NCBI GenBank assembly: GCA_965215365.1
Contig: CBDCDS010000003.1
Span: forward strand, 1,088,001 to 1,152,000
Length of the DNA stretch: 64,000 nt
DNA from: Gammaproteobacteria bacterium
GTDB lineage: Bacteria > Pseudomonadota > Gammaproteobacteria > Eutrophobiales > Eutrophobiaceae
Direction of reading: 5' to 3'
In this document: positions 1 to 64,000 of the stretch, in pieces
Layout: each line of letters starts with the position of its first letter
How positions within the stretch are numbered: position 1 is the first letter of the stretch
Translations under genes and position numbers: made by a program
The notes under the pieces: model-generated
The model's database searches: none
Seen by the model: the letters and a program-made list of their open reading frames with translations, nothing else
What the model was told of the DNA's origin: nothing

Positions 1-1
1 C

Positions 2-2857
2 GGTATCGACACGTTTGACTATGCCGACGCTGTGCGCGGCAGCCGGGTGGACTTGCGCCCCGGCGCAGTGTCCGATGTATTTGGCGCTAAAGGCGCCATG
101 GTGATTTATAAAGACACGGTGATTGAGAACTTCCTCGGTGGCACCGGGGATGATGATGTGACCGGCAACGACGCGGCCAACACGCTCGTGGGCAACGGGG
201 GGGACGATACCCTGGTCGGTGGTGCTGGAGACGATACTCTGGACGGCGGGGCGGGAGATGACATCCTCGACGGCGGTGCTGGGGATGACACCCTGACCGG
301 CGGGGCCGGCGCCGACACCTTCCGTTACCCGCTCATCGGGTTCGGCGCCGACACCATCATTGACTTCACCGACGGCACGGACCGGATTGATTTCCGCAAC
401 ACCGGCCTGAGCTTTGCCGACCTGACTCTCAGTGTCAGCGGCAAGGACCTGATTATCGATGCCGGTTCCGGCAATACCATTACCCTCACCAGGCAGGCTG
501 GTGTTACTCTCGATCAGGCCGACTTCCTGTTCGGGTCCGCTCCTCTTCACACGGCTACAATCGCCGGCCTGATTGCCGATGTGCGCGGCTATGCAGCAGA
601 GACCTACCCCGGCGCCGACGGCGTGACCCGCTGGCAACGGGTTTTGAAAGCCCTGGGCGAGACCGACGCGGCCTTCGCCAACCTCACACCAATGACCGCC
701 GCCGAGGCTCAAACCTACGCCAACAACGGCTGGCCTCGCTGGGACCCGGTGGTGACCGTCTTGACAGACATCGAAGCGCAACAGCAGCCGGAGGTGTCTA
801 TCGGCGATGTCACCGTCACCGAAGGCGGCAACGCCCAATTCACCGTCAGCCTGGACAAGGCGTGGGGCTACGATGTCACGGTGGACTACATCACTGCCGA
901 CGGCAGCGCCACTGCCGGCCGCGACTACACCGGTGTGAGCGCGGCGCAAACCCTGATCATCCCTGCCAGGCAGCAACACGCCACGATTACAGTAGCCACC
1001 ACGGACGACAATATCGACGAGCCCAACGAGACTTTTACCGTAGCCTTGAGCAATCCCACCAACGCGACTTTGGGTGATGCCATCGGCACGGCCACCCTCA
1101 CCGACAACGACGACCTGATTGCCGATGTGCGCGGCTATGCCGCTGAGACCAACAGCGGGGCCGAGCATGTGACCCGCTGGCAACGGGTTTTGAAAGCCCT
1201 GGGCGAGACCGACGCGGCCTTTGCCAGCCTCACGCCGATGACCGCCGCCGAGGCTCAAACCTACGCCAATAACGGCTGGCCGCGCTGGGACCCGGTGGTG
1301 ACGGCCTTGAGGGCAATCGAAGCGCAACAACCGCCGCCCCCGCCACCGGTGGCATCCATCAACGATGTCACCATCACCGAAGGCGGCAACGCCCAATTCA
1401 CCGTCAGTCTGGACAGGGTTTCGGGCAGCGATGTCACGGTGGACTACAGCACCGCTAACGGCACGGCGACGGCCGGTAGCGACTACGCTGGTGTCAGCAA
1501 GGCGCCAACCCTGACTATCGCCGCCGGGCAGTCAAGCGCGACGATTACCGTGCAAACCACGGACGACAGCACGGATGAGCCGGATGAGACCTTCACGGTG
1601 ACGTTAAGCAATCCCGTTAATGCCGTCTTAGGCGATGCCACTGGCGAGGCGACCGTCACCGACAATGACAGCCCGCCAGCGCTGTCCATCGGCGATGTCA
1701 CCGTCACCGAAGGCGGCGCGGCGCAGTTTACCCTTACTCTTGACGCCGTCTCTGGCAAGGACGTAACTGTGAGTTGGGCAACGACCGACGGCACCGCCAG
1801 CGCCAGCAGCGACTACACGGCGCGCAGCGGTCAGAGCGTCACCATCGCCGCCGGGCAGCAACGCGCGATGATTACGGTAGCCACCACAGACGACAGCATT
1901 GACGAGCCCGATGAGACTTTCACCGTCACCTTGAGCAATCCCGTCAATACCACCTTGGGCGATGCCAGGGGCGAGGCCACTATTACTGACAACGACGACC
2001 CGCCGCCACCCTCATCCGACAACCCCTACGCCGACCTGATTACCAAGGTGCGCGGCTATGCCGCCGAAACCGGTAACGGCGATGCGCATGTGCTCCGCTG
2101 GCAGCGGGTGCTCAAAGCCTTGGGTGAGACCGATGCGGCCTTTGCCAGCCTCACGCCCATGACCGCGGCGCAAGCGCAGAACATGGCCGACACCTACACG
2201 GCGGCCCGCTGGGACCCGGTGGTGACCGCCCTGACCGAGCTCGAGGCGCAACAGCCGCCCGATACCGAGCCCTCCACCCCATCAACTGACCCTGAACCCG
2301 AGCCGCAACCCGATCCTGACCCGTTGCCCGACTCTGGCACACGCCCACTGCCGGTCATCGACGGCCTGACGCTCATTAGCACGTCGGCTTTCGGTGAGGT
2401 GCTCATGGGTAGTGCCGCCAATGACCGCCTCGACGGTAACGCCGGGGGCGACGTGCTCGTCGGCAAGGGCGGCGATGACCTCCTCGACGGCGGCGATGGG
2501 CACGATAGGCTCTACGGCGGCGACGGGGATGACCACTTGGACGGCGGGCCGGGTGATGACCGCATCGACGGCGGCGGCGGCGATGACCTGCTCACCGGCG
2601 GCACCGGCACTGACTTTTTCTACATCTACGCAGACGACGGCCACGATGTGATTACCGACTTCGACAGTGCCACCAAATTTCTGATCTTCTGGCGGGTGGC
2701 GTTCCGTAGCGTGCAAGATCTGCGCGACAACTACGTGACCGAACAGGGCGATGACCTGGTGATTTATACCGACACCGACCGCAACCACAGCGTCACGCTG
2801 GAAGACTTCGTGAGCAACGGCGGGCAGGTCGCCGATCTGAATGTTGTGATCGCTTGA
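2..2857 (+). CDS. RTX/Calx-beta repeat surface protein with serralysin (M10)-like C-terminal region; 5' truncated by window edge
   Basis: Frame is open from nt 2 (GIDTFDYADA..VDLRPG..IENFLGGTGDD). GGxGxD nonapeptide RTX repeats at both ends, three Calx-beta-like domains (VSIGDVTVTEG..DEPDETFTVTLSNP), and three copies of an unrecognised ~70-aa repeat. Confidence 0.85.
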   Translation, partial: GIDTFDYADAVRGSRVDLRPGAVSDVFGAKGAMVIYKDTVIENFLGGTGDDDVTGNDAANTLVGNGGDDTLVGGAGDDTLDGGAGDDILDGGAGDDTLTGGAGADTFRYPLIGFGADTIIDFTDGTDRIDFRNTGLSFADLTLSVSGKDLIIDAGSGNTITLTRQAGVTLDQADFLFGSAPLHTATIAGLIADVRGYAAETYPGADGVTRWQRVLKALGETDAAFANLTPMTAAEAQTYANNGWPRWDPVVTVLTDIEAQQQPEVSIGDVTVTEGGNAQFTVSLDKAWGYDVTVDYITADGSATAGRDYTGVSAAQTLIIPARQQHATITVATTDDNIDEPNETFTVALSNPTNATLGDAIGTATLTDNDDLIADVRGYAAETNSGAEHVTRWQRVLKALGETDAAFASLTPMTAAEAQTYANNGWPRWDPVVTALRAIEAQQPPPPPPVASINDVTITEGGNAQFTVSLDRVSGSDVTVDYSTANGTATAGSDYAGVSKAPTLTIAAGQSSATITVQTTDDSTDEPDETFTVTLSNPVNAVLGDATGEATVTDNDSPPALSIGDVTVTEGGAAQFTLTLDAVSGKDVTVSWATTDGTASASSDYTARSGQSVTIAAGQQRAMITVATTDDSIDEPDETFTVTLSNPVNTTLGDARGEATITDNDDPPPPSSDNPYADLITKVRGYAAETGNGDAHVLRWQRVLKALGETDAAFASLTPMTAAQAQNMADTYTAARWDPVVTALTELEAQQPPDTEPSTPSTDPEPEPQPDPDPLPDSGTRPLPVIDGLTLISTSAFGEVLMGSAANDRLDGNAGGDVLVGKGGDDLLDGGDGHDRLYGGDGDDHLDGGPGDDRIDGGGGDDLLTGGTGTDFFYIYADDGHDVITDFDSATKFLIFWRVAFRSVQDLRDNYVTEQGDDLVIYTDTDRNHSVTLEDFVSNGGQVADLNVVIA

Positions 2858-4017
2858 GAGTGTCGGGCAAGGAGCCGGCACATGGCAACAGGACATTGGA
2901 GACGCTCTCTCAAGATACCCATCTGTATGACTGGCTGGTGCTGCTGCATGCGGCGGTCGCAACCGACTATAACCTGTTCCCATTGCTGGAGAACTTCGGG
3001 GCTGCGCCGGCAGTGCTGGAGGCGGCAAGGGCCGGGTTGATCAGTGGCGCCCACCTGCCGCCCGCGGCGCTGGCAGCACTGCAAAAACCCGATGCCGAAG
3101 CAATCAACAGTGAAATGGCGCGTCTGCAGCAGGCGGGTTATCACTTCATCCCGTTCAACCACGAGTGCTATCCGGCGTTATTGAAGCAGATACCGGCACC
3201 GCCGCCGGGTTTGTTTATGCGCGGCGACCCCGGGGTTATTGCCACTTGCCAGGTGGCCCTGGTCGGGAGCCGCAAGCCCACTATTGACGGCCGCAAGGAT
3301 GCCCGGTATCTCGCCGAGGCGCTGGCACAGGAGGGCATCACGGTAACCAGTGGTCTGGCGCACGGCATAGATACGGAAGCGCACCGGGGCGCGCTGGCGC
3401 GCCACGGCCGCACGGTTGCGGTGCTGGGCAGCGGCCTCGACTGTATTTACCCACGCGCCAATGCCGGGCTGGCCGAGGCGGTCTGTGAACGCGGCGCGCT
3501 GGTATCCGAGTTCCCGCTCTGCTGGCGTCCATATCCTGGTAATTTTCCGCGTCGCAACCGTGTTATCAGCGGCCTCAGCGCCGCCACGCTGGTGGTGGAA
3601 GCAACCCGCAACAGCGGGTCGTTGATCACAGCTAGGCATGCGCTGGAGCAGAACCGCGAAGTGCTGGCCGTGCCCGGCTCGATCAGGAATCCCATGAAGC
3701 AGGGTTGTCACAGCCTGTTGCGCGCCGGGGCGGCGCTGGTGGAAAACGTCGAGGATATCCTGGCCGTCCTAGGTCAGTTCCAGCAGCTTAAAAAGGCCGC
3801 GGCGGTGGCGACCGTGCAAGCCGAACATAACATTACACTTGACGAACAGGAGAAAGTGCTGCTTGATAATATAGGCTATGAGCCGACCAGCTTAGATGAG
3901 ATAGTGAATATGACCGGCAATGGGATCGAGGATATTATGGGCAAACTGCTAACCTTGGAACTGGACGGGTTGATCACGGCAGTGGCGCCGGGCTCGTACA
4001 TGCGCGTCGGGCGCTAA
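2854..4017 (+). CDS. dprA: DNA-processing protein DprA (exact start uncertain)
   Basis: Motifs VALVGSRK, VTSGLAHGID, NFPRRNRVISGLS, VVEA..SGSLITA; C-terminal winged helix; upstream of topA. Confidence 0.95.
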   Translation: MRVSGKEPAHGNRTLETLSQDTHLYDWLVLLHAAVATDYNLFPLLENFGAAPAVLEAARAGLISGAHLPPAALAALQKPDAEAINSEMARLQQAGYHFIPFNHECYPALLKQIPAPPPGLFMRGDPGVIATCQVALVGSRKPTIDGRKDARYLAEALAQEGITVTSGLAHGIDTEAHRGALARHGRTVAVLGSGLDCIYPRANAGLAEAVCERGALVSEFPLCWRPYPGNFPRRNRVISGLSAATLVVEATRNSGSLITARHALEQNREVLAVPGSIRNPMKQGCHSLLRAGAALVENVEDILAVLGQFQQLKKAAAVATVQAEHNITLDEQEKVLLDNIGYEPTSLDEIVNMTGNGIEDIMGKLLTLELDGLITAVAPGSYMRVGR

Positions 4018-4074
4018 CCCGCAGGCAGCACCAATCCGGCGCGAGCTTCGCATCACTTGGTGAGATATGCGGGC
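4015..4074 (+). mobile_element. Internally deleted MITE family A copy
   Basis: Left-end-like TAACCCGCAG is joined directly to the element's 3' part (GCAGCACCAATCCGGCGCG...GGTGAGATATGCGGGC). Confidence 0.7.
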
Positions 4075-4075
4075 C

Positions 4076-4561
4076 AGCCCGCAGATCTCACCCAGTCGCT
4101 TATTGCCTTGTGAAACATTATTTTTCTCAATAAGTTATGATCATACTGCTGCTCTTTCCGCATAACCCACTGCGCTTGATGCGCCCTCGCTGGTCTTGGT
4201 TCTGCCTGCGGGCACGTGCTTCCTCAACCATAGCTACCGCTATGGTTTCGGGCGCAGGCACCCGCAGGCAGAACCAATCCGGCGCGATCTTCGCATCACT
4301 TGGTGAGATATGCGGGCCAGCCCGCAGATCTCACCCAGTCGCTTATTGCCTTGTGAAACATTATTTTTCTCAATAAGTTATGATCATACTGCTGCTCTTT
4401 CCGCATAACCCACTGCGCTTGATGCGCCCTCGCTGGTCTTGGTTCTGCCTGCGGGCACGTGCTTCCTCAACCATAGCTACCGCTATGGTTTCGGGCGCAG
4501 GCACCCGCAGGCAGAACCAATCCGGCGCGATCTTCGCATCACTTGGTGAGATATGCGGGCT
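4076..4561 (+). mobile_element. Two head-to-tail copies of the ~243-bp MITE family A (4076-4318, 4319-4561)
   Basis: 243-bp tandem duplication. Terminal IRs AGCCCGCAGATCTCACC / GGTGAGATATGCGGGC(T). Internal IRs TGGTTCTGCCTGCGGG/CCCGCAGGCAGAACCA and AACCATAGC/GCTATGGTT. No transposase. Confidence 0.9.
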
Positions 4562-4577
4562 AAAACTAAAATAAAGT

Positions 4578-6983
4578 GTGAAAAAAATGACATCAGCATT
4601 AGTTATCGTTGAATCTCCTGCAAAAGCCAGAACCCTGGAACGCTACCTGGGTAGTGGTTACAAGGTGTTGGCATCCAACGGGCATGTGCGCGACCTGTTG
4701 CCGAAAACCGGTGCGGTAAATCCGGAACAGGACTTTGCCATGCGCTATGAAATCATCGACAGAAACGCCCGTTCCGTGGACGCGATCGCCCGCGCCTTGA
4801 AAAAATCCGACGTGCTGTATCTGGCCACTGACCCCGACCGCGAGGGTGAGGCCATCTCCTGGCACCTGTACGAGTTGCTCAAAGAGCGCGACGCGCTGCA
4901 ACGCAAGGAGGTCAAGCGCGTGGTGTTCCATGAAGTCACCAAGCAGGCAGTGTTGAAAGCGCTGGGCAACCCCGGGGAATTATCTTGGGACTTGATCAAC
5001 GCCCAGCAGGCGCGCCGCGCGCTGGACTATCTGGTCGGGTTCAACCTGTCGCCGCTGTTGTGGAAGAAGATTCGTCGGGGCCTGTCTGCCGGGCGGGTGC
5101 AAAGTCCTGCGCTGCGCTTGATCGTCGAGCGTGAAGAGGAGATTGAGCAGTTCCAAACCCGCGAGTACTGGACGGTGGAGGCAGACCTGACGGTCTCAGG
5201 GACGCAGTTTCCCGCTCGGCTGAGCCGCTTTGATGACGAGAAAATAGAGCAATTCAGCATTACCGATGAAGCGCGTGCACAGGCGGTGACCGGCACGCTG
5301 GAACACAATGCCGCGGCGCAACTCAAGGAAGTTATGGCTGCCGGGGTCAAGCCCGGCATGGCGGGGGAAACTGCGGGGGACTTCGACCCGGCTGCCTGCC
5401 GCGGCGCGCTGCGCGTGCATGCGGTGACGCGCAAGCAGCGCAAGCGCAACCCGGCCCCGCCGTTCATCACCTCCACGTTGCAGCAGGAGGCCGTCAGGAA
5501 ACTGGGCTTTACTGCACAACATGCTATGCGTATTGCGCAACAGTTGTACGAAGGCATTGACATCGGTTCCGGCGAAGTGGGCCTGATCACGTACATGAGG
5601 ACTGATTCGGTGAATCTGGCAACGGAAGCCATCAACGAGATGCGTCGGTTTATCAAGACCCGATATGGTGCAGAATACCTGCCGGAGCAGCCCCGTCGCT
5701 ACCGTACCAAATCAAAAAACGCGCAGGAGGCCCATGAAGCCATACGCCCCACCGCCGTGGCGCGCGTGCCGCAGGACCTGCGCTCGAAGCTGAGCAAGGA
5801 CCAATTCCGCTTGTACGAGTTGATCTGGAAGCGAGCGCTGGCCAGTCAGATGGCCGCGGCCGTTATCGACACGGTTGCGGTGGATCTGAAGTGTGGCGCT
5901 GGTAACTTGTTCCGGGCGAATGGCTCCACCGTGGTCAAACAAGGTTTTATGACGCTATATACAGAAGGTGAGGACGACCGCAAGCAGGGACAGGCGGATA
6001 ACGCCACTGACAGAACCTTGCCCGCTATGGCGACCGATGATGTGGTGGCATTGCTGCAAATACGACCCGAACAGCATTTTACCGAACCGCCGCCGCGCTA
6101 TTCCGAGGCAACCCTGGTGAAGACGCTGGAAGAATACGGCATCGGCCGACCTTCGACTTATGCCGCCATTATTTCCACCTTGCGCAACCGGGAATACGTG
6201 GAAATGGAAAAAAAACGTTTTCAACCCACCGACGTGGGGCGCGTCGTCAACAAGTTTCTCACCGAGCATTTCGACAGTTACGTCGATTACAACTTTACCG
6301 CCAGACTAGAAGATGATCTCGATGCCGTGTCCCGCGGGGAGAAGGAATGGGTGCCGTTGATGCGAGATTTCTGGGAGCCGTTTGCTGCCAGAGTGAAAGA
6401 CAAGGAAGGTGGGGTGAGCCGCAGCGAGGCGGTCAGCGCGCGCATGCTGGGTAATGATCCGGCCAGCGGCCGCCCGGTTACCGTGCGCATGGGGCGTTAC
6501 GGGCCTTATGTGCAGGTAGGCACCCGGGACGATGAGGACAAGCCGAAGTTTGCCAGCCTGCGTTCCGAGCAGCGCATGGATACTATCGGGTTGGAGGAAG
6601 CGCTGGAACTGTTCAACCTGCCCAGGGAACTGGGTGTTTCCGAAGCGGGCGAGCAGATTAGCGTAAATATCGGTCGCTTCGGCCCTTATGTGCGCTATGA
6701 CGACAAGTATGCCTCCCTGCAGGATGGGGATGATCCTTATACGATGGACCTGGCACGGGCGCTGGAGCTGGTGCGCGAGAAAAAGGCGGCGGACGCGAAC
6801 AAGTACATCAAGGTGTTTGAAAATGAGGGCATTGCCATTCTCAACGGACGTTACGGACCGTATATCAAGGAGGGCAAGAAGAATGTCAAAATTCCTAAGG
6901 ATAAGGCGCCTGAGGACTTGACCCTGCAGGAGTGCAAAGACCTGATCGCCGCCGCCCCGGCAGGGCGCCGGCGCCGTAAGTGA
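4578..6983 (+). CDS. topA: DNA topoisomerase I
   Basis: LVIVESPAKA, LATDPDREGEAI, SAGRVQS, GLITYMRTDS (catalytic Tyr), C-terminal GRYGPY repeats. Confidence 0.98.
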   Translation: MKKMTSALVIVESPAKARTLERYLGSGYKVLASNGHVRDLLPKTGAVNPEQDFAMRYEIIDRNARSVDAIARALKKSDVLYLATDPDREGEAISWHLYELLKERDALQRKEVKRVVFHEVTKQAVLKALGNPGELSWDLINAQQARRALDYLVGFNLSPLLWKKIRRGLSAGRVQSPALRLIVEREEEIEQFQTREYWTVEADLTVSGTQFPARLSRFDDEKIEQFSITDEARAQAVTGTLEHNAAAQLKEVMAAGVKPGMAGETAGDFDPAACRGALRVHAVTRKQRKRNPAPPFITSTLQQEAVRKLGFTAQHAMRIAQQLYEGIDIGSGEVGLITYMRTDSVNLATEAINEMRRFIKTRYGAEYLPEQPRRYRTKSKNAQEAHEAIRPTAVARVPQDLRSKLSKDQFRLYELIWKRALASQMAAAVIDTVAVDLKCGAGNLFRANGSTVVKQGFMTLYTEGEDDRKQGQADNATDRTLPAMATDDVVALLQIRPEQHFTEPPPRYSEATLVKTLEEYGIGRPSTYAAIISTLRNREYVEMEKKRFQPTDVGRVVNKFLTEHFDSYVDYNFTARLEDDLDAVSRGEKEWVPLMRDFWEPFAARVKDKEGGVSRSEAVSARMLGNDPASGRPVTVRMGRYGPYVQVGTRDDEDKPKFASLRSEQRMDTIGLEEALELFNLPRELGVSEAGEQISVNIGRFGPYVRYDDKYASLQDGDDPYTMDLARALELVREKKAADANKYIKVFENEGIAILNGRYGPYIKEGKKNVKIPKDKAPEDLTLQECKDLIAAAPAGRRRRK

Positions 6984-7028
6984 GTAGTTTTGTTGGCCCC
7001 GTACATCTCTTGAATATGAGAAATAACG

Positions 7029-7535
7029 ATGACTGAAAACAAACCGTTTGTTGCAATTTTAATGGGTTCGGATTCCGACCTGCCGGTAATGCGCGCCACC
7101 GTTGAGGTACTGGACAGTTTTACCATTGCCAGGGAGGTGAAGATCACCTCTGCGCACCGTACCCCCGAAGCCACTAAGGCCTACATCAAGGATGCCGAGG
7201 CGCGCGGCTGCCAGGTGTTTATTGCCGCCGCCGGCCTGGCCGCGCACCTGGCTGGCGCGGTGGCGGCAACCACTACCCGGCCGGTCATCGGTGTGCCCTT
7301 GGCTGCCGGGCCGCTGAACGGCATGGACTCGTTGCTGTCAACGGTGCAGATGCCAGGCGGCATACCGGTCGGGACCGTTGCCATCGGCAAGGCCGGAGCC
7401 AAAAACGCCGCCTATCTGGCCGCACAAATTCTGGCGTTGCAGGACCGCGAGCTGGCCGCCGCCATCAGCGCCGAACGCGCGCAGATGAGCCACTCGGTGC
7501 AGGCCAAGGATGCGGCCTTGCAGGAACAACTGTGA
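7029..7535 (+). CDS. purE: N5-CAIR mutase
   Basis: [29 protein letters not shown]. Confidence 0.97.
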
Positions 7536-7554
7536 CCCTGGCTATCGAGCCATA

Positions 7555-8106
7555 TTGAAAAGCTGGCAAATTCATAAGGCACTGAATGTCCTGCAGGACG
7601 GCGGTGTTATCGTCTATCCCACCGAGGCGGTGCTGGGTTTGGGATGCGACCCCTGGAATGGGGAAGCAGTGCAGCAGCTGTTACGGCTGAAACAGCGGTC
7701 GGTTGACAAGGGTTTGATCGTAGTTGCCGCCGCTGTGGAGCAGTTGGCAGACCTGGTGGATTTCCTGCAGGTTCCGGCGCCGGACACGATAACCGCGTCC
7801 TGGCCGGGCCCGGTCACCTGGCTGCTGCCGACGTATCCCGACACGCCGGGCTGGCTTAGCGGTCAACATGATACCCTAGCAGTGCGGGTATCGGCACATC
7901 CGCGCGTGCGGCAACTGTGCGAGCGGGTCGGGCCGTTGGTTTCCACCAGCGCCAACCCGTCCCGTTGCCGACCGGCCCGCACCCTAAGACGCGCCAGGGC
8001 GTATTTTGGTCGGCGCGTGGATTATTATCTGCCCGGCGCCGTCGGTGGAGACCCCAGACCCAGCGTCATTCGGGATGCCGTTACCGGTCGCGTGCTGCGC
8101 GGTTGA
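7555..8106 (+). CDS. tsaC: L-threonylcarbamoyladenylate synthase (Sua5/YrdC)
   Basis: YPTEAVLGLGCDP, LKQR..KGLI, WPGPVT, STSAN. TTG start at 7555 chosen to avoid overlap with purE. Confidence 0.92.
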   Translation: MKSWQIHKALNVLQDGGVIVYPTEAVLGLGCDPWNGEAVQQLLRLKQRSVDKGLIVVAAAVEQLADLVDFLQVPAPDTITASWPGPVTWLLPTYPDTPGWLSGQHDTLAVRVSAHPRVRQLCERVGPLVSTSANPSRCRPARTLRRARAYFGRRVDYYLPGAVGGDPRPSVIRDAVTGRVLRG

Positions 8107-8124
8107 TTTGTCCGGTAAGCCACC

Positions 8125-8290
8125 ATGCAAACAAGAAGACGCTTCATACAACACTCCCTGGCACTGCTGACGACCCTGGGGTCAGTGCGCGGATCTGCGG
8201 CAAGCCCGGACCGAACCTTCTCCGGTCCCCGCATTCCTGTCATCCTCGCTTCCGACATCGGCGATGACATCGACGACACCTGGGCCTTGT
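8125..8290 (+). pseudogene. 5' remnant of a Tat-exported nucleoside hydrolase
   Basis: Twin-arginine signal (TRRRFI) followed by IPVILASDIGDDIDDTWAL (DxDxxxDD-type IU-NH motif), then unrelated sequence. Confidence 0.7.
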
Positions 8291-8459
8291 TCCCGACTTC
8301 GACGATTTCTTTATCTAAAGAGTCTCACTTGTTTCTGAACCCGGACACAGATACCAGACCGGTCATCGGGGTGCATTCTGGTTTAACGACGGGCCGTAAG
8401 TTTAGGGGCACCCTTTACAATGAGTGTCCCCTGATTATGAGAGAATGGGGACAGCCCGC

Positions 8460-8990
8460 TTATTTCAGAGCCGGTTCAGCTACCAGCTCTTCCAGTGCGT
8501 ACAGCGTCTTTTGTGGGAATCGCTCCAACGGGTAATACTGACAGATGATATCCAGGGCATTTTGGTAATTCGTAATATTCAGGTAGCGTAGCAGGAAACG
8601 CACATCGGCTTCGTCGTGAAATTCTTCACCCAAACGCAGGGCCAGACATTTCATGGCCAGCAGGTATTCGGGGCCTGCAATCATCACCCGCAGATTGGAA
8701 AGTTCAAGGTAATCCTGAAAGTCGTTGCGGCTGCTCAGGTAGCCTTTCACGGCATCGTTAAGCCAGTTTTCATTCAGTCCCAAACTGGCAGCGACACGTT
8801 TTGCTGCTGAACGGACGGCGCCCGCCGGCTTGAAAAAACCATCCAGATCACGAGTTGATGGGCGTGCATTATATGCCAGACACATGACGGCGCCACCCAT
8901 CAGGTACAACTCTCCGGTAATACCGGTATGGGCCAGTTCATCATTCAGACGCTCGAGCAAATGCCGAATCTCATCCTGTTGCAGCGCCAT
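8460..8990 (-). CDS. Nucleotidyltransferase-fold protein (DUF6036/AbiEii-like), putative toxin
   Basis: LMGGAVMCLAY..RPSTRDLD (GG..R.T.D.D motif), LLAMK, D..D; 1-nt overlap with the upstream gene. Confidence 0.75.
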   Translation of the reverse strand: MALQQDEIRHLLERLNDELAHTGITGELYLMGGAVMCLAYNARPSTRDLDGFFKPAGAVRSAAKRVAASLGLNENWLNDAVKGYLSSRNDFQDYLELSNLRVMIAGPEYLLAMKCLALRLGEEFHDEADVRFLLRYLNITNYQNALDIICQYYPLERFPQKTLYALEELVAEPALK

Positions 8991-9481
8991 TACATTCGCT
9001 CCCCGACACTGCTGTCAATGAACAGATTGCGCCGCCGAAAAGCAGGCGGTGAATGTGTCAACAAGTACAGCCGCAATCCCTGCAGAGATGAAGCAAACCA
9101 GGGTGTCTCAAGCCGTTCTATATTTTTTACCCACTCGGGGACAGGCACATTTCTTACGGCGGCGGTATATTCAATCATCGCCGCCAGATAGTTTGCTGCA
9201 AAGGGCGCGAGTTGCGCGGTAGGGGGATATTGCAGCGCCCTGGGAAATTCCTGTGGTTCAAGGCGTTTGAAAAAATCATGCAACTCCGCAAGAGTGTGGC
9301 TGCGTAGCGAAGGCTTTTCTGCAAGTTCCATGCAAAGTGTTTGAAAACGCTCCCCGACAGGAGGCAGGAGCCGGCGCAGCACCCATTTCGATACGTCCAT
9401 TCCTGCATCTTGCGCGCACCGCCGGATACGTTCCTTCTGGTGCGCATCGATTCGGATTTGAAGCTGGCTGGTCTTCGGCAT
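8990..9481 (-). CDS. Putative antitoxin with N-terminal ribbon-helix-helix domain
   Basis: KTSQLQIRI..QKERI...A..AGMDVSKWV pattern; C-terminal SPPAFRRRNLFID; coupled to the NTase gene. Confidence 0.65.
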   Translation of the reverse strand: MPKTSQLQIRIDAHQKERIRRCAQDAGMDVSKWVLRRLLPPVGERFQTLCMELAEKPSLRSHTLAELHDFFKRLEPQEFPRALQYPPTAQLAPFAANYLAAMIEYTAAVRNVPVPEWVKNIERLETPWFASSLQGLRLYLLTHSPPAFRRRNLFIDSSVGERM

Positions 9482-9487
9482 AACCGC

Positions 9488-9532
9488 ATCATGTCAGGTA
9501 TCCGACAAACTGTCAATACATTGTCATGACAA
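9488..9532 (-). promoter_or_regulatory. Sigma70 promoter with overlapping operator-like repeats for the antitoxin/NTase operon
   Basis: Minus-strand TTGACA (9516-9511), 17 nt, CATGAT (9493-9488). Palindrome TTGTCATGACAA at 9521-9532; GACAAAC occurs twice. Confidence 0.6.
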
Positions 9533-9550
9533 ACTTTGATATTAACACAA

Positions 9551-9810
9551 GGGCACCTCTCACAAACACGAGGTGACCGTGCAACACAAGGATGTGCTGC
9601 CAGTAACTGCAAGCACATTTTTTCATTTCCGTCTCACAAATCCGCCCGGAGCGGATTTGGACGTCCGCAGGACGCCCGCAGGGGGCGTCCCAAGGATGGG
9701 ACGCATCACAAAATACCAGGGAGGGCATTTTTAGAGGTTCCCATAATTACCTGCAAGGGGAAATGGGGTAGTATTATGGCAACTTCTAAAAATGCCCTCC
9801 GTGGCATTTT
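9551..9810. repeat. Cluster of family B palindromic repeats with internal REP-like hairpins
   Basis: GGGCACCTCTCACAAACACGAGGTGACC (9551-9578); CAAATCCGCCCGGAGCGGATTTG; AAAATACCAGGGAGGGCATTTTTAGAGGTTCCC (to 9742); AAAATGCCCTCCGTGGCATTTT (to 9810). Confidence 0.75.
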
Positions 9811-9878
9811 GCTATGTAAATTTTCAAAATCCACGTAGCAAATAGTGATAAATCCGGGATGACGGATAGGCCTCAGAC

Positions 9879-10499
9879 ATGACAGAACAAAAAGCGACCC
9901 ATGTGCATTGGCATGACGGCGACATCACCCGCGTGGAGCGGAACCGGCTGCTGGGCCAGAAAGGCGCCACGCTCTGGTTTACCGGCCTGTCGGGCAGCGG
10001 CAAAAGCACCATTGCGGTAGCGCTGGAGGCGGCGCTGTATGAGCTTGGCAAACTGAGCTACCGTCTGGATGGGGATAATATCCGTATGGGTATCAACCGG
10101 AACCTGGGTTTTTCCGCACCGGATCGGGCTGAGAATATCCGCCGTATTGGCGAGCTCTCCAAGCTGTTTGTGGACGCCGGCCTGCTGGTGCTATCCGCTT
10201 TTATCAGCCCCTATCGGACTGACCGTGAGCAGGTGCGCGAACTGCATCGGGACGCAGGATTTGACTTTATCGAGATACATGTGGATTGTGCGCTGGAGAC
10301 TGCGGAGCAGCGCGACCCCAAGGGCTTGTACAAGCAGGCCCGGGCCGGAGAGATCAGGAACTTTACCGGGATTGACGACCCTTATGAAGAACCGGAAAAC
10401 CCGGAAATCCATCTGCGTAGCGACCGCATGACGCTGGCGGAGGAGGTGCAGATCATTCTTACCTGCATGCGGGAGAGGGGAATAATTCAGGGCGAGTAG
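9879..10499 (+). CDS. cysC: Adenylyl-sulfate kinase
   Basis: WFTGLSGSGKST P-loop, LDGDNIR, RDPKGLY, FTGIDDPYE. Confidence 0.97.
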   Translation: MTEQKATHVHWHDGDITRVERNRLLGQKGATLWFTGLSGSGKSTIAVALEAALYELGKLSYRLDGDNIRMGINRNLGFSAPDRAENIRRIGELSKLFVDAGLLVLSAFISPYRTDREQVRELHRDAGFDFIEIHVDCALETAEQRDPKGLYKQARAGEIRNFTGIDDPYEEPENPEIHLRSDRMTLAEEVQIILTCMRERGIIQGE

Positions 10500-10520
10500 G
10501 CAGCGTCTGCAGTGCCTGTT

Positions 10521-10594
10521 TAGCCCGCATATCTCACCAAGTGATGCGAAGCTCGCGCCGGTAATAGAGGTGACCTTAAAAATCAGAGGCGCCT
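10521..10594 (-). repeat. MITE A end fragment fused to family B ends
   Basis: TAGCCCGCATATCTCACCAAGTGATGCGAAG followed by AGAGGTGACCT and AGAGGCGCCT. Confidence 0.75.
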
Positions 10595-11083
10595 TCAAGC
10601 CGTTCTTTCCAGCACCCGGTAACTGCTGGCATAGTCATTGTGCGCGTCAGCCTGACAGTCCTGGCGTTCAACCTCGTTCCAGGCGCTCTCGTCGAACGGT
10701 GGGAACCATACATCCCCCGCAACGGTGGCAGCTACCCGGGTTAAGTAGATGCGATGGCTAAGGGGCAGAAACAACTCGTACAGCGTGGCGCCGCCCATGA
10801 CCATAATCTCCGCAAAGCCGGCGCCGGCCGCCAGCGCGCCTTCCAGGTCGTGGCAGACGACACAACCCTCAGCCACGTAACCCGCTTGCCGGGTGAGGAC
10901 AATGTTGCGGCGTCCGGGCAGCGCGCGGCCGATGGATTCATGCGTCTTGCGCCCCATGATCAAGGGTTTGCCCATGGTGACGGCCTTGAAGCGCTTGAGG
11001 TCAGCCGACAAGCGCCAGGGTAACGCACCCCCGCTGCCGATGACACCCTGACAGTCCATGGCGACTATAAGGGAGATGATCAT
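10595..11083 (-). CDS. folA: Dihydrofolate reductase
   Basis: LPWRLSADLKRFK, MGRKTHESIGRALPGRRNIVL, GGA, GDVWFP. Confidence 0.97.
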   Translation of the reverse strand: MIISLIVAMDCQGVIGSGGALPWRLSADLKRFKAVTMGKPLIMGRKTHESIGRALPGRRNIVLTRQAGYVAEGCVVCHDLEGALAAGAGFAEIMVMGGATLYELFLPLSHRIYLTRVAATVAGDVWFPPFDESAWNEVERQDCQADAHNDYASSYRVLERTA

Positions 11084-11325
11084 CGCATGTACCGGGCTGG
11101 AGAATCCGGTTCTTCTTGTGCCTTAGGACCCATGATAATCGCGACAAGTACCATTATTGGGGGGATAGATATCCACAACAGTACTATTATTACGGCACAC
11201 AGAGCATCGTTTTTTACCCATTGGAACATCCGGGCGACACCTGCGCAGAAGCGTTTCAGTGCCCAGATTGCTACATACATAACTCCTGCTAACAGAATTA
11301 TGCTGAAGATTTGGTCGAGTGTCAT
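11080..11325 (-). CDS. Small two-helix membrane protein of unknown function
   Basis: 81 aa with two hydrophobic stretches; ATGA overlap with folA; more AT-rich than neighbours. Confidence 0.6.
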   Translation of the reverse strand: MTLDQIFSIILLAGVMYVAIWALKRFCAGVARMFQWVKNDALCAVIIVLLWISIPPIMVLVAIIMGPKAQEEPDSPARYMR

Positions 11326-11346
11326 TATTTTCGACGGTTTGTCTGG

Positions 11347-12137
<791 letters not shown>

Positions 12138-12141
<4 letters not shown>

Positions 12142-12932
12142 GTCTTCCTGCGGCGGGCAAAAACCAGCAATGCCATACCGGCCAGAATCATCGGCAGGCA
12201 CAATACCTGCCCCATGGTCAGCCACTCTAAGCCCCAATCATAGCCGATATAGCCCAGCTGAGCATCCGGTTCGCGCACGAATTCCACCGCAAAACGGAAC
12301 AGGCCATAGCCTGACAGGAACAGCCCGGACACAGCCATCAACGGGCGCGGGCGGGCGGAGAACCACCACAAGATGACGAACAGGCACAGCCCTTCCAGCA
12401 ACGCTTCATAGATCTGTGACGGGTGGCGCGGCAGCGGGCCGGCGCCGGGAAAGATCATCGCCCAGGGCACCTCGGTGGGTTTTCCCCACAGTTCCGCATT
12501 GATGAAATTACCCAGGCGACCGGTAAACAGCCCGACCGGGACTGCCGGCGCTAAGAAATCGGTCACCTCAAAAAAGGTTTTGTGGGTCTTGCGCCCGCAC
12601 CACCAGCACGCGACCAGCACGCCGCTGAGGCCGCCGTGAAAAGACATGCCGCCCTGCCAGACCTTGAGCACATCCAACGGGTTCTCTAGGTAATAGGGCA
12701 GGTTGTAAAACAGCGCCGAGCCCAGACGTCCGCCGATAATCACCCCCAGGACACCGTAGAACATGAGGTCTGCGACCTGTTCTACAGTCCAGCCGCAACG
12801 CCCCGACTTTGCCCGGTAACGTAACAGCGCCCAGGCCCCCAAGATGCCGGCGATGTAGCTGAGCCCATACCAGCGCACCTGCAGGAATCCCAGGTCTATG
12901 GCTACGGGATCAATATTCGGGAAGGTCAGCAT
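12138..12932 (-). CDS. lgt: Prolipoprotein diacylglyceryl transferase
   Basis: [39 protein letters not shown]. Confidence 0.98.
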
Positions 12933-13019
12933 CCGGGTCGTTCGGAGATGGTGTCCATACTGCTATCATAGCAGTATCACGAAGCATTTGTTGCCTTACT
13001 TCCAAAGGGAGGAAGCTGT

Positions 13020-14054
13020 ATGAAAGCGTTGTTGTATGAACAACATGGCGGGCCGGAGGTGCTGCAGTACCGCGACATGCCGGACCCCGAACCAGGCCCC
13101 GGAGATGTCGTGCTCAAGGTCGCGCTGACGACCATCAACCGGCTGGATGTGGTGCAGCGTAACGGCTGGTTCACCGTGCCGGGCTTCACCCTGCCGCATA
13201 TTGCCGGGATGGATGTCGCCGGCACCGTGCTGGCAACCGGCGCCCGGGTCACCCGGGTAAAATCTGGCGACCGGGTACTGGTCAACCCCTCCATGGCCGA
13301 GGCTCCGGCGGGCTCGAAGCTGGCCGGAATGGACGCTCGCGACGGTGAGCCGGGCGTTATAGGCAGCACCTTCCCCGGTGGCTATGCGCAGCTGTGTCTG
13401 GCACCGGAGACGCACCTGTACGCCATCCCCGACACCATGCCGTGGGCGCGCGCCGTGGTGTTCCCCACCTGCTGGATGACCGCGCATCATGCCCTGTTCG
13501 AAGTGGGGCAACTCAAGGCCGGTGAGACCTTGCTGCTGCATGCCGCCGGCAGCGGCGTCTCCATCGCCGGCATCCAATGGGCGAAACAGGCAGGGGCGAC
13601 GGTGCTGGCCACTGCCGGCAGTGCAGAGAAATGCACGCGCGCGCTGGAACTCGGCGCCGCTCACACCTGTAATAACCGTACCACAGATGTGGCGGCCTGG
13701 GCGCGGGAGCTGACCGACGGCGCCGGCGTCGATCTGGTTTTCGATCATGTGGGCGAGGCCCTGTGGGAAGCCTCGTTACTGGCGCTCAGACCGCGCGGAC
13801 GCCTGGTCACCTGTGGCGCCACCTCCGGCGATACGGTACGCATCCCCAGCCTGGGCCGCCTGTACGGCATGGGCCTGCAGATTCTTGGCTCAGACACCTT
13901 CCGCTACCAGGAATTTGGCGAAGTCTGGGCGCGCTACTGCGCCGGCAACTTCCGCGCGGTAGTGGATAGCGTCTACCCCCTGGCCGCCGGCGCACAGGCC
14001 CAGGAAAAACTCCTCAGCAACGATTTTTTCGGGAAGATACTGTTAGAGCCGTGA
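13020..14054 (+). CDS. Medium-chain (MDR) dehydrogenase / quinone oxidoreductase-like
   Basis: HGGPEVL, PHIAGMDVAG, GGYAQ, LHAAGSGV, GVDLVFDHVG; SD GGAGG upstream. Confidence 0.9.
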   Translation: MKALLYEQHGGPEVLQYRDMPDPEPGPGDVVLKVALTTINRLDVVQRNGWFTVPGFTLPHIAGMDVAGTVLATGARVTRVKSGDRVLVNPSMAEAPAGSKLAGMDARDGEPGVIGSTFPGGYAQLCLAPETHLYAIPDTMPWARAVVFPTCWMTAHHALFEVGQLKAGETLLLHAAGSGVSIAGIQWAKQAGATVLATAGSAEKCTRALELGAAHTCNNRTTDVAAWARELTDGAGVDLVFDHVGEALWEASLLALRPRGRLVTCGATSGDTVRIPSLGRLYGMGLQILGSDTFRYQEFGEVWARYCAGNFRAVVDSVYPLAAGAQAQEKLLSNDFFGKILLEP

Positions 14055-14066
14055 GACCGACCCGCA

Positions 14067-16373
14067 TCAGTCCCAACTATACCTTACCGAGCCGATGAGC
14101 TCGCGCGGCGGGATGTATTCGCGGCTGGTAGTCCACAGGCCGTAGGGGTTGGTGAAGACGTTATTGACACCGCTCTTGTCGAAGACATTGGTGATGCTCA
14201 GGCTGAGGTTGAGCGGCGCTTTGCCTGCGTCATAGTCAAGGTGCAAGTTGAGCAACTCATAGCTCGGCACTGTATCCACTCGGGGATGGTTGAACACGCG
14301 GGCCTGGAAGTTGCCCCGGTGGAGGTACTCCACCCGCGTGTACAGCACGGCGCCGTTGCCAAAGTTGTGGGTATGGGTCAGCGCCACGCGTGCCATGAGG
14401 TCCACCAGTTTCGGCGGTTCGTTGCCTTTCAGGTTGTTGGCGTTGCGCATGCGGATGCGCTCTTCCACCGCGCCTTCGGTGAACAGGCCTAGTACGAACA
14501 GGCGGGTCGCGGCGCGAAAATCCTCCACATCCAGCGCCAACATGTCCGACTTTATCCTGCCGTCCTGCCAGGCCAGCATGGCGTCGAGTTGCCAGCCGTC
14601 GGCCGGCAGCCAGCTCAGTTCGGACTCGATGCCATATTCCTCGGTCTCGGGGATAGTCCAGGTGCCGCCGGCGAATGGCTCCGGGTCCTCGTAGGTGAAC
14701 TGCAGGTGTTCGTGGTCGTAGTAGAAGGCCGTGACGTTCAGACGCAGACGCCCGTTCAGGAAGGTGTTGCGCGCCCCCAGCTCATAAGCCGTGACTTGCT
14801 CAGGCTCGAACCGGTCGGGTTTGAACAGGCCAGGACTGCCGGCGCCGCCGTTTTTCCAGCCGGTGGATACCAGGCCGTAGAGCAGGTTGTCCTCGGTGAG
14901 ATGCACATCCAGTCCCGCCTTCCAGGTCACTTTCGAGGCGTTCGTTGCCCGGCGACCATCTCCGAAAACGCCGAAGAACTGAGAGGTCTCGTCAAGCTGG
15001 TCCTCGTCCTGGTAGCGCACCCCTGCGGTGATGGCAAACATATCGTTGAGCCGCAAGGTGGCCTGCCCGTAGGCGGCGTAATCCTTGCGGGTGACGGTGC
15101 GAACTTCGGTAAAATTCAAATCGGACTGGAACGGCGGCAGGGTTTGCGCGTTCAGTTGCGCGCGCGGCAGGGAAGCCGGCGAGGCCGAAAACGGCGCTGC
15201 TCCCGTGGCCTCCAGGAAGTCATTGAAGTTCTTATGATGCAGGTAGTAGCCGCCGATGACCCAGTCCAGCTGCTCACCCCGGTAGCTGAGGTTGAGCTCC
15301 TGGCTGACGGCGTCGGAGGTGTTGTCCCAGAACGGCAAAACATCCCAGTTGTTGACTGAGAAACCAGAATTGATCAGCGCAGTGTGCTCTTCATTCAGGC
15401 GGTCGCCATCGACTGACTGCGCCTTGCTGAGCGCCTGCCAGCCGGTCAGTGACTTGACCGTTACGCCCGTGGAGGTTGCCCATTCCACGCTCAGCGCGGC
15501 GCTGTAGTTTTCCAGCGCGAAGATGCCGGGGTAATCCTGGGACAACCGGCGCGGGTCAGGGTTGGGGTCATGCTCGCTCTTCTGCGCCGCCGCGCCGTGG
15601 TCAGCGTCATGTACGAACACCTGGGCGCGGGCCGAGAAATCAGCCGCTGGTTGCCAGAGTAGCGCCACCTTGCCGGTGAAGGAATCGGCGTCATCCAGGT
15701 CATAGCCATGCAGTTCGCCACCGGCTATGTGCGCAAAACCATCCCGCTTGTATTGCTGTGCCGAGACCCGCAAGGCCCAGGTATCGGACAGCGGCACGTT
15801 CATAGAAGCGCGCCCCCGAATATGATCATAAGTGCCGTAGCTCAGTTCCACAGAACCGTCCACCTGCTCGAAATGGGGTTTTCTGGTAACGATGTTGATG
15901 GAACCGCCGGTAGTGCCCTGACCGAACTCTGTGCCCTGTGGGCCGCGCAACACCTCGACTCGCTCAATATCACCCAGGTCCAGGCCCAGGGACAGCGGGT
16001 TGGCAAGGTAGATGCCGTCGATATAGGTCAACACGCTGGGTTGGGTGACAAGGTTCTGCGCCGTCTCCCAGCCGACGCCGCGCAGGGTGACGACGCGGCC
16101 GGCGCCGTCATTTTTGGCAACGACAAGACCGGGCACATAGCCGTTGAAGTTATCCAGCCTTGCCACGTTGGACCTGTCAAAGTCTGCGCCGGACAGCACG
16201 GATACCGCAATGGGCGCGTCCTGCAGCGAGACCTCGCGTTTGCGGGCACTGACTGTAATCTCCTCCAGGGCTGTCTGCGCCAAAGCCGGGGCCAGCAGGA
16301 TTAAAGCGACAGCCTCTGCCATGACAATTTTGAGCAACTGAGTGGTGAATTTATCGAACCTGATCATTTCCAA
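14067..16373 (-). CDS. TonB-dependent receptor
   Basis: Signal peptide, TonB box [12 protein letters not shown], plug motif [12 protein letters not shown], aromatic C-terminal beta strand (VRYSWD). Confidence 0.93.
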
Positions 16374-16428
16374 ACGCTGTCGCCGTGGTGAATTTTCGGG
16401 GTTTTACAAAGCTCAAAGAGGTTGCAGC

Positions 16429-16505
16429 TGGCGCGCCTGACAGGATTCGAACCTGTGACTTCTGCCTTCGGAGGGCAGCACTCTATCCAACTGAGCTACA
16501 GGCGC
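16429..16505 (-). tRNA. tRNA-Arg(CCG)
   Basis: GCGCCTGTAGCTCAGTTGGATAGAG..CTGCC-CT-CCG-AA-GGCAG..GGTTCGAATCC..CCA; upstream TATAAT (16531-16526) with a GC-rich discriminator. Confidence 0.97.
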
Positions 16506-16546
16506 TGGTGCTGGATACTGCCGCCATTATAACGGATAATGCTCCC

Positions 16547-18610
16547 ATGAGCGATCAATCCTTTCCACCCAACGAGCTGGCGGACGAAACCAGCCCGTAC
16601 CTGCTGCAACACGCGCACAACCCGGTTGCATGGTATCCCTGGAGTGAAGCAACTCTGGCGCGCGCTAAGGAGGAGGGGAAACCTATTCTGTTGTCCATCG
16701 GTTATTCAGCCTGCCACTGGTGCCACGTGATGGCGCATGAGTCGTTCGAGGACGAGGAGACTGCGGAGTTGATGAACCGCGAGTTCATCAATATCAAGGT
16801 GGACCGGGAGGAGCGCCCGGATATCGATAAAATCTACCAGACCGCGCAACAACTGCTGACCGGACGCACCGGCGGCTGGCCGTTGACCATGTTCCTGATG
16901 CCGGAAGATCAGACACCGTTCTTCGGCGGCACCTACTTTCCGCCGCAACCGCGCCACGGTCTGCCGGGCTTCAAGTCGCTGCTGACCCGGGTGGCTCAGG
17001 TCTGGCAGGAAGACCGGCCGGCCCTGGTCGAGCAAAACGGCGCGTTCCTGCAAGCCCTGGCGCAGACGCAGGAGCCGGCAGCGTCAGGCCCGGAGCCGGT
17101 TTTGGACCGCGGCCCGGTGAGTCGTTGCGTCGAGTTGCTGGCGCGCACCTTCGATGCGCGTGAAGGCGGCTTCGGCGGCGCACCCAAGTTTCCTCATCCG
17201 GTCAACATCGAGCTGTTGCTCAGCCATCACGCGCTGAGCGGTGACGCCAGCGCCCGGGACATGGCGCTGCTGACGCTGGAGAAGATGGCCCGGGGCGGCA
17301 TTTACGATCAGATCGGTGGTGGCTTCTGCCGCTATTCCGTCGATACCCTCTGGCGTATCCCGCATTTTGAGAAAATGCTGTATGACAACGGGCCGCTGCT
17401 GGGGCTGTACGCCCAGGCCTGGCGCAGCAGTGGGCGCGAGTTCTTCCGCCGGACGGCCACGGCTACCGCGCATTGGGTGATGCGCGAGATGCAGGCTCGG
17501 GACGGCGGCTACTACTCTTCCCTGGATGCGGATTCGGAAGGTGAGGAGGGGAAATTCTACACCTGGAAACCGGGGGAGGCGCAGCGCCTGCTGAGCGAAG
17601 CCGAATTCAATGACTTCGTACAGTATTCCGGACTGGACCGCCCCGATAACTTCGAGGGTCGCTGGCATCTGTATGTGGCACAAACTGCGGAGGCGATCGC
17701 AGCTCAATCAGGGCGCAACCCGGATGAGGTCACACAAAACCTGGAGCGCGCCAGGAAAAAGCTGTTCCGGGAACGGGAACGACGGGTACGGCCCGGCTGC
17801 GATGACAAGGTGCTGACGTCCTGGAACGCCCTGATGCTGAAAGGCATGAGCAGCGCCGCGCGGCATCTGCAGGAGCCCGACTGTTACCAGTCCGCATTAC
17901 GCTGCCTTGACTTCATCCATGCCAACCTCTGGGATGGGAAGCGTCTGGCGGCTACGTACAAGGACGGCAGGGCGCGCCTGAACGCCTACCTGGATGATTA
18001 CGCCTTTCTCATCGACGCCATCATCCATTTGCTCGCCTGCAAGTGGTCGAGCCGCTGGCTGGAGTTTGCCATGCAGCTGGCCGACACCTTGTTGGAGCAG
18101 TTTTTCGATGACGGGCAAGGTGGTTTCTTTTTTACTTCGCACGACCACGAAACCCTGTTGCAACGGCGCAAGGACTTCAGCGATGACTCACTGCCTGCCG
18201 GCAATGGCGTGGCGGCGCTGTCCTTGTTGTTGCTGGGACACCTGACGGGACGTCAGGATTACCTTGATGCCGCCGCCCAAACCCTGAGATGCGCCTGGGG
18301 CTTGCTGCAACGCTCCCCGCACGCCGGCGCCGCCATGTTGACGGCGTTAATGGAGTACAACAACCCCCGGCAGGTAATCATCCTGCGCGGCGAGGAACAG
18401 ACTCTCACTGCATGGCAACAACAGCTGGAACCGCGGCTGGGTCTGCACTCCCTGCTGTTCGCCATCCCGTCCGCGGCAACCAACCTGCCGGACCTGATCA
18501 AGGAGAAGCAGACCGATCAGGCGGGCACGGCCTTCATCTGCACCGGCTTTACCTGCCTGGCGCCGATTTCCGACTTGGAGGAGTTACAAGGAGTGTTGCG
18601 CGCTTCATAA
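16547..18610 (+). CDS. Thioredoxin-domain / six-hairpin glycosidase-like protein (YyaL/SSP411 family)
   Basis: [42 protein letters not shown]; real start placed beyond the tRNA gene. Confidence 0.93.
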
Positions 18611-18624
18611 TGCGATTCCTGCCC

Positions 18625-18680
18625 CCTCCGTCATTCCCGCTTGCGCGGGAATGACGGAGGACGGGGCGCGGGAATGACAG
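18625..18680. repeat. REP-like perfect palindrome between convergent genes (possible bidirectional terminator)
   Basis: CCTCCGTCATTCCCGC-TTGC-GCGGGAATGACGGAGG (16-bp stem) plus an extra GCGGGAATGAC half; degenerate relative at about 22056-22088. Confidence 0.75.
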
Positions 18681-18696
18681 AAGTATTTGCCTTACC

Positions 18697-19560
18697 TTAC
18701 CCCTGATAAATATGCCCGGTCAGGGAGATGCGCGCAGCCAGACTCTCGACCGCCATCACCAGCGAATGCGTCAGCGCGGAGTTCTCGGAATAATCCGCCG
18801 GCGCCAGGTTCGATACCCGGCCATCCTCGATAAACCCCCAGGCGCGGCTGCGTTTTTCCCGGTCGTCCGGGTCACCCAGCACACCGAATGCGAATCCCTC
18901 ACCCTGCTTTACCAATGAGAAGCAGGGGATGTCCGTGTAACCATCCCCCACCATGATCATGTGTTTGATGGGTACCCGGATGCGCGCCGGGTCCACCTTG
19001 CGGTTTACCTCAAAGGGTTTGCCCACGTATTCAGCGCCAAAAATCCCTTTCTGCACGTGAAAGATATAGCGGGTCTTGTCGGTAAAACTGACAATTTTGC
19101 GCGGGAACCTGACACGCCCCTGCTCGTCGTAGGCAAAGTCCGAGGCCCAGATTTCCTTGAATTCATGGGCGATGGACGTATTTCTCAGCACTTCCCCGAT
19201 ACCGGAACTGATGAGATAAAACTCCAGCGTGACGCGCGGGTTGGCCTGGAATGCAGCCTCTCGCAGCCGGGTAAAGATGGTTTCTACTCCCCGGTACAAC
19301 GGCAGTTCCGCGCCCCAGCGCGCCAGACTGTCCCGGGTAATGGGGTCAATGGCGCCGCTGGCGGACTTTTCAATCATCTGGTACAGATAAGCCGGCACCG
19401 GGTCCCATTCCTCCGTTGCGGTGCGGGTTTCCATCATGGGGCGCACTTCTTCGGTCCAGAAATGGCGCACATCCAGGCCGCAACGCGCCAGATAGCCGGA
19501 GGTGCTGTCCGGCGCCAGGGTATCGTCAAAATCGAAGAGGATGGCGATGACTTCGTGCAT
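18697..19560 (-). CDS. HAD-superfamily hydrolase
   Basis: FDFDDTL motif I, ISSG motif II, GDGYTD motif IV. Confidence 0.88.
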   Translation of the reverse strand: MHEVIAILFDFDDTLAPDSTSGYLARCGLDVRHFWTEEVRPMMETRTATEEWDPVPAYLYQMIEKSASGAIDPITRDSLARWGAELPLYRGVETIFTRLREAAFQANPRVTLEFYLISSGIGEVLRNTSIAHEFKEIWASDFAYDEQGRVRFPRKIVSFTDKTRYIFHVQKGIFGAEYVGKPFEVNRKVDPARIRVPIKHMIMVGDGYTDIPCFSLVKQGEGFAFGVLGDPDDREKRSRAWGFIEDGRVSNLAPADYSENSALTHSLVMAVESLAARISLTGHIYQG

Positions 19561-19696
19561 GCAACGTAGTGTATCAAAATCTTTGCGATCAATTCCGTCC
19601 AGAGCCTGCCCCGGCATGGAGTTGAGTCGGGGGAGGGCCGCAATGAGTGACGAGCAGGGGGTGAGTAGTTACCATTTGTCAATTATACTGCCACTC

Positions 19697-20701
19697 ATGG
19701 CAACCCAGGACATTCTTGATACCGCATTGCAGTGGCTGGCTGAGGGTCGCAAGCTGGCCCTGGCGACTGTGGTGGAGACTTGGGGCTCGGCACCGGTTCC
19801 CGCTGGCAGCCAACTGCTGGTGGACGGGCAGACCCACTTTATCGGTTCGGTTTCCGGAGGCTGCGTGGAAACTGCGGTCATTGGCGCGGCGCAGGAGGTA
19901 ATAAGCAATGGGGCGCCGCGCCTGCTTGAATACGGCGTGACCAATGAAAGGGCCTGGGAGGTCGGACTGGCTTGTGGCGGACATATCAGGATTTACCTGG
20001 AATTTATCAGCGCGGCGCAGCAGACGTTGCTGCAACAGCTCAATACCTGCCGCGCCGCGGGCGCGTCCTGTGTCCTGCTCAGGAACCTCGATACCCATGA
20101 CGGTCTGGTGTTGGAACCGGGCTTGCATGTGGATGAGCAACATGCAGAGTTGCATGAACTGTCCCTGCAAGCGTTGCAGACCGACCGCTGTGTGCGGCAC
20201 CAGGTGCAGGGGCAGGACTGGTTCATTCAACCCGTTAACACGCCGTTGCGCCTGCTCATCATTGGCGCGGTGCATACCGCCCAGCATCTGGCAGGTTACG
20301 CCTTGTCCTGTGGTTACGAGGTGGTGGTGGTTGACCCAAGACCGGCGTTTGCCAGCGTCGCCCGTTTTCCCGGAGTGGCCCTGAACACGGAGTGGCCGGA
20401 TTATGCCTTGGAATTGCTGGCGCCGGACCGGCGTACCGCCCTGGTGACCCTGTCGCACGATCCGAAACTGGATGATCCGGCCTTGCAGCTGGCATTGCGT
20501 TCCCCGGCATTTTATGTCGGTGCTCTGGGCAGCAGGAAAACCCAGGCCGCGCGCCGGGAACGGTTGCGCGCGGCCGGCCTCGCGGAGGCTGAAATCGCCC
20601 GGTTAAAGGCACCGGTAGGACTGGATATCGGTGCCCGTTCCCCGGCGGAGATTGCGGTATCGATCATGGCACAGATGACCCAGACGCTGCGTAAGGCGTG
20701 A
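19697..20701 (+). CDS. xdhC: XdhC/CoxI molybdenum-hydroxylase accessory protein
   Basis: TWGSAP, GSVSGGCVE, VGLACGG, HDPKLDD, YVGALGS, GLDIGARSPAEIAVSI. Confidence 0.92.
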   Translation: MATQDILDTALQWLAEGRKLALATVVETWGSAPVPAGSQLLVDGQTHFIGSVSGGCVETAVIGAAQEVISNGAPRLLEYGVTNERAWEVGLACGGHIRIYLEFISAAQQTLLQQLNTCRAAGASCVLLRNLDTHDGLVLEPGLHVDEQHAELHELSLQALQTDRCVRHQVQGQDWFIQPVNTPLRLLIIGAVHTAQHLAGYALSCGYEVVVVDPRPAFASVARFPGVALNTEWPDYALELLAPDRRTALVTLSHDPKLDDPALQLALRSPAFYVGALGSRKTQAARRERLRAAGLAEAEIARLKAPVGLDIGARSPAEIAVSIMAQMTQTLRKA

Positions 20702-20722
20702 TGCACTGAAAAGTAATCTGCG

Positions 20723-22039
20723 CTAATCTGCGCCATCTGCGGACCAATCACTCGCTTTAATCAAGCGATAGCAACAGCACAGCAGCAGCAGCGCGGTGAC
20801 CAGACTGGCGGCAATGGCAGCGAGGCCGGCGCCGGGCAGGCCGAGTTCCGGGAGCAGCGCCAGCAGCGCCGCGACCTGCACGAGGGTGGCGAACATCCGC
20901 ACGCGCATGGAAATTTCGGGGCGGCCGATGGCATGCAGGGCGGGGTCAAGCGCGAAGCTGGCCAGGGCCAGGGCCGCGGCGATCAGTAGCAGCATGAGGA
21001 CGTTATAGGCGCTGACGTACTCGGTGCCGAAGAACAGCCCCAGCAGCGGCTGTCCGAACAGGAAAACGAGCGCCAGGATGATGCCGGCCAAGGCCGCGCC
21101 GGCCAGGGCGGAATGGATTATCAGATCCCACAGGCGCCGGAAATTCCCGAGTGCCGCAATTTTTGTCATTTCCGGGTAAACAGTCTCAGTGAACAGCAGC
21201 GCCGGTTTGACCAGCGCGTTGGCAAATTCCTGGGTGACCTTGAACAGGCCGGCGCTGGCCGGGCCGGTCAGGGCGCCGACGATGAGGGTGGCAATATGCA
21301 CACTGGAGGTATGCAGGGTTGTGTTGATGTGCGAGGCCCAGATAAACGACAGAATCCCTTCGTGAGGCCGCAGCAGCTGGTGCAGGCTGAGGTTCATATC
21401 CTTGCCAAAGCCACTGCGACCGAACTCACGCCAGCCCAGCCACACCGTGGCAAAACATTGCAGCACGCCGGCGCCGAACCATACCAGCAGGAACGCCGCG
21501 ACGTGCCGGTAGAGCAGGAATGCGCCCAAGGCACCAACCAGACGCAGGGTGGGTACCAGCATCTGCATGAGCGCAATCAGGTCGAAACGGTCGAACAGGC
21601 GCAGCAGGCCCAGGGATGTATTCTTGAAGTTGAACAGGATCATCAGGCAGTAGAGGGCGGCCAGCGGCGCCAGTTCCGGAGTGACACCGAACCAGGGGGC
21701 GACCAACGGTATTGCCAGCACACCCACCAGTGTGCCGAGCACACAGAACCCCAGGTCCAGCAGCAGGGTGAATTTCACCAGTTTTTGGAAGTCTGCGCGG
21801 CTGTTCCGCTGCCGGCACAGTGCGCCGTACCTCACTACGCACTGCGAGGTCTTCAACGTGACCAGATCACGGATTGCGGCAGTATAGGCGTGGATGAGGA
21901 TGAGTACGCCGAAATTGTGAACACCCAGGGCGCGGGTAGCCAGCGCCAGATAAGCCAGACCCACCAACGCGGTATAAACCTTGCTCGCAGTGAGCATGGC
22001 GGAGTTCTTGAAAATCCGGAGGTAGAGACCGTCGTTCAT
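20723..22039 (-). CDS. MOP/Wzx-like lipid or oligosaccharide flippase
   Basis: About 12 hydrophobic segments, ATRALG..FG pattern; co-oriented downstream of spt. Confidence 0.8.
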   Translation of the reverse strand: MNDGLYLRIFKNSAMLTASKVYTALVGLAYLALATRALGVHNFGVLILIHAYTAAIRDLVTLKTSQCVVRYGALCRQRNSRADFQKLVKFTLLLDLGFCVLGTLVGVLAIPLVAPWFGVTPELAPLAALYCLMILFNFKNTSLGLLRLFDRFDLIALMQMLVPTLRLVGALGAFLLYRHVAAFLLVWFGAGVLQCFATVWLGWREFGRSGFGKDMNLSLHQLLRPHEGILSFIWASHINTTLHTSSVHIATLIVGALTGPASAGLFKVTQEFANALVKPALLFTETVYPEMTKIAALGNFRRLWDLIIHSALAGAALAGIILALVFLFGQPLLGLFFGTEYVSAYNVLMLLLIAAALALASFALDPALHAIGRPEISMRVRMFATLVQVAALLALLPELGLPGAGLAAIAASLVTALLLLCCCYRLIKASDWSADGAD

Positions 22040-22109
22040 GTTACCTTTCCCATTCGTCATCCCTGCGCAAACAGGAATGTTAATGACGGGTCGTAATGCG
22101 CGGTGCCAT

Positions 22110-23297
22110 TTATTCTGTAAAGTCCGGCGCCAGATTACCGAAAGCCTCACAGATCCGGTCTATCTGTTCATCGGTATGGGCGGCGCTGACGCTGATGCGT
22201 ACCAGAGATTTGCCGTCAGGGGTTGCCGGGGGAAAGATCAGGTTCACATAGACGCCTTGTTCATGCAGACTGCGCCATAATGCCAGCGCCTGTTCCCGAG
22301 TGTCCAGCAGGGCGGCGATGACCGGGCAGGGCTCGGGGCCGAGTGTATAACCTGCATCATGCAAGTGTTGATACAGACGCCGCGCGTGACGCCACAGGCG
22401 GGCGCGCAGGTCGCCGCCCTGTGCCACCCGCCGCAGCGCAGCCCGGGTCGAGGCAATGACGGATGGGCAGGGCGAGGCGGTGAAGATATAGGGCCGGCTT
22501 GCATAACGTATCAGCTCGAGTTGCGGATGGTTGCTCACACAGTAGCCGCCGGTACTGGCCAGACTTTTACTGAAAGTGCCGGCAATGAAATCCGCGTCGT
22601 GGATAACACCGGCTTCCTCCACCAGACCCCTGCCGCGTTCCCCCAGCACGCCCAGAGAATGGGCTTCATCCACCAGCAACATGGCGCCGTGGGTATTTTT
22701 TACCTCGATAATCTCCCGGATACGCGCCTTGTCACCCAGCATACTGTAGATGCCCTCGATGATCACCAGAGTCGTCGTCGCGCGCGCCCCCAGGCGGCGC
22801 AGGCGTCGGTCCAGATCCGCGGGGTTATTATGGCGGAAGCGCAGGATGTCGGCGCCACTCAGACGGCAACCGTCGTAGATGCTGGCGTGGCTATCCGCGT
22901 CGATCAGGATGGTGTCCTCATTGTTGGTCAAGCCGGATATCACTGCCAGGTTGGCCTGATAGCCGGTGGTGAAGACGATGGCCTGCTCACAGCCATAGAA
23001 CGCAGCAATTTCCTGCTCCAGCGCGCGGTGGCCGGCAAAGCTGCCATTGGCCATTCTCGAGCCGGTGGTGCCGGTGCCCAGTTCATCCAGCGCAGCATGG
23101 GCGGCGCTGAGGCTGGCCGCATCGAAAGTGAGCCCTAGGTAATTGTTGGTGCCGGCCAGGATAGTTCTGCGGCCGTTAATGCGCGCTTCCGTTGCCGAGT
23201 AGATTTCTTCTATGGGCGCGCCGAACGGATCAATGCCGCGTCCCAGCAGGTTATGCCGGTCCCGCATCAACGGCTGAAACTTGGCAAACAGGGTCAT
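22110..23297 (-). CDS. spt: Serine palmitoyltransferase (alpha-oxoamine synthase family)
   Basis: GTNNYLGL, GTTGSRMANG, DEAHS, GTFSKS (PLP lysine); adjacent to ACP and acyl ligase genes. Confidence 0.85.
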   Translation of the reverse strand: MTLFAKFQPLMRDRHNLLGRGIDPFGAPIEEIYSATEARINGRRTILAGTNNYLGLTFDAASLSAAHAALDELGTGTTGSRMANGSFAGHRALEQEIAAFYGCEQAIVFTTGYQANLAVISGLTNNEDTILIDADSHASIYDGCRLSGADILRFRHNNPADLDRRLRRLGARATTTLVIIEGIYSMLGDKARIREIIEVKNTHGAMLLVDEAHSLGVLGERGRGLVEEAGVIHDADFIAGTFSKSLASTGGYCVSNHPQLELIRYASRPYIFTASPCPSVIASTRAALRRVAQGGDLRARLWRHARRLYQHLHDAGYTLGPEPCPVIAALLDTREQALALWRSLHEQGVYVNLIFPPATPDGKSLVRISVSAAHTDEQIDRICEAFGNLAPDFTE

Positions 23298-23575
23298 GGG
23301 TCGGATTTCTCACACCCGGAAAGGATAACAGCGTGAATCTTGTGCGCCAGATCCTTGACGGTCTGCACATCTGCCAGCAGGTTAACCGGCATGGATATGT
23401 CAAACTCATCTTCGATATCCATGAGCAGGTCCAGCACCTTGAATGAATCCAGCCCGAGCTCTGTCACCAGTTCGGAATCTTCCGTCAACCGGACTTCGGC
23501 GGCAGTCAGTCCGTCCAGTGCGCTGAGCACTTTTTCCAGAATTTCCCCGTAACTTGTACCGTGGCTTGCGCTCAT
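23294..23575 (-). CDS. Acyl carrier protein (sphingolipid-dedicated)
   Basis: LGLDSF phosphopantetheine site, IEDEFDIS; ATGA overlap with spt. Confidence 0.9.
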   Translation of the reverse strand: MSASHGTSYGEILEKVLSALDGLTAAEVRLTEDSELVTELGLDSFKVLDLLMDIEDEFDISMPVNLLADVQTVKDLAHKIHAVILSGCEKSDP

Positions 23576-23599
23576 GCAGTATTCTCCGGCTTTAAGGTG

Positions 23600-23634
23600 T
23601 GAAAATGCCACGGAGGGCATTTTCAGAGACGTCC
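23600..23634. repeat. Family B palindrome
   Basis: GAAAATGCCACGGAGGGCATTTTC core. Confidence 0.75.
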
Positions 23635-23635
23635 A

Positions 23636-24544
23636 TTATACTACCGAGTCAAGGGTCTCAGCCAAACGGAGAGTTGGCCGCCAGCCAATGCTGGTTGTCA
23701 AAGGCGCATTATCACATACCCAGTTTTCGTGCGTGACTTCGTTGACCTTGCCCGGGGTGAGCATGGCCGGATAACGGCAGGCACGGGCCAGCCACAGGTT
23801 GGCATGAGCGGCGCATTTCAGCAATGTTGCCGGAACCCGTAGCCGGGTAACGTTACGTTGCCAGGTGTCCCGGCTGATGGTTGCGAGGTCTTCCCAGCGA
23901 TACCCGCCGGCGTTGCCGTCATCCAGTTCAAACAGTCCTTGTGCTGCCTTTGCCTGTAACCACATCAGCATGGCTTGCGCCAGATCATGGACATAGATCA
24001 GACTGATCCGGGTCGCCGGCGAACCGAACGTCAGCAGCACGCCGCGCCGCAGCAGGCGAAACAGGGGACGCATTTCCTTGTCGCCCGGCCCATATACGGC
24101 GGTGGGACGAAAAATGGTGCGGGACAGGTCCGCGTAGCGGTCTGACAGCAGCAGTGCTTCCGCGTCTGCTTTACTGCGCGCATACCAGGAATAGTGCGGA
24201 TACCTCGCGGCCAGCGATGAAATCAGCAAAAATCGGGGCGCCGGTGTCACCTTTCGGGCTGCGGCCAACAGGTTTTCCGTGCCGTTGAGATTGACTTGCA
24301 GAAACTGCGCCAGGGAATTCCCGCGGGTGATGCCGGCGCAATGTATGATGCCGGCGCAGCCATCGACAAGTTCGGCCAGCGCCGCGCGATTGTCGAGATC
24401 GCCGTTGATCCAGCGAACACACTCGCGCCCGGGTTGCGGGCGGCGGGTGAGCGCCTTGATCAGGTAGCCTGAATTAACCAGCGCAGTGAGGAAATTGCTG
24501 CCGACAAAGCCTGTGGCTCCGGTCAGCGCCACAGTTGCTGTCAC
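23636..24544 (-). CDS. NAD-dependent epimerase/reductase, CerR-like
   Basis: TGATGFVG, YARSK (YxxxK), RPTAVYGPGD; lies between the acyl ligase and ACP genes. Confidence 0.8.
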   Translation of the reverse strand: MTATVALTGATGFVGSNFLTALVNSGYLIKALTRRPQPGRECVRWINGDLDNRAALAELVDGCAGIIHCAGITRGNSLAQFLQVNLNGTENLLAAARKVTPAPRFLLISSLAARYPHYSWYARSKADAEALLLSDRYADLSRTIFRPTAVYGPGDKEMRPLFRLLRRGVLLTFGSPATRISLIYVHDLAQAMLMWLQAKAAQGLFELDDGNAGGYRWEDLATISRDTWQRNVTRLRVPATLLKCAAHANLWLARACRYPAMLTPGKVNEVTHENWVCDNAPLTTSIGWRPTLRLAETLDSVV

Positions 24545-24545
24545 G

Positions 24546-24589
24546 AGGCCACCTCTAAAAATACCACGGAGGGTATTTTAGAGGTTCCC
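24546..24589. repeat. Family B palindrome abutting a start codon
   Basis: AGGCCACCTCTAAAAATACCACGGAGGGTATTTTAGAGGTTCCC. Confidence 0.8.
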
Positions 24590-24636
24590 ATGACGGTCGC
24601 GCGCTCACGGCCTCCGCGTTGTCCGGCTGCAGCCGG

Positions 24637-26388
24637 TCAGGCGGTTTCGGCTTGTAAAGTAGCGGCCTGGGCCAGATCTACTCTTTTGGTAAAGCCTTTG
24701 CGCGCTGCAACCCGGGACAGTTTGCCCGATGAGGTACGTGGCAGAGTATGCGGGTCAACCAGGTCCACATAACAGAAAATCCCGAAGCCCTCATAGACTT
24801 TCCGTTGCAATTTTTTGATTAACAACTGTCTGGCCGTGCTGTCGGTCAGGCGGCATTCGACTACCAGCACAACGATCTGTTGACCGTTGTCAAGTTCTAT
24901 ATCGAAGGCCGAGGATTCGCCCATCCTGACTCCATCCATCTCTTCGGCTATTTCCTCTAGGTCCTGGGCACGGATGTTCCTGCCGTTGACGATGATGATG
25001 TCTTTGCGCCGACCGGTCAGATAGAGGTTATCGCAATACAGGTAGCCCAGGTCACCGGTATCGAGCCAACCGTTTTCCAGCATCACCCGGTCGGTAGCCT
25101 GCTGGTCGTCCAGATAGCCATCCATCAGACTGGGGCCCTTTATCAGGACTCTGCCGACGCGCAAGTCCGGCAACAACTCGCCGTCGCTGCCGACAATCCG
25201 GATCTCGTGTTCCGGCAGGGCGCGACCGCAATTCACTATCTCGTTGATCTTGCGGTGGTGCGACTGCACGCGCACAGCAATACCTCGTTCCGCCATGGTC
25301 AGGGCGTCTACTGACATGACATCCAGACCGCACTCAAGTTCTGAGAAGGTCGCCGCCAGCGAGGCCTCTGCCAACCCGTAACAGGGCAGAAAGGCATTGG
25401 CGTCAAAACCAGTTGCAGCCATAGTCTGCGCAAACGCCTTGAAGGTGCTGGAACGCAACATCTCTGCGCCAATGCCGGCAATGCGCCAGCAATCCAGATT
25501 AAGCTGTCCCAGATCCGCGCTACGAATCCTGCGGGTGCAGAGCTCGTAACCGAACGGCGGCGAGAAGGCAATCGTACAGCGATTGCGACTGATTAAACGC
25601 AACCATTGCAACGGGCGTATGGCAAAATCTCTGGTGCGCAGGTAATCCACGGACAGCTGCGAGGCGATCGGCCCGAGCACGAAGCCAACCAGCCCCATGT
25701 CATGGTAGAACGGCAACCAGGACGCGCAACGATCGCCGTTATGCACTTGCAGGCCGCTTCTGGTGATCCCTTGCAGGTTGCTCATGACGGCCTTGCCGGT
25801 AATGACAACGCCCTGTGGCGCGCGCGTGCTGCCCGAAGTAAATTGCAGGTAGGCCGGTTCTTCCGGCCTGCTTGGCTGCATGGGTAGCTCAGACGGGGGG
25901 ATATCAGCCAGTTGTTCCGGGGTGCCGATCCATTGCAGGTGTTCGTTATCGGCACTGGCTTCCTCGAGGAAGCTGATAAATTCCTTATGGGCGATGGCCA
26001 CTTTGGCCCTGCCGCTGCTGAGCAGCCCGTTGAGCTGCTGCACATACACCGCGTGGCTGCCGAGGTTCAGTGGTATCGGCATGGCAAACGGGACCAGCCC
26101 GACATATTGACAAGCGAAGAACAGGACCATGAAATCCGGGTGGGTGTCGGCCACCAGCGCGATGTGATCGCCGCGCTTCAGGTCCATACTGAGCAGGCGC
26201 CGGGCCGCAATTCCGGCTTGTTCCCGGAGTTCGCTATATGGCAGGACGGCGTTGAGCCGGCCCCTGGCATCGTAGAAATTGCACCCGGTGACACCCGTGG
26301 CCGCGTAATCCAGCGCCTCTGACAGACAGGAGAAACCGGCAAGATCTTGCGAAATTGTATTACCTGTGTTCGTCGCTTCTCGGCTCAC
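24637..26388 (-). CDS. Fatty acyl-AMP ligase / acyl-ACP synthetase
   Basis: YLQFTSGSTRAP, SWLPFYHDMGLVG, CYGLAEA, TGDLG, LPRTSSGK. Confidence 0.92.
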   Translation of the reverse strand: MSREATNTGNTISQDLAGFSCLSEALDYAATGVTGCNFYDARGRLNAVLPYSELREQAGIAARRLLSMDLKRGDHIALVADTHPDFMVLFFACQYVGLVPFAMPIPLNLGSHAVYVQQLNGLLSSGRAKVAIAHKEFISFLEEASADNEHLQWIGTPEQLADIPPSELPMQPSRPEEPAYLQFTSGSTRAPQGVVITGKAVMSNLQGITRSGLQVHNGDRCASWLPFYHDMGLVGFVLGPIASQLSVDYLRTRDFAIRPLQWLRLISRNRCTIAFSPPFGYELCTRRIRSADLGQLNLDCWRIAGIGAEMLRSSTFKAFAQTMAATGFDANAFLPCYGLAEASLAATFSELECGLDVMSVDALTMAERGIAVRVQSHHRKINEIVNCGRALPEHEIRIVGSDGELLPDLRVGRVLIKGPSLMDGYLDDQQATDRVMLENGWLDTGDLGYLYCDNLYLTGRRKDIIIVNGRNIRAQDLEEIAEEMDGVRMGESSAFDIELDNGQQIVVLVVECRLTDSTARQLLIKKLQRKVYEGFGIFCYVDLVDPHTLPRTSSGKLSRVAARKGFTKRVDLAQAATLQAETA

Positions 26389-26460
26389 GATGAATAAACT
26401 CCCGTCTTACTCTTGTCAACGCCGGTTGACAAAGACAGACTTGCTTTTGATTCATTACCG

Positions 26461-26822
26461 GGCGCCTCTGAAAATGCCACGGGGGGCATTTTCAGAGTTC
26501 GCTCACAGCGTCCTTCCGCCAGCATAGAACGTTCCCCTGATATGTCGGCGCAGTTAATTATAAACATAAAGCACGGCCATTTTATGGCAGTACCATGGTG
26601 TAATCTACCGAATTGTTACATGTTCTGAAGAAAACTTCCAGTTTTTTTTTCATAGTCACCTGTAAAAATGCCACACAGTGTATTTTTAGAGGTTACTATA
26701 GGCAACCTCTTCAACCATAGCTACGGCTATGGTTTCGGTCGCAGGCACCCGCAGGCAAAACCAATCCGGCGCGATCTTCGCATCACTTGGTGAGATCTGC
26801 GGGCTAAAAATCAGAGGCGCCC
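26461..26822. repeat. Family B palindromes (26461-26502, 26654-26697) and a MITE A half nested between family B ends (26701-26822)
   Basis: GGCGCCTCTGAAAATGCCACGGGGGGCATTTTCAGAG; GGCAACCTCT-[TCAACCATAGC...GAGATCTGCGGGCT]-AAAAATCAGAGGCGCC. Confidence 0.8.
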
Positions 26823-26847
26823 TGTAGCAGCATACATAGCTTAAACG

Positions 26848-28011
26848 ATGACAGACGGACGATCAAAACCCTTTGCTGGCGGCAACGACTCAATCCGGGT
26901 TGTTGCGGTGAACAATCGGCGTCGGTTAGCCGAATTCATGCGACTGCCCTGGCATCTGTACGCGCAGGATCCGTGCTGGGTGCCGCCGTTGCGGCTGGAA
27001 CGGCGGCTGCATCTGTCTTCGTTCAATCCTTATTTTGCCCATGCCCGTTGGCAGGGCTGGGTTGCCTGGCAGGCCGACCGGCCCGTGGGTCGCATCAGTG
27101 CCCAGGTCGATGACCTGCATCGCCGCCATTACCACGTGAAATCCGGGCATTTCGGCTTTCTGGAGTGCACAAACAACCCGGGCGTGATGCGCGCGCTGGT
27201 GGCGGCCAGTGAACGCTGGCTGCAGCAGCAGCAAACCGAGGTGATTACCGGACCCTTCAATTTTTCCATAAACCAGGAGTGTGGCCTGCTGGTGGACGGT
27301 TTCGATACCCCACCGGCGATTATGACCCCGCATAACCCACCCTGGTACGCCGAATTGCTGGAGCAACAGGGCTACCGCGCCGCAAAAGAGCTGTATGCCT
27401 ACTGGATTAAGCCCGATTTTGTCATCCCCAAGGTCATGCAGAACCTGGTGAACAGGTTTGGCGGTGCCGTGCGCTTGCGCACCTTGCGGCGCAGCAGGTT
27501 CAAACAGGAACTGGAAACCCTGCGGGAAATTTTTAACGATGCCTGGTCTCACAACTGGGGTTTCGTGCCGTTTACCCGGAAGGAATTTGCTGAACTCGGT
27601 ACCAGTCTGAGGCTGTTTGTGCCGGATGATTTTATCTGTATCGCGGAATACCAGGGCGAACCGGTTGCGTTTATTGTGGGCCTGCCCAACCTGAACGAGG
27701 TCACCAAGAGCCTGGACGGCAGGTTATTTCCCACCGGATTGCTTAAAATCATCCACGCGTTGCGTAGCCGGCGTATTCGCAGCTGCAGAGTCCCGTTAAT
27801 GGGCGTGCGCAGTAAATGGCAGCATACGCCATTGGGTATTGCGCTGGCCTTGCTGGTGATCAACGATCTCAGGCAAGCGATTATCGAGCGCGGGATCACG
27901 GGCGTGGAAATGTCCTGGATACTGGAGGACAACAAGGGTATGCGCAGCATCTTAGAGCGGGTCGGCAGCCGCTTGTACAAGACCTACCGCATTTACGAAA
28001 AGCGCATGTGA
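26848..28011 (+). CDS. GNAT-fold N-acyltransferase, bacterial ceramide synthase-like
   Basis: WVPPL, GRISAQ, GHFGFLE, GPFNFSINQECGLL, NWGFVP, EMSWILEDN; divergent from the spt operon. Confidence 0.8.
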   Translation: MTDGRSKPFAGGNDSIRVVAVNNRRRLAEFMRLPWHLYAQDPCWVPPLRLERRLHLSSFNPYFAHARWQGWVAWQADRPVGRISAQVDDLHRRHYHVKSGHFGFLECTNNPGVMRALVAASERWLQQQQTEVITGPFNFSINQECGLLVDGFDTPPAIMTPHNPPWYAELLEQQGYRAAKELYAYWIKPDFVIPKVMQNLVNRFGGAVRLRTLRRSRFKQELETLREIFNDAWSHNWGFVPFTRKEFAELGTSLRLFVPDDFICIAEYQGEPVAFIVGLPNLNEVTKSLDGRLFPTGLLKIIHALRSRRIRSCRVPLMGVRSKWQHTPLGIALALLVINDLRQAIIERGITGVEMSWILEDNKGMRSILERVGSRLYKTYRIYEKRM

Positions 28012-29111
28012 GCACCCTCAACCTGTTCGACACGCCCGCAGTCATGTCTTATATTCAACGCTATATTGTATGGGAAGTGCTCAGGCCCTTCAGTTTTGTG
28101 CTGCTCATCTTGGTCACCCTGTTTGCCTGTTTCAGCAGCGCCAGATACCTGGCTCAGGCTGTGACCGAGACCCTGGGCATCTACTTCATGCTCAGGCTGA
28201 TTTTGTTGAAGACGTTGATTGCTCTGGAAGTGCTGGTTCCCATTGCGCTCTATACGTCGGTGGTGATTGGTCTTGGCAGATTACATCGCGACCGCGAAAT
28301 AATTGCCTTGAATGCCGCCGGCGCCGGGGATAAAAATATTGTCGGCCCGGTTATGCTGGTATCCATACCGATAGCCCTGCTAGCGGGCTACCTGTCCCTG
28401 TATGCTCGCCCCTGGGCTTATGAGAACAGTTATCGTCTGGATGCCACGGCCAAGGCGGATTTGAATACCGATCGGTTCCAACCAGGGCGCTTTTACGGCA
28501 ACGAAGAGACCGGAACAGTCATCTACATCGGCGCCAAAGACGAGGCCAGCGGCGAGATGGACAAAATTTTTTATTATACCCGCACGCCAGACGCCAGCGA
28601 GATTACCGTGGCGCGTAATGCCACCCAGGACCGGGACCTGGAGGACGGCCGCTTGCGGGTAAACCTCTATAACGGCTGGCTCTACCGCCTGCAGCGGGAG
28701 GCGGCGGCAGATGCACTGGCCAGTTATGAAAAGCTGGTCAGGTTTCATCAGGATCCGCAGGCGAGTATCGGCTACAAGCGCAAGGCGCAAACGACATCCG
28801 CCCTGCTCGACTCCGACAGTCCCGAGGATATAGCCGAGGCCCAGTGGCGCCTGTCCCGCCCCGTAGCCACCCTGCTGCTGGCGCTGATTGCCGTCCCGCT
28901 GAGCCGTTCGTCTCCCCGGCAGGGGAAAAATGAAAGGGTATTCACCGCGGCGCTGGTGTTTGCGGTTTATTACAACCTGAGCGGTGTCGCTCAGACCTGG
29001 GTGGAGCGCGGCATGCTGGGCGAAATCCCCGGCGTCTGGTGGTTGCACGCGCTGCTGGCGCTGGTGACCGCGCTGTTGCTGTCCGGCAAACGCCTGTTGC
29101 CGCGCCTGTGA
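28008..29111 (+). CDS. lptF: LptF-family permease
   Basis: YIQRYI..E, LGRLHRDREIIAL.AAG, AEAQWRLS; GTGA overlap with the upstream gene (alternative ATG at 28044). Confidence 0.88.
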   Translation: MSTLNLFDTPAVMSYIQRYIVWEVLRPFSFVLLILVTLFACFSSARYLAQAVTETLGIYFMLRLILLKTLIALEVLVPIALYTSVVIGLGRLHRDREIIALNAAGAGDKNIVGPVMLVSIPIALLAGYLSLYARPWAYENSYRLDATAKADLNTDRFQPGRFYGNEETGTVIYIGAKDEASGEMDKIFYYTRTPDASEITVARNATQDRDLEDGRLRVNLYNGWLYRLQREAAADALASYEKLVRFHQDPQASIGYKRKAQTTSALLDSDSPEDIAEAQWRLSRPVATLLLALIAVPLSRSSPRQGKNERVFTAALVFAVYYNLSGVAQTWVERGMLGEIPGVWWLHALLALVTALLLSGKRLLPRL

Positions 29112-30172
29112 CCGTGGTTGAAAATTACCTGATGCGCCAGATCGGCTTGGGATTGCTGATTGCCGCGGCGTTGTTGTTGCCATTATTCAGTTTTTTCGAC
29201 CTGATTGACCAGATGGAGCATATCGGCGAGGGCCTGTTCCGTATGCAGGATGCGTTTTACATCGTGCTGTTGCTGTTGCCCCGGCGGCTGATCCAGCTGC
29301 TCCCGTTCATTGCTCTGATTGGCAACGTCATTGCATTGGGCCGCCTGGCGTTGAATTCGGAACTTATCGCCATGCGCGCAGCCGGTTTGTCGCCGGCTAA
29401 AATCAGTCTGGCATCGTTCAAGGTGGGTCTGTGTCTGCTGTTGTTGCTGGGCGCGCTGGAGCAGTACGGCGCCCCCTACCTGCAGAAAAAGGCTATTTCC
29501 CATCGTCTGGAAGTGTTGAACCAGAGTGGCGAACTGGGCGCCGACCTGGGGATCTGGACGCGGGATCAGAACCGCATCATGCGCCTAGGAGAAGCCATCC
29601 AGGCGACTCTGGTACAGGATGTGGAAATTTTTACTCTGGATGACCAGGGGCTGCTTGGCGAATATATCTACGCGCAGGACGCCGAGATCGTCAACAATGA
29701 TCTGTGGCGGTTGCACAATGTCGCCATCAAGGAGTTCAACGGCGAACAGATCGATACGAGATCGCTCGCCCGCATGAGCTGGCGCCCTTTCTTGAGCGCC
29801 GAGCAGATGGACACGCTGACCCGGCCGCCGGAGAGTCTTTCCCCCGAGGAGTTATACCACTACATTGCATACCTGAAGAATGCCGGGCAGCAATATGATG
29901 AAATATCCTTGGCGTTCTGGCGCAAGTTCGGGGCCGGGCTGATCATGCTGGCCATGTTGCTGTTGTCGGCGCCGTTTGTATTCGGTTCGATACGCACCGG
30001 CATCGGTGCCCGGCTGGCGCTGGCGGGTATCACCGGTATTTGCGTCTATCTGCTCGATCAGATCTTCTCCAACGCCGGCTTGCTGCTCAACCTGCACCAC
30101 GCCCTGGTAGCGCTCACCCCCGGGCTGATGCTGATGTTTGTCGGCCTGTTGTGGTTGCGGCGAGTGGCATAA
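29108..30172 (+). CDS. lptG: LptG-family permease
   Basis: LGRLALNSELIAMRAAGLS, PESLS..L..YI.YL, PFVFGSIR. Confidence 0.88.
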   Translation: MTVVENYLMRQIGLGLLIAAALLLPLFSFFDLIDQMEHIGEGLFRMQDAFYIVLLLLPRRLIQLLPFIALIGNVIALGRLALNSELIAMRAAGLSPAKISLASFKVGLCLLLLLGALEQYGAPYLQKKAISHRLEVLNQSGELGADLGIWTRDQNRIMRLGEAIQATLVQDVEIFTLDDQGLLGEYIYAQDAEIVNNDLWRLHNVAIKEFNGEQIDTRSLARMSWRPFLSAEQMDTLTRPPESLSPEELYHYIAYLKNAGQQYDEISLAFWRKFGAGLIMLAMLLLSAPFVFGSIRTGIGARLALAGITGICVYLLDQIFSNAGLLLNLHHALVALTPGLMLMFVGLLWLRRVA

Positions 30173-31040
30173 GCCGCTGCTCAAATTCCTGCGTTTCTTC
30201 ATTGAGGATGAATGAGTTGACGCGGGTCTGCCAGCCTGATGGAAGTTGGCTGATTTCATAGATGTAGTAGCCCGGGGCCTTGGCCGGGTCGTTGTAGTTG
30301 GCCGAGGCAGAGGGTACGCCGAACACGGGGATACGGCGCGCTCCGGCTTGCAGTGTGGCCTGCATCTGCCGGTGACCGTGACCGTGAATAACCAGCTCCG
30401 CGCCGGGCCCGGCCAGGGTTGACAGCAGCGCGCCGGCATCACTGAGGCCGCGCCTCGCACTCATGGAATGCGGGCTGTGGTGCAGTATGACGATGCGGTA
30501 CAGGCCCTGTTGCGCGGTCGCTTCAAGCAGCTGGCCCAGGTATTGCAGCTGCTCTTCACCCAACCTGCCGCTGGCATAAAAGGGCGGCGTGGGCACGGCG
30601 CTGCACAGGCCAATGAGCGCCACCGGGCCACGCACCCGCAGGTAAGGAAACTGTGGCCCGCGCGCCGCCGCGCCGGGGTCGCTTTGCATGTACGCGCGCC
30701 AACGTCCGAGCGTTTGCTCTAGGTCGGCGGCAATGTAGCGATCATGATTCCCCGGCACAATTGAGATATAATCGGGCGCGCCGATGCGCGTTAACCAGGT
30801 TTCGGCTTCCCGGCATTCGCGTGCGGTGCCTAGGTGCGTGAGATCGCCGCTGATAGCCAGGTGGTCGGGTTGTTGTCCTGCCAGGTGCGCCAGCGTTCGG
30901 GATAATATCTCCCTGCTGTGCGCCCGGCGCCGTTTAAGGCGCCAGGAGAGGTAGCCGAGGATACGTTTGTTGAGTAATTCCCGCCACCGGACCGGGGCCA
31001 GCGAGGTCAGGTGCGGGTCCGACAGATGCGCTATTTTCAT
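30114..31040 (-). CDS. Calcineurin-like metallophosphoesterase
   Basis: HLSDPH, SGDLT, PGNHD, LHH, HGHGH. Confidence 0.92.
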   Translation of the reverse strand: MKIAHLSDPHLTSLAPVRWRELLNKRILGYLSWRLKRRRAHSREILSRTLAHLAGQQPDHLAISGDLTHLGTARECREAETWLTRIGAPDYISIVPGNHDRYIAADLEQTLGRWRAYMQSDPGAAARGPQFPYLRVRGPVALIGLCSAVPTPPFYASGRLGEEQLQYLGQLLEATAQQGLYRIVILHHSPHSMSARRGLSDAGALLSTLAGPGAELVIHGHGHRQMQATLQAGARRIPVFGVPSASANYNDPAKAPGYYIYEISQLPSGWQTRVNSFILNEETQEFEQRLMPLAATTTGRQTSASARG

Positions 31041-31122
31041 AACGCCACAGAGTACACAGAGTACGCAGAGAAATAAACACATCCATTCCTTATGAGTCAC
31101 ATCTTGTACCAACCGGTAGGGA

Positions 31123-31183
31123 AGCCCGCAGGCGCAAAAAATCCGGCGCGATCTTCGCATCACTGGGTGAGATATGCGGGCTA
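31123..31183 (+). mobile_element. Short internally deleted MITE A derivative
   Basis: AGCCCGCAGG...ATCCGGCGCGATCTTCGCATCACTGGGTGAGATATGCGGGCTA. Confidence 0.75.
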
Positions 31184-32130
31184 GGCCGCCGCTGCCAGCG
31201 GCGTTGCTCGAGCGTATCGAACGGCAGTGCGCCGCGCCGCCGCCGCCGGCCTGTGCGGCGATGACCCGGGCCTTGCAGGAAACCTACGGCGCGGCGCTGC
31301 AAGGCATATTGTTCTACGGTTCCTGTGTGCGCGGTATGTCTCTGACAGAAGGTGTGGCCGATGCGTTTGTAGTCGTCGACAGTTACCGCAATGCGCATCC
31401 TAAGCCCTGGCAGGCCTGGCTCAATGCCTGGCTGCCCCCCAACATATTATATCGGGAAATCCCCACTGAGGCCGGATTACTGAGGCTGAAACTGGCGCTG
31501 ATCAGTATGACGGATTTTTCCAAGGGTATCCGTTACGGGTTTCATTCCTATCTGTGGGGGCGCTTTGCCCAACCGGTGCACATACTCCAGGCCCGCAATG
31601 CGGCGTTGCGGGCGGAATTTCATGAGCTGCTGGCGCACGCGGTGCTGACTTTGCTCAGGACTACGGCGCCGTCGTTGCGCGAGCAGGTCAACAACGCGGA
31701 AACCATTTGGACCCATGCCTTGGCCCTGTCATACTCTACCGAGTTTCGGGCTGAGCCCGACTCCAAGGCGGCGGAACTGGCGCGCCATCACCTTGCTGAC
31801 TACGCGGCACTGCTGGAAGACTCCCTGCCGGCTCTGGAGGCTGTGCTACACCGGGAAGGCCACGACAGCTACACGCGCCGCGCCACTGCCGCCGGCGCCC
31901 ATCGCGCCCGCCGGCAATGGCGCCGCCGCCGCCGGCTGGGACATCTGTTGTGGATGCTGAGACTGTTCAAGGCTGCGTTCACCTTCAGCAACGGGGTCGA
32001 TTATGCAGCCTGGAAGATCGGCCGTCATACCGGCGTAGAGATAGAGGTGACCCCTCGACTACGCCGTTATCCGCTGCTGTTCGGCTGGGGCGTGTTCCTG
32101 AAACTAGTGAGGCGGGGTGTGCTACGGTGA
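31174..32130 (+). CDS. Putative lipid cytidylyltransferase (Tam41-like nucleotidyltransferase fold)
   Basis: ILFYGS..(ADAFVVVD) NTase-like motif, WGRFAQP, LFKAAFTF..GVDYAAWKI.RH; lies in the sphingolipid cluster. Confidence 0.6.
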   Translation: MRARPPLPAALLERIERQCAAPPPPACAAMTRALQETYGAALQGILFYGSCVRGMSLTEGVADAFVVVDSYRNAHPKPWQAWLNAWLPPNILYREIPTEAGLLRLKLALISMTDFSKGIRYGFHSYLWGRFAQPVHILQARNAALRAEFHELLAHAVLTLLRTTAPSLREQVNNAETIWTHALALSYSTEFRAEPDSKAAELARHHLADYAALLEDSLPALEAVLHREGHDSYTRRATAAGAHRARRQWRRRRRLGHLLWMLRLFKAAFTFSNGVDYAAWKIGRHTGVEIEVTPRLRRYPLLFGWGVFLKLVRRGVLR

Positions 32131-32864
32131 ACCATGACAAAAAACAACGGCGCTTCAGCGTCACCCTGGGCTTGTGGATCATCAAGCGCATAGAGCGCGC
32201 TTTGATCAGGTATTCCCGGGTCCCCGACACGCCGTTCCTGGCGCCGGATGAATTTCCCTGGGTGGCAGCGCTGGAAGCCGCATGGAAGCCGATACGCGCG
32301 GAACTGCAACAATTGCTGGAAGCCCCCGAGCGCATTCCCAATTTCCAGGACATCTCGCGCGACCAGATAAACCTCAGCAGGGACGACAAATGGAAGTCTT
32401 ACTTCCTCTATGGCTATGGCTACAAGATGGAAAATAACTGCCGCGCCTGCCCGCAAACAACGCGTATCATCGAGTCCATACCGGGTATGTTCACCGCCTT
32501 TTTTTCGGTGCTGGCGCCCGGTAAACACATCCCCGTACACCGCGGCCCCTATCGGGGGCTGCTGCGCTGCCACCTGGCGTTGCTGGTGCCTGAACCGCGC
32601 CAGGATTGCTGGATAGAAGTGGGCGGCGCGACCGCCACCTGGGAAGAGGGCCGCTGTATCGTATTCGATGATACCTATCCGCACCGGGTGGAAAACAATA
32701 CCGAGGCCCGGCGCGTGGTGTTATTCCTGGACATCAAACGGCCATTGAACTTCCCCGGCGCGCTGCTCAATCGTATCGTCCTGTTCCTGATCCGCCACTC
32801 GCCGTACATACAGGATGCCCGCCGCAACCAGATAGCCTGGGAGAAACGCCTAGATTGCGTTTGA
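32127..32864 (+). CDS. Aspartyl/asparaginyl beta-hydroxylase-domain Fe/2OG dioxygenase (LpxO-like)
   Basis: CP.T, FFSVLAPGKHIPVHRGP, LRCHLAL, FDDTYPH, RVVLFLD; GTGA overlap. Confidence 0.88.
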   Translation: MNHDKKQRRFSVTLGLWIIKRIERALIRYSRVPDTPFLAPDEFPWVAALEAAWKPIRAELQQLLEAPERIPNFQDISRDQINLSRDDKWKSYFLYGYGYKMENNCRACPQTTRIIESIPGMFTAFFSVLAPGKHIPVHRGPYRGLLRCHLALLVPEPRQDCWIEVGGATATWEEGRCIVFDDTYPHRVENNTEARRVVLFLDIKRPLNFPGALLNRIVLFLIRHSPYIQDARRNQIAWEKRLDCV

Positions 32865-32886
32865 GGCCTTGAGTATTGTCCGCAAT

Positions 32887-33840
32887 TCATCTGCGCGTTA
32901 ACCCGGCTGCGAATTGCAGGGCTGTTGTCGCCAGCTCAACTCTGTTCTGCAAGGAACGCATGACCGTATTGGCAACCCTTACCTCAATGCCCGACTTCTC
33001 AATGGCCAGCGCTTCGTGAGCGTCGATGTTGTCGATGACGAGACCGTTCAGAAAGTCACGGTAGTAGCCGGCGAGCGCCAGGTTGGTTGCCGGCAGGTGC
33101 AGTTCTGCCATGATCTTCGCGGCCGGGCCTTTCAGAGCCTTGCCGCCGACGATGGGAGAGACGGCGATGACCGGCGCCCGTGTCGATTGCAGGCCGGCGC
33201 GTACTCCCGGCAGCGACAGGATCGGGTCGATACTCAGAAACGGGTTGGACGGGCACAGGATCACCGCGTGCGGAGCGTCGTGGCTCAGCAACTCGGCAAA
33301 GTCCGGGTGCGGACGCGCCGTGTCGGCGCCGGCATAGCGCAGCGCCCGCACCCGCGGGCGGCAAGCCAGACGCACGAAGTAATCCTGAAACGGCAGCTCG
33401 CCCTGGTCGGTGCAGACAATCGTCTGCACCGGGTCATCACTCATGGGTACGAGCCGCTGCACAACCCCGAAGGAAGTGCACAGTGACTGCATGACTGCGG
33501 TCAGGCCCAGGCCCCGTTGCAGCCCCCAGGTGCGGTAGCTGTGGGTGGCGAGGTCCTGGTCGCCCAGGTTGAACCAGTCCGGTCCGCCTAGGCGGGACAG
33601 CGCGCGCATGAAGTTCCAGGTCTCGCCGGCCAGACCCCAGCCCCGTTCCGGGTCGGCTACCCCGGCCAGCGTGTACATGACGGTATCCAGGTCGGGCGAG
33701 ATATGCAGGCCCAGATGCCGGAAGTCATCGCCGGTGTTGACCACCGTCAACAGTTCAGCCGGTTGCAGTAGCCGGCTGAGGCCAAGCACCAGCTTGGCGC
33801 CACCGACGCCACCGCACAGAGCAAGGATGCGGGTTGTCAT
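32887..33840 (-). CDS. cofD: 2-phospho-L-lactate transferase (F420 biosynthesis)
   Basis: [55 protein letters not shown]. Confidence 0.95.
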
Positions 33841-33916
33841 GGGCTGCGTGTCAGTCAGGAACGGATTTCAAGGCTGCCCCAAGTCCACCACAGAGCCGGG
33901 GTCGTCAGGGTTACCA

Positions 33917-34693
33917 TTACCTGAACAAGTCTTTGACCGGGTCTCTTATCAGAGCCGACGCGTTACTGGCAGGACCATCCAAATCCAGGCCCTTGACCAG
34001 CGCCGCGGGAATGCCCTGCGCCGCTTGTCCCATCACCAGCGAGGCTGCGGCGGCAATCTCGTCGGCGATACCCACCTCGGTCACCCGCAACGGATTGCCG
34101 TGCCGGTCCTGGGCGCCGCGCAGATCCAGCAGGCAGGGCAGGCCGGCAGCGCCGATGGCAATGCCGGTGACGCCGTTGCGCCAGGCGCGTCCGGCGCTGT
34201 CGTTGATGATGACGCCTAGATTGACGCCCAGACTTCGTGACAAACGGGTTTGCAGCTGCGCGGCGCTGGCATCGGGGTCTTGCGGCAGCAGCAGTACCCG
34301 TTCCGAACGGTTGTTACGGGGGATATTTGAATGATCGATACCGGCATTGGCATGAATAAATCCCAGTTTGTGCTCCACGATCAAGACATGCTGCCGATAC
34401 CTGACCACACGCTTGGACTGGGACAGGATCAGCTCGACCAGACGCGCGTCCTTGCCTGTTGCCGCGGCCAGTTGCAAGGCTTGTGCCGAAGGCGTTACCA
34501 TAGCCAGATGCACGTACCGGTTCTCCGCCTTGGACACGATCTTCTGGGCGATCACCACAATATCGCCGGCACTGACAGAGTGCGCTTGCAGACACGCCGT
34601 CAACAGCGCCGCCAGATCATCACCCGGCATGACCTCAGGTATGCCGGGTAGCGGCAGCAGCTGTATTCCGGCACCAGACTTTTTACTGTTCAT
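33917..34693 (-). CDS. cofE: Coenzyme F420:L-glutamate ligase
   Basis: [52 protein letters not shown]. Confidence 0.95.
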
Positions 34694-34729
34694 AGGGTTA
34701 TAATACCTTGTCAAACGATAGCAGGTTAA

Positions 34730-34978
34730 AGGTCACCTCTCACAAACATGAGGTGACCGAGCAGCACAGGGATGTGCTGCTCGGGGCCAGCTACGCTGTC
34801 CAAATTCGTTCCGGACGAATTTGTGCACAGCCACAGGCTGCCTGCAGGCAGCACCAAGACCCGCGAAGGCGCATCAAGCGTAGTGGGTTATGGGGAAAGA
34901 GCAGCAATATTATCATAACTTATTGAGAGCAATGATGTTTCACAAGGCAACAAGCGACTTGGTGAGAGCTGCGGGTTA
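34730..34978 (-). mobile_element. Composite of a family B mini-palindrome, a REP-like hairpin and a reverse-oriented MITE A half
   Basis: AGGTCACCTCTCACAAACATGAGGTGACC; CAAATTCGTTCCGGACGAATTTG; GGCGCATCAAGCG...GACTTGGTGAGAGCTGCGGGTTA ending 3 nt before gltX. Confidence 0.8.
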
Positions 34979-34981
34979 GCC

Positions 34982-36421
34982 ATGAACAGCAACAAAATTG
35001 TCACCCGCTTCGCCCCCAGTCCCACCGGTTTCCTGCATGTCGGTGGTATTCGCACGGCGCTGTTTTCCTGGTTGTATGCCCGCCGCCACGACGGGGAGTT
35101 CCTGCTGAGAATAGAAGACACCGACCGTGAACGCAGCACCGATGCGGCTCTGCAAGTTATCCTGGAGGGCATGAACTGGCTGGGGCTGACCCATGACCGG
35201 GACCTCGTATATCAGTCGCAGCGCACACAACTGTACCAGGATGCGATACAGCGATTGCTGGAGCTGGACCGGGCCTATTATTGTTTTTGCAGCAAGGAAG
35301 AAATCGACGCCATGCGCGCAGAGGCCCTGAGCAAGGGCGAGAAACCCCGTTATAACGGCAAGTACCGCGACCTGGGCCGCCAGCCTGTGGCCGGTGAGAC
35401 ACCCGTAGTACGTTTCAAAAATCCCCTGCACGGCGAGGTGGTCATCGACGACCTTATCCAGGGCCGGGTGATGATCAGCAACCGGGAACTGGATGATTTA
35501 ATCATCGCCCGCGCCGACGGGTCACCGACCTACAACCTGACCGTGGTAGTGGACGATGCCGAGATGGGCATCACTCACGTCGTGCGCGGGGACGATCATC
35601 TCAATAATACGCCCCGTCAGATGAATATCTTCAACGCGTTGGGCTTTGCGGCGCCGAACTACGCCCATATCCCCCTGATCCTGGACCCGCAAGGCAAAAA
35701 ACTGTCCAAACGCCACGGCGCCGCCAGCGTGTTGGAATACCGTGAGCAGGGCTACCTGCCGGAGGCCTTGCTGAACTATCTGGCGCGCCTGGGCTGGTCC
35801 CATGGCGACCAGGAACTATTCAATGTGGACGAATTGATTGCACTGTTTGACCTGGGCCGGGTGAACAAAGCCGCCGCCGCGCTGAACCCCGACAAGCTGG
35901 CCTGGCTGAACCAGCATTATCTCAAAGATAGCAAGGCCGAACGGATTGCCGGCCTGCTGGAAGAAAAACTGGTCGGACTCGGCGTTGACGTAAGCGGGCC
36001 GCCTGCTCTCAGGGAGGTGGCCCGGATACAGCAAGAGCGTGTGAAGACTGTTGTGGAAATGGCTGAACAAAGCCGGTTTTTCTACCAGGAGTTCGCCGAG
36101 TATGAGCCAACGGCTGCAAAAAAACACCTGCGTCCGGTGGCGCTGGAGCCGTTGCGGCAGGCGCGCGCGGCATTGGCCGGACTGGAAACCTGGGGGCGGG
36201 AGGCGCTGCATCGGACTGTTGACAATGTTGCACAGCAGCTGGATATCAAATTCGGCAAAATCGCCCAACCATTGCGAGTGGCAGTCACCGGCAGCGCCGT
36301 CTCCCCCGCCATCGACGTCACCCTGGAGTTGCTGGGCCGGAACCGGACTCTGTCCCGCCTAGCGCGCGCGCTGGCATGGATTCAGAAGCGGAGCGATGCA
36401 TCCGGATTTGACAGTCAATAA
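34982..36421 (+). CDS. gltX: Glutamate--tRNA ligase
   Basis: TRFAPSPTGFLHVGG, RIEDTD, RGDDH, KLSKR. Confidence 0.98.
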   Translation: MNSNKIVTRFAPSPTGFLHVGGIRTALFSWLYARRHDGEFLLRIEDTDRERSTDAALQVILEGMNWLGLTHDRDLVYQSQRTQLYQDAIQRLLELDRAYYCFCSKEEIDAMRAEALSKGEKPRYNGKYRDLGRQPVAGETPVVRFKNPLHGEVVIDDLIQGRVMISNRELDDLIIARADGSPTYNLTVVVDDAEMGITHVVRGDDHLNNTPRQMNIFNALGFAAPNYAHIPLILDPQGKKLSKRHGAASVLEYREQGYLPEALLNYLARLGWSHGDQELFNVDELIALFDLGRVNKAAAALNPDKLAWLNQHYLKDSKAERIAGLLEEKLVGLGVDVSGPPALREVARIQQERVKTVVEMAEQSRFFYQEFAEYEPTAAKKHLRPVALEPLRQARAALAGLETWGREALHRTVDNVAQQLDIKFGKIAQPLRVAVTGSAVSPAIDVTLELLGRNRTLSRLARALAWIQKRSDASGFDSQ

Positions 36422-36444
36422 TGCCTGGTCTATACTGCGCCCGC
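36408..36444 (+). promoter_or_regulatory. Stable-RNA sigma70 promoter
   Basis: TTGACA (36408), 17 nt, TATACT (36431), followed by GCGCCCGC discriminator. Confidence 0.85.
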
Positions 36445-36468
36445 ACGTTAGCCGGTCAGTGTGCTCGA

Positions 36469-36511
36469 GAGAACCTCTGAAAATGCCCTCCGTGGCATTT
36501 TCAGGGATGCC
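36469..36511. repeat. Family B palindrome in the tRNA leader
   Basis: GAACCTCTGAAAATGCCCTCCGTGGCATTTTCAGGGATGCC. Confidence 0.75.
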
Positions 36512-36528
36512 TTGGAACTGTTCAGTGC

Positions 36529-36604
<76 letters not shown>

Positions 36605-36617
36605 GAGTTTTCCACCT

Positions 36618-36693
36618 GTCCCCTTCGTCTAGAGGCCCAGGACATCGCCCTTTCACGGCGGCAACAGGGGTTCGACTCCCCTAGGGGACGCCA
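36618..36693 (+). tRNA. tRNA-Glu(TTC)
   Basis: GTCCCCTTCGTCTAGAGG..TCGCC-CT-TTC-AC-GGCGG..GGTTCGACTCC..GGGGACGCCA. Confidence 0.97.
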
Positions 36694-36787
36694 TTTAAGG
36701 CAAAGACAGCCGAAGCGTCATGGCTTTGGCTGTCCTGGCAGCCTGCTAGAGAGGCAGTAATTGGGATTAGCCCGCGCGAAAAAGAGC

Positions 36788-38344
<1,557 letters not shown>

Positions 38345-38345
38345 A

Positions 38346-39497
38346 GTGGATTCGATGCATATAATGAAGTTCAGAGATTTTATAACTCTTCAAAGAGGGT
38401 TTGATCTTCCAAAGAAGATGCGACGGAATGGTATTTTCCCTGTGGTTGCATCAGCATCAGTTCAAGGATTTCATGATGAATACAAGGTGCAAACTCCTGG
38501 CGTTGTGACTGGACGAAGCGGATCACTTGGACATGTTCTCTTTATCGAGCAACCGTTTTGGCCGCTGAATACCACGCTCTGGGTTAAAGATTTTAAGCAC
38601 AATAATCCACGATACGTATGCTATCACTTACAAACCCTTCGTCTTGAACGCTACAACTCTGGGGCGGGTGTGCCCACGCTCAACCGAAATCATCTTAATG
38701 AAATTGAAGTGGGGGTTCATGTCATCGAATCCCAACAAAAAATCGCCGCCATCCTCTCCGCCTATGACGACCTGATCGAGAACAACCTGCGGCGCATCAA
38801 GATACTGGAGGAGATGGCCCAGAACCTCTACCGCGAGTGGTTCGTCAAGTTCCGCTTTCCCGGCCATGAACAGGTGCGCATGGTCGACTCTCCACTGGGG
38901 AAGATTCCGGAGGGGTGGGAGGTTAGAAGACTATCTGAAGTCTGCAATCTGGTGATGGGTCAATCCCCAAAATCTGAATTTTACAATGACGTAGGTGAAG
39001 GTTTGCCTTTCCATCAGGGTGTAACAGACTTTCGTGACAGATTTCCGATCACACGACTTTACTGCACCGTTCAAAACAGGTTAGCGGAAGCTGGAGATAT
39101 TCTCTTCTCAGTACGCGCACCGGTGGGCCGCATCAATATTGCACCGACACAAATGATTATCGGTCGTGGCTTAAGTGCTATTCAGCATTCCGCTGGATAT
39201 CAGTGGTTTGCATTTCACTTGCTTAAGGAGAAATTCAAAGAAGAAGATTCAATAGGGGGAGGTACGATATTCAAAGCAGTAACAAAAGCAGATATGCAGG
39301 GCATAGAGCTTCTTTCCGCTGATGATGAAACTCATAGACGGTTCGAGGAGATCGCTTCACCGATTGAGAGCCAAATTAAGAATATGACAAAAAAGAATGA
39401 AACCCTCCGCCAAACCCGCGACCTCCTCCTCCCCAAACTCATCTCCGGTGAATTGGATGTATCGAAACTCGACATCGACATCAGAGAGGCGGCATGA
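38346..39497 (+). CDS. hsdS: Type I R-M specificity subunit
   Basis: Two TRDs separated by [18 protein letters not shown]...; C-terminal [11 protein letters not shown]. Confidence 0.95.
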
Positions 39498-40648
39498 GCG
39501 CCCGGGTTCCGGTCAATCCCGATTTGCTCCACTGGGCACTGGAACGCGCCGGCGCGAGCACTGAAGCGTTCGCGGAAAAGTTTCCGAAACTGAACGACTG
39601 GCTGGGGGGCGAGCTTGCGCCCACTTACAAGCAACTGGAAGCCTTTGCCAGGGCGACCCATACCGCCATCGGTCTGCTGTTTCTGCCGCAACCACCCGAA
39701 GAGCCATTGCCGATACCAGACTTTCGCACGCTGCCCGAGACGCGGTTGTCCCGCCCGAGCGCCAATCTTTTGGATATGATCTACCTCTGCCAGCAGCGCC
39801 AGGCCTGGTATCGGGACTATCAACGCTTGCAAGGCGAGGCGGCGGTTACTTTTGTCCGTTCCGCCTCGGTGGCGGATCAGGTGCCCGGGGTGGCGGCCGG
39901 AATCGCCCAAGCCATTGGTTTCGACCTTGCCGAGCGACAACAGTCGCCGAACTGGTCCGAAGCGCTGCGTCGCTTCATCTCCCGCGTCGAACAGGCCGGG
40001 ATCTTGGTCATGGTCAGCGGCGTGGTGGGCAGCAATACCCGTCGCCCCTTGAATGTGGAGGAGTTTCGCGGTTTTGCCCTAGCTGATCCCCTTGCGCCGC
40101 TAATCTTCATCAACGGCAGGGATTCCAAGACGGCGCAGATGTTCACCCTGGCCCATGAACTGGCCCATCTGTGGCTGGGAGAGAGCGGCGTCTCCAATGT
40201 CCAGGCCGCGACCCGGCCGGATGAGCGAATCGAGCGCTGGTGCAACGCGGTGGCGGCGGAATTGCTGGTTCCGCTTGAACAGCTTCGCCCGAATTACGCT
40301 CCGGAAAATGAGCTGCATGAAGAAATGCAGCGCCTCGCCCGCCGATTCAAGGTCAGCACGCTGGTCATCGTCCGCCGCTTGTTCGATCTGGGGGTGTTCG
40401 ACCAAGAGACGCTGTGGGCGACCTATCGCGCGGAGCTTGAGCGCGTCAAGGCGCTGTCCGCCAGAGAGGGCGGTGGCGGTGATTTCTACAACACGCTGTC
40501 TGCCAGAACCGGAAAGCGGTTTGTAAAAGCGCTTGTAGCCAGCACGCTGGAGGGGCAAACCCAGTTTACCGATGCGTTCAGGATGCTGGGTATCAGGAAA
40601 ACCGCCACTTTCTACGAGGAGGCCCGGCGTTTGGGATTGCACGGATGA
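39494..40648 (+). CDS. HTH + ImmA/IrrE-family Zn metallopeptidase
   Basis: N-terminal HTH-like region ([10 protein letters not shown]), [17 protein letters not shown] (HExxH), E..CN.VAAELL. Confidence 0.9.
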
Positions 40649-41139
40649 AATACTTGCTGGACGCCAACGTCTTCATGGCGGCGAACAATCTTCACTATGG
40701 CCTGGATTTCTGTCCCGCGTTCTGGGACTGGCTGATCGCGGGCAATGCGCAACGGAAGGTGTTCAGTATCGAGAAAGTGGGAGATGAAATCTCGGCTGGT
40801 GGCGATGCTTTGACCGGGTGGGCTGAAGGGCCCGGTAAACATCTGTTTCGCAAGCCGGACCCGGAAGCCCTGAAAAGTATGGCTCAGGTCAGCCAGTGGG
40901 TGACGGAAAACGACTATACCCCCGCGGCGGTGAACACCTTCTTGCAGGTGGCGGACTACTGGCTGGTGTCCCACGCGCTGGCGCATGGTTTGGTGGTGGT
41001 CACCCACGAGAAACCCGCGGATACGCGCAACAAGGTGAAAATCCCCAATGTTTGTGTAGGGCTGGGCGTGAAGGTGATGACGCCGTTCGAAATGCTGCGC
41101 CATGAGCGGGCGCGTTTTGTCTTGGGTGGCGCGGCGTAA
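40645..41139 (+). CDS. PIN-like protein (DUF4411-type)
   Basis: YLLDANVF, FCPAFWDWL, ADYWLV, VVTHE, KIPNVC; ATGA overlap. Confidence 0.85.
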   Translation: MKYLLDANVFMAANNLHYGLDFCPAFWDWLIAGNAQRKVFSIEKVGDEISAGGDALTGWAEGPGKHLFRKPDPEALKSMAQVSQWVTENDYTPAAVNTFLQVADYWLVSHALAHGLVVVTHEKPADTRNKVKIPNVCVGLGVKVMTPFEMLRHERARFVLGGAA

Positions 41140-41165
41140 CGCTCCGGGAATAGAAGGAAAAACCG

Positions 41166-44100
41166 ATGTCCGACTACTCCGAAGACGCGCTGGTCGAACA
41201 GCCCGCCATCGCCCTGTTCGCGGCGATGGGATGGGAGACGGCCAATGGTTTCCATGAATTTGATCAGACGGGTGGCAGTACCTTGGGGCGGGAGACGAAA
41301 TCCGAGGTGGTGCTTGGAGGGCGGTTGCGGTCGGCGCTGCAGCGGCTGAATCCCGGTTTGCCGGCGGACGCTTTCGACCAGGCCATCGAGGAGTTGGTCC
41401 GCGACCGCAGCGCCATGGCCCCGGTGCGGGCCAACCGAGAAATCCATCTGCTGCTGAAGAACGGCGCGCGGGTAAAGATTTCCGACCCTGACGGCACGGG
41501 CGAGACGGTGGAGTCGGTCAGGCTGATCGACTGGAACACACCGACCAACAACGATTTCCTGCTGGTCAGCCAGTTCTGGGTGACCGGGGAGATGTACACC
41601 CGGCGGGCCGACCTGGTGGGCTTCGTCAATGGCATTCCGCTGGTGTTCATCGAGCTGAAGGCGGCCCATGCCCGGCTGGAGACGGCTTACACCGGCAATC
41701 TGAGCGACTACAAGAACGCCATTCCCCAGCTCTTTTGGTACAACGCCCTGATCATGCTCTCCAACGGCAGCGAAAGCCGCATCGGCAGCATGACCGCAAA
41801 CTGGGAGCACTTCGTCGAGTGGAAGAAGATCAACCGCGAGGGCGAGGAGGGGGTGGTCTCGCTGGAAACCATGATCCGGGGTGCCTGCGACAAGGCGCGG
41901 CTGCTGGACCTGGTGGAGAACTTCACCCTGTTCATGGAGGTGCAAGGTGGCCCCATCAAACTGTTGGGCAAGAATCACCAGTACCTGGGGGTGAACAACG
42001 CCATCGAGGCACTGCGGGACATCGAGCGCCGCGCTGGCCGGCTGGGCGTATTCTGGCATACCCAGGGCAGCGGCAAGAGCGTATCGATGATCTGTTTCGC
42101 GCAGAAGGTACTGCGCAAGATCCCCGGCAACTGGACCTTCGTCATCATTACCGACCGGCAGGAGCTGGATCAGCAGATCTACAAGAGCTTCGCGGCAAGC
42201 GGAGCGGTGACCGAGCAAGAAGCGCGAGCCACTTCCAGCCATCATCTGCGTCAGCTTTTGACGGAAGATCACCGCTATGTCTTCACCCTCATCCACAAGT
42301 TCCGTACCGAGCGGGGCGAGCGGCATCCGGTGTTGTCGGAGCGCGCCGACATCATCGTTATCACCGACGAGGCGCATCGCAGCCAGTACGACACCCTAGC
42401 ACTGAATATGCGCACTGCCCTGCCCAACGCCTCTTTTATCGCCTTCACCGGTACGCCGCTGATCATCGGCGAGGAGAAAACGCGGGAGGTCTTCGGCAAC
42501 TATGTGAGCGTGTACGACTTCCGCCAGTCGGTGGAGGATGGCGCGACCGTTCCGCTCTACTACGAAAACCGCATCCCCGAATTGCAGCTTACCAACGAAA
42601 ATCTCAACGAGGACATGGAGCGCCTGCTGGAAGAGGCGGAGCTGGATGAGGAGCAGGAGAAGAAGCTGGAACGGGAATTCGCCCGTCAGTACCACCTGAT
42701 CACGCGCGAGGAGCGGCTGGAGACCATCGCCGGCGACCTGGTGAGCCATTTCATCGGGCGCGGGTTCCGCGGCAAGGCGATGGTGATCAGCATCGACAAA
42801 GCCACGGCAGTGCGCATGTACGACAGAGTGAAGGCGCACTGGACGGTGGAAATATCGCGCCTGATGGACGAGATGGCCAAGACGGTGGGCGACGAGCAGC
42901 GTCAAGTCATCAAGGAGCGGCTTCAGTTCATGGAATCTACCGATATGGCGGTGGTGGTCTCCCCGTCACAGAACGAGATCGAGGAGATGCAAGCCAGGGG
43001 GCTGGACATCGCGCCGCACCGCAAGCGCATGGTCAGCGAAGACCTGGAGACCCGGTTCAAGGACCCGGCCGATCCCTTCCGCATCGTCTTCGTCTGCGCC
43101 ATGTGGCTGACCGGCTTTGATGCGCCTTCCTGCTCCACGCTCTACCTAGACAAGCCAATGCGCAACCACACCTTGATGCAGACCATCGCGCGGGCCAACC
43201 GGGTGTTCAAGGAAAAAGTCAACGGCCTTATCGTCGATTACGTCGGGGTGTTCCGCAACCTGGAAAAGGCACTGGCGATCTATGGGACTGAGCGTGGCGC
43301 CGGCGGCGATTCTCCGGTCAAGGACAAGGCGGCGCTGGTCGCCTTGTTGCGGCAGTCGATTGCCGAGACGGAGAGGTTCTGCGCGGGAATGGGGGTCGAT
43401 CCGGGCGCCATCGAGGCAGCCAGCGATTTCGGGAAAATCAAGCTGTTGGATGACGCGGTGGAGGCCCTGATTGCCAATGACGACAGCAAAAAGCGGTATC
43501 TGGCGCAGGCCGCGACGGTCCGCAGACTCTACAAGGCCATATTGCCGGATAGCGAGGCCGAGGCGTTCGCCGCGCGGTGCCAGTTGGTTAGCGTGCTGGC
43601 GAAAAAGATTCGTGCACTTACTCCTCCGGCAGACATCTCCGAGGTGATGAATCAGGTAGAGGAACTGCTGGATACGTCCATTGCCGCCGAGGGTTATATG
43701 ATTCGGCAAACGCCTGCGACCTATGGGGCGGCGGGTGGTGCTGAGGGGCATTGGGTCGATCTCGCGCAGATAGACTTCGAGGCCTTGAAGGAGCGGTTCA
43801 CCAACGGCAGGAAGCGCACGGAGGCGGAAAAGCTCAAGGGCCAGGTGCACAGCAAATTGAAGCGGATGCTGCGCCTCAACCGCACCCGCATGGACTATCT
43901 GGAGCGGTTCCAGAAGATGATCGACGAATACAACGCCGGAAGCCTGAACATCGACGAGTTTTTCCGGCGCTTGCTGACTTTCGCTGAAAACCTGAACGAG
44001 GAGCAGCAGCGCAGTGTCGCGGAGCAACTATCGGAAGAAGAGCTGGCGTTGTTCGACATCCTGACCAGGCCCCGGCTTGATCTTTCCGACAAGGAGATCA

Positions 44101-44411
44101 AGCAGGTGAAGAAAGCGGCCAGGGAGCTGTTGGAAGCGTTGAAGCGTGAAAAGCTGGTTCTGGACTGGCGCAAGTTCCAGCAGTCCCGGGCCGCCGTGAA
44201 AATCAGCATCGAGGATGTGCTGGACGAGCGATTGCCGGACAGCTTCCCGCCGGAGCTTTTTCAGCACAAGGTCGGGGCTGTGTACCAGCACGTTTTCGAT
44301 TCCTACTACGGCGGCGGCCGAGGGGTGTATGCGTCTGCTAAAATGACAGAGTTGCATCCTTGTGAGGCGCCAGAAATGCTGGTTCGCTCACTGTCAACAG
44401 ACTGCGAATGA
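41166..44411 (+). CDS. hsdR: Type I R-M endonuclease subunit
   Basis: ADLVGFVNGIPLVFIELK, HTQGSGKS, DEAH, FTGTP, MWLTGFD, QTIARANR. Confidence 0.96.
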   Translation: MSDYSEDALVEQPAIALFAAMGWETANGFHEFDQTGGSTLGRETKSEVVLGGRLRSALQRLNPGLPADAFDQAIEELVRDRSAMAPVRANREIHLLLKNGARVKISDPDGTGETVESVRLIDWNTPTNNDFLLVSQFWVTGEMYTRRADLVGFVNGIPLVFIELKAAHARLETAYTGNLSDYKNAIPQLFWYNALIMLSNGSESRIGSMTANWEHFVEWKKINREGEEGVVSLETMIRGACDKARLLDLVENFTLFMEVQGGPIKLLGKNHQYLGVNNAIEALRDIERRAGRLGVFWHTQGSGKSVSMICFAQKVLRKIPGNWTFVIITDRQELDQQIYKSFAASGAVTEQEARATSSHHLRQLLTEDHRYVFTLIHKFRTERGERHPVLSERADIIVITDEAHRSQYDTLALNMRTALPNASFIAFTGTPLIIGEEKTREVFGNYVSVYDFRQSVEDGATVPLYYENRIPELQLTNENLNEDMERLLEEAELDEEQEKKLEREFARQYHLITREERLETIAGDLVSHFIGRGFRGKAMVISIDKATAVRMYDRVKAHWTVEISRLMDEMAKTVGDEQRQVIKERLQFMESTDMAVVVSPSQNEIEEMQARGLDIAPHRKRMVSEDLETRFKDPADPFRIVFVCAMWLTGFDAPSCSTLYLDKPMRNHTLMQTIARANRVFKEKVNGLIVDYVGVFRNLEKALAIYGTERGAGGDSPVKDKAALVALLRQSIAETERFCAGMGVDPGAIEAASDFGKIKLLDDAVEALIANDDSKKRYLAQAATVRRLYKAILPDSEAEAFAARCQLVSVLAKKIRALTPPADISEVMNQVEELLDTSIAAEGYMIRQTPATYGAAGGAEGHWVDLAQIDFEALKERFTNGRKRTEAEKLKGQVHSKLKRMLRLNRTRMDYLERFQKMIDEYNAGSLNIDEFFRRLLTFAENLNEEQQRSVAEQLSEEELALFDILTRPRLDLSDKEIKQVKKAARELLEALKREKLVLDWRKFQQSRAAVKISIEDVLDERLPDSFPPELFQHKVGAVYQHVFDSYYGGGRGVYASAKMTELHPCEAPEMLVRSLSTDCE

Positions 44412-44796
44412 AATGCAGATAAGCCCCTTCTCCCAGCGGCGCGTCCATGCCTAATATTTCAATATCAGGCCCGGTAGTCTGCTGATCGTTACTACCAGGT
44501 CGCATTTTTTCCCAGGATAAATGTGCTTCCCAGTGGTAGTCTTCGGTGCGAGAGACTTGCAGGGTTACTTCCCAGGCCTGCTCAGGCCAATCATCCTGCG
44601 CGTCATGGCGGCGGATCACGCTGCCCGGTTGGCGCCGGTCCAGTTCCTGCGCCAGCGCGTCGCACAGGTTGGCGATGATCATGATACGGGTTTTCGGGCC
44701 ACCCTGGCATGAGAGCAACAGCGGCGTCGCGTGCGCCCCGGCACCGAACACGAACGTCCCAATAACAAGAGCGGTGGTCAGATATATGCAGCGCAT
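44338..44796 (-). CDS. Hypothetical secreted protein
   Basis: Signal-peptide-like N-terminus (…GAGAHA), Cys pair; no family recognised. Confidence 0.6.
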   Translation of the reverse strand: MRCIYLTTALVIGTFVFGAGAHATPLLLSCQGGPKTRIMIIANLCDALAQELDRRQPGSVIRRHDAQDDWPEQAWEVTLQVSRTEDYHWEAHLSWEKMRPGSNDQQTTGPDIEILGMDAPLGEGAYLHFIRSLLTVSEPAFLAPHKDATLSF

Positions 44797-44908
44797 GGAA
44801 ATCGACAGGTCAGGGGGTGCAATGCGCCAAGCATACTACGGCCCGGCAATGAAGCCAACAGCGTTTTGCTGTAACATGCAGTCATAAGGCGCTTGGACAG
44901 CGCGCCGT

Positions 44909-45153
44909 TAGCCCGCAGATCTCACCGGGTGATGCGAAGATCGCGCCGGATTGGTTCTGCCTGCGGGTGCCTGCGCCCGAAACCATAGCGGTAGCTATGG
45001 TTGAGGAAGCACGTGCCCGCAGGCAGAACCAAGACCAGCGAGGGCGCATCAAGCGCAGTGGGTTATGTGGAAAGAGTAGCAGTATTACCATAACTTATTG
45101 AGAAAAATCATGTTTCACAAGGTAACAAGCGACTTGGTGAGATATGCGGGTTA
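44909..45153 (-). mobile_element. Full-length MITE A (reverse orientation), TA-flanked
   Basis: TA-GCCCGCAGATCTCACC...GGTGAGATATGCGGGT-TA; matches the 4076-4318 copy. Confidence 0.9.
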
Positions 45154-45256
45154 GGGATAAGAGAACCGCATCCGGCCCGGCCGCTGTCTTCGGGCGCGCC
45201 GGCACAGGTTGGCGCTGCAACAACGGCCGGTTTTTGACGACAAGGAGTGGTCGGCA

Positions 45257-46561
45257 ATGAATGTCGCCATGGTCGGGGCAGGTTATGTGGGGCTGGTTTC
45301 CGGTGCCTGTTTTGCCGAATTTGGCGCCAACGTGACCTGTATTGACCATGATCGGGAGAAGATCGACAAGCTCCGGGAAGGCGTTGTTCCCATCTATGAG
45401 CCTGGCCTGACAGACCTGATAAGCAAAAATCTGGAGCAGGGCAGAATGACGTTCAAGGCCGGCTATGACACCGCGGTCGGCGCCTGTGACCTGATGTTTA
45501 TCGCGGTGGGTACGCCCTCCCGCCGCGGTGATGGCCATGCTGATCTGAAATACGTATATCAGGCGGCGCGGGAGCTGGCGCCCTGGCTGCGCGGCTACAC
45601 GGTGATAGTAGATAAATCCACGGTGCCGGTCGGCACTGCCCGTAACGTCAAACGTATCATTAAGGAAGAAAATCCTGAAGCCGGTTTTGACGTGGCCTCC
45701 AATCCTGAGTTCCTGCGCCAGGGGTCGGCCCTGTCCTGTTTTATGCGACCGGACCGGGTAGTTATCGGCGTGGAGACGGCGCGCGCGGAACAACTGCTGC
45801 GCGAATTGTACCGGCCGCTCAACCTCATTGAAACACCCATGGTAGTAACCGGCCTAGAAAGCGCCGAACTCATCAAGTACGCGGCGAATGCGTTTCTGGC
45901 CACAAAAATCAGTTTTATCAATGAGATGTCGGCCCTGTGTGAAGCAGTGGGCGCGGATGTGCAGGCGCTGGCCAAGGGGATGGGCCTGGACGGGCGCATC
46001 GGCAGGAAGTTCCTGCGCCCGGGCCCCGGTTATGGCGGCTCCTGTTTCCCCAAGGATACTCGAGCGCTGGCGCTAATCGCGCAGGAAAATAACGTGAGCA
46101 GCCGCATCGTAGAGGCGGTGATGGAAGTCAACGAGGCACAGAAGGCGCGTATGATCAACAAGATCCGCACTGCCCTGGGCGGCAACGAAAACAGCAAGAC
46201 CCTGGCGGTGCTGGGTCTGGCCTTCAAGCCGGAAACCGATGACATGCGCGACGCCCCGGCCCTGTCCATCCTGCCCAAGTTGATCGAAAACGGGGCTACC
46301 ATCCATGCGCACGACCCCCAAGCCATGCCCGAAGCCAAGCGCCTGCTGCCTGACTCAGTATTGTATTTCGACGATATCCACGCCGCCCTGTCCGGGGCCG
46401 ACGCAGTGGTGTTGCTGACGGAGTGGAACGCCTACCGTGACCTGGATCTGACCCGCGTCAGGGCGCTCATGCGCGGCAATGTGTTCCTGGACCTGCGCAA
46501 CATGTACGAGCCGGATACGGCGCGCGCCGCCGGGTTTGAATATTATTGTGTGGGGCGCTAG
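45257..46561 (+). CDS. ugd: UDP-glucose 6-dehydrogenase
   Basis: GAGYVG, KSTVPVG, SNPEFLR, GYGGSCFPKD, AFKPETDDMR; SD AAGGAG. Confidence 0.93.
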   Translation: MNVAMVGAGYVGLVSGACFAEFGANVTCIDHDREKIDKLREGVVPIYEPGLTDLISKNLEQGRMTFKAGYDTAVGACDLMFIAVGTPSRRGDGHADLKYVYQAARELAPWLRGYTVIVDKSTVPVGTARNVKRIIKEENPEAGFDVASNPEFLRQGSALSCFMRPDRVVIGVETARAEQLLRELYRPLNLIETPMVVTGLESAELIKYAANAFLATKISFINEMSALCEAVGADVQALAKGMGLDGRIGRKFLRPGPGYGGSCFPKDTRALALIAQENNVSSRIVEAVMEVNEAQKARMINKIRTALGGNENSKTLAVLGLAFKPETDDMRDAPALSILPKLIENGATIHAHDPQAMPEAKRLLPDSVLYFDDIHAALSGADAVVLLTEWNAYRDLDLTRVRALMRGNVFLDLRNMYEPDTARAAGFEYYCVGR

Positions 46562-46585
46562 CGCGTTCGGCTATGGCAAAATAAA

Positions 46586-46690
46586 ATGAGTATGAAAAAA
46601 CAAGCAGCGCCACGGGTAGCCGTTATCGGTTGTGGTTACTGGGGCAGGATATACTGGAACAGCACACTCGTCAGGGGACGGACGGCGTAA
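46586..46690 (+). pseudogene. N-terminal remnant of a Gfo/Idh/MocA oxidoreductase
   Basis: Own translation: MSMKKQAAPRVAVIGCGYWGR, then a stop after 34 aa. Confidence 0.7.
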
Positions 46691-46707
46691 AAGTGGAGAC
46701 CCAACAA

Positions 46708-47274
46708 ATGACGGACTGTTTTATCCATGAAACGGCGGTGGTTGATAGTCATTGCCGGATTGGCAGGGGCACAAAAATCTGGCACTTCAGTCATATCCTG
46801 GCCAACTCCAGCATCGGGGAAGATTGCATACTGGGACAGAACGTCATGGCCGGGCCGGATGTCAGCATCGGCAATCGCTGCAAGATACAGAATAACGTCA
46901 GTATCTATAAGGACGTTACCTTGGAAGACGGCGTATTTTGCGGGCCTTCCTGCGTATTTACGAACGTGAATAATCCCCGTGCGGAACTGGAAAAGAAGGA
47001 CCAGTTTGCTCCGACCCTGGTCAGACAGGGCGCGACCATCGGCGCCAATGCGACCATCCTGTGCGGCATCGAGCTGGGGCGGTACTGTTTCATCGCAGCT
47101 GGCGCCGTGGTGACCAAAGACGTAAAGCCGTTCGCGCTGATGGTGGGCTCACCGGCAAGACAAGTCGGCTGGGTGGGGCATTACGGCGAGCGGTTAAGTG
47201 AAGATCTGGTGTGCCCGACAACGGGACAACGGTATCGCCTGGACCGCAACGGCGTGCTGACAGAAGATGACTGA
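46708..47274 (+). CDS. Hexapeptide-repeat N-acetyltransferase (WbpD/WlbB-like)
   Basis: IWHFSHI, LGQNV, KIQNNVS, FCGPSCVFTNV.NPR, GSPARQVGW. Confidence 0.9.
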   Translation: MTDCFIHETAVVDSHCRIGRGTKIWHFSHILANSSIGEDCILGQNVMAGPDVSIGNRCKIQNNVSIYKDVTLEDGVFCGPSCVFTNVNNPRAELEKKDQFAPTLVRQGATIGANATILCGIELGRYCFIAAGAVVTKDVKPFALMVGSPARQVGWVGHYGERLSEDLVCPTTGQRYRLDRNGVLTEDD

Positions 47275-47276
47275 CG

Positions 47277-47446
47277 TTGACAGGACAACCCCTGGAATTT
47301 ATCGACCTGAAGACGCAACAGGCGCGCCTGGGTGACAGGGTTCCGCGGGCAATCCAACGGGTGCTGGACCATGGTCGCTACATCATGGGCCCGGAAGTGC
47401 AGGAAATGGAGGCACAACTTGCCCGCTTCAGCGGCGGCCAATATTC
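47277..47446 (+). pseudogene. Truncated DegT/WbpE-like aminotransferase
   Basis: EFIDLKTQQ..VLDHGRYIMGPEV.E.E..LA; breaks off just before a family B mini-palindrome. Confidence 0.85.
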
Positions 47447-47476
47447 AGGTCACCTCTCACAAACACGAGGTGACCT
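47447..47476. repeat. Family B mini-palindrome
   Basis: AGGTCACCTC-TCACAAACAC-GAGGTGACCT (10-bp perfect IR). Confidence 0.85.
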
Positions 47477-47851
47477 TCAGTACCTTAAATCCTCTGCGGC
47501 GACATTGAGCGCGCGGGCGATAGCAGCCAGGGTTTTTGTGGCAACGCAACGTCTGCCGGTTTCAATCTGTGACAGATAAACTGAATGAACCCGTACCAGG
47601 CTGGCAAGCTGCTGCTGTGTCATACCGCGAAACTTGCGGTACACCTTGAGTGGGCAGTTGCCGGCCAGAAGACTGTCTGCCACTGCAATGGGAAAAGCTT
47701 CATCAATACTGGATTTGGCTTCGTTGTACAGGTCTTCATCGGTGGGTGGTTGCACCGCACTGCCCATTCTCAGGCAATGATATACCCGCCAGGGAATCAC
47801 TGCGAACATCGGGCTGCCTGTACTGTCACGAATAATTTGCGGTTCTGTCAT
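47477..47851 (-). CDS. XRE-family HTH antitoxin
   Basis: PLKVYRKFRGMTQQQLA...YLSQIETGRR. Confidence 0.88.
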   Translation of the reverse strand: MTEPQIIRDSTGSPMFAVIPWRVYHCLRMGSAVQPPTDEDLYNEAKSSIDEAFPIAVADSLLAGNCPLKVYRKFRGMTQQQLASLVRVHSVYLSQIETGRRCVATKTLAAIARALNVAAEDLRY

Positions 47852-48138
47852 GCCGGCTGGCCCTGTTTGCGCACATCTGCCCGCGCGCCGATGTGCAGAA
47901 CCTCGATCCGGCGAGCCTCGTCATCCCGGTCCAAAATTATCCGGTGGTCTTCGCTGAGCAGCTTGAAGCCCCGATTGCCGGGTAACGGCTTAAGCGCCAG
48001 ATCCCGCCGGTCAGGGTCTTCCGCCAGCCGCTCCAGCAACTGGCGTATGTGCTTCGCATACCTTGCCGGCATATCCAGTAATGCCTGCACGGCTCGTTTC
48101 CTTATGGTCAACTGATAAGTCATATTCCGTAGATACAT
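47848..48138 (-). CDS. RelE/ParE-family toxin (alternative start 48123)
   Basis: YQLTI..RA..AL, LKPL.G..GFKL..EDHRII, IEVLHIGARADV; toxin precedes antitoxin with ATGA overlap. Confidence 0.85.
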   Translation of the reverse strand: MYLRNMTYQLTIRKRAVQALLDMPARYAKHIRQLLERLAEDPDRRDLALKPLPGNRGFKLLSEDHRIILDRDDEARRIEVLHIGARADVRKQGQPA

Positions 48139-48165
48139 TGGTTTGCTCTGTGGACTCCACAGGTT

Positions 48166-48409
48166 TAACCCGCAGATCTCACCCAGTCGCTTGTTGCTTT
48201 GTGCAACATGATGGCTCTCAATAAGTTATGATCATACTGCTGCTCTTTCCACCTAACCTACTGCGCTTGATGCGCCCTCGCTGGTCTTGGTTCTGCCTGC
48301 AGGCACGTGCTTCCTCAACCAGAGAACCACTATGGTTTCGGTCGCAGGCACCCGCAGGCAGAACCAATCCGGCGCGATCTTCGCATCACCCGGTGAGATA
48401 TGCGGGTTA
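48166..48409 (+). mobile_element. Full-length MITE A, TA-flanked; further end fragments at 48513-48532, 49468-49497 and 57573-57591
   Basis: TA-ACCCGCAGATCTCACC...GGTGAGATATGCGGGT-TA. Confidence 0.9.
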
Positions 48410-48440
48410 AGTACCTGCAGCATTACCTAGGCAGGGTGGA

Positions 48441-48496
48441 TTGAAAAGCAAAAGATCATCAAAAATGTGGGAAAAGTCACATTTTTGTGAAAAAAG
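48441..48496. repeat. Orphan fragment of the Uma2-associated element, including the CRP-like box (48463-48484)
   Basis: TGAAAAGCAAAAGATCATCAAAAATGTGGGAAAAGTCACATTTTTGTGAAAAAAG, near-identical to 57442-57496. Confidence 0.85.
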
Positions 48497-48578
48497 TTGA
48501 GCGAGGAGGTAGTTGGTGAGATATGCGGGCTAAACCGGCGAAGTCGGGAGCAAAACGAATTGAGGCTGCGCTTAGGTC

Positions 48579-48968
48579 TCAGCGAATACAACGTATATCA
48601 ACGCCCGGGAGGTTCAGTTGCTCCCAGGCCTTGTCAGCAGTAAGGACCGGGAGGCATGCAATGTATGCCGATGCAAGACAGGCGCGATCACCCAGCCCTA
48701 ATCCCAAGGATTGAGTTGCGACGCGATAGCGGCCGCTCAACAACGCAATATCGATATCAAACGGCAATATCCGAATGCCCAACTCCCTGAATACAAGCGA
48801 GACTTCCTCATCTCCCCAACCCTCCTGATGCAGGCGCGCGGCAACCTCTGCGGCATTGACGGCAGACATCGCCGCGCTGGAACGTAAGGCATCAACAACC
48901 ACATCGGCGCCTGTTTCTTCCAATATCGCCGCCAGCACGGCGGAGGCATCAAGAAGTGTTCCCGCCAT
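48579..48968 (-). CDS. vapC: VapC PIN-domain toxin
   Basis: LLDASAVLA..E, SAVNAAEV, LGLGDRACLA, VLTADKAW. Confidence 0.92.
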   Translation of the reverse strand: MAGTLLDASAVLAAILEETGADVVVDALRSSAAMSAVNAAEVAARLHQEGWGDEEVSLVFRELGIRILPFDIDIALLSGRYRVATQSLGLGLGDRACLASAYIACLPVLTADKAWEQLNLPGVDIRCIR

Positions 48969-48970
48969 TT

Positions 48971-49261
48971 TCAGTCTTGCGCCGCTTCAGCCCGGCGTGC
49001 GGCGATAAATTTATCAACGATGCTGCCGCTACGTTTGCGCTTGCGCCTTGCTATTTGTCTGATTCTCTTCAATCCGGCATCAATAGTCCGAAGCCTGATA
49101 CAGTCATCCTCAAGCGTGACGGTCAGGTCCTGCTCTTCCCGAATGTTCAAGGCCTTTCTCATCCCGGCAGGCACTACCACCCGTCCTGCCCGGTCGATAT
49201 GGACACATTGTGAGAATGCGCGCCCGGATAAGGCGGCGGCAATTTCAAATTTATCAGTCAT
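48971..49261 (-). CDS. vapB: AbrB/MazE/SpoVT-type antitoxin
   Basis: IDRAGRVVVPAGMRKALNI; immediately upstream of vapC. Confidence 0.88.
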   Translation of the reverse strand: MTDKFEIAAALSGRAFSQCVHIDRAGRVVVPAGMRKALNIREEQDLTVTLEDDCIRLRTIDAGLKRIRQIARRKRKRSGSIVDKFIAARRAEAAQD

Positions 49262-49541
49262 GGTTTTTTTATATGTGCTTGAGCAACACTAAGGCTCCTT
49301 CCAAAAATTAGAGGTCGCTACTGTGGTATAATAACATTCAGTACCATAATTTCAATACGTGCCATAACATGAAGGCGCCTTGCAGGAAATCGGAGAGATG
49401 AAAAAGCTCACAGGTCGTATTCAGCGTCGGGCGCATACCGGCGGCGCTTGGGTCAGGACGAGGTGGGCAACAAGCGACTTGGTGAGATATGCGGGCTGGA
49501 GTTCAAGGAGCGGGAGCCATTTTTATTTTAGAATTAATCAG

Positions 49542-51437
49542 TTATCCTGATAGTCCGTGAAGTTTCTGCCAACGGGCAAAACAGATCCAGCGCCATATTT
49601 GTTGTGAGGAAAGCGCGCGTTGTCCGGACATTAAAATATCGAATTTACTAACCACGCGGGTATTGTCGATCCAAGACAAGTTCAAATCCTGGGACAACCA
49701 ACGTTTTATCTTTTCCGCATGTGGTTTCAACCAGTCATATTCCGGGGCCTCAAAACCAATTTTGTCCTTTCTCTCTAGGATTGCGTCAGGGACAATCCCG
49801 CGCATTGCCGCGCGTAATACGGACTTTGTCTCACCTTTATCGGAGACAAGGTGGGATTCGGGCAAACTCATTACGAAGTGTGCGAGTTCCGTTGTGAGAA
49901 AAGGTGTGCGTGTCTCAATTGAAAATGCCATGGAGTTACGATCGACGTGACGCAACAACAATGGCAATCCACGCCTCGTAGCGACATGTCGCTGGTATGC
50001 CGCTAAGCGTCTGCCTCGTGCATCATCAGCCGCAGCTATTCTGTTGTGAGGAACAGTTACTCCGAGATCATCTAACTTTTTGGCATCTACCCAGTCCGGG
50101 TATAACGGGTGGCCTCCAAGTCGTCTTACGAATGCATTCACACGTCCGGTCGTCATTTCGTCCACTGCTCGTTTCAGCTCCGTCATCCGGTTCCTGTCCG
50201 GCCACCTGGACCAATTTGAGAGAAAACGCACAGCCCGAATTAACTTGCCTGTTTCTAACAGTGAATGCAAGCGCGGCACCGGATAACCCATATATCCTGC
50301 AAGCATTTCGTCTGCTCCCTGTCCGTCAAGTATTACCTTGATGCCCGCAGAACGGATTGCGCGGCATACCCCGTACTGTGCATAGAGGCTGGTGCTGCCG
50401 AAGGGTTCACCCTGGCTGAGAATCAGCTGGTCAAGGTCAGCGATTAAATCATCAGGAGACAATATTATCTTATGGGGAATAGCACTGATGTGATGATTGA
50501 TTATGTTTACCCAGGGCTCTTCGGATTTTCCGCTTTCAGGCGCTATGAAACTGAAAGTATGTATGTCCATGTCAGGTTCAAGTGTGCGCATTGCACATAC
50601 GATTGACGATGAGTCCAGTCCTCCAGAGAGCATAGCCGCCAATGGAACGTCACTCCGCAGGTGTAGTCGAACCGATTTCAGGAAAATCTCTCGAAACTTC
50701 TCCGCGGTCTGCTGAAAGCTGACTCCTGAATTTTCGCTGATATCGAAATGATTCCATGGTGCTGGCGTTGCTGCCCGGCCACTAGCAAGATCGTAACGCA
50801 AAGTATGGCCGGGTAGCAGTTGATTGATGCCGGTAAAAAATGTTTCTTCATTCCTGTCGTAATATTCACGTACAAGATATTCATAGGCGCGTTGGTGATT
50901 GATTTCGGCAGGGGTGTTTTGGAGAGCGAGTACCGCGCGTATCTCCGATGCAAACAGTAGCGTTCCATTTTGAGAACTGTAAAAAAGAGGCTTGATGCCG
51001 AAAGCGTCTCGACACAGCATAACGTACGCTTCAACCCTGTCCCATATCACGAAAGCGAACATGCCGGTCAGCCGGGACAGGCAATCGACACCCCATTCGG
51101 CCCAGGCCTCTATAAGTACTTCTGTATCAGATGAGGTGCTGAAGTGATGTCCCAGTTCACTCAGTTCATTGCGTAACTCAAGATAGTTGTAGATCTCACC
51201 ATTATATGAAATTACATATCGGTTATCTGAGCTGACGAAGGGCTGTCTTGCCGCGACAGACAGGTCTATAATGGAAAGGCGTTTATGTCCCAATGCAATA
51301 AGGGAACCGGCATGTTCTTCAATCAGGGTTCCTCCGTCATCTGGACCACGATGCCCCAAAGCTTCCCCTGCAACTTCCAGGCGTTGCTCAGGCCTGTTCC
51401 GGTCTGAGGGAAAAACCCCACCGAAAACACCGCACAT
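49542..51437 (-). CDS. asnB: Asparagine synthase-like amidotransferase (polysaccharide modification)
   Basis: MCG N-terminus, HRGPD, RLSIIDL, NGEIYN, LSGGLDSS, GQGADE, KIGF. Confidence 0.92.
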   Translation of the reverse strand: MCGVFGGVFPSDRNRPEQRLEVAGEALGHRGPDDGGTLIEEHAGSLIALGHKRLSIIDLSVAARQPFVSSDNRYVISYNGEIYNYLELRNELSELGHHFSTSSDTEVLIEAWAEWGVDCLSRLTGMFAFVIWDRVEAYVMLCRDAFGIKPLFYSSQNGTLLFASEIRAVLALQNTPAEINHQRAYEYLVREYYDRNEETFFTGINQLLPGHTLRYDLASGRAATPAPWNHFDISENSGVSFQQTAEKFREIFLKSVRLHLRSDVPLAAMLSGGLDSSSIVCAMRTLEPDMDIHTFSFIAPESGKSEEPWVNIINHHISAIPHKIILSPDDLIADLDQLILSQGEPFGSTSLYAQYGVCRAIRSAGIKVILDGQGADEMLAGYMGYPVPRLHSLLETGKLIRAVRFLSNWSRWPDRNRMTELKRAVDEMTTGRVNAFVRRLGGHPLYPDWVDAKKLDDLGVTVPHNRIAAADDARGRRLAAYQRHVATRRGLPLLLRHVDRNSMAFSIETRTPFLTTELAHFVMSLPESHLVSDKGETKSVLRAAMRGIVPDAILERKDKIGFEAPEYDWLKPHAEKIKRWLSQDLNLSWIDNTRVVSKFDILMSGQRALSSQQIWRWICFARWQKLHGLSG

Positions 51438-51438
51438 T

Positions 51439-52581
51439 CTATATTTCCACTTGATCTGTAAGCAATTTTTTATAAAGTCCAACTAATTTTTCTTCTTCAG
51501 TTTTCCAGTTATAGGATGTTTCCGTTGCCTCCCGGCCGCGTTGGCCCATAAGTTCTGCTTCGTCAGGATTATCCAGAATCCACTGTATGGCTTCGGCAAT
51601 AGCCGATGGGTCAAGGGGGTCGACCAATAGCCCACACCTGGCTTTGTCAACAATGCTTCGCCAGACAGGAAAGTTCGACGCGACGACAGGCAGGCCGACA
51701 GACATGTACTCGAATATTTTTGTAGGGTAGGCATTAAGGTAATTAGGTATCGGATGCAATACTACCAATCCAGCTCGAACGCTGTTCAGTATTTCAGATA
51801 CGCGGCCTCGATTTGCCCAGCCCGTGTATTCAACCCGTTGCCAACCAGCCTGTGCTTCCATTTCTGCCCTTAAACTGACCGGTTGAAACTTTCCGGCAAG
51901 TTGCAGACGGACATCTTTGCTGCTACTGTATTTCATGGCTTCAACCATTTCTCGGATACCTCGGGCTTGTTCAATTGCGCCGACATACGCAAAGTGTGGT
52001 GGTCGTTGTTTATATACATGAGTCCCAGGCCGAACGAGTTCATCAAGTATGGGAAAATTCTGTACCAGGACAGTTTTTCGAACTGGAAAACGCGCAGCAA
52101 TATGAGGTACTGCCGGGACAATAGCATGAAAGCTCTGGCCTGCCAGCCATTCGATAGCTGACATGGCCCAGGATATAGGATGTCGGATAACCGACGGTAG
52201 CCAGAATTTAGTCAGGATATCGCGGGGTACATCCTCATGTGCATCATAAACCACTTTAAGGCCGCAAATTTTGAAAACAAACCCCAACGGGATCAGTTCA
52301 GGGTCATGAAAATGCACGATCTCTGGTTTCAACGCAAAAACTGCTCGACCCATACGCCAAACTCCCAGCACCATTCTTGCCAATCTACCAACAGGAGGTG
52401 AACCTATATCGATTATCTTTATCATGTTGCCTGTTTCGACACTATCTCCCTTTCCGTCCTGGACGAATAAAGCAACCGGTTCTTTAAAGTGATTCGCAAG
52501 TGACCCCACTTGTTTTATTCTAATTCTTCCATCAACGCGTGGATGAACGGTAGTTAAATGGGCAATTCTCACTTTTTTCAT
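51439..52581 (-). CDS. GT4 glycosyltransferase
   Basis: HFHDPEL, YDAHED, PTKIFEYMSVGLPVVASNFP. Confidence 0.92.
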   Translation of the reverse strand: MKKVRIAHLTTVHPRVDGRIRIKQVGSLANHFKEPVALFVQDGKGDSVETGNMIKIIDIGSPPVGRLARMVLGVWRMGRAVFALKPEIVHFHDPELIPLGFVFKICGLKVVYDAHEDVPRDILTKFWLPSVIRHPISWAMSAIEWLAGQSFHAIVPAVPHIAARFPVRKTVLVQNFPILDELVRPGTHVYKQRPPHFAYVGAIEQARGIREMVEAMKYSSSKDVRLQLAGKFQPVSLRAEMEAQAGWQRVEYTGWANRGRVSEILNSVRAGLVVLHPIPNYLNAYPTKIFEYMSVGLPVVASNFPVWRSIVDKARCGLLVDPLDPSAIAEAIQWILDNPDEAELMGQRGREATETSYNWKTEEEKLVGLYKKLLTDQVEI

Positions 52582-52760
52582 ACTGATGTTCCCAGCCGGA
52601 CGTAACCAAAAAAGCCCGCAGCAAAGGGTGGAATAAGACCCATGGCCAGAAACTGGTGGTAGAACAGAAAGCCGGAGAAAAGTGAGAAGAAACTGATGAG
52701 CGCAATGAGTTGTGAACTTTTCAGCCCGGTCCCGGAAATTTGCGGGAAGCCGGTTAACAT
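52578..52760 (-). pseudogene. Short hydrophobic ORF, possible remnant of a membrane protein such as Wzy
   Basis: 60 aa, hydrophobic, stop overlaps the GT start; identity is inferred only. Confidence 0.35.
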
Positions 52761-52872
52761 ATCAAGGCACTCATAAAGGACTACAGAATTCCGGTTTAAC
52801 GGACAACACTCATCCGTAGATGTTGGTTCTCCTGATGATTAATGGCTATGGCTGGAGTATAAGGTCGGCATG

Positions 52873-53040
52873 TCAGGCCGCCTCCTGTTGTTTGCTGCGC
52901 CCCCTGGTAAACCCCTCAAATAACCCTTCCAGCTTCGCCATGTGTTCACGAAGATCGACGATTGCCTTATGAATAAACATGGCAAGGCCACCGGCAGAAG
53001 CGATTATGGTAACTATCACAATAATAGTATCATGGTTCAT
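52873..53040 (-). CDS. 55-aa single-TM small protein (not in the ORF track)
   Basis: MNHDTIIVIVTIIASAGGLAMFIHKAIVDLREHMAKLEGLFEGFTRGRSKQQEAA; SD GGGGAG 5 nt upstream; TATAAT at 53106-53101. Confidence 0.7.
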   Translation of the reverse strand: MNHDTIIVIVTIIASAGGLAMFIHKAIVDLREHMAKLEGLFEGFTRGRSKQQEAA

Positions 53041-53138
53041 GACAACTCCCCTGTAATTTTGTTACTGACGGCTATGGAATAATGAAGCGCATTGCGGCGC
53101 ATTATACAATATTGTTCGGACGGAGGCACAACATGTTT

Positions 53139-53167
53139 AGGCCACCTCTAATTAATAGAGGTGACCT
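53139..53167. repeat. Family B mini-palindrome
   Basis: AGGCCACCTCTAATTAATAGAGGTGACCT. Confidence 0.8.
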
Positions 53168-53229
53168 TACATCGGTTCGGAGTATTTCCCGCTTTCAACT
53201 GGGGCAATGGAGTACTGGCAGGACATTCA

Positions 53230-54504
53230 TCAAGGTGACCCACGGCTGGAAAAGTTTGCCACATCTTCTAGGTAATTTACAAAATTCTGGTAAATTATCT
53301 CGGCCTCGAAACGGCTTTTAAACAGGTTTAGAGCATTCTTGGAAAGTGTTTCCCTAGTCGATGGAGATTCAATGAGGCTGGTAATGCACTGTAACAACTC
53401 AGTGGCAGAATTATAGGTGTAGCCGCAATTATGTTGCTCAATAAGCTCTTTTGATATGCCCTGCAACCAGGAAATAACCGGCAAGCCACTACTGATATAC
53501 TCAAAAAATTTGTTGGACAGTGAATTCTGATAATCTTCGCGCCTTGCCACAGGTTGAATGCCCGCCAGACTGTGCTGCCTGAGCCAGTACAGATTATCGT
53601 GATCAATCTCACCCGGCAGAATAATATTGCCGCAACCTTCTGCCATACCGGTAACTTTATCTCTGTGCTGCCCACTGCCGCAGAATACAAACTTTACCCG
53701 CGGATGTGTCCGTTGCAAGGCTCTGGCTGCCTGTATTACAGGCTCAAACACTGAGGATATGGTGCTGTTCAATCTACCGGCGAAGTAAATGATCACGTCG
53801 TCATAAAAATTTACCTGTTGTTCCCGCCAGAACTTTGCAGAGATACTTTCATCAAGTTTCGTTGCTGTGGATTGGAAGCCCAGCTCAAACACGCAATCAA
53901 GCGAGCCTGCTTTCCGCTCAGCATAGCTCAACAGGTAATCCAGAAAAAAATCCGTGATACCAACCAGACCGGTTGCTGCTCTGCAAGCAAAACGCAGATC
54001 TTTCCTCATCAATGCTATGACGGGGCTTGCCAGCAGTGCCTTTGCTCCGGTCAGTTCGGTGGCTATGATGTCAGGCCACATATCCCTAGCATCCAGCACC
54101 AGTGGCACCTTGAATTGTCTCGCAAGCAAGGCGCAGGCCTTAGCTATTGACGGAGTTGGCATGGCGCTAACAATAAGGTCAGGTTTGTTTTGGTCGGCAG
54201 CTTTGACTGCCAGTTTATGGAACTTGTGGTAAAGCAATTGGTTATTCAACAGGCGCCTGAGTGAAACCGGTTTTTGGTAACTCACAGATGTATGCACGAA
54301 CCTGATGTCGTAGCCCGACTTATATTTGACCGTATGGTCTTTGCCGAACCTTTGCATCTTGGCAAGATGGTCGTAGTCCGAGCACCAACGCGTCACGCGA
54401 TGGCCCTTGCTGTGCAGTGCATCGGCCAGCATGGACATTCTGTAGGGTCGAAACACAGGGTCGGTCGGAACCTGTTCCTCTAGCTTTACCAGCCAGACAT
54501 ACAT
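53230..54504 (-). CDS. GT4-like glycosyltransferase
   Basis: DARDMWPD, YFAGR, NKFFEYISSGLPVI. Confidence 0.88.
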   Translation of the reverse strand: MYVWLVKLEEQVPTDPVFRPYRMSMLADALHSKGHRVTRWCSDYDHLAKMQRFGKDHTVKYKSGYDIRFVHTSVSYQKPVSLRRLLNNQLLYHKFHKLAVKAADQNKPDLIVSAMPTPSIAKACALLARQFKVPLVLDARDMWPDIIATELTGAKALLASPVIALMRKDLRFACRAATGLVGITDFFLDYLLSYAERKAGSLDCVFELGFQSTATKLDESISAKFWREQQVNFYDDVIIYFAGRLNSTISSVFEPVIQAARALQRTHPRVKFVFCGSGQHRDKVTGMAEGCGNIILPGEIDHDNLYWLRQHSLAGIQPVARREDYQNSLSNKFFEYISSGLPVISWLQGISKELIEQHNCGYTYNSATELLQCITSLIESPSTRETLSKNALNLFKSRFEAEIIYQNFVNYLEDVANFSSRGSP

Positions 54505-54507
54505 GGG

Positions 54508-55623
54508 CTAGCAATCGTTTCGGCTTTCGCCAAAATATGTCCTGATACTGCTTATTACATACTGCACATTGTCGTCCGTCAGCTGTTCTCCCATAGGTAA
54601 ACTTAACAGCTGTGAGTCAGTGTGATTACAGAATGTATCCGCAGCTGCCTGTCCCAGATAGCGATAGGCCTCAAGTTTTGCCAGGGCCACCGGGTAGTGG
54701 ATGCCAGTTTGAATGCCTTTTTCATACAGATATGATTTCAGCCCGTCACGGTCTCCAACCCGGATGACAAACAAGTGATAAACATGCCGGCTCCACTGCG
54801 CTGCAACGGGCAGGATGCAGCCCGGGATATGGGCAAGCCCGCTTGCATACTGCCTAGCGATCTCGATCCTGCGCTCGGTCCAGCGCTCAAGATGTTGTAG
54901 TTTTACTGATAATACAGCAGCCTGAAGCCCATCCAGCCTGGAATTCCTGCCTTCAAATTCGTGGTTGAATTTGGAACTTCGCCCATGGTTGGCAATTTTT
55001 CTCAATTTGCCCGCCAGTGTTTCGTCCTTAACGGTGATGGCGCCAGCATCGCCATAAGCGCCCAGATTTTTGCCGGGATAAAAACTGAAGGCGCCGAAAT
55101 GCCCCATTGAGCCGACTTTCCGGCCCTTGTACTCAGCCCCATGAGCTTGCGCACAATCTTCAATTACCGCCAGATGATGTTTGTCTGCCAATTCCATAAT
55201 CGGGTCCATATCACACGGATGACCGTACAGGTGTACAGCGAGTATCGCCCCTGTTTTCGCGTTCAGGTGGGGTTCTGCGGTTTCGGCGCTGATAGTATAT
55301 GTGTCAGGGTCAACATCTGCGAACCTGACCGTATGATTGGTACGAGTAACCGCCTCGGCGCTGGCAATAAACGTATTGCCGGGGACGATAACCTCGCTAC
55401 ATGGGGGTAAATCGGCGGCTTGCAGTGCTATTTCGATGGCATCTGTGCCATTGCCAACCCCGATACAGTAGTTACTTTCACAATAGTCAGCAAACGCGGC
55501 TTCAAACTCTGCCAGTTTCTCACCACCGATAAATTCTGCTTTTTCAATGACTTCGAATACTGCTGCGTCTATTGCTGCTTTAATACTATGGTATTGAGCG
55601 GTCAGATCCAGGAATTTAATCAT
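54508..55623 (-). CDS. DegT/DnrJ/EryC1 sugar aminotransferase
   Basis: GNGTDA, VHLYG, EDCAQAHG, SFYPGKNLGAYGDAG, NSRLD. Confidence 0.95.
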   Translation of the reverse strand: MIKFLDLTAQYHSIKAAIDAAVFEVIEKAEFIGGEKLAEFEAAFADYCESNYCIGVGNGTDAIEIALQAADLPPCSEVIVPGNTFIASAEAVTRTNHTVRFADVDPDTYTISAETAEPHLNAKTGAILAVHLYGHPCDMDPIMELADKHHLAVIEDCAQAHGAEYKGRKVGSMGHFGAFSFYPGKNLGAYGDAGAITVKDETLAGKLRKIANHGRSSKFNHEFEGRNSRLDGLQAAVLSVKLQHLERWTERRIEIARQYASGLAHIPGCILPVAAQWSRHVYHLFVIRVGDRDGLKSYLYEKGIQTGIHYPVALAKLEAYRYLGQAAADTFCNHTDSQLLSLPMGEQLTDDNVQYVISSIRTYFGESRNDC

Positions 55624-55693
55624 CCAATTTCCGTCTCAATGCCGCTGGGTTGCGTCCATGGATGGATGCAATGAGGGAAATGAAAAATCATAC

Positions 55694-55745
55694 TTTTTCA
55701 TTTCCGTCTCTAAAAATACCACGGAGGGTATTTTTAGAGGTTCCC
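55694..55745. repeat. Family B palindrome
   Basis: TTTTTCATTTCCGTCTCTAAAAATACCACGGAGGGTATTTTTAGAGGTTCCC; both ends are shared with 9620-9742. Confidence 0.8.
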
Positions 55746-55791
55746 ATAAGTACTGGCGATAGCGATATTTTTCGATGCAGGGTATGTACTG

Positions 55792-56859
55792 TCATTTGCC
55801 CAAACGACACTTTGCAGGTGCAAAACGCAATTTTATTTCCTTGGATGTTTCAACGGATTCGTAGATTGCAGTGATCAGTTCTAGGCTGCGCCTGCCTTCA
55901 AGTCCGTCAACCAGATGCTGTTTCTGGTTGATGATAGCATCGACAACATGCTTGTAATAGGCCTTGTGACCAAATCCGTAAACATCAGGCGGGTTTACCG
56001 AATACTTTTCAACGACTTCGTGATCTTCGGCAGTTGCCTCAACAAACTCCCAGGTTTTCAACTGGTTAACCGCAAAACCACCAATTTCCACGCTACCCCG
56101 CTCGCCTAGTATGGATAATGAGCCTTCCAGATCTTTTGGCCTTGTGGCTGTGGTAGCTTCGATCAGGCCCAGTGCGCCATTGTTAAATCTCAGGGCGACG
56201 ACAGCCGTATCTTCCGCCTCAATATCAACCAGTGCCGTGGCGCTCATGGCAAAGACACTCTCTACATCCCCCATCATCCACTCAAGCAGGTCTATGTGGT
56301 GGCTCGCCTGGTTTGTCAACACACCGCCATCCAGGGCCCAGGTGCCACGCCATTGATCCTGATCGTAGTAGGACTGCGCCCGGCACCAGCGCACTCGCGC
56401 CGTTCCCAGTACCAGTTTGCCGAAGCGGCCGGCCTCCAGCGCCTCACGGGTCTTTACAACAGGTACATTAAACCGGTTTTGTTTGACAACAAACAGCTTG
56501 CAGCCAGATGAATCACAAGCCGTTATCATGGCATCGGCATCGTCCAGGGTCAAAGCCATGGGTTTTTCGACGATGATATGTTTGCCATAGCGCGCCAGAT
56601 CAATGACATGTTGTGCGTGCCGGCCACTTTCCGTTAACACAACAACAACGTCGATCTCCTCAGACTGCATCATGTCATGCATATTCTCATAGGCCGGCAC
56701 GTTGAATTGACCAGCTGTTTTCATCGCTTTGGCAAGCGTAGTGTCACAAACGGCAGCCAGACTGGCGCCGTCAATTTGATGGTGGCCCAACAGTTCGGAA
56801 TGGCGCTTAGCTATTCTGCCACAGCCAACTAGGGCAAATGTGAGAGTATCTTTTTTCAC
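55792..56859 (-). CDS. Gfo/Idh/MocA oxidoreductase (WlbA/WbpB-like sugar 3-dehydrogenase)
   Basis: VGCGRIA, VEKPMA, VVKQNRFN, WRGTW..DGGVLTNQASH; GTG start at 56859 (the ORF extends to 56901). Confidence 0.92.
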   Translation of the reverse strand: MKKDTLTFALVGCGRIAKRHSELLGHHQIDGASLAAVCDTTLAKAMKTAGQFNVPAYENMHDMMQSEEIDVVVVLTESGRHAQHVIDLARYGKHIIVEKPMALTLDDADAMITACDSSGCKLFVVKQNRFNVPVVKTREALEAGRFGKLVLGTARVRWCRAQSYYDQDQWRGTWALDGGVLTNQASHHIDLLEWMMGDVESVFAMSATALVDIEAEDTAVVALRFNNGALGLIEATTATRPKDLEGSLSILGERGSVEIGGFAVNQLKTWEFVEATAEDHEVVEKYSVNPPDVYGFGHKAYYKHVVDAIINQKQHLVDGLEGRRSLELITAIYESVETSKEIKLRFAPAKCRLGK

Positions 56860-57080
56860 AGCTATAAATTTAACGAATTTGGACAGCGCAGCTGGCCCCA
56901 TCGGGGCAAACTACACGGATGTAGTTTGCAAATCGTCTATCCTGACGATTTGTCATTTTCAAGCACTTACGTGCTTGCTGTTACTGGCAGCATATCCTTA
57001 TGCTGCACGGGTGCTTCTAATCGCACTGGCGACGCATTATATAATGATCCTGGGTACGGACATAGAATTCGATTCAGGTC

Positions 57081-57166
57081 GCAGCAGGGTGACGGCAACC
57101 TTCTTGGATTTGCAGGCAGAGTCAGGGGGGGGGCGGAAACTTGATGCCTCTCTTAACTTGCCTTCA
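57081..57166 (+). pseudogene. C-terminal-region remnant of an Uma2-family gene
   Basis: RVTATFLDLQAESGGGRKLDASLNLPS aligns with MTVTFLDLQAESKPMEIDMSLNLPD of 59012-59803. Confidence 0.75.
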
Positions 57167-57501
57167 GAGTATCTCCCGACTTCAACATGCCCATGCCAAA
57201 GGGGGTGGCTTGTAGGAGGTCACCAACCGGATGTCAAACCACCCCCTTGGCGCCCGCAGGCTGTCCTTGATCCGTGGCCACGGCCAATGGAAACCGGGCC
57301 CGCCTGCGGGCATGCAGGCAATCAGCAGTTCCAATTCCTTGCAGCTGATCCACCAGCCCCGGTTGCAGTTGCCAGGTGCAACCACTGGGCCCGTGACCTT
57401 GTTCCCTCAGGCAGTGGTGATTCTATCTGTTTCGGATAACCTGAAAAGCAAAAAATCATCAAAAATGTGGGAAAACTCACATTTTTGCGAAAAAAGATGG
57501 C
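57167..57501. repeat. Conserved structured non-coding element, copy 1 (candidate ncRNA/promoter cassette)
   Basis: 335 bp; one visible mismatch versus copy 3; five IR stems; CRP-like box at 57463-57484. Confidence 0.9.
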
Positions 57502-57602
57502 TATTGTGCGCAGCTTCGGCTCCGACAAGACAACAGGGTATCCATTTGTTCGCCGTTCACCACCTAAAGAACTAACCCGCAGATCTCACCCCTTGTCATT
57601 TC

Positions 57603-57611
57603 TGGTATACT
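57603..57611 (+). promoter_or_regulatory. Extended -10 promoter of the Uma2 gene (equivalents at 58967-58975 and 60316-60324)
   Basis: TGGTATACT / TGCTACAAT / TGCTATACT, each after GTCATTTC and 33-36 nt before the ATG. Confidence 0.65.
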
Positions 57612-57644
57612 CGGCGCAGGTTTTGTTAAAAGTGCGGCGGCCAC

Positions 57645-58463
57645 ATGAATAGCGTTACGGCATTATCGTCTAATCCTTTTTTGCACAGCATCGAAGACAG
57701 GCTGCGCGAGCAACTGAAGGAAACAAAACAGACTTCACTGGGGTCGGAGTATGTGGCGTTTCATGCCAGCCGGGACGATGTGGTTGCCTTGGCTGCATCA
57801 GATATGGTGAATACCTTCCGGCGTGTGGTGCTTGATCCGGTACGGGAACTGGTGGTGCTGATGGCGCCAAGTGGAAGGCACGAGTGGATTTCAGGCGATA
57901 TAGATCGTTTTGCCAGCAGTGTGTGTACCTTGAAGGGGATTAAGATGGAACAGCTGAGGGCCACCCGCTGGCGCCGGGAGAGCGATCCGAAGAACACCGG
58001 CAATGAAGCGGATTGCAGTTTTTATTTCGGCGAAAAAGCGCTTGGTTATGTTGCGGCGCGTGCGCGGAGTGAGGATGAGGATGATGCATATACGTTTCGA
58101 GTGCCGCCGGACCTGGTGGTGGAGATAGGGCTGACCCATGTATCGAAGGAGAAATATCTGAGTTACCGGGACAAGGGCGTAGCCGAATTCTGGCAGTTGA
58201 ATGCGCACCCGCGCAAACAGGGCGGAAGCATGGTAACGGTCGCCTTTCTGGATTTACAGGCACAGCCGAGGCCATTGAAAATTGACACATCACTTAATTT
58301 GCCTAGTGTCACTCCGGTGCACGTTAGCAGGTTTTTTCGCCTGCGGTCTGGAAAATTGCTGGATCATTATGAGGTTATCGAAGCAGTTCGCGCGCTCCTT
58401 GAAGATGACAACAGCGGCATGATGGTTCGTGAGGAAGCCGAAGAATATGAACTTGCAAACTGA
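57645..58463 (+). CDS. Uma2/DUF820-family PD-(D/E)XK endonuclease-like protein
   Basis: MAPS..HE, EADCSFY, PPDLVVEI, Y...GV.EFW. Confidence 0.85.
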   Translation: MNSVTALSSNPFLHSIEDRLREQLKETKQTSLGSEYVAFHASRDDVVALAASDMVNTFRRVVLDPVRELVVLMAPSGRHEWISGDIDRFASSVCTLKGIKMEQLRATRWRRESDPKNTGNEADCSFYFGEKALGYVAARARSEDEDDAYTFRVPPDLVVEIGLTHVSKEKYLSYRDKGVAEFWQLNAHPRKQGGSMVTVAFLDLQAQPRPLKIDTSLNLPSVTPVHVSRFFRLRSGKLLDHYEVIEAVRALLEDDNSGMMVREEAEEYELAN

Positions 58464-58546
58464 AGCAAGGACTTACTCATAATACCTAGTCAGTCCTCCG
58501 GCAGCCGCGTTCACTGTCAGTAACAGCCACGATTTTTACCCATTCG

Positions 58547-58872
58547 GGGTATCTCCCGACTTCAACATGCCCATGCCAAAGGGGGTGGCTTGTAGGAGGT
58601 CACCAACCGGATGTCAAACCACCCCCTTGGCGCCCGCAGGCTGTCCTTGATCCGTGGCCACGGCCAATGGAAACCGGGCCCGCCTGCGGGCATGCAGGCA
58701 ATCAGCAGTTCCAGCTGATCCACCAGCCCCGGTTGCAGTTGTCAGGTGCAACCACTGGGCTCGTGACCTTGTTTCCCTCAGGCAATGACGATTCTATCGG
58801 TTTCGGATATCCTGAAAAGCAAAAAATCATCAAAAATGTGGGAAAACTCACATTTTTGTGAAAAAAGATGGC
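58547..58872. repeat. Conserved structured non-coding element, copy 2
   Basis: 326 bp; 10-nt loop deletion, 1-nt insertion and a few substitutions; CRP-like box at 58834-58855. Confidence 0.9.
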
Positions 58873-59011
58873 TATTATGTGCAGCTTCGGCTCCAACGGG
58901 ACAACAGGGCATCCATTTGTTCGCCGTTCATCGCATCAAGAATCGAATTCGTCCCCCGGTCATTTCTGCTACAATTAACGCAGGTTTAATTCAAGGTATG
59001 GGGACGGCGAT

Positions 59012-59803
59012 ATGAACAGTGTTACGGCCTTGCCTGCCAATCTTCTTTTGCAGGACAGGGAAGTTAAAAGTACATCTTTAGGGTCTGGATACGTCGCGTT
59101 TCATGCCAGCCGGGATGAGGTGGTTGCCTTGGCGGCCTCAGACCTGGTGAATACGTTCCGGCGGGTGGTACTCGATCCGGTGCGTGGCCTGGTGATGCTG
59201 ATGTCGCCGAGTGCCGGGCATGATGATGTTTCGGGGGTAATAGATGATTTTGTCGGCAGCGTTACCACCTTGAAGAAAATTAAGACAAAAAAACTGCGTG
59301 CTACCCGCTGGCGTCAGGAGAATGAACCGAAGAACACCGGTAATGAAGCAGATTGCAGTTTTTACTTTGGTGACAAGGCTCGGGGTTTCGCAAAAGCGAG
59401 TTCGATGAGTATTGAGGAAGGCGATGCTTACTCGTTCAAGGTGCCGCCAGACCTGGTGGTTGAGGTTGGGCTTACCCATGTATCAAAGCAGAAGTACCTG
59501 AGTTATCGGGACAAGGGAGTGGTCGAGCTCTGGCAGTTGAATGCCCGTTCTCACAGGCAGGGTCACAGGATAATGACAGTGACCTTTTTGGATTTGCAGG
59601 CGGAGTCGAAGCCGATGGAAATTGACATGTCACTTAATCTTCCCGATGTCACGCCTGCTCACGTTGCCAGGTTCATACGAGAACAGTCTGGAAAATTACT
59701 GGATCATTATGAGGTTATCGAAGCAGTTCGCGCACTCCTTGAAGATGACAACAGCGGCATGATGGTTCGTGAGGAAGCCGAAGAGTACGAGGCCGCAAGC
59801 TGA
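59012..59803 (+). CDS. Uma2/DUF820-family endonuclease-like protein, diverged paralogue
   Basis: MSPS..HD, EADCSFY, PPDLVVEV, Y...GV.ELW. Confidence 0.85.
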   Translation: MNSVTALPANLLLQDREVKSTSLGSGYVAFHASRDEVVALAASDLVNTFRRVVLDPVRGLVMLMSPSAGHDDVSGVIDDFVGSVTTLKKIKTKKLRATRWRQENEPKNTGNEADCSFYFGDKARGFAKASSMSIEEGDAYSFKVPPDLVVEVGLTHVSKQKYLSYRDKGVVELWQLNARSHRQGHRIMTVTFLDLQAESKPMEIDMSLNLPDVTPAHVARFIREQSGKLLDHYEVIEAVRALLEDDNSGMMVREEAEEYEAAS

Positions 59804-59886
59804 AGCAAGGGCTTACCTGTAATGTCTGGCAGGTCCTACGGCAGCCACGCTTGCCGGGAATGATAGCCAGGATTTTTATTGCCTCG

Positions 59887-60221
59887 GAGTATCTCCCGAC
59901 TTCAACATGCCCATGCCAAAGGGGGTGGCTTGTAGGAGGTCACCAACCGGATGTCAAACCACCCCCTTGGCGCCCGCAGGCTGTCCTTGATCCGTGGCCA
60001 CGGCCAATGGAAACCGGGCCCGCCTGCGGGCATGCAGGCAATCAGCAGTTCCAATTCCTTGCAGCTGATCCACCAGCCCCGGTTGCAGTTGCCAGGTGCA
60101 ACCACTGGGCCCGTGACCTTGTTCCCTCAGGCAGTGGTGATTCTATCTGTTTCGGATAACCTGAAAAGCAAAAAATCATCAAAAATGTGGGAAAACTCAC
60201 ATTTTTGTGAAAAAAGATGGC
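59887..60221. repeat. Conserved structured non-coding element, copy 3
   Basis: 335 bp; CRP-like box at 60183-60204. Confidence 0.9.
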
Positions 60222-60360
60222 AGTCGCGCGCAGTTTTGCTCTTCAACAGGGCGAGAAGGCATCTGTTTGTTCGCCATTCACCGCCTGAAGAACCTGAAGC
60301 GCCGCTTGTCATTTCTGCTATACTCAACCTAGGTTTTATGCAAACTACGACGGCAGCTAC

Positions 60361-60576
60361 ATGAACAGCGTTACGGCGTTATCGGCTAATCCTTTTTTGC
60401 GCAGCATCGAAGACAGGCTACGTGAGCGACTGGGGGACATGCAATGCACTGCCTTTGGCTCGGAGTACGTTGCGTTCCATGCCAGCCGGGATGAGGCAGT
60501 TCGCAATCTCCTTGAAGACAGGAACAGTGGCATGATGATTCGTGAGGAAGCAGAAGAATACGAACTTGTAAGCTGA
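60361..60576 (+). pseudogene. Uma2 paralogue with in-frame deletion of the entire catalytic core
   Basis: N-terminus (…YVAFHASRDE) is joined to the C-terminus (AVRNLLED.NSGMM.REEAEEYE). Confidence 0.85.
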
Positions 60577-60597
60577 GGCAAGGGCTTACCCATCTGC

Positions 60598-61470
60598 ATG
60601 CATCGTATAGCTATAACAGGAGCGGGCGGATTCATTGGAACGCACTTGAGCAGGCATTTGGACACCCGGGGTTTTAATTTTGTGACCATGAGGAGGACGG
60701 AAAATGATTTCATTTATCCGCCGAACCCGGAGGCATTTGACTCAATTATCCATCTGGCAGCCAGAGCGCATAAGAAAAAAAGCCAAAAGACCAAACTATC
60801 CTATACGTTGAACCTTGCCGAAAAGGCTATCAATTCCAACGTAAGGCAGTTCATCTTTATAAGTTCCATAGGGGTGTTGGGAGAGTTTTCCGGGAGTTCA
60901 CCCTTTAACTCCGATAGCCCATATAATCCTTATAACGATTATTCGATCTCAAAAATGGAGGCGGAAGAAGCGATAAAACGGGTCTTTCATGGTACTGATG
61001 TAAAGTGGACAATTATCAGACCCCCTCTGGTTTATGGCACTGGCGCAAAAGGGAACTTTAGAACGCTCAGTAATTTGGTCCAGAGAGTGCCGATTATGCC
61101 TCTGGGCTCAATCAAAGCAGTACGCTCCTTTTGTTCGGTAAACAATTTATGTGATCTGATTATTAATTGTTTGGGTAATGAGAGATCATATAGCCAGACA
61201 TTTCTTGTCAGTGATGACATTAGTTTAGCTCTGACAGATATGATTAAGATGCTTTACAGGAGTCTGGATAAGTCCTGTTGGCTCGTCCCCGTCCCTTATC
61301 CTCTCATGTATCTGGCGGGTTTGATTACCGGTAAAACTCAGGCCTTGAGAAAACTGAACAGTTCACTGACTCTGGACATCAGTCACACAAAAGAAACCTT
61401 GGGCTGGCGGCCACCTTATGCTATGGAAGCGGAAATCAGAAAGGCATTAAATGATGATCAGGCTGTTTGA
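60598..61470 (+). CDS. NAD-dependent sugar epimerase/reductase (WbpV-like)
   Basis: TGAGGFIG, HLAARAH, YSISK, IRPPLVYG, RSF. Confidence 0.9.
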   Translation: MHRIAITGAGGFIGTHLSRHLDTRGFNFVTMRRTENDFIYPPNPEAFDSIIHLAARAHKKKSQKTKLSYTLNLAEKAINSNVRQFIFISSIGVLGEFSGSSPFNSDSPYNPYNDYSISKMEAEEAIKRVFHGTDVKWTIIRPPLVYGTGAKGNFRTLSNLVQRVPIMPLGSIKAVRSFCSVNNLCDLIINCLGNERSYSQTFLVSDDISLALTDMIKMLYRSLDKSCWLVPVPYPLMYLAGLITGKTQALRKLNSSLTLDISHTKETLGWRPPYAMEAEIRKALNDDQAV

Positions 61471-62017
61471 TATCTTACTATCCATTACTGCCCTGATCTT
61501 GCTGGCACCGTTCATGGTTGTGATTTATCTGTTGATTATGGCCGAAACCAGAGACCCCGTATACGTTCAGGAAAGGGTCGGTTATAAACAACGAGCATTC
61601 ATTCTTTATAAATTTCGCACCATGAAATCCAACACCCCCTCACTGGCTACACATCTGGTCAGTGAGAGTGCTTTGACGGTGACGGGCAGATTGTTGAGAA
61701 AAACCAAATTCGATGAATTGCCGCAACTGATTAACGTACTCAGGGGCGAGATGAGTCTGGTGGGGCCGAGACCATGTTTGTTCAACCAGTCGGAACTTAT
61801 TCTTGCCCGTGACAGGCTTGGGGTTTTCCAGGTGCTGCCTGGCATAACCGGTTTGTCTCAACTCAGAAAGATTGACATGTCCATGCCAGAACTGCTTGCC
61901 AGCTCGGATGCTGAGATGATTAGTGGTTTTTCGCTTGCCAGATATTTCCAATACCTTGTTTTAACAGCATTGGGTCTGGGCGCCGGTGATCGAGTTGATA
62001 AAAATCCCGTTAAGTGA
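61451..62017 (+). CDS. Small monotopic phosphoglycosyl transferase (Bac_transf family)
   Basis: RLFDI, QERVG, KFRTM, DELPQL.NVL.GEMSLVGPRP, PGITG. Confidence 0.93.
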   Translation: MMIRLFDILLSITALILLAPFMVVIYLLIMAETRDPVYVQERVGYKQRAFILYKFRTMKSNTPSLATHLVSESALTVTGRLLRKTKFDELPQLINVLRGEMSLVGPRPCLFNQSELILARDRLGVFQVLPGITGLSQLRKIDMSMPELLASSDAEMISGFSLARYFQYLVLTALGLGAGDRVDKNPVK

Positions 62018-62088
62018 ATCATATTTGATCTTGTTGTAAAGTCATTGCTGCGGACTCCAACATCGAATAAGCAAATTTGCAGGACCTG

Positions 62089-63969
62089 ATGCTCAGTAAA
62101 CCGAAAATAAATTCTTCAGCCCTACACTCGTATATTCGTACCGGCGTATTTGTCCACGACCTCCTCATGATCCCCGCGGCCTGGTATCTGGCTTACTGGC
62201 TGCGCTTCAACTTAGGCACGATACCGGAGAATTCTTTATATGTGGCCACCGTAATGTTGCCGGTAGTGATCGTCTGCCAGACCGGCAGTTATGTGGCGTT
62301 CGGTTTGTATCGCGGCATCTGGCGTTTTGCCTCCATGTACGATTTTATGCGCATCGGTAAATCGGTTTACGTCGGCGCTTTGCTGGCGACTGTGGTGATC
62401 TTTGCCTTCACCCGCATGCAGCATGTGCCGCGGTCGGTGATACCCTTGTACATCATCCTGTTGTTTATCTTTCTGGGTGGGAACCGGGCCTGGTACCGCG
62501 CCTTCAAGGATCAACGCCTGCGCGCCAGCGACGGCAAGCGGGTGTTAATCATCGGCGCCGGCGAGTCGGCCCAGATGCTGGTGCGGGACATGCTGCAACA
62601 TGCCCGGAGGGAATACCTGCCCGTGGGCATGATCGATGACAACCCTGAGAAAATCAACCGGGAAATTCATGGGATACAGGTACTGGGCCGGTTTGATGAT
62701 ATTCCCGAGGTAGTCATGCGTCATGCCATAGACCTGATTGTCATCGCCATCCCCTCATTGAGTTCCGCCCGCATGCAACATCTTGTGAGTCTCTGCGAGG
62801 ACACCGGCACAGACTTCAAAACCCTGCCCAGGCTGGGCGACCTGATTTCCGGCCAGGTGACCGTGAATGCCATCCAGGAAGTTTCCATCGAAGATTTGCT
62901 GGGGCGGGAGAAGGTTGAGCTGGATCGGCCCGGTATGCGGGACGGATTGACCGGCAAAGTAATCATGGTAACCGGTGGCGGGGGGTCCATAGGTACGGAA
63001 CTGTGCCGCCAGATCGCCGGATTTGCACCGGAGGCTTTGATTATCTATGAGCGTAGCGAGTTCAACCTGTACCGGATCCAGAATGAAATCGAGCGCCGTT
63101 ATCCGCAACTCAATCTGGTTACGATATTAGGTGACGTATGCGAACAACGACTGGTTGAAAATGTCCTGCAACGCTATCAGCCCGACATGGTGCTGCACGC
63201 CGCCGCATACAAGCAGGTGCCGCTGTTGCAGGCGCACCCGGCCCAGGCCGTCAGGAACAACGTCATCGGCACCCGCATTTGCGCTGACGCGGCAGGTCGT
63301 AGTGGCTGCGACAAGTTCGTGTTCATTTCCACCGACAAGGCCGTTAACCCGACCAACATCCTCGGCGCCACCAAGCGCGCCGGCGAGATCTACTGCGAGG
63401 GCATGAATACGGTCTGTTCAACGCGCTTCATCACCGTCAGGTTCGGTAACGTGCTGGGCTCCGATGGTAGCGTGGTGCCGCTGTTCAGGGAACAAATCCG
63501 TGCCGGCGGGCCGCTGACGGTAACCCATCCCGACATGACCCGCTACTTCATGACCATCAGGGAGGCCTGTCAGTTGATCCTGCAAGCCAGCGTGGTGGAA
63601 CAGGAAGGGGGGATTTACGTGCTGGACATGGGCGAGCCGGTCAGCATCGACTATCTGGCAGAGCAAATGATCCGTCTGTCCGGCAAGGAGCCCGGAAAAG
63701 ATATTGCAATTCAATATACAGGCCTGCGAGCCGGCGAGAAATTGTATGAGGAACTGTTCTACAATGACGAAGCCAAGGAAACAACAATAAATGACAAGGT
63801 ATTCCGGGCAAGACATGCCAACGCCGACTGGCCCCGGATAAGGCAGGCCCTGGCGCGGTTGGAACAATCCCTGGACAAGTTGGGAGACGACGATATCAAG
63901 CGTGCATTGGCCGCGATTGTGCCGCAATACAAGGATGCGGATACGCCGGAAATCGTCAAGGTTGCCTGA
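62089..63969 (+). CDS. Nucleoside-diphosphate sugar dehydratase (WbpM/PglF/CapD)
   Basis: N-terminal TM helices, IEDLLGRE, TGGGGSIG, STDKAVNP, VRFGNVLGS.GSV, TRYFMTI.EA, GEKLYEEL. Confidence 0.95.
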   Translation: MLSKPKINSSALHSYIRTGVFVHDLLMIPAAWYLAYWLRFNLGTIPENSLYVATVMLPVVIVCQTGSYVAFGLYRGIWRFASMYDFMRIGKSVYVGALLATVVIFAFTRMQHVPRSVIPLYIILLFIFLGGNRAWYRAFKDQRLRASDGKRVLIIGAGESAQMLVRDMLQHARREYLPVGMIDDNPEKINREIHGIQVLGRFDDIPEVVMRHAIDLIVIAIPSLSSARMQHLVSLCEDTGTDFKTLPRLGDLISGQVTVNAIQEVSIEDLLGREKVELDRPGMRDGLTGKVIMVTGGGGSIGTELCRQIAGFAPEALIIYERSEFNLYRIQNEIERRYPQLNLVTILGDVCEQRLVENVLQRYQPDMVLHAAAYKQVPLLQAHPAQAVRNNVIGTRICADAAGRSGCDKFVFISTDKAVNPTNILGATKRAGEIYCEGMNTVCSTRFITVRFGNVLGSDGSVVPLFREQIRAGGPLTVTHPDMTRYFMTIREACQLILQASVVEQEGGIYVLDMGEPVSIDYLAEQMIRLSGKEPGKDIAIQYTGLRAGEKLYEELFYNDEAKETTINDKVFRARHANADWPRIRQALARLEQSLDKLGDDDIKRALAAIVPQYKDADTPEIVKVA

Positions 63970-64000
63970 TGATTTTGCCAGCGAGGGCATAGCAGACCAG

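Follow-up and report, generated by a model that had tools for sequence, protein, structure and literature searches.

A candidate minus-strand small-RNA gene of a genus-specific family alternates with Uma2-family genes in a gammaproteobacterial genome

The window analysed in the present study (a stretch of 64,000 nucleotides, C3:1088001-1152000) contains three nearly identical copies of a non-coding element of about 335 nt, interleaved with genes of the Uma2 family. It is probable that this element is a structured small-RNA gene read from the minus strand, provided with its own CRP-type promoter, independent of the adjacent Uma2 genes and belonging to a new genus-specific family.

The repeat search revealed a family of 300-nt repeats with three copies (57164-57463, 58544-58843 and 59884-60183) spaced by 1380 and 1340 nt. 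The whole units are somewhat longer, and Uma2 genes alternate with them in the order that the initial annotation had given, namely a Uma2 remnant, element 1, a gene of 272 aa, element 2, a gene of 263 aa, element 3 and a 71-aa open reading frame (ORF). The features of the array and of the adjacent operon are as follows.

55792..56901, minus strand: GFO/IDH/MocA oxidoreductase, first gene of a sugar-modifying operon (Pfam, ORFs)
57077..57160, plus strand: Uma2 remnant, C-terminal part, approximately profile positions 193-221 (repeat family D8, translation)
57164..57500, minus strand: element copy 1, whole unit, candidate small-RNA gene with promoter (repeat search, alignment)
57603..57611, plus strand: extended -10-like motif TGGTATACT, candidate own promoter of Uma2 (Uma2 upstream alignment)
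57645..58463, plus strand: Uma2-family gene 1, 272 aa, PD-(D/E)XK fold (Pfam, PADLOC, G006 orthologue)
58544..58871, minus strand: element copy 2, with a 10-nt deletion in the variable hairpin (repeat search, promoter scan, covariance model)
59012..59803, plus strand: Uma2-family gene 2, 263 aa (protein identity, PADLOC, G006 orthologue)
59884..60220, minus strand: element copy 3 (repeat search, promoter scan, covariance model, base comparison)
60361..60576, plus strand: core-deleted Uma2, 71 aa, N-terminal 47 and C-terminal 27 residues (Uma2 profile match)

Compared without gaps, copies 1 and 3 agree at 100% over the 300-nt repeat. Compared base by base, elements 1 and 3 mismatch at 57166 and 57488 and next at 57502, which leaves a single mismatch within 57167-57501 and agrees with the one difference in 335 bases noted earlier. 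Copy 2 scored only 67%, because the comparison was ungapped and this copy carries the 10-nt deletion; once gaps were allowed, its identity rose to 96.9-97.6%. Assembly collapse, which had been named as a possible source of the identity, is not the explanation. In the short-read contigs of run X1, the piece common to the three copies (57169-57333) has a depth of 89.1 and the piece found in copies 1 and 3 alone (57304-57469) a depth of 60, that is, about three and two times the depth of the unique flanks (28.6-28.8), as expected for a tandem repeat of three copies. Among the matches listed, the window shows no differences from the X1 contig pieces (0 in 8 pieces).

The Uma2 remnant directly abuts the distal end of element 1. 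Its translation (...GRSRVTATFLDLQAES...) matches the same stretch of both intact Uma2 genes, and the equivalent remnant/element junction in G006, a syntenic relative, matches Uma2 profile positions 193-221. Gene 1 belongs to the family by its match to PF05685 (E 2.4e-6, 27.6 bits versus a cut-off of 27). Gene 2 alone has no Pfam match reaching the PF05685 cut-off, but it shares about 70% protein identity with gene 1, a 69%-identical homologue is named 'Uma2 family endonuclease' in NCBI, and many of 90 homologues carry a precomputed PF05685 match. Both genes match the PADLOC defence candidate PDC-S17 (E 2.3e-9 and 1.8e-10, respectively). The 71-aa ORF fits only profile positions 1-47 and 246-272, so its core has been deleted; by position it would correspond to the fourth Uma2 gene of G006, as an epimerase gene adjoins it in both genomes. 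The extended -10-like motif lies approximately 35-45 nt 5' of the first Uma2 start codon, and its general form, TGnTAYAMT, is found in 8 of 10 aligned Uma2 upstream regions, solitary genes included. On the other side of the array, the oxidoreductase gene begins about 280 nt downstream of the predicted RNA of copy 1, in the same direction, and is followed in the operon by ORFs of 371 and 424 aa whose size and position are similar to those of the DegT-type aminotransferase and the glycosyltransferase at the relatives' loci.

Judged by sequence, the AT-rich part of the element is a candidate minus-strand promoter, and the GC-rich part of about 225 nt downstream of it would be the RNA. The corresponding features are listed below.

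57183..57413, minus strand: predicted RNA body of copy 1, ~225-230 nt (covariance model R1, 124.4 bits; covariation; G-U bias)
57183-57326, minus strand: 3' domain of copy 1, three-way junction with covarying helices (covariance model)
57420..57447, minus strand: predicted sigma-70-type promoter of copy 1, -35 TTTTCA at 57447 to 57442, 16-nt spacer, -10 TAGAAT at 57425 to 57420 (scan)
57466..57481, strand unassigned: TGTGG-N6-TCACA palindrome of copy 1, CRP-type, centred at about -60.5 from the inferred start
~58563-58784, minus strand: predicted RNA body of copy 2 (covariance model)
58796 to 58791, 58818 to 58813 and 58837-58852, minus strand: predicted -10, -35 and CRP-type site of copy 2 (scan)
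~59903-60133, minus strand: predicted RNA body of copy 3 (covariance model)
60145 to 60140, 60167 to 60162 and 60186-60201, minus strand: predicted -10, -35 and CRP-type site of copy 3 (scan)

The initial annotation had described the element as conserved, structured and non-coding, and this description is upheld. The model-guided alignment A4 comprises 63 matches, 48 of them distinct; 92.1% of its cells are paired and double changes occur in 14 of 33 pairs (110 cells). These values were reached by none of 500 shuffles, and the slid controls gave at most 8 pairs and 33 cells; since A4 is fitted to the model and its sequences are close kin, the shuffle counts overstate the support for covariation. 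The 3' domain, in which helices P1', P3' and P2' form the three-way junction, carries the invariant unpaired stretch CCACGGAUCAAGGACAGCC as part of an invariant, mostly unpaired CCA-N-GGAUCA-R-GGACAGCC; the 5' half of the RNA has three invariant pairs only and lacks alignment-supported structure. There is no conserved reading frame in the element: an ATG-to-TGA frame is present in no more than 16 of 26 copies, and the divergent copies lack the ATG. The covariance models of Rfam 15 (E up to 1, both strands of 56800-60700) gave no matches, and the tRNA/tmRNA search found none. The scan detected no intrinsic terminator after the RNA; besides the CRP-type palindrome, only a weak hairpin at the stop codon of Uma2 looked terminator-like. 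Target prediction by 11-mer complementarity returned scattered single matches only, judged, with no control, not to exceed chance.

The promoter scan found TTTTCA-16-TAGAAT on the minus strand of all three window copies, which make up three of the four promoter-like sites detected in the region, a number to be read against 2.6 +/- 1.7 in shuffled sequence. Across the family, the -10 hexamer reads TA[ACG][AG]AT in 42 of 42 copies with a fixed 16-nt spacer to the -35. The palindrome TGTGN-N6-NCACA is kept in 40 of the 42, exactly 40 nt before the -10 in every one of the 40, and the spacer between them is constant in length and variable in sequence. Partial copies of the promoter part at other sites in the genome agree with this role: in 5 of 6 of them an ORF starts 48-280 nt away in the direction of the predicted promoter, and one of these ORFs encodes a ComEA-like HHH_3 protein. 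With the start site inferred at 7 nt after the -10 (~57412-57413 in copy 1), the palindrome is centred at -60.5, and at -61.5 if 8 nt are taken; the predicted site thus lies near the -61.5 spacing of class I CRP promoters. The consensus of CRP-binding sites is TGTGA-N6-TCACA. The genome encodes a CRP/FNR-family protein with the helix ...S-H-R-E-A-V-S-R..., whose best NCBIfam match is CRP, at 53 bits far below the cut-off of 266.

Model R1 has between 1 and 9 matches per genome in G000 and in 19 of the 22 other genomes of its genus. In 103 genomes of other genera of the family, only one genome gave matches, two weak ones (E ~5e-4). The RNA is thus confined to a single genus of uncultured Gammaproteobacteria and essentially absent from the rest of the taxonomic family. 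At 9 of 10 proS-linked loci, proS starts on the downstream side of the RNA, and at 8 of 10 the opposite flank is occupied by an acetolactate synthase gene (Pfam). It is likely that the single copy between these two genes is ancestral.

Within the genome the elements are 96.9-99.4% identical, as against 75.8% nucleotide and about 70% protein identity between the intact Uma2 genes, so the earlier observation that the elements are better conserved than the proteins holds. Compared with the copies of G006, the elements are only 77.8-89.0% identical, whereas the Uma2 genes have one-to-one orthologues there (93.0% nucleotide identity for gene 1 and 90.2% for gene 2, with paralogues at 71-77%). Homogenisation of the elements in the genome, while the Uma2 genes keep their orthology, points to gene conversion. 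The earlier alternative of a recombination cassette agrees with this, in that repeats that recombine fit the identity pattern. A generic MITE, also considered earlier, or a REP-type mobile repeat does not: the genome has just three full copies of the element, and a search of 54000-64000 found no inverted repeats of at least 20 nt, whereas a genuine MITE-like family of this genome has at least 81 near-full-length copies. An integron cassette array was rejected too: no integrase is adjacent, and Phage_integrase matches are found only at C3:986437, C3:1240499 and C2:14836, all outside the window, the nearest about 90-100 kb away.

The initial annotation had proposed a dedicated system of nuclease and non-coding RNA. 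The element would then be an RNA partner of Uma2, either a guide or scaffold RNA or an antitoxin, lying upstream on the same strand (type III-like) or converging with the preceding Uma2 gene, whose mRNA it would overlap in antisense at the 3' end (type I-like). In the window, about 100 nt separate the Uma2 stop codon from the conserved end of the RNA. Several observations agree with such a partnership: element and Uma2 alternate in tandem in G000, G006, G018 and G002; of the 17 close Uma2 genes that could be assessed, 9 are preceded by the element, and for 6 it lies convergent within about 300 nt downstream; and Uma2 paralogues resemble each other unusually closely at their 3' ends (83-88% over 101 nt). 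The match to a PADLOC defence candidate is in line with it, and PMC2701414 describes Uma2 as a probable solo toxin for which no antitoxin is known. Against it, 28 of 44 distinct copies have no Uma2 in the flanks examined, including all 14 divergent and the proS-linked ones; 11 have Uma2 at the promoter end, 4 on the other side only and 1 a partial gene 1.2 kb away. The element is absent upstream of the remaining 8 close genes and at all 13 loci of distant Uma2 paralogues, and Uma2 has its own promoter-like motif. The check on Uma2 adjacency therefore gave a divided answer: linkage exists, partial and well above nothing, but most copies lack a Uma2 neighbour. All nine upstream-linked genes are in arrays, and since the arrays of these genomes share ancestry, having orthologous Uma2 genes, few independent events underlie the linkage. 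The orientation of the promoter and the G-U bias would put the RNA and the toxin on opposite strands, so a type III layout fails; nor, unlike type III RNAs, which are built of short tandem repeats, does the element contain internal direct repeats of at least 20 nt, the repeat search having returned unit-level families only. With 11 of 44 copies adjacent to Uma2, an obligate toxin-antitoxin pair of either type was rejected, and we consider any partnership with Uma2 improbable. As the element is found mostly without Uma2, a new genus-specific RNA family is indicated rather than a nuclease-plus-RNA system.

It is possible, though unlikely, that the unit is instead a portable promoter with a structured 5' leader, duplicated from the proS-ilvB intergenic region and driving whichever minus-strand gene lies downstream; copy 1 would serve the oxidoreductase operon, and copies 2 and 3 would have arisen incidentally by unequal crossing-over. 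Co-directional ORFs indeed begin 35-490 nt past the RNA in many copies, the scan found no terminator after the RNA, and at other sites in the genome ordinary ORFs are preceded by just the promoter part. The downstream genes, however, have no common function, comprising proS (7 of 14 divergent copies), a gene for an AAA_5 protein, the oxidoreductase operon (window and G006) and a gene for a coiled-coil protein of 231-246 aa with weak nuclease-fold matches. Moreover, a separate TGGTATAAT-like promoter of proS lies between the RNA and the start codon, where a small ORF is inserted at two loci; several copies face a convergent next gene, with a DegT-type aminotransferase gene ending about 30 nt from the RNA; copies 1-3 are intact and near-identical, though nothing but the 3' ends of Uma2 genes lies ahead of copies 2 and 3; and the invariant unpaired nucleotides are kept in all genomic contexts. 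In many copies the RNA runs towards a convergent gene and its 3' end, which is odd for a free-standing gene and counts against our own reading. A structure acting on the plus strand, as a 3' UTR or intergenic read-through product with the A5-stem-T5 palindrome as a (bidirectional) terminator, appears highly improbable. The whole 337 nt folds well on that strand (z = -4.4), while single-sequence folding of the minus strand is unexceptional (z = -2.5, -0.7 and -1.0); the consensus fold energies are similar (-119.6 kcal/mol for plus versus -125.8 for minus), and the palindrome with its T-run is terminator-like and, at several loci, separates convergent genes. Yet G-U cells outnumber A-C cells, which would be G-U on the plus strand, by 93 to 36 (10 of the A-C cells at one pair of P2'), which favours the minus strand. 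Among the divergent copies, pairing between the A/T runs on either side of the palindrome has disappeared, as has the T-run, but TGTGA-N6-TCACA and its distance to the -10 remain exact, which is the behaviour of a protein site and not of a terminator stem. The gene upstream of the proS-linked copies is divergently oriented, so there is no source of read-through.

In the small-RNA reading that we favour, each element would be a self-contained gene on the minus strand, with a CRP-type site about 60-61 nt before the presumed start (the class I position), followed by -35 TTTTCA and -10 TAAAAT or TAGAAT. Acting in trans, the RNA may meet a target mRNA or protein through its invariant unpaired stretch. 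A younger lineage of the element would have multiplied inside surface-polysaccharide loci, there adjoining Uma2 genes, which may be independent, self-promoted and possibly selfish or defence-related nucleases. The RNA gene copies would serve as homology blocks kept near-identical within the genome by gene conversion, while the Uma2 genes diverge as old paralogues, and recombination between these copies is a likely route of Uma2 cassette rearrangement.

Among known systems, the CRISPRCas_45 motif is a candidate structured RNA about 400 bases upstream of Uma2-family endonuclease genes; unlike the element, it was reported from type V-A CRISPR-Cas loci and from Eubacterium (PMC9067536). The Uma2 (PF05685/COG4636) cassettes of cyanobacteria, as described in PMC2701414, are likewise tandem arrays of paralogues without a protein antitoxin; here, in contrast, the host is a gammaproteobacterium, the array lies in a polysaccharide locus and is interleaved with a conserved RNA gene, and the paralogues are old, with orthologues across species. 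The array, with a nuclease-fold gene beside a predicted structured RNA gene, also resembles type III (ToxIN) and type I systems, but here the linkage is not obligate, the RNA would not lie upstream on the toxin strand and internal repeats of at least 20 nt are missing. Bacillus type I pairs have a convergent RNA overlapping at the 3' end, and the predicted RNA is similarly convergent with the preceding Uma2 gene in arrays; the 'toxin', unlike that of type I, is a 272-aa nuclease-fold protein and not a small membrane peptide.

The element resembles the CsrB/RsmY/RsmZ RNAs in four GGA motifs conserved in 36, 40, 42 and 41 of 42 copies, two of which form a tandem CA-N-GGA repeat in an unpaired stretch, and CsrA is present in the genome, where a search for CsrB, RsmZ and RsmY found none. 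A Csr/Rsm decoy was rejected, GGA not being enriched (4-9 per RNA versus 4.1-6.3 expected from composition). The element also differs in having no terminator and in an upstream palindrome with CRP spacing, which is not the spacing of the 18-bp GacA/UvrY box. Integron arrays of attC/VCR type and the concerted evolution of rRNA-like genes share with it near-identical non-coding repeats between diverged genes and a similarity greater within than between genomes; the window, however, has no tyrosine recombinase, and the element is about 335 nt long, has a predicted promoter of its own and occurs singly at a housekeeping locus. Enterobacterial CyaR and Spot 42 are CRP-controlled small RNAs of roughly 90-110 nt. 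Like them, the element would be a free-standing non-coding RNA gene with TGTGA-N6-TCACA in its predicted promoter, but it differs in the length of its RNA (~225 nt), in its 1-9 copies per genome, in its confinement to one genus and in lacking an intrinsic terminator and an Rfam match. If the element is CRP-controlled as they are, the level of its RNA would track cAMP or carbon status.

The three repeats of the window form a tandem array with Uma2 nuclease genes, and the element is best read as an independent minus-strand small-RNA gene with a CRP-type promoter, whose copies recombine and which is not a component of a Uma2 system. Each copy consists of an AT-rich promoter part and a GC-rich body, with a predicted RNA of ~225 nt downstream of the promoter. 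The predicted starts of the RNA are near 57412-57413, 58784 and 60133 in copies 1-3, and the predicted ends near 57183, 58563 and 59903. ORF prediction and profile matching gave the following order, which agrees with the initial annotation:

57077-57160: Uma2 remnant
57164-57500, minus strand: element copy 1
57645-58463: Uma2 gene 1, 272 aa (Pfam Uma2, 27.6 bits, the cut-off of 27 being barely reached)
58544-58871, minus strand: element copy 2, with a 10-nt deletion
59012-59803: Uma2 gene 2, 263 aa, a paralogue of gene 1 (~70% protein and 75.8% DNA identity)
59884-60220, minus strand: element copy 3
60361-60576: core-deleted Uma2 ORF, 71 aa, retaining only Uma2 profile positions 1-47 and 246-272

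The repeat search returned the elements as a 300-nt family of three copies (57164-57463, 58544-58843 and 59884-60183) with 96.9-99.4% identity in gapped alignment, which bears out both the three-copy repeat and the claim that the elements are more alike than the Uma2 genes (75.8% DNA identity). Copies 1 and 3 are indeed one base apart: a single mismatch (57488) occurs within 57167-57501, similarity collapses from 57502 onward, and this shared tract is exactly the RNA with its promoter. On one side of the array is a minus-strand sugar-modifying operon that begins with a GFO/IDH/MocA oxidoreductase gene, and on the other side is a plus-strand epimerase gene. Both intact Uma2 proteins match the PADLOC defence candidate PDC-S17. 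In contigs of sequencing run X1, the depth was 28.6-28.8 on the unique flanks, 60 on the two-copy stretch and 89.1 on the three-copy stretch, and the eight X1 pieces among the records listed (264 more, across all runs, stood outside the listing) showed no differences from the window. Because of these depth steps and the lack of differences, assembly collapse, which had been named as a possible source of the identity, is not its source.

Other repeats are found in the same region. A MITE-like repeat of ~250 bp (48161-48412) with terminal inverted repeats TTAACCCGCAGATCTCACC ... GGTGAGATATGCGGGTTAA has 186 BLAST matches in the 2.7-Mb genome, 81 of them of at least 100 nt, the best matches listed being 91-95% identical; a piece of its end is located at 57563-57585, between element copy 1 and Uma2 gene 1. 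A REP-like block of short hairpin repeats (56872-57021), situated between the start of the oxidoreductase gene and the Uma2 remnant, has 77 BLAST matches in the genome, four of at least 100 nt; its contig depth is 370-1730 (flanks, ~29-220), and loose ends are numerous in each of the four runs.

As was found by the BLAST search of 60 relatives, the element is present in 12 of the 22 other genomes of the genus, and outside the genus one genome gave a weak 26-nt match. A pattern scan of species-representative genomes returned 61 stretches, some in unrelated phyla, which were kept only if confirmed by nhmmer; together with the BLAST loci they made up 44 distinct copies, and the species-representative records with the element are titled 'MAG: Gammaproteobacteria bacterium'. 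The initial annotation had proposed either a pairing of nuclease and non-coding RNA or a recombination cassette, with scoring of Uma2 adjacency as a check. In the flanks scanned with the Uma2 profile (up to 2 kb, some shorter), Uma2 stood immediately past the AT-rich end in 11 of the 44 copies and on the other side only in four; a partial gene lay 1.2 kb away in one, and 28 were without Uma2 in the available flanks. Sampling from the Uma2 side comprised 20 close-subfamily genes (at least 63% identity), 17 of them assessable: the element was upstream of nine and not upstream of eight, and lay within ~300 nt downstream in six. It was absent from all 13 loci examined for more distant paralogues of Uma2. 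These counts speak against the pairing, while the recombining repeats of the second proposal are favoured by the homogenised elements. The Uma2-linked elements are the arrays of the source genome (G000) and of three relatives (G006, G018 and G002), and the linkage reflects few independent events, since the array Uma2 genes of G000 and G006 are orthologous. An extended -10-like motif, TGnTAYAMT, precedes the Uma2 start codon by ~35-45 nt in 8/10 upstream regions, solitary genes included; as far as the sequences tell, the Uma2 genes can do without a promoter supplied by the element.

The structured non-coding element represents a real, new family, but no new kind of system. The RNA copies were aligned as A3 (43 of the 44 copies, copy 1 left out) and, guided by a model, as A4 (63 matches, 48 distinct, from 53 loci searched). 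The covariance model R1 describes the 3' half of the RNA on the minus strand (143 positions, 33 pairs) and has three helices: a closing helix (P1'), a GC-rich hairpin (P2') and a long hairpin (P3') in which purines are mismatched in tandem and an invariant stretch, CCA-N-GGAUCA-R-GGACAGCC, is unpaired. Because A4 was fitted to the model and its sequences are kin, its figures lean towards structure: standard pairs fill 92.1% of cells (shuffle mean 86.2%), 14 of the 33 pairs have changed on both sides (no more than 8 after sliding the partners by 1-3 columns), cells changed on both sides number 110 (no more than 33 after sliding), and 0 of 500 shuffles were as high as the observed values. The same helices contain 93 G-U cells versus 36 A-C cells, which would be G-U on the other strand, and this minus-strand excess agrees with the direction of the promoter.

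No alignment-supported structure was found in the 5' half of the RNA, where RNAalifold, run on 39 of the 44 copies (those omitted being an identical duplicate, two whose promoter end is replaced, and two more), gave three invariant pairs and no covariation. Folded one sequence at a time, the minus strand is unremarkable (z = -2.5, -0.7 and -1.0), and no intrinsic terminator was found after the RNA. The element matches no Rfam family (E up to 1), and ARAGORN found neither a tRNA nor a tmRNA gene. A small ORF was rejected, as only 16 of 26 copies preserve the ATG-to-TGA frame, the ATG is missing from the divergent copies and copy 2 carries its 10-nt deletion.

Matches to R1 occur in G000 and in 19 of the 22 other genomes of the genus, at 1-9 per genome and at ~60 places across the genus; among 103 genomes of the family's other genera, one genome gave two weak matches (E ~5e-4). 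A distant-mode search of plasmid and phage collections returned no matches to the RNA. A metagenome scan with a 20-nt pattern yielded 12 stretches, two with strong full-length model matches (119.6 and 98.9 bits) and three with short, weak partial ones. Sponge- and coral-type metagenomes are indicated by the titles of the records and the sources of the reads.

The promoter scan placed TTTTCA, a 16-nt spacer and TAGAAT on the minus strand of each window copy, and these make up three of the four promoter-like sites of the scanned region (shuffles, 2.6 +/- 1.7). In the promoter tables, which cover 42 of the 44 copies (the promoter end of two is replaced by other sequence), the -10 is TA[ACG][AG]AT in all 42, and the spacer is fixed at 16 nt and free in sequence. 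A palindrome, TGTGN-N6-NCACA, is present in 40/42 copies, with AAA/TTT flanks in most, and ends exactly 40 nt before the -10 in 40/40. If transcription starts 7 nt past the -10, as inferred, the palindrome is centred at -60.5; its sequence and spacing are those of the consensus and class I position of CRP sites. In divergent copies, the A/T runs about the palindrome are unpaired and the T-run is gone, and the core and spacing are still exact, which argues for a protein site and against a terminator stem, so that the terminator reading was rejected. One clear gene of the CRP/FNR family is present in G000, a 244-aa ORF on C3; the helix of its product reads H-R-E-A-V-S-R, and its score on the NCBIfam CRP model is 53 bits (cut-off 266), only a distant match.

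In G000 the GC-rich 230 nt are confined to the three copies, and the AT-rich 90 nt also stand alone at six further places. A lone promoter part of the window (48423-48499), with the CRP-type palindrome, -35 and -10 and without the RNA body, comes after a truncated DegT-like ORF (47277-47579) and looks like a decayed aminotransferase-element junction of the kind seen in relatives; it faces a minus-strand two-ORF unit (48579-48968 and the next ORF) that by eye looks like a PIN toxin with an AbrB-type antitoxin. CRP-type palindromes were also seen in a 706-nt tandem unit on contig C2 (5172-5936) and in one chromosomal copy (C3:1649580-1649655); in both, ORFs of 151-227 aa stand beside the palindrome, and the two scanned had no Pfam match.

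The lowest-scoring, mostly single-copy members of the family share one orthologous place, where proS starts on the downstream side of the RNA in 9/10 loci and, past the promoter end, 8/10 have a gene for the acetolactate synthase large subunit; a Pfam survey of an overlapping set found proS downstream in 7/14 divergent copies. Since a TGGTATAAT-like promoter for proS itself stands between the RNA and the start codon, and a small ORF is inserted there in two loci, the RNA looks like a separate unit and not a proS leader. A T-box or leader of proS was likewise discarded, given the absence of an Rfam match and the TGGTATAAT promoter-like motif. At two loci (L057 and L086) a conserved ~53-aa ORF (MNYELVT...) with a hydrophobic N-terminal half separates the RNA gene from proS; a TGGTATAAAAT promoter-like motif precedes this ORF, which is an insertion upstream of proS in two species. 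In G003, another relative, a ~90-nt palindromic repeat (GGGGTCAGAGTAAAAATA ... TATTTTTACTCTGACCCC) brackets the proS-linked RNA gene (locus L052, 2016-2106 and 2460-2560), and a similar repeat is found between the RNA and proS at locus L100. G000 has no proS-linked copy, and its proS and acetolactate synthase genes are ~1 Mb apart.

The higher-scoring multi-copy lineage, which includes the window copies, occupies polysaccharide loci, either after a DegT-type aminotransferase gene and facing a 380-aa glycosyltransferase, or adjoining a 231-246-aa coiled-coil protein with weak nuclease-fold matches. The gene of the latter (L043, 3667-4362, minus strand, with homologues in G008, G018 and G021) is often just downstream of the RNA and co-directional; the protein has N-terminal coiled-coil-like charged repeats and weak matches to PD-(D/E)XK and CARF-nuclease types (PADLOC, E ~4e-4) and to Hjc (NCBIfam, E 0.006).

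The syntenic array of G006 has the order Uma2, element, Uma2, element, Uma2, element, three-gene operon, remnant, element, Uma2, epimerase. Uma2 genes 1 and 2 of the window share 93.0% and 90.2% nucleotide identity with their G006 orthologues, and the paralogues share 71-77% among themselves, which indicates old and stable paralogous nucleases. The window elements, 96.9-99.4% identical to one another, are 77.8-89.0% identical to any G006 element; the two operon-flanking G006 elements share 94.7%, and the remaining two share 78-84% with the rest. On these identities, homogenisation of the RNA genes in G000 came after the G000/G006 species split, which points to gene conversion. The two genomes have the array on opposite sides of the operon, and one Uma2 paralogue is absent from G000; recombination between the repeats is a likely route of both the array shift and the paralogue loss. 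In run X7, from a related strain, one contig connects 57572 with 60308, a hint of array variants. An integron was rejected, no integrase being found within the window.

On the reading favoured here, the small RNA would be under a CRP-like regulator and would act on mRNAs or a protein via its invariant unpaired stretch. This stretch contains CA-N-GGA in tandem, and CsrA is present in G000, where CsrB, RsmZ and RsmY were not found; a Csr/Rsm decoy was rejected because GGA is not enriched, and is retained as a weak lead only. A target search with 11-mers complementary to the stretch gave scattered single matches, judged to be at chance level without a shuffled control. An 11-mer that occurs 13 times on the minus strand at C3:1370899-1381822, with an exact 840-nt period over the first 12 and the last 1683 nt further, suggests a long tandem-repeat gene or array.

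The main rival reading takes the element for a leader or portable promoter. Copy 1 points to the oxidoreductase operon, ~280 nt off, and an ORF starts 48-280 nt away on the pointed-to side of five of the six lone promoter parts, one of these ORFs encoding a ComEA-like HHH_3 protein; this reading is unlikely. A partnership with Uma2 survives as a convergent-antisense variant only, and it is quite improbable. More doubtful still is the RNA as the missing regulator, a type I-like antitoxin, of a 'solo toxin' Uma2, made from the convergent CRP-type promoter. Transcription of the RNA would extend into the preceding Uma2 mRNA at its conserved 3' end, or the invariant CA-N-GGA tandem of the RNA would bind the Uma2 protein, and the nuclease would be restrained until cAMP/CRP signalling falls; the antitoxin of this PD-(D/E)XK nuclease would be set in a polysaccharide (phage-receptor) locus, and Uma2-free copies, such as the proS-linked one, would be the ancestral RNA from which it was recruited.

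If the reading as an independent small-RNA gene is true, it describes a genus-specific structured small RNA of uncultured Gammaproteobacteria, previously undescribed, with an unusually well-kept CRP-type promoter. The family would be a candidate for Rfam and a handle on cAMP/CRP regulation in ungrowable organisms. It would also offer a clean case of concerted evolution in an RNA gene whose neighbours, paralogous nuclease genes, have stably diverged, and a likely route for the rearrangement of Uma2 cassettes within a surface-polysaccharide locus. For this case, the attractive idea of a dedicated Uma2-RNA system would be removed.

Among the papers listed by a full-text search on Uma2 endonucleases, the titles and abstract openings describe no RNA partner of Uma2. 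Uma2 paralogues in tandem cassettes have been described before, as has the notion that Uma2 is a solo toxin (PMC2701414). A candidate structured RNA is reported ~400 bases upstream of Uma2 genes at type V-A CRISPR loci of Eubacterium (PMC9067536).

Follow-up and report, generated by a model that had tools for sequence, protein, structure and literature searches.

Three near-identical units on the minus strand, lying between tandem Uma2-like genes in the window (the whole 64,000-nucleotide stretch of DNA that we analysed), are probably independent small RNA genes with an activator-dependent promoter. The spread of homologues, a covarying fold, a strand preference, the lack of a conserved open reading frame (ORF) and the attached promoter together make it very probable that the units belong to a new small RNA family with a gene of its own. 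Since the promoter is recognisable and conserved, we interpret the unit as a gene rather than a leader. In the mechanism we propose, each repeat would be a self-contained minus-strand gene for a structured RNA of ~225 nt. A sigma-70-type promoter (TTTTCA, a 16-nt spacer and TAGAAT), served by a TGTGA-N6-TCACA activator site in a class-I-like position, would drive transcription from ~57412, and the transcript would end near 57186. Its 5′ domain would comprise hairpin H1 with an AAGGAA loop, helix H2 and an AAUGGAA segment, and its 3′ domain a three-way junction. Its four conserved ANGGA motifs are predicted to be mostly unpaired, and the RNA may act in trans via a protein that recognises them. 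For this protein, the leading candidate is the genome’s single CsrA, which the RNA would titrate when a CRP-like regulator is active.

Copies and homologues

Copy 1 of the predicted small RNA spans 57186–57412 (~227 nt), copy 2 spans 58566–58783 and copy 3 spans 59906–60132, all on the minus strand. Model R1 matches them at 57324–57183 (121.5 bits), 58704–58563 and 60044–59903, respectively, and a genome-wide search recovered no copy beyond these three in the 2.73-Mb genome. The 5′ end of copy 1 was placed 7–8 nt downstream of the −10 box, and its predicted 3′ end at the limit of conservation (...GGGCAUG); since the conserved part is followed by no intrinsic terminator, the position of that end and the length of the RNA are guesses.

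The sequence at 57167–57425 is as described in the original prediction, which had also placed a 10-nt deletion and a C>T change of copy 2 in loops, where we indeed found them (at 57333–57342 and 57373). Over 300 nt, copy 3 is 100% identical to copy 1, and copy 2 is 94% identical to copy 1. Among the three copies, the RNA unit is thus 94–100% conserved, compared with 76–88% for the flanking genes. In the minus-strand fold, a C>T change of copy 2 at 57392 turns a G-U pair into an A-U pair. Copy 2 also has one extra nucleotide in the first hairpin’s loop and three further changes upstream of the predicted start.

Searching with model R1 revealed homologues in 19 of the 22 other genomes of the genus, at one to nine copies each. 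Eight genomes hold a single copy, and three genomes of the genus encode csrA but have no R1 match. The 103 genomes that we searched from 33 further genera of the family all lacked a homologue. The comparison with Rfam that had been suggested as a check assigned the unit to no family: across the 4227 families of Rfam 15, no match overlapped the unit at E ≤ 10 in the window, nor at E ≤ 5 in eight homologous loci. Judging from these genome sequences, the structured RNA is restricted to one genus of uncultured gammaproteobacteria. The genus is known only from metagenome-assembled genomes.

Fold, strand and conserved loops

The original prediction described a minus-strand RNA with four stems and a −10 box of its own. 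All four stems (57195–57251, 57252–57311, ATCAGC/GCTGAT and GGTTGCA/TGCAACC) are present, and they appear in the minimum-energy folds of both strands. Against shuffled sequences, both strands folded modestly better than expected by chance: the minus strand at z = −2.27, with 4 of 200 shuffles folding equally well, and the plus strand at z = −2.63, with 0 of 200. Single-sequence folding alone therefore settled neither strand nor structure. Unlike it, the comparative evidence, drawn from aligned homologues, shows both. The promoter and the 3′ domain formed by stems 1 and 2 are conserved throughout the genus, with compensatory changes.

As modelled from these alignments, the conserved 3′ domain appears to be a three-way junction formed by a closing helix (Pc), helix P2 and a long hairpin (P1). 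In a model-guided alignment of 49 distinct sequences, 91.4% of the 3′-domain cells pair, both sides have changed in 14 of the 34 pairs, and the covariation score is 0.209 (at most 0.107 in shifted-partner controls). A MAFFT-only alignment of 41 distinct 3′ domains gave 83.6% pairing cells, compared with 56–57% when partners were slid by one column, and a covariation score of 0.175 (at most 0.127 for controls); in both alignments, the sequences are relatives, and part of the covariation signal is therefore shared ancestry. An unbiased search for covarying column pairs was uninformative because the split into two clades causes unrelated columns to covary. Covariation of single column pairs was also seen at random positions.

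The same alignments favour the minus strand, in agreement with the original prediction. The RNAalifold energy was −22.0 kcal/mol on the minus strand compared with −13.7 on the plus strand, and of 42 sequences folded singly, 38 were more stable as the minus strand. Paired cells included 89 G-U combinations versus 40 A·C, and the G-U and G·A pairs are strand-specific.

At the 5′ end of the RNA, hairpin H1 (GCCU...AGGU; 57396–57412, minus strand), for which RNAalifold predicts three pairs, displays the loop motif A(A/G)GGAA. Its loop columns are conserved in 38–41 of 42 sequences and have a mean predicted unpaired probability of 0.69. It is followed by a variable 5′ domain (57321–57395, minus strand) made of the two-part helix H2 and then a hairpin or segment with a conserved AA(U/A/C)GGAA, where the GGA occurs in 40 of 42 sequences. 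Every clade has a helix in this domain, with differing sequences. Stems 3 and 4 fall here and, as originally written, are confined to the source genome and its nearest relative, G006, with different helices in other species; stems 1 and 2, on the other hand, are general.

The 5′ strand of Pc (57315–57320, minus strand) pairs with 57188–57193 at the 3′ end of the RNA; 86% of its cells are paired, two of its six pairs have changed on both sides (G-C / U-G / U-A), and conservation ends sharply at its 3′ strand. A pairing of CATGCCC with GGGCATG in competition with stem 2, also part of the original prediction, does not extend to the whole family: copies of the divergent clade instead pair their 3′ end with a segment located upstream of stem 2, in a pairing that covaries. 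Helix P2 (stem 2; 57252–57311, minus strand) is paired in 97.6% of cells, with three of eight pairs changed on both sides. Its two central positions form a tandem G·A/A·G in 23 of 41 distinct sequences and G-C/C-G in the source genome. The inner hairpin P2b (57294–57300 with 57276–57283) is 91.7% paired in the model alignment. In the long G+C-rich hairpin P1 (stem 1; 57195–57251, minus strand), helices 4 and 5 are 90.1% and 89.3% paired, and six of 13 pairs have changed on both sides.

The most conserved stretch of the RNA is the junction loop ACGGAUCAAGGACA (57262–57275, minus strand), which contains two ANGGA motifs. Nine of its 14 columns are invariant in all 42 sequences and two more are kept in 40–41, giving the consensus A(C/G)GGAUCA(G/A)GGACA. 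The GGA-bearing loop ACGGAUCA(A/G)GGACA, already singled out from the letters alone, lies in this portion, and one junction-loop AAGGAU is retained even in distant paralogues. An anti-SD-like loop, GACCUCCU, fared less well and was retained in only a subset of homologues.

We also considered coding potential and rejected it: the longest ORFs across the 42 copies vary in frame and length (2–83 aa), none of them is conserved, and the indel lengths are not multiples of three. A 1-nt indel in the conserved core sets the source genome apart from all others.

Promoter and presumed activator site

The minus-strand −10 box TAGAAT lies at 57420–57425 in copy 1, where a promoter scan also finds it, and at 58791–58796 and 60140–60145 in copies 2 and 3, so that it is present in all three copies as originally stated. 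A TAnnAT −10 box occurs in all 42 aligned copies (TAAAAT in 29, TACAAT in five, TAAGAT in four, TAGAAT in three and TAATAT in one). Upstream, after a 16-nt spacer, is a −35-like TTTTCA within the conserved GCTTTTCA (57442–57447, minus strand; 58813–58818 and 60162–60167 in the other copies). The promoter scored 9 of 12 and was the sole promoter-like site that the consensus scan found in 56900–57700.

Further upstream lies a palindrome of the CRP-consensus type, TGTGg-N6-TCACA, which we presume to be an activator site (57466–57481; 58837–58852 and 60186–60201 in the other copies). TGTG-N8-CACA is found in 41 of 42 homologues, invariably 40 nt upstream of the −10 box, and the exact TGTGA-N6-TCACA in 28 of 42. 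The 6-nt spacer of the palindrome is itself conserved, as (G/C)TTTT(C/A). Given a predicted start 7–8 nt after the −10 box, the palindrome would be centred at about −60.5 to −61.5, and on that start the arrangement corresponds to a class I CRP-type site near −61.5 of a sigma-70 promoter. The same palindrome, at the same distance, precedes a comEA-like gene and two other promoter families in the source genome. The genome encodes a single protein of the CRP/FNR family, at G000:C3:2446338–2447069, with cNMP-binding and HTH_Crp_2 domains. Its best NCBIfam match is CRP, at 53 bits versus a cut-off of 266, and the protein seems only distantly CRP-like, which argues against naming the regulator CRP.

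A scan labelled the palindrome as terminator-like on the minus strand. We rejected a terminator and preferred a protein-binding site, as the divergent clade can pair only the 5-bp TGTGA/TCACA arms. Past the conserved 3′ end, neither inspection of 42 tails, in any clade, nor the scan revealed an intrinsic terminator (a hairpin with a U-tract). We also dropped a candidate second small RNA at G000:C3:1554653, where the same promoter module is followed by hairpins with AGGGA/ACGGA loops and a U-tail that looked Rsm-type; these hairpins belong to a dispersed ~86-nt repeat with at least 21 matches in the source genome.

Alternative explanations, possible function and related systems

The RNA could instead be a partner or regulator of adjoining genes for nucleases of the PD-(D/E)XK fold, either as a cis antisense or antitoxin-like RNA that reads into a convergent Uma2-like gene, or by controlling a divergent one through a shared control region. 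Of the 27 main-clade copies whose flanks extend for 1.5 kb or more, 19 have a nuclease-like gene within 1.5 kb in recurring geometries: a Uma2-like gene, divergent at 279–389 nt or convergent at ~105–135 nt, or a 231-aa PDDEXK_10-like gene on the same strand at 122–265 nt. The RNA and the Uma2-like genes, one of which lies at 57645–58463, are co-amplified in tandem in the source genome, G006 and G018, the RNA unit is better conserved than the flanking genes, and no terminator separates the RNA from the downstream sequence. We nevertheless consider this explanation unlikely. Such a neighbour is found in none of the 15 divergent-clade copies, five of which sit upstream of proS, and three further Uma2-family matches in the source genome lack the RNA. 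The RNA and the genes are separated by gaps of 85–135 nt without overlap, the downstream genes that we examined have extended −10 promoters of their own, and co-amplification is explicable by tandem duplication of a segment. The Uma2 label is itself weak, with one copy at 27.6 bits against a cut-off of 27 and the other without a match. The specific tie to Uma2 that was originally proposed does not generalise: a Uma2-like gene lies within 1.5 kb in 15 of 42 copies with enough flank, all of them outside the divergent clade. With no ORF overlap, no internal tandem repeats and no constant neighbour, the loci also differ from those of type I and type III antitoxin RNAs. Antisense action through read-through transcription may still occur.

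For the main clade, a bolder and quite improbable version is that the RNA serves as the RNA subunit or antidote of a two-part PD-(D/E)XK nuclease module (Uma2-like, PDDEXK_10-like) that is RNA-controlled or RNA-guided. On this view, a core small RNA would have been co-opted for the role, and its copies would since have multiplied in tandem within polysaccharide and toxin-antitoxin islands. A cAMP-receptor-like regulator would turn it on and, given the shared site, may also act on the comEA-like DNA-uptake gene.

Similarly improbable is that the unit is a promoter-plus-leader cassette, in which the structured RNA is the 5′ leader of a same-strand downstream gene and controls read-through, for example by binding a protein or ligand. 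Consistent with a leader, no terminator follows the RNA and many copies have a same-strand gene start 56–370 nt downstream. Copy 1 lies 284 nt ahead of an operon for a GFO/IDH/MocA oxidoreductase and a DegT aminotransferase, and other copies precede PIN, PDDEXK_10-like or proS genes. CsrA-bound leaders of polysaccharide operons are known, with pgaA and psl described in passages of PMC7652899. The downstream genes, however, come from unrelated families at widely varying distances, and copies 2 and 3, like about ten others, are followed by a convergent gene. An extended −10 promoter of its own, situated after the RNA, precedes each of proS, the MNYEL... gene and the PDDEXK_10-like gene, and the sharp stop of conservation at the Pc 3′ strand likewise speaks against a leader.

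The repeats might also matter only as DNA, as a mobile element, recombination site or REP-like sequence whose palindromes yield no functional transcript, which we regard as very improbable. The one to nine copies per genome, sharp borders and differing flanks would suit such an element, and the source genome does contain the dispersed ~86-nt repeat. Against it, eight genomes hold only a single copy, the borders show no terminal inverted repeats or target duplications, the G-U and G·A pairs are strand-specific, the most conserved positions are unpaired loop bases, and 41 of 42 copies have a complete promoter whose position is fixed. In comparison with MITE and REP elements, the ends, CATGCCC... 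and ...CACATTTTTGCGAAAAAAG, do not form inverted repeats, no flank is duplicated, and the source genome has three copies; we rejected a MITE because of the missing inverted ends. Finally, the unit might belong to the plus strand, either as a small protein gene or as part of a Uma2-like transcript, at the 3′ end of the upstream gene (3′ UTR or terminator) or in the 5′ UTR of the downstream gene. This was already disfavoured and is highly improbable: the plus strand also beats shuffles and ORFs of 50–102 aa overlap the unit in the source genome, but its alignment folding is far weaker, flanking genes vary, conserved ORFs are missing, indel lengths are not multiples of three, and nothing is conserved upstream of CATGCCC, which leaves no conserved plus-strand promoter.

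Returning to the independent small RNA gene, our leading guess on its function is titration of CsrA, a tentative suggestion that rests on the four nearly invariant, mostly unpaired ANGGA motifs of the modelled RNA. ANGGA occurs 3.9 times per RNA versus 1.0 in dinucleotide shuffles, whereas total GGA is barely enriched (6.3 versus 5.1 expected; about one per 36 nt). By a strict column count, GGA is present at the four conserved sites in 34–42 of 42 sequences. The mean predicted unpaired probability of these sites is 0.57–0.69, and they are predicted to be exposed in 24–31 of 41–42 sequences. The csrA gene of the source genome encodes a 94-aa protein and scores 113.6 bits (cut-off 73), and csrA is found in 22 of the 23 genomes of the genus. 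As set out in parts of PMC7652899, CsrA binds GGA in hairpin loops or single strands, CsrB has ~18 repeats of CAGGA(U/A/C)G, and small RNAs that antagonise CsrA are believed to be produced by most and perhaps all Gammaproteobacteria. Neither CsrB (RF00018), PrrB_RsmZ (RF00166) nor RsmY (RF00195) gave a match above cut-off genome-wide, or any at the unit; CsrC and RsmX, searched by local cmscan at the unit and the homologous loci, gave no match there. Among ANGGA-dense windows genome-wide (at least five motifs), the best four of 35 included no intergenic region, all being coding repeats. We found no FliW and no regulator with a GerE domain in the source genome.

Several observations count against CsrA titration, among them the low motif density, the missing terminator and the lack of GacA-type control. 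The two junction motifs are 7 nt apart, below the 10–63 nt that one CsrA dimer can bridge according to a passage of PMC7652899, and some divergent-clade copies are predicted to have the second motif in a paired state. The RNA is also missing from the three csrA-encoding genomes of the genus without an R1 match and from every other genus of the family. In G006, the best match of one regulator is UvrY/SirA/GacA, at 180.5 bits versus a cut-off of 280, so classical GacA-driven sponges may exist in the genus. A search of the genome for the reverse complement of the invariant loop, allowing up to three mismatches, gave a single further match, with three, and no simple base-pairing target was found.

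What is gained is a well-supported new family of structured bacterial RNA with a promoter, an activator site and a defined three-way-junction core. If the RNA does titrate CsrA, the CsrA antagonist of this lineage would be wired to a CRP-type signal rather than to GacS/GacA, which the loss of every GerE-type regulator from the source genome would fit. If it is instead a nuclease partner, it would provide the first functional partner for the large, uncharacterised Uma2 family. In practice, the RNA can readily be located by means of model R1 and its fixed promoter geometry, and readily tested in a laboratory host.

The predicted RNA resembles CsrB, CsrC and RsmX/Y/Z in being a stand-alone small RNA gene with an upstream palindromic activator site, in its conserved A(N)GGA motifs, here predicted to lie mostly in loops or single strands, in a host that encodes CsrA and, often, in having several paralogous copies per genome; rsmX and rsmZ are multi-copy and tandem in Pseudomonas and Azotobacter. 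It differs in its small number of motifs, with only four conserved ANGGA in ~225 nt compared with the ~18 repeats of CsrB, and in its predicted architecture, a rigid G+C-rich three-way junction rather than a string of small hairpins. Unlike Csr/Rsm small RNAs, it also has neither an intrinsic terminator nor a match to their Rfam models. Its upstream site, TGTGA-N6-TCACA in a genome without any GerE-domain regulator, is distinct from the GacA/UvrY box, which has the form TGTAAG-N6-CTTACA.

In enterobacteria, CRP controls small RNA genes such as those for CyaR and Spot 42, and class I CRP promoters such as lac carry the site at the classical position near −61. Like the CyaR and Spot 42 genes, the predicted RNA gene has a small RNA promoter with a TGTGA-N6-TCACA site, here centred near −61, but it shares no sequence or structure similarity with these RNAs and no Hfq-type terminator tail, and the 6-nt spacer of its site is conserved, in contrast to usual CRP sites. 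With the candidate structured RNAs in Rfam it has in common covarying helices, invariant loop bases and a narrow taxonomic range; unlike them, it stands outside the 4227 families of Rfam 15 and comes with a recognisable, conserved promoter attached.

Repeat units and their homologues

On the sequence comparisons, the repeats are a new, genus-restricted family of predicted structured small RNA genes with a conserved and putatively activator-dependent promoter. We have high confidence that the RNA unit is real as a conserved element, and the minus strand is very probably the one transcribed. The sequence at 57167-57425 is as originally described, and it belongs to an intergenic unit of about 345 nt whose three copies (57164-57510, 58544-58890, and 59884-60240) proved to be the only ones in the whole 2.73-Mb genome (G000). 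The copy 2 changes originally listed, a 10-nt deletion and a C>T change, are confined to loops. The units alternate with tandem Uma2-like ORFs at 57645-58463 and 59012-59803; a third such gene (60361-60576) is a 71-aa remnant with N-terminal and C-terminal ends fused in frame, and the 3' remnant of a fourth (57077-57123) precedes RNA copy 1. The fusion and the fourth-copy remnant are traces of unequal recombination within the tandem array. The units share 94-100% identity between copies, compared with 76-88% for the surrounding coding sequences. The "Uma2" label itself is weak: the first gene scores 27.6 bits (Pfam cut-off 27), and the second has no match.

Within the genus, BLAST recovered homologues of the unit from 15 of 22 genomes (70-87% identity); outside it, 14 further genera of the family and 24 further families gave none. 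With R1, a covariance model of the RNA 3' domain, 19 of the genus's 22 other genomes prove to carry the RNA, each with 1-9 copies, and none of 103 genomes drawn from 33 further genera of the family does so under the stricter filters applied to large sets. Scanning 185,579 species genomes for an exact 21-nt pattern yielded 56 stretches, 33 of which are also matched by the covariance model. The records behind these 33 are titled uncultured Gammaproteobacteria bar one titled Enterobacteriaceae, which is the same contig as a member of the genus (G011). The remaining 23, which fail the model, served as chance controls; 21 bear the titles of other taxa. Rfam 15 gave no match to the unit at E-values up to 10, nor to eight homologous loci at E-values up to 5. 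We aligned 42 distinct full-length copies (mean column identity 59%), which split into a "main clade" that includes G000 and is often multi-copy, and a "divergent clade" that is often single-copy.

Fold, strand, and coding potential

Folded as a single sequence, the RNA stands only modestly above chance: the minus strand reaches -117.3 kcal/mol (z = -2.27, with 4 of 200 shuffles folding as well) and the plus strand -109.8 kcal/mol (z = -2.63, 0 of 200). Single-sequence folding alone thus shows neither structure nor strand. In a structure-blind MAFFT alignment, 83.6% of 1467 cells pair, compared with 56.4% and 56.8% when partners are slid by one column; both sides changed in 71 cells (35 and 34 in the slid controls), and the covariation score is 0.175 (0.091 and 0.127). 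A model-guided alignment of 49 distinct rows, biased towards the model by construction, is 91.4% paired, with both sides changed in 14 of 34 pairs and a score of 0.209, compared with at most 0.107 in controls. The aligned sequences are relatives, and an unbiased column scan picks up covariation between the clades in unrelated columns too, so it is the helix-level and slid controls that carry meaning.

The four stems of the original prediction are present in the G000 copies. The 3' domain is modeled as a three-way junction on the minus strand, composed of a closing helix, Pc (57320-57315 with the last bases, 57193-57188), helix P2 (57311-57302 with 57261-57252, the proposed stem 2), which encloses an inner hairpin, P2b, and a 14-nt loop, and hairpin P1 (57251-57195, the proposed stem 1). 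Of the helices, P2 is the best, at 97.6% paired. Exchanges of C-G/U-A and G-C/A-U/G-U lie on either side of its centre, where 23 of 41 distinct sequences have a tandem G·A/A·G and G000 has G-C/C-G instead. The 5' domain is variable, its hairpin H1 being conserved, and a two-part helix, H2, is found in every clade with a sequence that differs by clade. Stems 3 and 4 are local versions, found only in G000 and G006. The pairing of GGGCATG with CATGCCC, proposed to compete with stem 2, is possible in the main clade only, where AUGCCC is duplicated; the 3' GGGCAUG pairs upstream of stem 2, in Pc, and does so with covariation, one position being G-C, U-G, or U-A. The suggested anti-SD-like loop is not a general feature of the homologues.

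Five weaker R1 matches of 33-38 bits are distant paralogues (G004:C1:424996, 427834, and 829010; G009:C6:496249 and 498602; loci L168-L172), so the RNA family is wider than R1 shows. They retain Pc, P2b, P1, one AAGGAU in the junction loop, and the same promoter module; the outer helix of P2 and the first GGA of the junction are missing.

The predicted minus-strand reading gained support from several directions. RNAalifold gives the 3' domain -22.0 kcal/mol in this reading and -13.7 on the plus strand; of 42 sequences, 35 fold more stably on the minus strand across the 3' domain and 38 across the whole RNA; the proposed pairs include 89 G-U cells against 40 A·C cells; and the G·A tandems are stabilizing on the minus strand only. 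We reject a coding reading: no ORF is shared, the longest in each of the 42 copies having its own frame, start, and length (2-78 aa for the RNA strand and 15-83 aa for its complement), and a 1-nt indel within the invariant core sets G000 apart from all other genomes.

The promoter module

The proposed -10 box withstood comparison, with TAnnAT at the same place in all 42 copies (TAAAAT 29, TACAAT 5, TAAGAT 4, TAGAAT 3, and TAATAT 1). A conserved GCTTTTCA stands before it, and a palindrome, TGTG-N8-CACA, occurs in 41 of 42 copies (exact TGTGA-N6-TCACA in 28 of 42), ending exactly 40 nt upstream of the -10 box in 41 of 41. A consensus scan of 56900-57700 found a single promoter-like site, on the minus strand: TTTTCA, a 16-nt spacer, and TAGAAT. 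A transcription start at the conserved first G of H1, 7-8 nt past the -10 box, would place the palindrome centre at -60.5 to -61.5, the classical class I position of CRP. G000 encodes one CRP/FNR-family protein, distantly like CRP (53 bits, cut-off 266), whose recognition helix reads R-E-x-V-x-R, as does that of CRP. A protein site is preferred over a mere hairpin for the palindrome, since only its 5-bp arms can pair in the divergent clade.

Extended -10-like boxes (TGGTATACT at 57604-57612, TGCTACAAT at about 58969-58977, and TGCTATACT at 60318-60326), each about 35 nt upstream of an Uma2-like start codon and about 140 nt from the palindrome, are likely promoters of the Uma2-like genes.

Elsewhere in G000, the palindrome recurs with about this spacing to a -10 box ahead of a comEA-like gene, ahead of a toxin-antitoxin locus, and in two repeated promoter families. 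The first site (G000:C3:644596-644617) is a CRP-consensus palindrome with a TAGACT -10 box upstream of a ComEA-like helix-hairpin-helix gene, and hints that the regulator also controls DNA uptake. The second, at window 48423-48502, is a stand-alone module (palindrome 48463-48484 plus GCTTTTCA) with a poor -10 box, TAATGC, and no structured RNA, flanked by a VapBC-like pair (48579-49261) and a RelE/HigA-like pair (47477-48138), both on the minus strand. The two promoter families comprise seven exact copies of TGTGAGAAAACTCACA (C1:33934, C2:3318, C2:5201, C2:5907, C3:300785, C3:303459, and C3:1649594), spread over all three contigs, two of which are small (76 and 17 kb). In each case a good -10 box (TTGACA...TATACT, or TATAAT) follows about 40-41 nt downstream, and the repeated genes behind these promoters encode 341 aa and about 155 aa.

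Genomic setting and candidate protein partner

No terminator follows the conserved 3' end in any of the 42 tails. Conservation ends exactly at the 3' strand of Pc, and the downstream genes examined (proS, a small MNYEL... gene, and a PDDEXK_10-like gene) have their own intervening extended -10 boxes, so the RNA is a separate unit. Neighbors were surveyed for the 42 unique copies flanked on each side by 1.5 kb or more (27 main-clade, 15 divergent-clade). The originally proposed tie to Uma2 is not general: an Uma2-like gene lies within 1.5 kb of 15 of the 42, a 231-aa gene with marginal PDDEXK_10 and Hjc matches lies near 5, and either one near 19, all in the main clade (19 of 27, and 0 of 15 in the divergent clade). 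The 231-aa protein (L007:689-1381, minus strand; homologues in G008, G018, and G021) combines an N-terminal half that is charged and coiled with a marginal match to PD-(D/E)XK (PDDEXK_10 21.4 bits, Hjc 21.3 bits), and its gene recurs on the same strand as the RNA, 122-265 nt downstream. In the divergent clade, the RNA gene adjoins proS and arsC (loci L092, L089, L069, L043, L063, and L094), with five copies at five loci lying on the proS strand, 90-320 nt upstream; this may be the ancestral site. Main-clade copies are located in islands of polysaccharide and toxin-antitoxin genes. We infer an older core RNA gene, a sub-family of which was later amplified in variable islands.

The most conserved bases of the RNA are ANGGA motifs in the H1 loop, in an AA(U/A/C)GGAA segment, and, twice, in the junction loop, whose consensus is A(C/G)GGAUCA(G/A)GGACA. 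As had been proposed, they are for the most part predicted to be exposed, with a mean unpaired probability of 0.57-0.69. Each RNA carries 3.9 ANGGA motifs compared with 1.0 in shuffles (for all GGA the excess is slight, 6.3 and 5.1), counts that are not 42 independent tests because the copies are related. PMC7652899 describes CsrA as a binder of looped or single-stranded GGA, gives CAGGA(U/A/C)G as the CsrB repeat and RUACARGGAUGU as the SELEX consensus, and has one CsrA dimer bridging sites 10-63 nt apart. Titration of CsrA by the RNA is our best current guess, though a tentative one. G000 has one canonical csrA; searches of it for CsrB, RsmZ, and RsmY gave nothing over cut-offs, none of the best 4 of its 35 ANGGA-dense windows is intergenic, and we found no FliW. 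Nor does this genome (97.6% complete) have a gene with a GerE (LuxR-type HTH) domain, and hence no UvrY/GacA; set against the 22 other genomes of the genus, this absence suggests that the smallest of them all has lost the whole regulator class. Together, these leave room for an unconventional CsrA antagonist. However, motif density is low, the junction motifs are 7 nt apart, under the span bridged by one dimer, and the RNA lacks a terminator. Three genus members have csrA and no R1 match, and each of the 22 other genus genomes has at least one GerE-domain gene, including, in G006, one for a response regulator of 217 aa that is closest to UvrY/SirA/GacA (180.5 bits, short of the cut-off of 280). 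We therefore retain the wider reading of a protein-binding, trans-acting small RNA, its partner left unspecified.

G000 also carries a dispersed three-hairpin repeat of about 86 nt, at window 9657-9742 and at least 20 other places (for example, G000:C3:1554495-1554611), with loops AGGGAA and ACGGA and a U-tract at its end. This repeat bears a weak resemblance to RsmZ (16.8 bits, cut-off 44).
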